From sequence record SRR31156797_381: 20,000 nucleotides of DNA; one strand, given 5' to 3'. The notes beneath the pieces are model-generated. The model did not search any database and had not been told where the DNA came from. It was given only the letters and a program-made list of their open reading frames with translations. This document shows positions 1-20,000 of this stretch, piece after piece (the stretch's first letter is position 1; each line of letters opens with the position of its first letter). The translations under genes and the position numbers were made by a program.

Positions 1-395
1 AGAAGTACCTTTACCATCTGCTGAACCTGCATTTTATCTGCATGCCCATATCCGCACACAGCTTGCTTCACCTGCATTGGAGTATATTCATAAAGATTAT
101 CTGAGCCAATAAGATTATTACCAGCTATTACGCAGACACCCCTCGCCTGCCCTACATCAATGCCAGTTGTTACATTACGATAAAAGAAAAGCTCCTCATA
201 AGCAATATTATCAGGCTTATGGCAATTAATAAGCTCTGTAATATCCTCATATATTATGGAGAGACGCTTGGGCAAAGGCATTTTGGCAGGGGTTGATATA
301 ATGCCATAATCTATAAGCCTTGTACATCTGTTATTCTTTTCTACGACTCCGAAGCCAATAGTCGCCAGCCCGGGGTCAATACCTAGAATTATCAT
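1..395 (-). CDS. ruvC: Holliday junction resolvase RuvC (5' part; runs off the window start)
   Basis: Not in the ORF track. Manual translation from ATG at 395 gives [19 protein letters not shown]...[23 protein letters not shown]...[31 protein letters not shown], which contains the RuvC ILGIDPG, EELFF, QARG and YTPxQVKQAVxGYGxAxK motifs. Confidence 0.96.
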   Translation of the reverse strand, partial: [131 protein letters not shown]

Positions 396-401
396 TATAA
401 T

Positions 402-410
402 ATTGTATCA
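402..410 (-). promoter_or_regulatory. Extended -10 promoter element (TGaTACAAT) for ruvC
   Basis: The minus strand reads TG-a-TACAAT-attata-ATG, with 6 nt to the start codon and no SD. Confidence 0.5.
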
Positions 411-469
411 TATTATTGTTGGTTAATGCTAGTCATTTTGTTGCACAATACAGAACATTTAATTCTAAT

Positions 470-500
470 AAAAAAAGAAGCAACATAAAGCACTTCTTTC
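470..500 (-). terminator. Probable intrinsic terminator after the GNAT gene
   Basis: The minus strand reads gAAAGAAG-tgctttatgttg-CTTCTTT followed by more T's, about 45 nt past the stop at 545. The stem is weak. Confidence 0.5.
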
Positions 501-544
501 AAATTATATAGTATTAACAATTGAATAACCAATTGCATTCATCA

Positions 545-1468
545 TTACTTTTTCAAAATATATGGAATATCTGTGCATATTGGTTCGAATCCTAATCGTT
601 TATAAAATACCTGATCAGAGCCTACATACATTTTTATTGCTCCCAAATCAATACTTCTGTTAATTAATTCATTGATTACTGCCCTGCCAAGACCTTTCTT
701 TTGTTCAGAAACAATTGTACCTACCGGTTCAAGTATAGCAATTTCATTTTTACTATCAAACCATGCATTAGCAAATGATCCAACACTCCCATTATCGTTT
801 AGTACAAACAAATCCAATTCTGTGCGATAATCAGGCTGTAGTCTCATAGCATCAAAGCCTATAGCACAATTTAACTTAAGCTTTTCATCTGCATCATACC
901 CAAATGCCAAGCGATGTGAATCAGAACGTTCAGTACTTGAAACCTCATCTCTGTTTACGATACAGTAACCTTTTGGCAGGATTACATCTCTCTTATAATC
1001 AATTAACAATACTGATGCCTTCTCTTCCCAATCACCCTTTTTGTATCCTCTTTTCTTTGCTATATCAGCAGCCTTTTGATTTTCCTTCGCTATACGTAAT
1101 ATGACTTCCATGTTACCATCTTTTTTAATCATTAAATTAGTTTCTACAAAGTCAAACATTTCATTTAATACAGAAGCAGGCAAATCATATGTTGAAATCT
1201 GAAAAAATGCTTCTCCTCTAAGTTCTCCCTCTGTGTTTACTATGGCTATCAGTTCATCATCAGCGTACCATAGTCGATTATGTTCCTCAAAGTATTTATC
1301 GTCAGTTCCATTCATTGCAGCAGAAACGGTAATAGTAAACTCCAGTCTGTCAATAAACCAATTGGGAGATATATCAAAAGTCTTATAGTGTCTTATAAGA
1401 AAATTTCTGACCTCTAAATATCTATCCATTGTCATTTGCATACTAGTAATCCTGCAGTTTTCATACAT
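545..1468 (-). CDS. GNAT family N-acetyltransferase (307 aa, C-terminal GNAT domain)
   Basis: Acetyl-CoA motif A (EPVGTIVSEQKKGLGRAV) and FYKRLGF near the C-terminus; strong SD AGAGGAGG 8 nt before the ATG. Confidence 0.9.
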   Translation of the reverse strand: MYENCRITSMQMTMDRYLEVRNFLIRHYKTFDISPNWFIDRLEFTITVSAAMNGTDDKYFEEHNRLWYADDELIAIVNTEGELRGEAFFQISTYDLPASVLNEMFDFVETNLMIKKDGNMEVILRIAKENQKAADIAKKRGYKKGDWEEKASVLLIDYKRDVILPKGYCIVNRDEVSSTERSDSHRLAFGYDADEKLKLNCAIGFDAMRLQPDYRTELDLFVLNDNGSVGSFANAWFDSKNEIAILEPVGTIVSEQKKGLGRAVINELINRSIDLGAIKMYVGSDQVFYKRLGFEPICTDIPYILKK

Positions 1469-1527
1469 TATATTTTCCTCCTCTTACGATATCTTGGTCC
1501 TTAACGTATATCACAACTACTCTAATA

Positions 1528-1556
1528 TTGCTAATTCCTACATCCCATAGTATAAT
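1528..1556 (+). promoter_or_regulatory. Sigma-A promoter of the raiA-motif RNA
   Basis: TTGCTA (1528-1533), 17 nt spacer, TATAAT (1551-1556). The predicted start (about 1562-1564) coincides with the 5' end of the RNA's closing stem. Confidence 0.85.
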
Positions 1557-1563
1557 GAGTAGC

Positions 1564-1770
1564 ATCTTTGCAGGTCTGTGATTGAAAGTCGATGCTAGTC
1601 GCGGGCAAAACGATCCACATAAGCTGATAAAAATATCAGTGAGCATGGCGCGGTTTAGAGGTAAGTCCAGCCTTGGGAGACCAAGAGAGGTGAGGCGTGA
1701 TGGGAATACACCCTAAGCAAGACACTCAGCTGGCGGGTGTGGGGTCAAAAATCAGGTCAGCTGCAAAGAT
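1564..1770 (+). ncRNA. raiA motif RNA (large structured ncRNA, about 207 nt)
   Basis: GC-richer island closed by a perfect 10-bp stem, ATCTTTGCAG/CTGCAAAGAT. It carries, in order, the blocks I recognise from clostridial raiA-motif RNAs: TTGAAAGTCGATGC-AGTCGC, GGCAAAACGATCCAC-TAAG, TGAGCATGG-GCGG-TTAGA-GTAAGTCC-GCC, and GGCG-GTGTGGGGTCAAA-A-CAGGTCA. Internal hairpins are CTGATA-aaaa-TATCAG (1624-1639), CTTGG-GAGA-CCAAG (1672-1685, GNRA loop) and GGG-aataca-CCC (1702-1713). A T-rich tail follows (1771-1778). Confidence 0.93.
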
Positions 1771-1779
1771 TATTTTTTA

Positions 1780-2338
1780 TCAGTTTTTTATAGTCATTGA
1801 CTCACGTCTATTATACTCCCGCTCTAATAATGCATATTGATATGAGCTAAACCATAAAGGATTGCCATATTCATCTGCCTTAAAGAACATATTGTCAATC
1901 CTTGTGGCTTCTCTGCGAAAATTCACCCTCTCAAGCAATCTCCATGATGCCATATTCTCAGTATTGCAATATGCTATTATTCTGTGTGCTTTAAGTGAAT
2001 TAAATAAATAGTTTAACAGGCATATGACTGCTTCAGTTGCATACCCCTTGCCTTGGTAGTGCTTATTAAATACAAACCCTATCCCATATGTATCTACTTT
2101 TTCTGGAGTTATTTTATTAAAGTACAAGTTACCAATTAACTTGCCTGTACCCTTTAGACATACCACAATAAATGAAGGATTATCTGCCGGTTATCACTTC
2201 GTCCTCTGCCATATCCAAAGTAAATGGTTCATATGGCTCATATAGTACTACATCTGCGTCAGATAAATATTCATACAAATCATCTTTATCGCTGGACATA
2301 AATCTTCGGAGACTTAGACGCTTGCTTACTAATATCAT
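1780..2338 (-). pseudogene. RimJ/RimL-type GNAT acetyltransferase split by a frameshift near 2186-2193 (pseudogene or sequencing error)
   Basis: ATG at 2338 gives MILVSKRLSLRRFMSSDKDDLYEYLSDADVVLYEPYEPFTLDMAEDEVITGR* (stop 2180-2182), a typical RimJ N-terminus. The protein continues in another frame as ADNPSFIVVCLKGTGKLIG...YQGKGYATEA...NMASWRLLERVNF (ORF 1780-2166). Confidence 0.85.
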
Positions 2339-2370
2339 TATGTATCTCTTTACTAAACAAATAGTACTTT

Positions 2371-3114
2371 CTATTCTTTAGGCTTTCTCTTAATCTTATC
2401 CCACATTTTATATGTATGCGGTTTTTTAATCGCCAGCATAATATATTTCTGTGCATCATGGCCTTCAGCGAATTTATCCAAAAGCTTTATCAATTCTTTC
2501 ATATCCTGCCGTTTTGTTTCTCCGTCAGCTGGACATTGAGATTTGATAATTGGCAGACTATTTCGCTTCTGAGCGAGAATAACTTCCTTTTCTGAAGCAT
2601 ATATCATAGGACGTATCTGGGTAATATCTGCCCTGTCCATATATGTCAATGGTGCAAATGTATTCAGCCTGCCTTCATACAGCAATCCCATCAAAAACGT
2701 CTCAACTACATCATCTCTGTGATGCCCTAGTGCAATTTTATTAATATCATAACGCTTACAGACATCATGAATAGCACCCCTTCGCATCTTTGAGCACAAC
2801 GAGCAGGGATTCTTTTCCTGTCTGCTTTCAAAAACTACACTATAAATATTTGTCTTTTCCACATGATACGGGATATCCCATTCATCGCACAAATCCTGTA
2901 CAACCTGAGTATTCATATTCTCTTCTATTCCCATATCTATGGTTATTGCATGTAGTTCGAACTCGGCTTTGGAAAAATATCTAAACAGGTGCATTGCCTT
3001 TAGCAGCACCATGGAGTCTTTGCCGCCAGAAACCCCAACGGCAATTCTATCTCCATCTTGTATCATATCAAAGTCTTCAACTGCTCTCCTGATGCAGCTT
3101 AGAATATATCTCAT
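2371..3114 (-). CDS. ttcA: tRNA 2-thiocytidine(32) synthetase TtcA family protein
   Basis: PP-loop SGGKDS, CSLCSKMRRG, ALGHHRDD and IRPM motifs, plus a C-terminal Cys (CPADG). Confidence 0.88.
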   Translation of the reverse strand: MRYILSCIRRAVEDFDMIQDGDRIAVGVSGGKDSMVLLKAMHLFRYFSKAEFELHAITIDMGIEENMNTQVVQDLCDEWDIPYHVEKTNIYSVVFESRQEKNPCSLCSKMRRGAIHDVCKRYDINKIALGHHRDDVVETFLMGLLYEGRLNTFAPLTYMDRADITQIRPMIYASEKEVILAQKRNSLPIIKSQCPADGETKRQDMKELIKLLDKFAEGHDAQKYIMLAIKKPHTYKMWDKIKRKPKE

Positions 3115-3117
3115 ACA

Positions 3118-4944
3118 TTAAATTCCTAAAACTATATTTTCCTGCTCCTGTTTGAACTGATTAGTGTACAGATTATAATAATGACCATTGTTTTCTAGCA
3201 GTTCTTCATGTGTACCGTCTTCAATTATCTTGCCCTTTGAGATAACCAATATTCTGTCAGCATGTCGTATAGTTGACAGGCGGTGAGCAATGATGAAACT
3301 GGTTCTGCCCTGTAATACTTTTTCAATCGCAGACTGAATAATTGCTTCTGTCTCAGTATCAATAGAGCTTGTTGCCTCATCCAATACAAACAGTGCAGGA
3401 TCAGCAAGTATAGCACGAGCAAAGGAAATAAGCTGTTTCTCACCCGTTGAGAGCTTACTTCCGCCTTCACCTACTACTGAATCGTATCCATGAGACATTC
3501 TCTCGATGAAGTCATGAGCATTTACCATCTTTGCAGCTTCTATTACCTGCTCTTTAGTAGCATTTAGATTACCATAAGCAATATTATCATATATCGTACC
3601 AGAAAACAGGAATGGCGTCTGCAGCACGTAGCCTAAATTTGAGTGCAGCCATATCTGGGAACGCTCTCTGTAGTCAACTCCATCAATCAGCACTTCACCC
3701 TTTGTTGGTTCATAGAATCTGCACAGCAGATTTACAATTGTACTCTTTCCGCTTCCTGTCTCTCCGACTAAGGCTATAGTATCTCCCTTATTTACATTCA
3801 GATTAAAGTCTTCGAGCACTTTTTCGCCGGTTTTATACTTGAAGTCTATGTCCTTAAACTGGATATTACCCTCTAACTTTTCCCAGTTTTCTTTCTTTAG
3901 ATTAATTTCATCACCATATTTCGCTATAACATCATCTCTGTCAATAATATCACTGCTAGATTCAACTAATCCCAGAACTCTTTCTGCGGCAGCCTGTGAA
4001 GACTGAAGTTCACCAAAGATTCTGGCAATCTGGTAAATAGGTTCAAAAAACATAGCTGACATTGAGATGAAGAAATTCAGTTCACCGTACATGATAGCCT
4101 TATCCAACACCTGCTCGCCGCCAACAAACAGCATTACAGCAGTTGCAATTGCACCAATAGTCATAACAATAGGCATGTATATTGATGATACTGTAGCTGC
4201 CTTAATAGATGCTCTTCTCATTCCTGTTGTCAATCCGTCAAATTCCTCGAAGTTTTTATCCTCACGCATCAGGGTCTTTGTAGTGCGTGCACCCATTATA
4301 CCCTCGTTAAATGCTGATGTTATCTTTGAATTCATTTTCTTAACACGTCTTTGATATTTCAAGATTATTGTACTAAAATATCCTGACGCGAATGCTATAG
4401 GAATAATTACAGCAATTATTATCAATGCCAGTTTCCAGTTAATAATCAGCATTCCAATTAATGCTGCAATCATGAAGAACACGCCCCATACAATATCTAC
4501 TAATGCCCATGCAATAGTCTCCCCTAGTCTGTAGGCATCTGCCGTCATTCTTGCCATAATAAACCCAACAGGTGTTACGTCATAATATGACAGCGATAGT
4601 TTCTGCAATTTATCGAAAGCATCATTTCTGATATCATATGTAATATGAGTCTCCAGAATTCCTGCCTTAAAAATAAAGAAAAAGACTAAAACTCCTGCAA
4701 CAAGTCCAATAGCCAGATATCCTATTGCAAAATTAGTTAAACCAGTACTGTCTCCTGCAATTACAAATTCGTCCAATGCATAGGACCTCATATATGGCAG
4801 GACTACGTCTACTACAGCCATTACTATCATAGCTATACTCATCAATATCAGATGTTTTTTGTGGTTCATAGCATAGGTTAAGAGTTTACCCCAGGTTTTT
4901 ATCTCAACCTTTTTATATTCAAATTCCTCTTCATAGTAATTCAT
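3118..4944 (-). CDS. ABC exporter half-transporter (TMD+NBD), second subunit of a heterodimer
   Basis: N-terminal transmembrane domain, Walker A GETGSGKST, degenerate signature LSTGE, Walker B FVLDE and H-switch AHRL. The start is moved to ATG 4944 because the GTG at 4953 lies within the SD AAGGAGGTG. Confidence 0.95.
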   Translation of the reverse strand: MNYYEEEFEYKKVEIKTWGKLLTYAMNHKKHLILMSIAMIVMAVVDVVLPYMRSYALDEFVIAGDSTGLTNFAIGYLAIGLVAGVLVFFFIFKAGILETHITYDIRNDAFDKLQKLSLSYYDVTPVGFIMARMTADAYRLGETIAWALVDIVWGVFFMIAALIGMLIINWKLALIIIAVIIPIAFASGYFSTIILKYQRRVKKMNSKITSAFNEGIMGARTTKTLMREDKNFEEFDGLTTGMRRASIKAATVSSIYMPIVMTIGAIATAVMLFVGGEQVLDKAIMYGELNFFISMSAMFFEPIYQIARIFGELQSSQAAAERVLGLVESSSDIIDRDDVIAKYGDEINLKKENWEKLEGNIQFKDIDFKYKTGEKVLEDFNLNVNKGDTIALVGETGSGKSTIVNLLCRFYEPTKGEVLIDGVDYRERSQIWLHSNLGYVLQTPFLFSGTIYDNIAYGNLNATKEQVIEAAKMVNAHDFIERMSHGYDSVVGEGGSKLSTGEKQLISFARAILADPALFVLDEATSSIDTETEAIIQSAIEKVLQGRTSFIIAHRLSTIRHADRILVISKGKIIEDGTHEELLENNGHYYNLYTNQFKQEQENIVLGI

Positions 4945-4958
4945 CGTATCCACCTCCT

Positions 4959-6740
4959 TTATTCGGTAGCTGTCTGTATTTTCCAGATTCTTGAGTAAAG
5001 ACCAGGTTCATTGACCAGCTTATCATGTGTACCCTCCTGAACTATCCTGCCATCATCCAGAACCAAAATCTTGTCTGCCTCTTTCAGGGTAGTTATTCTA
5101 TGGGAAATAATGAATGTAGTCACACCCTTTTGTCTGTCTCTCAATTCACGTCGTATTTTCTTATCTGTTTCAGTATCAACGGCTGAAAGCGAATCGTCAA
5201 AGATTAATATGTCACTGTCCCTTAATACTGTTCTGGCAATTGCCACTCTCTGCTTTTGTCCGCCTGACAATGTAACTCCACGCTCACCAACCATGGTATC
5301 GTATCCATGCTCGAAGCCTTGAATAACATCATGAACAGAAGCTATCCTTGCGGCTTTATATATTGCTTCCTTATCTCTTTCATTCTGGGTTATTCCTATA
5401 TTATCTTCAATACTTCTGGAATAAAGAAATGGTTCCTGCAGTACAATGCCGATTCTTTTCCTCAAGTGGTTCTTGTCAATATCACGAATATCCACACCAC
5501 CTATAGTTATTGAACCACCATCAATATCATATAGTCTCTGCATAAGCTGAACTATTGTAGACTTACCAGTACCTGTCGCACCAAGGATTGCAATAGTTTC
5601 ACCGCTTTTAGCCTTGAATGATACATCTTTTAATACCACATTGTCATCATATCCAAAGTGAACATTTTTATATTCTATATCTTCATCCAGAAGCACAACA
5701 AGAGGATTTGTACCATTCTCTTCCCTCTTTTGAGTCATTATTTCATCCAGTCTGCCTGCTGCTATCAATGCTTTGCCAATATCTGATAGTATTCTGCCAA
5801 ACTGTCTGATTGGCCAAATCATCATCATAACATAGGAAATAAAAACAATGTATTGCCCTGCTGTAATGTCACCTCTAATAGTGAATAATATCCCCAATAC
5901 CATGCTGATAATTGTCTGTATACTAACCATACCATCAGAACCACCGTAAAAGAAACCGAAATATGAGATAAGTTTTAGTACCTTGTCTCTTAAGTCAACA
6001 CTGGTTTCCATAAACTTTTTACGTTCAAATTCCTGCCTTCCAAAGGCTCGAACTACACGAACACCAGTCAGTCCCTCCTGCAAAATGGTAGAAAGTTTAC
6101 CATCTGATTCTTCTACCAATGTAAACTGTTGCTGTACTTTCTTAAAAAACAATATTGAAAACAGTACAATAAACGGCATAAGTATAAGAGATGCCAGTGT
6201 TAAGTATCCGTTAATAGGTATCAGAATCACAAGTGCAATAACTATCATAGTAACTACCCTGACAAATTCAGTCATCTGAATAGCTAGGAACTTTCGTACC
6301 GTTTCCACATCCGTTGTACATCTCTGTATCAAATCACCTGTTTCTGTATTTACATGATAATCATATGGAAGCCTCTGCAAATGGTCATACAGAGAATTTT
6401 TCATCTTCCTTACTGTATTTTCACTACCAACAGCAACAAATCTTCCACGAACATATAACGCAAATGACCTTACAGCCATTATCGCAAAGAAAACTACTGC
6501 CAGTATCCATAGATTGCCTAGTAGAGCTTCCTGTCCGCCGCAAGCATCTACAAACTTTAGTATTACTGCGGGATATTCCAATTGATCAACTCTGGTCAAC
6601 AGGTCTATAAGCAATGCAACTATTAATGGTCCTAAGAAGTTAAAATAGTTTTCAAGTGTAACTCCTATAAAGCCTATCAGGAATTTCCCTCTAGAACCTT
6701 TAGTATACTCATATATAAATTTTAATTTTCGTCTATTCAT
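4959..6740 (-). CDS. ABC exporter half-transporter (TMD+NBD), first subunit of a heterodimer
   Basis: Walker A GATGTGKST, canonical LSGGQ and Walker B LIFDD (Asp in place of the catalytic Glu); SD AAGGGG. Confidence 0.95.
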   Translation of the reverse strand: MNRRKLKFIYEYTKGSRGKFLIGFIGVTLENYFNFLGPLIVALLIDLLTRVDQLEYPAVILKFVDACGGQEALLGNLWILAVVFFAIMAVRSFALYVRGRFVAVGSENTVRKMKNSLYDHLQRLPYDYHVNTETGDLIQRCTTDVETVRKFLAIQMTEFVRVVTMIVIALVILIPINGYLTLASLILMPFIVLFSILFFKKVQQQFTLVEESDGKLSTILQEGLTGVRVVRAFGRQEFERKKFMETSVDLRDKVLKLISYFGFFYGGSDGMVSIQTIISMVLGILFTIRGDITAGQYIVFISYVMMMIWPIRQFGRILSDIGKALIAAGRLDEIMTQKREENGTNPLVVLLDEDIEYKNVHFGYDDNVVLKDVSFKAKSGETIAILGATGTGKSTIVQLMQRLYDIDGGSITIGGVDIRDIDKNHLRKRIGIVLQEPFLYSRSIEDNIGITQNERDKEAIYKAARIASVHDVIQGFEHGYDTMVGERGVTLSGGQKQRVAIARTVLRDSDILIFDDSLSAVDTETDKKIRRELRDRQKGVTTFIISHRITTLKEADKILVLDDGRIVQEGTHDKLVNEPGLYSRIWKIQTATE

Positions 6741-6822
6741 TTCTTTCCCCTTATTTAAAAGCTCTTTTTAAGCTGATTATGAATTATTATTTGTGTCAGT
6801 CTGCTTATTCTAAAAAATGCAC

Positions 6823-6853
6823 AAAAAAGCCACAGGGTCTTAACCTGTGGCTT
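6823..6853 (-). terminator. Intrinsic terminator/attenuator in the ABC operon leader
   Basis: The minus strand reads AAGCCACAGG-ttaagac-CCTGTGGCTT-TTTTG: a perfect 10-bp stem with a U-tract, about 85 nt upstream of the ABC start. Confidence 0.88.
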
Positions 6854-6877
6854 CACATAACAAAATAGAACTGTTAT

Positions 6878-6949
6878 CTAAAATAACACAGCAGACCGAC
6901 TCGTATTCATCATTAACGCACCTAATGGATATCTTTTTTCATTATTCAT
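6878..6949 (-). CDS. Putative leader peptide (uORF), 23 aa: MNNEKRYPLGALMMNTSRSAVLF
   Basis: SD AAAGGAG 9 nt before ATG 6949 and TAG at 6878-6880. It lies between a sigma-A promoter and the terminator. Confidence 0.7.
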   Translation of the reverse strand: MNNEKRYPLGALMMNTSRSAVLF

Positions 6950-6982
6950 TAAATCGGTCTCCTTTCTTAAAAATTCTTATTT

Positions 6983-7011
6983 ATCATATCAGAATATACT
7001 AATAAAAGCAA
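6983..7011 (-). promoter_or_regulatory. Sigma-A promoter for the leader peptide/ABC operon
   Basis: TTGCTT (7011-7006), 17 nt spacer ending in TGa, TATGAT (6988-6983). Confidence 0.8.
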
Positions 7012-7017
7012 GAGGAA

Positions 7018-7356
7018 TTATATCATTTTTTCATTTAATTTTTTTCCGGCTAAAATATGCCAGTGTAAATGATTTACTGTCTGTCCTCCGTCCACTCCCG
7101 TATTAATAATCAGTCGGAATCCACCTTCCTGCAAACCTAGTTTCTCAGTAACTTTATATACACCTGCAGTAATATCATTTAATATATCTCTTTCATCTAC
7201 ACATCCTAGTATATTTTCGACATGCTTTTTGGGAATCACCAGTACATGAATAGGTGCCTGCGGTGAAATATCATTGATACAAATTACTTTGTCATCTTCA
7301 TAAACTATAGTTGATGGAATCTCTTTATTAACTATTTTACAAAAAATACAATCCAT
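7018..7356 (-). CDS. hinT: Histidine triad (HIT/HINT) nucleotide-binding protein
   Basis: MDCIFCKI start, PQAPIHVLVIPKKH and GGQTVNHLHWHIL (HxHxH triad). Confidence 0.95.
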   Translation of the reverse strand: MDCIFCKIVNKEIPSTIVYEDDKVICINDISPQAPIHVLVIPKKHVENILGCVDERDILNDITAGVYKVTEKLGLQEGGFRLIINTGVDGGQTVNHLHWHILAGKKLNEKMI

Positions 7357-7368
7357 AATATCCTCTTT

Positions 7369-8202
7369 CTACATATTATTCTTAATCTTATATATTATAC
7401 CACATATTTTGTCTAATTGCTCAATACTTAGGCGTTCTGCTCGAATGTCTTTTGCAATACCAATAGCTGCAAACTGTTCCTCTATAATGGATTTCTCAAT
7501 ACCAAAATCATTGCTTAGATTTTTGGCAAACTGCTTTCTTCTATTGGTAAATCCGCTCCTGACTATTTTCCTGAAGTCATCAATGTCCGATTTTATTATC
7601 ATTTCATCATACATCTGCAGATTTAATAATGAGGAAACCACACTTGGCTGAGGTGAAAATACATGAGGTGGCAAGTCGAATTCTTTAGTAGGATTTGCTC
7701 TTATCTGAGTCATAATGGTTAGTACACCATAGTCCTTGCTGCCCTCTTTTGCTGTAATTCTCTTTGCAACTTCTCTCTGCATCAATAGCCGCATATTTTT
7801 AATAGGTAAATTAGAATCCAAGAGTTTCATCATCACAGGGGTTGTAATATAATAGGGCAAATTAGCCGCAACGGAAAATTCACCCATTATTTCGTCATTA
7901 TATAATTTATCCAAATCACATTTCATAAAATCCAGATTAACAAGATGGAAATTATCAAATTCAGTCATAGTTTTATCAAGGAATTCACACATTCTAGTAT
8001 CAATCTCCACAGCAATGACTTTATCACATATTTTGCATAATTCTCTGGTTAATCCGCCTGGACCTGGACCGATTTCCAAGCAGATTCCCTTCTTATCTCC
8101 AGCAATCTTTCTTAAAATGTTTTCATCATATATAAAGTTCTGACCAAGAGATTTTTTGGCAATCAGTCCATGTTCATAAACCAGTGATTTCAGATTAGTC
8201 AT
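7369..8202 (-). CDS. rsmA: 16S rRNA m6,2A1518/1519 dimethyltransferase RsmA/KsgA
   Basis: KKSLGQNF, LEIGPGPGGLT, ANLPYYITTP, QREVAKR and RAERLS motifs. Confidence 0.97.
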   Translation of the reverse strand: MTNLKSLVYEHGLIAKKSLGQNFIYDENILRKIAGDKKGICLEIGPGPGGLTRELCKICDKVIAVEIDTRMCEFLDKTMTEFDNFHLVNLDFMKCDLDKLYNDEIMGEFSVAANLPYYITTPVMMKLLDSNLPIKNMRLLMQREVAKRITAKEGSKDYGVLTIMTQIRANPTKEFDLPPHVFSPQPSVVSSLLNLQMYDEMIIKSDIDDFRKIVRSGFTNRRKQFAKNLSNDFGIEKSIIEEQFAAIGIAKDIRAERLSIEQLDKICGIIYKIKNNM

Positions 8203-9753
8203 CTAGTATCCTCTTCTTAATATATATACCTTTACGTCATCACGTCTGCCCCATGTGTAGCATTCATCTTTTGTGTTCATAAATAAGTCTATCTGATTCC
8301 ATCTATCTGCGTCATGGCGGAATGCTCCTGTATCCTCTGCTATACAGTAGCCGTATCCTGTTACATAAAGCAATGAACCATATGGAATAGTAGATGGCAC
8401 TACAGCGCATGTACCGGGATTTTCCAGAGTTCTGGTTGACCTAGGCTGTGTGCCTGTTGCTGTACCAGAACCAGTATGAGTATAAGCAGTTACGTGACCT
8501 GACATAGTTTCAATATAGCTGGATGGTGCAGCTGGTATTGATGGATTCGTTGCCTGTTCTCCTGGATTACTTACCGTTATCTCGTCATAATCACTGGTAT
8601 CATCATCAGAATCGTCGGAATCAGATGAACTGTCGCTGCTGCCGGAACTACTTGCTATTGCTGTACCCCACAATTTTATCATAGGAATTGCTTCAACAAC
8701 AACTTCACGAGCTATCTCAGTTCTGCTGTCTTCTACACCGTCAATATACTTAACTTCATAAGTAATCTGAGCAGTACCGTCAACACCCTCCTGAGTAATG
8801 GCATAGAGCCCTGCATTAACTGTATTGGTTTCGCCCTCTTCTACTTCATATGGAATAGTCTCAACAACTTTTATTTCCTCTGTACTCACATCCTTGTACA
8901 CTATTTCCATGTCAGCCTCAACCATAGTGTCAGCAGAAGGTTCCACAATGTCAGCTTCCTCATATTCAATTCCTGCATCTTCCAAGACCTGACCTACTGT
9001 AGTGTAGTGAGTTGTAACTCTGCTAGAAGCATTATTTTTTACTATATTAACTTCAATCTTTTGTGATACTACAATCTCCATTGTATCATACAGACTATCA
9101 TCCAGCTCAGATGATACATGAATATCATCAGTTACTTCTATATTGTTTTCTTCTAAAAGCTCACCTACAGTTTTTACATTTGTCTCCAGTTTGGTTTCAA
9201 TTCCGTTATGAATAAGAGTTAGTTTTACTGCGTCCTCAGAAACACTCTCCATATTTGTATTAACCAGAGTAGTTTTTTCTTTAGGAGTAAAATCAAAATC
9301 AAATGATTTAAATGCAAGATACCCTGCCGTAATTACAACACAAGCTATTACACCGATAAAAACTCCACGAAATACCTTTCGTCTCTTATCATGATATTCC
9401 TCGATCTTTTCTCTCTCTTTTTTACGCTTATATTCTTCCGAAGATCTGCGTCCTTCATCAGCTGTTTTTGCGTCATTTCTGCGTGAAAAGCGTGAACTTT
9501 CTTTTATTTGATTTGTGTCATTATTTAGTTCATTTTTTTCTTCTTTATCCTGCTTATTAAAACGTCTGCTTCGAGTGATTTTGGATTTTATATCTACAAT
9601 TTTACTATTCTTGTCTAATCTGTCTATATTTTTATTATTTTCTAATGCTTTTGCCTTTTCATCAGCTTTGTCTGCATTTTTCTGCGCATGAAAAGAGTCG
9701 GCGAATCCTCGCCTTTGCTTTATACTCCTATTCTTGTCTTTATTTAAAATCAT
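8203..9753 (-). CDS. YabE-like cell-wall protein: charged N-terminus, one TM helix, DUF348-like repeats, G5 domain and C-terminal 3D domain
   Basis: TVGELLEENNI and TVGQVLEDAGI (DUF348-like), ETIPYE...QEGVDG...Y.DGVE (G5), and TAYT...TATG...AVVPSTIPYGS..YVTGYG..IAEDTG...IDLF (3D-like). It lies directly upstream of rsmA. The start is set at ATG 9753 (SD GAGGT). Confidence 0.88.
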   Translation of the reverse strand: MILNKDKNRSIKQRRGFADSFHAQKNADKADEKAKALENNKNIDRLDKNSKIVDIKSKITRSRRFNKQDKEEKNELNNDTNQIKESSRFSRRNDAKTADEGRRSSEEYKRKKEREKIEEYHDKRRKVFRGVFIGVIACVVITAGYLAFKSFDFDFTPKEKTTLVNTNMESVSEDAVKLTLIHNGIETKLETNVKTVGELLEENNIEVTDDIHVSSELDDSLYDTMEIVVSQKIEVNIVKNNASSRVTTHYTTVGQVLEDAGIEYEEADIVEPSADTMVEADMEIVYKDVSTEEIKVVETIPYEVEEGETNTVNAGLYAITQEGVDGTAQITYEVKYIDGVEDSRTEIAREVVVEAIPMIKLWGTAIASSSGSSDSSSDSDDSDDDTSDYDEITVSNPGEQATNPSIPAAPSSYIETMSGHVTAYTHTGSGTATGTQPRSTRTLENPGTCAVVPSTIPYGSLLYVTGYGYCIAEDTGAFRHDADRWNQIDLFMNTKDECYTWGRRDDVKVYILRRGY

Positions 9754-9774
9754 ACAATACCTCACATTAAACAT

Positions 9775-9809
9775 ATTACAATTATATTACAGATACGTTA
9801 CACTGTCAA
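9775..9809 (-). promoter_or_regulatory. Perfect sigma-A promoter overlapped by three TGTAA(C/T) direct repeats (WalR-type box)
   Basis: TTGACA (9809-9804), 17 nt spacer, TATAAT (9786-9781). The repeats TGTAAC-N5-TGTAAT-N5-TGTAAT lie at 9802-9797, 9791-9786 and 9780-9775. Confidence 0.85.
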
Positions 9810-10080
9810 CGAAACTGCAGTTGGTATAAATATGCAATTCCAAAATACCTATATTTATATGCTGATTATTTCTTTATTATTCCTAAAACATAACCATAAA
9901 CTAAAAAAATAACTATGTCAATATATGAAAATAGGCTTAAATGTTAATATTTCCTTAAAATTTTTATGCTATTATCATTAATCTAGGTTATTTTATTAGT
10001 TTACTATCAAATACTATTAAAATATCTTACTACTGAATATAAATACATATATTTGTTATTATAATAATGAGGAAACACAT

Positions 10081-10644
10081 TTGAGCATATTTGAATTAAT
10101 TGTAATATCTATAGCCCTTGCAATGGACTGTTTCAGCGTATCCATATCCTGTGGTCTGTGTGATATATATCATAAGAGAAGAACTGCCACCAGAGCAGGC
10201 TTATATTTTGGAACGTTCCAGGGATTAATGGTCCTGGGCGGTCTGTTAACTGCATCAACCTTTGCAAAATACATTGAACCTATTGACCACTGGGTAGCAT
10301 TCGTACTTCTTTGTTTTATCGGCGGCAAGATGATATATGAAGCATTCAATGAAGGCGAAGAAAGAGCAGATATGACTTCCACTAAATCCATGATAATACT
10401 GTCAATAGCAACCAGTATAGATGCATTTGCAGCTGGTATTGGATTGGCTGCAGTCAGTGCTCCAATTCTACTGTCAGTAATAATGGTTTTTTCAGCGTCT
10501 CTTATTCTGTCTTACTTTGGTGTACTAATTGGGTGCAGACTGTCAAAGAATAATCCTTCAAAACTCTTTGATGTATTAGGCGGAGTAATCCTGCTTATAA
10601 TTGGAACCAAAATACTCATTGAACACTTAATGCAGCATCAGTAG
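10081..10644 (+). CDS. mntP: Manganese efflux pump MntP family protein
   Basis: IALAMDCFSVS, FGTFQGLM, DHWVAFVLL..IGGKMI, IATSIDAFAAG and GGVILLIIG.KILIEH motifs; TTG start with SD GAGG. Confidence 0.93.
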   Translation: MSIFELIVISIALAMDCFSVSISCGLCDIYHKRRTATRAGLYFGTFQGLMVLGGLLTASTFAKYIEPIDHWVAFVLLCFIGGKMIYEAFNEGEERADMTSTKSMIILSIATSIDAFAAGIGLAAVSAPILLSVIMVFSASLILSYFGVLIGCRLSKNNPSKLFDVLGGVILLIIGTKILIEHLMQHQ

Positions 10645-10710
10645 CTTTAGTAATTGAATCAAGTATATACAAAAATAATGAAGGTTACTACTTTGTCTTA
10701 ATGATACTTA

Positions 10711-11685
10711 CTAAAGACTCTCAACATATCTTGCTTTTATCAGGATGAATTCCTCCATCTCTATTAAGTACTGATACAAAGTTGCACGGCACTCAAACTG
10801 TTCCCGTGTTTTTGGCAATGGACGCAGCTTAAAGTATTCGTAGTACTCCTGTGTAAGTTTCAAGAGATCATCTACAGGTGACTGAGCTGAGAATCTATTG
10901 GATATTATCTGCGTGAATTCACTTAGCTTATCAGCCTCATGATGAGAAATAAACAATAGTTCCAGCTTCTCCTTCATATGCATTAGCCTATACACCTGTT
11001 CATGTCTCATGTCAAAATACTTATCATAATCAAAAGGTGTGCTGAAAAGTGCATTGTTTCTATATCTTTCTGCTATGGAGATATAGTTCTGTATCCGTTT
11101 TTCTATTTCAATGAGAGAGTGAGCATTATCCTCAAGCATACAATGATTTTTTAGGTTGTGAGACATTACAATCAGATGATTCTTATACTGATCTTCAATA
11201 TATTTTATTCCCTCCTTGAGACGCTTTTCCTCATCTGGCATATGAAGCGTAAGTATGAACCCCATAACAACACCAATAAGCAGTATGTATACTTCATTAA
11301 GAAATACAGAAGAAGTGATATTCCTTATCATATATAAATGCCCTGCCAATACCAGAGAGCTGGCTATAGAAAAAGCCGAATTTGCTAGATATGATAGAAA
11401 AGATACAATTAAAACGAATACTGCTAACGCCCATAGATTATACCCTATGGTTGCAAACAATATTGTAGCAATTGTTAAGGATATAATACCAGCAATTACT
11501 CTTTTTACTCCCACACGCAGTGTTTCTTTGCGACTGCCAAGAAGGCTCAGTATTGCAATTATTCCCGAAGATAATGGATAATTAAGCCCCAATAAACTAG
11601 CTATCAGTATTGCAAGAGTTGCACCCACTACATTTTTCATAGTATTATACAGTGCTTTAATAATAGTTTTCTTAGTTATATTCAT
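10711..11685 (-). CDS. Aromatic acid exporter family (YqjA/ArAE-like) membrane protein
   Basis: Hydrophobic N-terminal half (K..VGATLAI.IA..LGL..P.S.GIIAILS) and the C-terminal motif LPKTREQFECRATLYQYL.EME.F. Confidence 0.85.
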   Translation of the reverse strand: MNITKKTIIKALYNTMKNVVGATLAILIASLLGLNYPLSSGIIAILSLLGSRKETLRVGVKRVIAGIISLTIATILFATIGYNLWALAVFVLIVSFLSYLANSAFSIASSLVLAGHLYMIRNITSSVFLNEVYILLIGVVMGFILTLHMPDEEKRLKEGIKYIEDQYKNHLIVMSHNLKNHCMLEDNAHSLIEIEKRIQNYISIAERYRNNALFSTPFDYDKYFDMRHEQVYRLMHMKEKLELLFISHHEADKLSEFTQIISNRFSAQSPVDDLLKLTQEYYEYFKLRPLPKTREQFECRATLYQYLIEMEEFILIKARYVESL

Positions 11686-11713
11686 AGTTGAGCCTTCTAA
11701 ATAAGATTCTTAT

Positions 11714-11724
11714 ATTTTACCACA
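11714..11724 (-). promoter_or_regulatory. Extended -10 promoter element (TGTGgTAAAAT) for the exporter-family gene
   Basis: TRTG-n-TAAAAT about 28 nt upstream of ATG 11685; no clear -35. Confidence 0.5.
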
Positions 11725-11801
11725 GATTACCTGCTATTTACTTAATTTATCCAAAAAACAGTATTTAAATGAATTAGCATCAGTTTGTTAAAATGTCATA
11801 C

Positions 11802-11836
11802 AAAAAGCAGCCGAAGAATAAACCATCAGCTGCTTT
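11802..11836 (-). terminator. Intrinsic terminator after potD
   Basis: The minus strand reads AAAGCAGCTGA-loop-TCGGCTGCTTT-TT, about 22 nt past the potD stop. Confidence 0.8.
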
Positions 11837-11858
11837 AATAATTACTTCATATAAATAT

Positions 11859-12896
11859 TTACTGAACCTTAACTCTGACCCAAGCATCATCATATATTGA
11901 TTTAAATTCACCTAAGTCATTGTACACATCACATCTTGCTACTTCCTCTGCTGTAGGATTAAATGCTGAAGTACCTAGCATAGTTTCATCTTCTACCATA
12001 GAAAGTGCTTCAGATTGTGGTGTAGAATAGCAGATATAATCAACATTTTGGAACGCGATATCTGTAGAACACATAAACTCAATAAACTTAACTGCATTAT
12101 CATAGTTTTTGCTTGTCTGTGGTATAACCATTGCATCTACCCAAATATTCGAGCCTTCCTCAGGGATAGCATAGGCTAAATCCTCATTCTCCCATATTGT
12201 CTCCATAGCATCACCTGAATATACTACAGCAAGTGCTGCTTCACCTGCAATCATTTTGTCCTTACCGTCGTCTGTAATATATGCTAATACCAATGAGCTT
12301 TGCTCTATTAACAAATTTCTAACTTCTTCGATTTCAGCTTCATTTCGGGTATTAATGTCATAGCCAAGTTTTTTCAAAGCTACCATCATTGAGTCTCTGG
12401 CAGAATCGTACATGAATATCTGACCGGAATACTTCTCATCCCACAAAATATCCCAGCTGGTAACTTCTTCATCAACCATAGTTGTATTATACAGTATTCC
12501 AACAGTACCCCACATATATGGAACTGAGTAACTATTTGATTCGTCATATGCTAGGTTCTTGTAATTCTCATCTATCAAATTATAGTTTGCTAGATTTGCA
12601 GTATCAATCTCTGCCAGCATATCTTCATTTATCATGCGTTCAATCATATAGTCAGATGGAAAAAGCACATCATAGTCCCCAGCACCAGACTTAATCTTTG
12701 CATACATTTCCTCATTTGATGCAAAAGTTGAGTAGTTTACTTTGATACCTGTTTCCTCTTCAAACTGAGCTATAACATCTTCACCAATATAATCACCCCA
12801 GTTGTAGATATTTAGCTCATCTACGTTGTCACCTGTACATCCTGCTAGTGAAAAAATCACTGTAACTGTCAATATTAACACAATTATTTTTTTCAT
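11859..12896 (-). CDS. potD: Spermidine/putrescine ABC transporter substrate-binding lipoprotein
   Basis: Lipobox LAGC, LNIYNWGDYI, SNEEMYAK, PSDYMI, VPYMWGTVGI and PEEGSNIWVD. Confidence 0.95.
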   Translation of the reverse strand: MKKIIVLILTVTVIFSLAGCTGDNVDELNIYNWGDYIGEDVIAQFEEETGIKVNYSTFASNEEMYAKIKSGAGDYDVLFPSDYMIERMINEDMLAEIDTANLANYNLIDENYKNLAYDESNSYSVPYMWGTVGILYNTTMVDEEVTSWDILWDEKYSGQIFMYDSARDSMMVALKKLGYDINTRNEAEIEEVRNLLIEQSSLVLAYITDDGKDKMIAGEAALAVVYSGDAMETIWENEDLAYAIPEEGSNIWVDAMVIPQTSKNYDNAVKFIEFMCSTDIAFQNVDYICYSTPQSEALSMVEDETMLGTSAFNPTAEEVARCDVYNDLGEFKSIYDDAWVRVKVQ

Positions 12897-12935
12897 TTTA
12901 AATTCCTTTCATATATAAAACTTTAACTATTATCA

Positions 12936-13700
12936 TTAATCATTACTTAAAAACAATCTTCTGCCTACTGCAAACATCAGAGCAAATACTACTATAAACA
13001 TTATACTCATCAATGCGTATAGCGAAGGCTCAATGCCTCGTCTGGCAGTAGAATAAATATATATTGATAAATTCTGTACTCCCGATGTAGTAAAGAATGA
13101 AATTATAAAATCATCAATAGACAAGGTAAATGCCAGAATCATACCTGTGATTATTCCCGGCATTATCTGCGGCATTACAACCTTTGTAAGTGCCTCAATC
13201 TGACTTGCGCCTAAATCCAGTGCCGCTTCATATGTATTCGGATTCATCTGCTTAAGTTTAGGCATTACAGAAAAAATTACATATGGTGTATTAAAAGCTA
13301 TATGAGCTAGAAGCATCGTAAAAAATCCCAGCTTAAACTTAAGAAATACAAACAATATCATCAAGGATATTCCGGTAACAATATCAGGATTAATTATTGG
13401 GAAATAAGAAACATTTAATATCAAGTTTCTTGACTTGCTGCCAAGTCCGAATATACCTACTGCAGCAATAGTCCCTATAGCACCGGAAATTATTGATGCC
13501 AGTACTGCAATAGCAATTGTTACATATAGTGCTTCTCCAATATCACTGCTGCTAAATAATTCCTTATACCATTGCAGGGAAAAACCACCAAAATTAGCTC
13601 TGGATTTACCCTTTGAAAATGAGAATACTATTATCATCAGAACCGGAGCATACATAAATATTAGAACTAAGCCAAGGTATGCTTTCTTATACCATTTCAT
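12936..13700 (-). CDS. potC: Spermidine/putrescine ABC transporter permease
   Basis: GFSLQWY, EAALDLGAS (EAA loop) and AFTLSIDDF; overlaps the potB stop. Confidence 0.95.
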   Translation of the reverse strand: MKWYKKAYLGLVLIFMYAPVLMIIVFSFSKGKSRANFGGFSLQWYKELFSSSDIGEALYVTIAIAVLASIISGAIGTIAAVGIFGLGSKSRNLILNVSYFPIINPDIVTGISLMILFVFLKFKLGFFTMLLAHIAFNTPYVIFSVMPKLKQMNPNTYEAALDLGASQIEALTKVVMPQIMPGIITGMILAFTLSIDDFIISFFTTSGVQNLSIYIYSTARRGIEPSLYALMSIMFIVVFALMFAVGRRLFLSND

Positions 13701-14515
13701 ATTATTGAGCTCCTGTCATCATTATCACCGCTTACCTTGGTCAATGCTGTCATTGTTATTAGAATCAATATCATCATTACAACTGACAGAAGCGAGCCAA
13801 AATTCCAGTTACCACTTGCCATGAACTGCTGCTCTATTAAATCACCAAACATCATAAACTGAGAACCGCCTAATAATCTGGAAATAACAAAAGTGGTTAC
13901 TGACGGCATAAAGACCATGATTATTCCAGAAATGATTCCGGGAATAGACAGCGGCAAAGTAACACGAAAAAACACTTGCATTGCATTTGCACCCAAATCA
14001 CCCGCAGCCTCTAAGATTGATTTATCCATTTTCTTTAGTACCGTATATGTAGGTAGTATCATAAAGGGTAAGAAATTATAAACCATACCCAAAAGTACTG
14101 CTCTTGCATTATATAGGAGCTGGACTTTTTCGAAACCTAGGTATGCCAAAAATGAATTTATTACACCAGTGTTTTCAAGCAGTGACATCCATGCATATGT
14201 ACGTAGCAGCAAATTAATCCACATCGGAAGAACAAACAGCATTATCCAAACCGAACTGACATTGCTTCTGGCTAAAATATAGCTGATTGGATAACCGATG
14301 ATAAAGCAGATAACAGTACACAAAAACGCTGAATACAACGATCTCCAAAGGACTTTCAGATATATAGGGTCAAAGAATTTTATCAGATGTTTAAATGTAA
14401 TACTACTGTCAGAGGGCACATTGGTAAATGCAAAATACACTACCAGAATCATTGGAAGTATTGTAAATACCAACATCCATATAATATAGGGATATGCAAA
14501 GTGCTTTCTTTTCAT
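13697..14515 (-). CDS. potB: Spermidine/putrescine ABC transporter permease
   Basis: LPMWINLLLRTYAW, YNFLPFMILP and EAAGDLGA motifs. Confidence 0.95.
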   Translation of the reverse strand: MKRKHFAYPYIIWMLVFTILPMILVVYFAFTNVPSDSSITFKHLIKFFDPIYLKVLWRSLYSAFLCTVICFIIGYPISYILARSNVSSVWIMLFVLPMWINLLLRTYAWMSLLENTGVINSFLAYLGFEKVQLLYNARAVLLGMVYNFLPFMILPTYTVLKKMDKSILEAAGDLGANAMQVFFRVTLPLSIPGIISGIIMVFMPSVTTFVISRLLGGSQFMMFGDLIEQQFMASGNWNFGSLLSVVMMILILITMTALTKVSGDNDDRSSII

Positions 14516-14519
14516 ATCG

Positions 14520-15569
14520 CTATTCCTCTCTCATCAATTTCATTACATGAATATCATTTGGCTCTATCTCGATACCTACTTCGCTTCCTACTTCCTGCGG
14601 GTCAACATTATGGCACAGCCACATTATGCCATTGAAATCCAGTATCTGCATTTCATAATGTACGCCTTTAAATATAATTGACTGAACAATTCCCTTTAGC
14701 ATACCTTTGTCTTCTGGTACAATATTAATATCCTCAGGGCGGACTACTACTTCTACACTTTCATTCTTTTCAAATCCCTTATCTACACATATAAATTCCG
14801 TGTCAGAGAATTTGACTAAGTAATCCTTAATCATAACTGAATCGCTTATTATATTGCTTTCACCTATAAAATCTGCAACATAATTATTTATCGGCTCATT
14901 GTAAATATCTATAGGAGTACCCATCTGATGAATTTTCCCATCCTTCATTACAACCACAGTATCACTCATAGTGATTGCTTCCTCCTGATCATGGGTAACG
15001 TATACAAAAGTAATCTTTAGCTCCTGCTGCATCTTCTTTAGCTCTAATTGCATCTGCTTACGAAGCTTTAAGTCCAGTGCTCCAAGCGGTTCATCCAGCA
15101 GAAGTACTTTTGGCTTATTAATTAGTGCTCTAGCGATTGCTACTCTTTGCTGCTGACCACCAGAGAGCTTAGTAACTTTTCGCTTACCATAGCCCGTTAA
15201 ATTGACCATTTTAAGCATTTTATTTACTTGCTTATCTATTTCATCATTTGTCAACTTCTTTAGCTTCAACCCAAATGCAATATTGTCATAAACATTTAAA
15301 TGGGGAAACAGTGCATAATTCTGAAAAACAGTATTTACCTGTCTTTTATTTGGCGGTATATCCTGCAAATCCTGACCGTTCATTGTTACTTTACCGCTGT
15401 CAGCACTCTCAAAACCTGCAATTATGCGAAGAAGCGTAGTCTTGCCGCAGCCAGAGGGTCCTAAAAGAGTCAGAAACTCATGTTCCTTGATTGTCAAATC
15501 AATATCGTCCAGAGCTACAGTATCACCATCATATACTTTTCTAACATTTTCTATCCTAATCATACTCAT
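14520..15569 (-). CDS. potA: Spermidine/putrescine ABC transporter ATP-binding protein
   Basis: [38 protein letters not shown] and [16 protein letters not shown]. The start is more likely ATG 15569 (or 15563) than 15599, which overlaps the upstream gene. Confidence 0.95.
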
Positions 15570-15571
15570 AC

Positions 15572-16111
15572 CTAAAAGCTTGGAGGCTGTGCCACCCAAA
15601 TTATCCTTGCTTGCTTTTTACCTTCATTTATTAAATAATGTGCCTGATGAGGTTCAAAATAAAATGACTCACCTTTTTTTACTTTATGCTTTTTATTACC
15701 GATACATACTGAAATCATACCACTTATAACATATCCGAACTCTTCACCCTCATGAGGGTCATGGCTATTAGTTCTCCCGCCCTCATCCAATACAACCAGT
15801 ATCGGCTCCATCATATTTGTCTGTGCATTAGGAACAAGCCATGTAACAGATGCACCAATATCTTCAAATACTTTTTCTCCAAAGTCTGACGCGCGAAAAA
15901 CTACCTTTTTTGCTTCATCATCTGAAAAAAATTCATTTAAATCAGTGCCTAGGCAAGAGAGTATATCTACCAATGTTGATATAGACGGTGAAGTCAAGTC
16001 TCTCTCCAGCTGAGAAATATAGCCCTTTGTCAGTTCTGTTCGATTTGCCAGCTCCTCCTGAGTCAAGTTGTACATAAGCCTAAGGGATTTAATTTTATCA
16101 CCAATCATCAT
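15572..16111 (-). CDS. XRE-family HTH + cupin transcriptional regulator (PuuR-like) heading the pot operon
   Basis: [36 protein letters not shown] (XRE HTH) and [11 protein letters not shown] (cupin). The start is set at ATG 16111/16108; the longer ORF runs through the promoter. Confidence 0.92.
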
Positions 16112-16135
16112 GATAACACTCTTTCTAAACCTGAC

Positions 16136-16152
16136 GTTTAATATTATTAAAC
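16136..16152. promoter_or_regulatory. Candidate operator palindrome GTTTAATA-T-TATTAAAC
   Basis: Perfect 8-bp inverted repeat between the promoter and the start of the XRE-cupin gene. Confidence 0.55.
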
Positions 16153-16164
16153 TTTTATAGTATA

Positions 16165-16193
16165 TTTTTATCATATAGCAAAAAGAATGTCAA
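16165..16193 (-). promoter_or_regulatory. Sigma-A promoter of the regulator-potABCD operon
   Basis: TTGACA (16193-16188), 17 nt spacer ending in TGa, TAAAAA (16170-16165). Confidence 0.7.
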
Positions 16194-16196
16194 TAT

Positions 16197-16230
16197 AAAA
16201 AAAGAGCCTGAACTAAGAAGTTTTTGGCTC
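16197..16230 (-). terminator. Intrinsic terminator after the lipoprotein gene
   Basis: The minus strand reads GAGCC...AACT-tctt-AGTT-ca-GGCTC-TTTTTTT. Confidence 0.75.
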
Positions 16231-16256
16231 AAATTCTATATAATATTAAATAAAAA

Positions 16257-18056
16257 TCATTCGTTAGTTTTAAACATCAATGTTACAGGAATATCATTAT
16301 TTTCAATGTTAAAAAAGCTCATGAGTATCATTTCATCAGAATCTATACCGTGGTATATTGCACCCGTAATCATATCCATCTCATAGCTTAATTTCTTAGT
16401 ATCTACATTATAATAGTATAGTGCAACAGGAAATTCATCTTCCCAGTCAATAACATTGTCCTGAGTAAAATATACTCCGGAACTATCCGAATTAAATGCA
16501 TACGCAACCACCATCTTATTATCAACGATTTTTGTCAGTTCTTTACTGTCTAAATCATATAAAAACAAAGAATTCATGCTGGCGTCGTCAGTAGGCATAT
16601 CATTTACTATCATCATTTTACCGTCATCAGATATCTTAAAGGAGTTGCCCTCTACAATGAATTCCTCCTCGCCACTTTCAATATTCAGTGCATAAATACC
16701 AACAAAAGCCCCATCATTATTTAGATAATAGATTTTTCCGTTCCGTACATAAAGCATTGATGCCATATGTACTGTATCATTAATGGATTTTGCTTCTATC
16801 TTTTTATATTTTATCTCGTAACAAATCAGATGTTTTATCTCACCCTCCCCAACAATTGCATACAAACAGTATCCATCCTCAGACCATGCAATACTTGAAA
16901 TATCACTACCGTAATCCAAATCCTGCACTTCTTTGACATCACCAGAAATACTGTCAATGATGTATAGCATACGATTTTCATTTTTTTGATCTATTAGGGC
17001 AATGTACCTGCTGTCATAGGAATAATCAGCAAAAGTAATTGATTCAAATTGCATATCAGTTATTTGTCTTTTTTCACTCTCAGAGCAAAACCACAATTGT
17101 TCATATGTTCTTATGCCGCTATCATCTTCCTCGACATAGTATTTAGCAAAAAGGTTTGCTGAAAAGTTACTATTCATTGATAAAAATCTGCCCTTACACA
17201 GAAGCTTATCAGCATAATGCATAGTCCCTTTCTCACCTATAGGTTCATCTATGATATCATCGATTTTGTAATCATAGCTGTATTTGGGAAGTGAATTGTA
17301 ATTAATATTGATGATATCAATTTCTTCAGTAAATAAACTCTCACCAATATTATTATCTAAATACTCCTGAGCATCTTCTGCGCTATCAAATGGTCCATTA
17401 AGCATTAAACTGTTTGTCAAATCATCGCATATACATGGATAAAAGTCCACCAGATTAAATTCACCAAGGGTGTATTCATAGAATTTATTTGCTGCTAAGT
17501 AGTATCCATCGGTTTGAATTGATGCTTTAGGTGAAAACTGTATAATCAATTTGTTCTTATTTTCTAAAACATTGTAGGTGTAATCATTTAAAGTGGAAAT
17601 ATATAAATAAACAGCTCCATCTACAGAAGTCTCCTGAAGCAAGATACCGGATATTACTTCACTTACTATACTTGAGTTCTGACTATCTGTATAAGAGACA
17701 GAATCTAATCCATCTATTTTTATAACCATTCTGTCTGCGCCGTCGATTCTAGATATAGAATACTGTGGTATTCCTTTCCTGCGTATAGATGTGGAAAACT
17801 CGCTTCCGTCATTATCCTCAAATGTTATTTGCAGTTCTTCAAGATTATCATCATTAACTAAGACAGTTACTGATTGTAAACCAAGATTATCTATGTCCCT
17901 GCCGCCTTCTACTACACTTTGCTCATCATAAGCAAACATAAACTCGCCCACATCAAGATTAACCTTTGTGTTTGTTTTGCAGGAAACAAAAGTCATAACA
18001 AGAATAATAGCACTAAGTGCTACTATAATAATTTTATTTAAATGCTTGTAGTTCAT
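16257..18056 (-). CDS. Hypothetical acidic lipoprotein with a probable C-terminal TolB/WD40-like beta-propeller
   Basis: Signal peptide with lipobox-like FVSC; repeated blade-like motifs YSYDSRYIA, WSEDGYCLY, ISDDGKMMI and FNSDSSGVYF. Confidence 0.7.
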   Translation of the reverse strand: MNYKHLNKIIIVALSAIILVMTFVSCKTNTKVNLDVGEFMFAYDEQSVVEGGRDIDNLGLQSVTVLVNDDNLEELQITFEDNDGSEFSTSIRRKGIPQYSISRIDGADRMVIKIDGLDSVSYTDSQNSSIVSEVISGILLQETSVDGAVYLYISTLNDYTYNVLENKNKLIIQFSPKASIQTDGYYLAANKFYEYTLGEFNLVDFYPCICDDLTNSLMLNGPFDSAEDAQEYLDNNIGESLFTEEIDIININYNSLPKYSYDYKIDDIIDEPIGEKGTMHYADKLLCKGRFLSMNSNFSANLFAKYYVEEDDSGIRTYEQLWFCSESEKRQITDMQFESITFADYSYDSRYIALIDQKNENRMLYIIDSISGDVKEVQDLDYGSDISSIAWSEDGYCLYAIVGEGEIKHLICYEIKYKKIEAKSINDTVHMASMLYVRNGKIYYLNNDGAFVGIYALNIESGEEEFIVEGNSFKISDDGKMMIVNDMPTDDASMNSLFLYDLDSKELTKIVDNKMVVAYAFNSDSSGVYFTQDNVIDWEDEFPVALYYYNVDTKKLSYEMDMITGAIYHGIDSDEMILMSFFNIENNDIPVTLMFKTNE

Positions 18057-18087
18057 CGCTTCTTAATCCTCATAATTGAACACATCA

Positions 18088-19368
18088 TTACGTCAGTGCT
18101 GCAAAAGATTGTTCAAACTTATCTACTATATCCTCTAGTTTTATATTTAACAGATTCCCTCTCTCCATCAGCACTTTACCGTCAATCATAGTCATTTCTA
18201 TCTCATTTCTAGACGCTGAGTAAACGATATTATTGCATGTGCCTGCCTTTGGTATCATAAAGGGCGATTTGTTATTTATCATTATAATATCTGCTCTTTT
18301 TCCTGTCTCCAAAGAGCCAATCAAATGCTCCATACCAAAAGCTTTTGCTCCATTTATTGTTGCCATTTTAATGGTTGATTCTGCATTCATACTCGCTGGA
18401 TTATTGGCAGCGCATTTAACCGCCAGTGAACCAACATGCATTTCCTCCAGCATATCAAGATTATTATTGCTGGCTGCACCATCAGTACCTAAAGCTACAT
18501 TTATTCCTGCATCAATGATTTTATTAATTGGAGCAAATCCGCTTGCAAGTTTCATATTGCTGGACGGACAATAGACAATAGATACATTGTACTTTTTGAA
18601 TATTTCAATATCTTCATCACTAAGTGCAACGCAGTGAACTGCAATAACTCCTACATCAAACAGTCCTAGACTCTCTAAATACTTAACAGGTGTCATGCCC
18701 GTACGCTTAATACAATCATCCACTTCCTTATATGTTTCTGCTATGTGAATATGTATCTTTTTGCTACTTTCTTTGGCTATCGCAATTACTTTCTTAATAG
18801 TTTCTTCAGTATTGGTATATTCAGTGTGAATACCTGCCATAGTTTTGATTTTATTATCTCCAAGTTCAAATACATATTTATTAAGCGATGTGTATTTATC
18901 TTCTGAATCTGAAGCTACAATGCCGTTTGATAATACTGCTCTAATGCCCATTTCTAAGGCGATATCTGCTATTGTTTCCTCGTAAAAATACATATCAGAA
19001 AAGCACGTAGTACCGCTTAACAGCATTTCCATTATACCGATTTGCGCACCTAACCTTACATCTTCTGCTGTCATCTTCGCTTCGGCTGGTAAAATCTTCT
19101 CATTAAGCCATCTATCAAGAGGCAAATCCGTACCATATCCTCTCAGTAAAGTCATTGGAACATGAGTGTGAGTATTCACAAGTCCCGGCATGATAATCTT
19201 GTTGTGTGCATGTATAACGCTGTCAGCGTCAAATTCTTTCTCAAAATCCAGACTATATTCACCAACATAGGCTATTTCATTGTTTTTAACCCCCAGCATT
19301 CCATTAGTTATTATATCAAAATTTTCATTTACAGTTACTATTTCCGCTCCCTTAAAAAGCCTTTTCAA
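18088..19368 (-). CDS. mtaD: Amidohydrolase, 5'-methylthioadenosine/S-adenosylhomocysteine deaminase (MtaD)-like
   Basis: PGLVNTHTH.PM.LLRG, DMYF, HIHIAET..E, HCV, SNMKLASG and LGTDGAASNNNLDM; TTG start with SD GGAGG. Confidence 0.8.
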   Translation of the reverse strand: MKRLFKGAEIVTVNENFDIITNGMLGVKNNEIAYVGEYSLDFEKEFDADSVIHAHNKIIMPGLVNTHTHVPMTLLRGYGTDLPLDRWLNEKILPAEAKMTAEDVRLGAQIGIMEMLLSGTTCFSDMYFYEETIADIALEMGIRAVLSNGIVASDSEDKYTSLNKYVFELGDNKIKTMAGIHTEYTNTEETIKKVIAIAKESSKKIHIHIAETYKEVDDCIKRTGMTPVKYLESLGLFDVGVIAVHCVALSDEDIEIFKKYNVSIVYCPSSNMKLASGFAPINKIIDAGINVALGTDGAASNNNLDMLEEMHVGSLAVKCAANNPASMNAESTIKMATINGAKAFGMEHLIGSLETGKRADIIMINNKSPFMIPKAGTCNNIVYSASRNEIEMTMIDGKVLMERGNLLNIKLEDIVDKFEQSFAALT

Positions 19369-19409
19369 TATTTGACCTCCAAACTTTTCAGGTGATTTTC
19401 CTGATCCTT

Positions 19410-19428
19410 TGTAAATGTATCATTTACA
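19410..19428. promoter_or_regulatory. Candidate operator palindrome TGTAAATG-tat-CATTTACA upstream of mtaD
   Basis: Perfect 8-bp inverted repeat about 42 nt before the start codon, overlapping a possible extended -10 (TGaTACATT, minus strand). Confidence 0.5.
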
Positions 19429-19853
19429 TTCTTTAATAAACTCAACTTGATGCGAACTATATCCTCACCAATCCCTTCTAGAATAGAATATACTCTGTTG
19501 TGCAGCACACTATTCTCTGCTTATTCCTATTACTATTTAAATTCTACTCATTATCTAATCTATGCATTTGCCGTATACATTGTAGAGTGACGCAGCTAAT
19601 CCCCATTAACTTCTAAATATTTAAGCATCAAAATGTATATGTATTCAAATACGGTAGTTCATTATAAACTATTTATATTACAAAACTTTTAAACAAATAT
19701 AGTTTTAATAATCAGATACTTAATATATTCTTTATATATCCGTTACTAATATATGCCAATTTAATTATGTGTGTGGATGTTGATTAATCTGAAATAGGGG
19801 TTTATTGTTGGTATTTGTGTGTTTCTTTATTAGTTTTTCTACGGTTGTTGCTA

Positions 19854-19952
19854 CTACTCTATATTATATATTTTGGATAGGTGATATAAGTATTCCTCTC
19901 TGCCAAATTGCAGAGGTACAAATCCTTTGAACCATGCTATTTTTCTTTCCAT
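19854..19952 (-). CDS. Putative small protein, 32 aa: MERKIAWFKGFVPLQFGREEYLYHLSKIYNIE
   Basis: SD AGGAGGT shortly before ATG 19952; ends in tandem TAG TAG. No homology recognised. Confidence 0.45.
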   Translation of the reverse strand: MERKIAWFKGFVPLQFGREEYLYHLSKIYNIE

Positions 19953-20000
19953 GTCCTACCTCCTAGTCTGCAAACTAGGTTAGCACTAAAAAGCAATTGG

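Follow-up and report, generated by a model that had tools for sequence, protein, structure and literature searches.

A stretch of higher GC content near the beginning of the 20,000-nt DNA analysed here (this whole stretch is called the window below) raises the question of which structured RNA it specifies, and whether such an RNA can be a gene of its own when no protein gene follows it on the same strand. The initial annotation had read it as a raiA-motif RNA with its own promoter. Judged from its sequence, the segment 1565–1769 on the plus strand is a raiA/ModT RNA gene of an uncultured member of the Clostridia. The best explanation as a whole, which we hold with high confidence, is that this gene has its own promoter, that its product is a trans-acting RNA, and that its position results from a lineage-specific relocation.

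We have searched the whole window with the covariance models of Rfam and obtained a sole match, one copy of the raiA motif RNA (RF03072) at 1565–1769 (+), with 176.3 bits and an E value of 3e-45; the gathering score of the family is 101.3 bits. The alignment spans model positions 1–209 of 209, and 53 of the 57 model pairs are canonical in this copy. The family had thus been named correctly from the start, since the match is full length and lies on the plus strand. The score also falls within the range (161.5–203.3 bits) of 18 of the 20 matches over the cut-off in a class sample of 151 Clostridia genomes, which further holds two shorter raiA copies with 139.9 bits (L031) and 119.4 bits (L032). 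The supposed GC-richer island is present too: the match itself has a GC content of 0.50 and the 200-nt windows over it range from 0.435 to 0.46, against ~0.33–0.38 in the flanks. According to a published rule, raiA RNA is normally found in single copy per genome, in Bacillota or Actinomycetota. The copy described here is a known family in a known type of context, and a routine Rfam scan annotates it. With a DNA signature taken from the variable parts of raiA, we have found two relatives among uncultured Clostridia, G156 (L034/L038) and G157 (L035/L039), with one raiA match apiece. The raiA RNA of the window is 92.5% identical to the copy of G156 and 90.2% identical to that of G157.

The names of the helices and the placement of the elements below are sequence-based and follow the text, not the figures, of the cryo-EM study of He 2026 (PMC12968392). 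Each core element of the architecture described in that text can be placed on the window copy:

1565–1769 (+): raiA-motif (ModT) RNA, 205 nt, full length, RF03072; subtype without P2 and with P7 and P8.
1564–1582 (+): 5' strands of P1 according to the Rfam model pairs, namely P1a 1565–1573 (plus A1564), pairing with 1761–1769; a GU bulge, 1574–1575; P1b 1576–1578, pairing with 1758–1760; and P1c 1579–1582, pairing with 1751–1754.
1584–1586 (+): GAA of the GAA(A) tetraloop-like junction J1, a placement inferred after PMC12968392; the fourth A would be A1748.
1588–1614 (+): P3 hairpin with P3a (1588–1591/1611–1614), P3b (1594–1596/1604–1606) and an A-rich internal loop.
1615–1619 (+): P4 5' strand, CCACA, with its partner at 1738–1742, as in the published P4.
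1623–1640 (+): P5 hairpin, 1623–1627/1636–1640 plus inner pairs, with an A-rich loop (Rfam model pairs).
1645–1664 (+): PK-L linker, with the PK2 strand 1645–1647, the PK1 strand 1649–1654 and an exposed 10-nt linker 1655–1664.
1667–1733 (+): P6 (1667–1671/1729–1733), P7 (1672–1676/1681–1685, GAGA loop) and P8 (1689–1692/1723–1726 plus inner pairs).
1738–1770 (+): 3' strands, namely P4 1738–1742, the PK2 linker of 8 nt 1743–1750, P1c 1751–1754, a GGU bulge 1755–1757, P1b 1758–1760 and P1a 1761–1769 (plus U1770).

The closing stem is perfect over 10 bp (1564–1573 with 1761–1770), as had been noticed before, and nine of these pairs belong to the Rfam model. The apical loop of P3 (1597–1603) is the loop that forms PK1, a pseudoknot of 6 bp (1598–1603/1649–1654), while PK2 consists of two Watson-Crick pairs (1646–1647/1746–1747). 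The exposed linker at 1655–1664 reads UUAGAGGUAA, which fits the UUAGA(N)GUAA that the published text places between PK1 and P6 (PMC12968392). Since P1c and P3a are just 5 nt apart, there is no P2, and this assigns the copy to the subtype of Clostridium acetobutylicum. The hairpin previously described as GNRA-capped is P7 with its GAGA loop. The P6 domain of raiA RNAs is either a simple hairpin or a P6-P7-P8 arrangement, often with an E-loop in P8. The 5' side of P8 in the window (1689–1700) carries GGCG instead of AGUA, the conserved E-loop sequence of the Rfam consensus. The same GGCG is found in G156, G157 and G001, the last being a genome of the order of G156, and so it looks like a P8 variant specific to this lineage.

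We have then compared the window copy with raiA RNAs of other Clostridia. The alignment (A1, made with MAFFT) contains 19 sequences: besides the window copy, it draws on 18 of the 20 loci with raiA from the 151-genome sample and leaves out L029 and L030, whose raiA loci have insertions of ~130 nt. In A1, pairing under the published architecture reaches 90.9%, whereas shuffles give 77.7% and slid partners 34–43%; 28 pairs have changed on both sides. Compensatory changes support most of the helices. P1a and P1b are 94.3% paired with such changes at 9 of 12 pairs, P3a and P3b are 100% paired and also show them, P5 is 96.8% paired (4 of 5 pairs with compensatory changes), and PK1 is 100% paired (5 of 6). 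P1c, P6 and PK2 are paired at 98.7%, 98.9% and 92.1%, respectively. For P4, which is 98.9% paired and nearly invariant, covariation neither supports nor contradicts the helix. The pairing counts of P7 and P8 are low because MAFFT misaligns these variable arms. Outside the helices, G20, A22 and A23 in the J1 region and the linker columns T92, A93, G94, G97, T98 and A100 are invariant. The window copy itself holds compensatory variants, namely a private P1a sequence, a G-C pair in PK1 where most copies have A-U, and A-U in PK2, for which the text on Ns-raiA gives G-C (PMC12968392). Sequence and covariation together show that the window RNA is able to form its P1 arm, the exposed linker and the conserved core made of P3a/P3b, P4, PK1 and PK2.

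Two long-range pairings suggested previously fared differently. The pairing of CCACA with UGUGG (1615–1619/1738–1742) stands, being the published helix P4, whereas it does not make an additional pseudoknot. The pairing of AUGCU with AGCAU is rejected: it is 75.8% paired in the 19 sequences, has zero compensatory changes and equals the shuffles, and its bases take part in P3b and PK2 instead. The minimum free energy fold of the plus strand over raiA is not significant against shuffles (z −1.67). Such a fold misses pseudoknots, and this outcome is what should be expected from a pseudoknotted RNA.

The transcription signals at the two ends of the RNA, as far as they can be predicted, are as follows:

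1528–1533 (+): −35 box TTGCTA of the predicted raiA promoter (promoter scan).
1551–1556 (+): −10 box TATAAT of the predicted raiA promoter (promoter scan).
1771–1790 (+): U-rich tract right after P1, the presumed 3' end (from the sequence).

The promoter-like site TTGCTA-17-TATAAT (1528–1556, +), which had been pointed out at the 5' end of raiA, shows 10 of 12 consensus matches and ends 8 nt before P1. Taken by itself, the promoter scan is at chance level in such AT-rich DNA, with 5 sites against 4.0 ± 2.0 in shuffles. When the window is aligned with G156 and G157, the three genomes are invariant in the −35 core ATTGC and in the 10-nt block ATAGTATAAT with TATAAT, while invariant columns number 0 in the 15-nt spacer and 8 of 37 further upstream. 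In 14 of 21 raiA loci, moreover, the best promoter-like pair has at least 9 of 12 matches with a −10 box ending 4–12 nt before P1, which is the same arrangement as that of the SigA promoter mapped for ModT, as reported in PMC11706538. That a promoter abutting P1 has been kept in two relatives supports independent transcription, and the predicted transcription start is at ~1562–1564.

At the other end, the noted T-tract consists of two parts, 1771–1778 and 1785–1790. A P1 that runs straight into a U-tract is also seen at L015, L020 and L027 and in G156 and G157, and a terminator scan of the window has found no separate hairpin past raiA. We infer that the transcript ends at P1 and the U-tract, which would give an RNA of ~212–227 nt. 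As a terminator, a stem of 10 bp around a domain of 185 nt would be atypical.

The neighbourhood of the RNA is built from genes on the opposite strand, the nearest of which are the following:

545–1468 (−): upstream neighbour in divergent orientation, encoding a protein of 307 aa whose C-terminal part holds a GNAT domain (Acetyltransf_7 and Acetyltransf_1, weak Pfam matches).
1780–2340 (−): convergent downstream neighbour, a broken RimJ/RimL-like GNAT gene (Pfam, three-frame translation).
2371–3114 (−): TtcA-like PP-loop gene, the first of a block shared with the relatives.

The 307-aa protein has no NCBIfam match, and its ~200 N-terminal residues are without any family; its relatives amount to two distant matches in genome contigs and none in metagenome contigs. 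In the broken GNAT gene, the C-terminal half lies at 1780–2166 and the N-terminal half is in another frame and ends in a stop; the Pfam match covers profile positions 58–138 only. This gene is either a pseudogene or an assembly error. Past it follows a minus-strand block of the TtcA-like PP-loop gene, two ABC exporters, HIT, KsgA and a G5/3D protein. A further ORF of 599 aa on this strand (16257–18056) has neither a Pfam match above threshold nor an NCBIfam match. On the plus strand, the first credible gene after raiA is MntP at 10081, 8.3 kb away, and all plus-strand ORFs of at least 60 aa between 1770 and 10081 are antisense inside Pfam-supported minus-strand genes or the broken GNAT gene. 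The next plus-strand gene, therefore, is indeed more than 8 kb away, as had been stated. Searches with Pfam and tblastn for hpf, comFC, FlgN and zf_Tbcl have found none of them in any frame of the 20 kb, the best tblastn match being a 33-aa zinc-ribbon-like piece (E 0.001). This is in line with the claim that no raiA/comFC gene is nearby; as the window holds just 1,564 nt upstream of the RNA, the absence of comFC covers gene positions −1 and −2 only.

The two relatives show that this position is not peculiar to the window. In G156 and G157, the TtcA-like/ABC/ABC/HIT/KsgA/G5 block is syntenic, with 46–74% protein identity (70–71% for the TtcA-like PP-loop protein) and the same order and orientation relative to raiA, and hpf and comFC lie on contigs other than that of raiA. 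Since raiA is found at the same block end in all three genomes, the relocation is a lineage trait and not an accident of one genome. The genes upstream of raiA differ among the window, G156 and G157, and the 307-aa GNAT gene is absent at the loci of both relatives. Downstream, the relatives carry thrB (TIGR00191, 243 bits) on the same strand as raiA, at L038:7997–9112 in G156 and L039:9063–10183 in G157. It begins ~15–30 nt after P1, with a spacer that is U-rich only, so that thrB is probably transcribed from the raiA promoter by read-through. Strict independence as a transcription unit thus fails for the lineage as a whole. In the window, thrB is replaced by the broken GNAT gene; no same-strand gene stands behind raiA there, and the window copy is more solitary than those of its relatives. 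Protein queries alone lead less close: those with PP-loop and KsgA reach relatives at only ~50% identity, and the loci found by the GNAT and PP-loop queries (L001–L006) carry no raiA. For the KsgA locus L007, raiA is 1.3 Mb away in its genome, G001. One of these loci, from an Acutalibacteraceae MAG, holds a Gut-1 RNA (RF01706, 60.4 bits, L005:87–161, −) that adjoins two tRNA genes.

How common is raiA RNA away from both hpf and comFC? For 887 genomes, Soares 2024 reports comFC upstream of the RNA in 74% and the raiA gene downstream in 66%, and describes a variable distance and orientation of the RNA to its neighbours (PMC10861870). We have counted neighbours within 1.5 kb of the RNA; because the loci are interrelated, the counts are descriptive only. 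Among the 20 loci of the class sample, comFC is upstream in 7, hpf is downstream in 14, and neither is present in 2. Among 32 loci from the order of G156 (G001 included), the corresponding numbers are 17, 9 and 15. Such a survey of orphan copies had been suggested with the first reading of this DNA, and it shows that raiA RNA apart from both genes is common in this order. The linkage to comFC and hpf is typical of the family, not defining, and its absence is no bar to membership. The solitary position is accordingly a common variant within the family and not a new type of element.

In the same order, another gene is frequently found behind the RNA. At 40 of 53 raiA matches in the order sample, a zf_Tbcl domain match on the same strand starts 33–53 nt past the RNA (L040–L068, e.g. 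L040:1709–1790), and in the class sample, too, this gene is present, at 8 of 20 raiA loci. It encodes a double zinc finger protein (PF13451 and PF23477, TIGR04272) of ~95 aa that starts with MYEDKTL.C.DCG. The spacer between raiA and zf_Tbcl has a strong Shine-Dalgarno sequence, little else and no obvious promoter. One genome, G258, has two raiA matches (C41:327–531 and C18:48671–48920), each followed by a zf_Tbcl gene; this conflicts with the published single-copy rule and may reflect either a true duplication of the pair or a MAG of mixed origin. A comparison of the zf_Tbcl sequence with solved structures has given only spurious Cys-rich matches. The adjacency of raiA and zf_Tbcl is not mentioned in the main text of Soares 2024 (PMC10861870) or in the literature searched.

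From this adjacency, one may think of the raiA of the order as the promoter-proximal half of a two-part unit, in which P1 and the U-tract would be a leaky terminator metering the ORF and zf_Tbcl a possible protein partner of raiA. A separate promoter does not fit in front of an ORF that starts a few tens of nucleotides past P1, as zf_Tbcl does at the 40 of 53 matches and thrB does in G156 and G157. On this view, the window would hold a natural derivative that has no ORF and in which the RNA has been kept for itself. Co-occurrence seems at first to favour a partnership, with zf_Tbcl in 51 of 52 raiA-positive but 30 of 69 raiA-negative genomes of the order sample when relatedness is ignored. In the class sample, however, zf_Tbcl is present in 98 of 151 genomes and raiA is over the cut-off in only 20. 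Hence zf_Tbcl as a raiA-specific partner by co-occurrence has been rejected, as the protein is widespread without raiA, and the adjacency may for this reason be inherited synteny. We regard the two-part unit as a tentative idea with a rather low chance of being right.

A rival explanation would take the RNA as a cis-acting leader, a riboswitch or attenuator, for the downstream gene. The Rfam entry RF03072 is still typed 'Cis-reg; riboswitch', P1 with its U-tract resembles a terminator before an ORF, and the short distances from the RNA to thrB in the two relatives (U-rich spacer only) and to zf_Tbcl in the order could be read in this way. In the window, however, no plus-strand gene follows for 8.3 kb and the adjacent gene is convergent and broken, and yet the RNA and its promoter are still fully conserved. 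In addition, deletion phenotypes of raiA are complemented in trans, as reported in PMC10861870 and PMC11706538, and the variable distance and orientation of neighbours described by Soares 2024 (PMC10861870) speak against such a leader. A cis leader is ruled out for the window copy by the gene map, which agrees with the earlier assertion that a 5'-UTR switch is impossible here, and as a general explanation it is very unlikely; an added role in those relatives where an ORF abuts the RNA is conceivable.

We give slightly less credit still to a role on the minus strand, where the segment would be a roadblock, a terminator or an antisense target for the GNAT and RuvC genes that flank it on the minus strand. 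The two neighbours do have this orientation, the start of the 307-aa GNAT gene is 60 nt from the raiA promoter, and there is a weak minus-strand promoter-like site at 1797–1769; but the covariance model scores the plus strand only, the minus-strand fold over raiA is no better than shuffles (z −1.49), and the flanking minus-strand genes are not conserved beside raiA in G156 and G157. Least credible of all is a decaying non-functional relic of a rearrangement: the RNA does sit at a synteny break, with upstream genes that differ in three genomes and a broken downstream neighbour, but its 176 bits are in the range of the copies of other genomes, it retains 53 of the 57 pairs, its promoter boxes are likewise conserved, all 63 invariant columns of A1 are kept (though so by construction), and the RNA is 90–92% identical to those of its relatives while the neighbouring proteins reach 46–74%.

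The raiA/ModT gene of the window, with its proposed own promoter and trans-acting product, can be compared with the closest known systems. One of these is Ca-raiA of Clostridium acetobutylicum (204 nt, against 205 nt in the window), which we have compared through the description in the published texts and the Rfam model. It belongs to the same family and subtype, with no P2, a short P7 and a P8 arm (PMC10861870, PMC12968392), and as far as these texts describe it, it has in common with the window copy P1a/b/c with bulges, the GAA(A), P3a/b, P4, PK1, PK2 and the UUAGA(N)GUAA. The contexts differ: Ca-raiA is reported to lie after comFC and before gntR, whereas the window copy lies between two minus-strand GNAT genes, has no comFC within 1.56 kb upstream, and departs from the E-loop consensus on the 5' side of P8.

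Another is ModT of Clostridioides difficile 630, for which the published account gives a single sigma-A promoter directly upstream, action in trans and no hpf downstream (PMC11706538). Its short form of ~215 nt resembles in length the transcript predicted for the window. According to the same source, a second ModT isoform of 260 nt ends at a separate terminator hairpin, whereas none is found at the window raiA; ModT still follows comFC, and it is for ModT that expression, stability and a link to c-di-GMP are demonstrated (PMC11706538). The copies in G156 and G157 share the promoter boxes, P1 with its U-tract and the position at the block end, and are likewise unlinked from hpf and comFC; they differ from the window in having thrB on the same strand after raiA instead of a broken GNAT gene on the opposite strand, and in their upstream genes.

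The following course of events may be proposed for the window copy. The RNA would be transcribed from its own sigma-A-type promoter at 1528–1556, starting at about 1562–1564, and transcription would end in the U-rich tract behind the 10-bp P1, giving roughly 212–227 nt. By analogy with the studied members, it may be a trans-acting structured RNA that is stable and abundant. KhpA-KhpB is reported to bind raiA RNA at ~2 µM, with the linker proposed as the binding site (PMC12968392); the window RNA would probably form a ribonucleoprotein with these proteins on its exposed UUAGAGGUAA linker. It may also influence sporulation and the passage from growth into stationary phase, as carried over from the studied members. 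Its position, where the TtcA-like/ABC/ABC/HIT/KsgA/G5 block ends and without linkage to hpf or comFC, is a relocation specific to the lineage.

What does the finding mean? The significance given to it in the initial annotation is overstated, since both Soares 2024 and Lence 2024 describe the raiA RNA as a trans-acting, independent transcript with a SigA promoter and variable neighbourhoods, so that trans action and separate transcription are already established for the family (PMC10861870, PMC11706538). For annotation, the window adds one more routine ncRNA gene missed by ORF-based pipelines. The adjacency to zf_Tbcl, fixed at 33–53 nt in most genomes of the order, is the only part able to yield a new experiment. 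For the family, the three related genomes offer a natural case in which raiA and its promoter are intact though unlinked from hpf and comFC, and the solitary copy of the window agrees with the published view of a trans-acting RNA whose function can hardly be read from the genes beside it.
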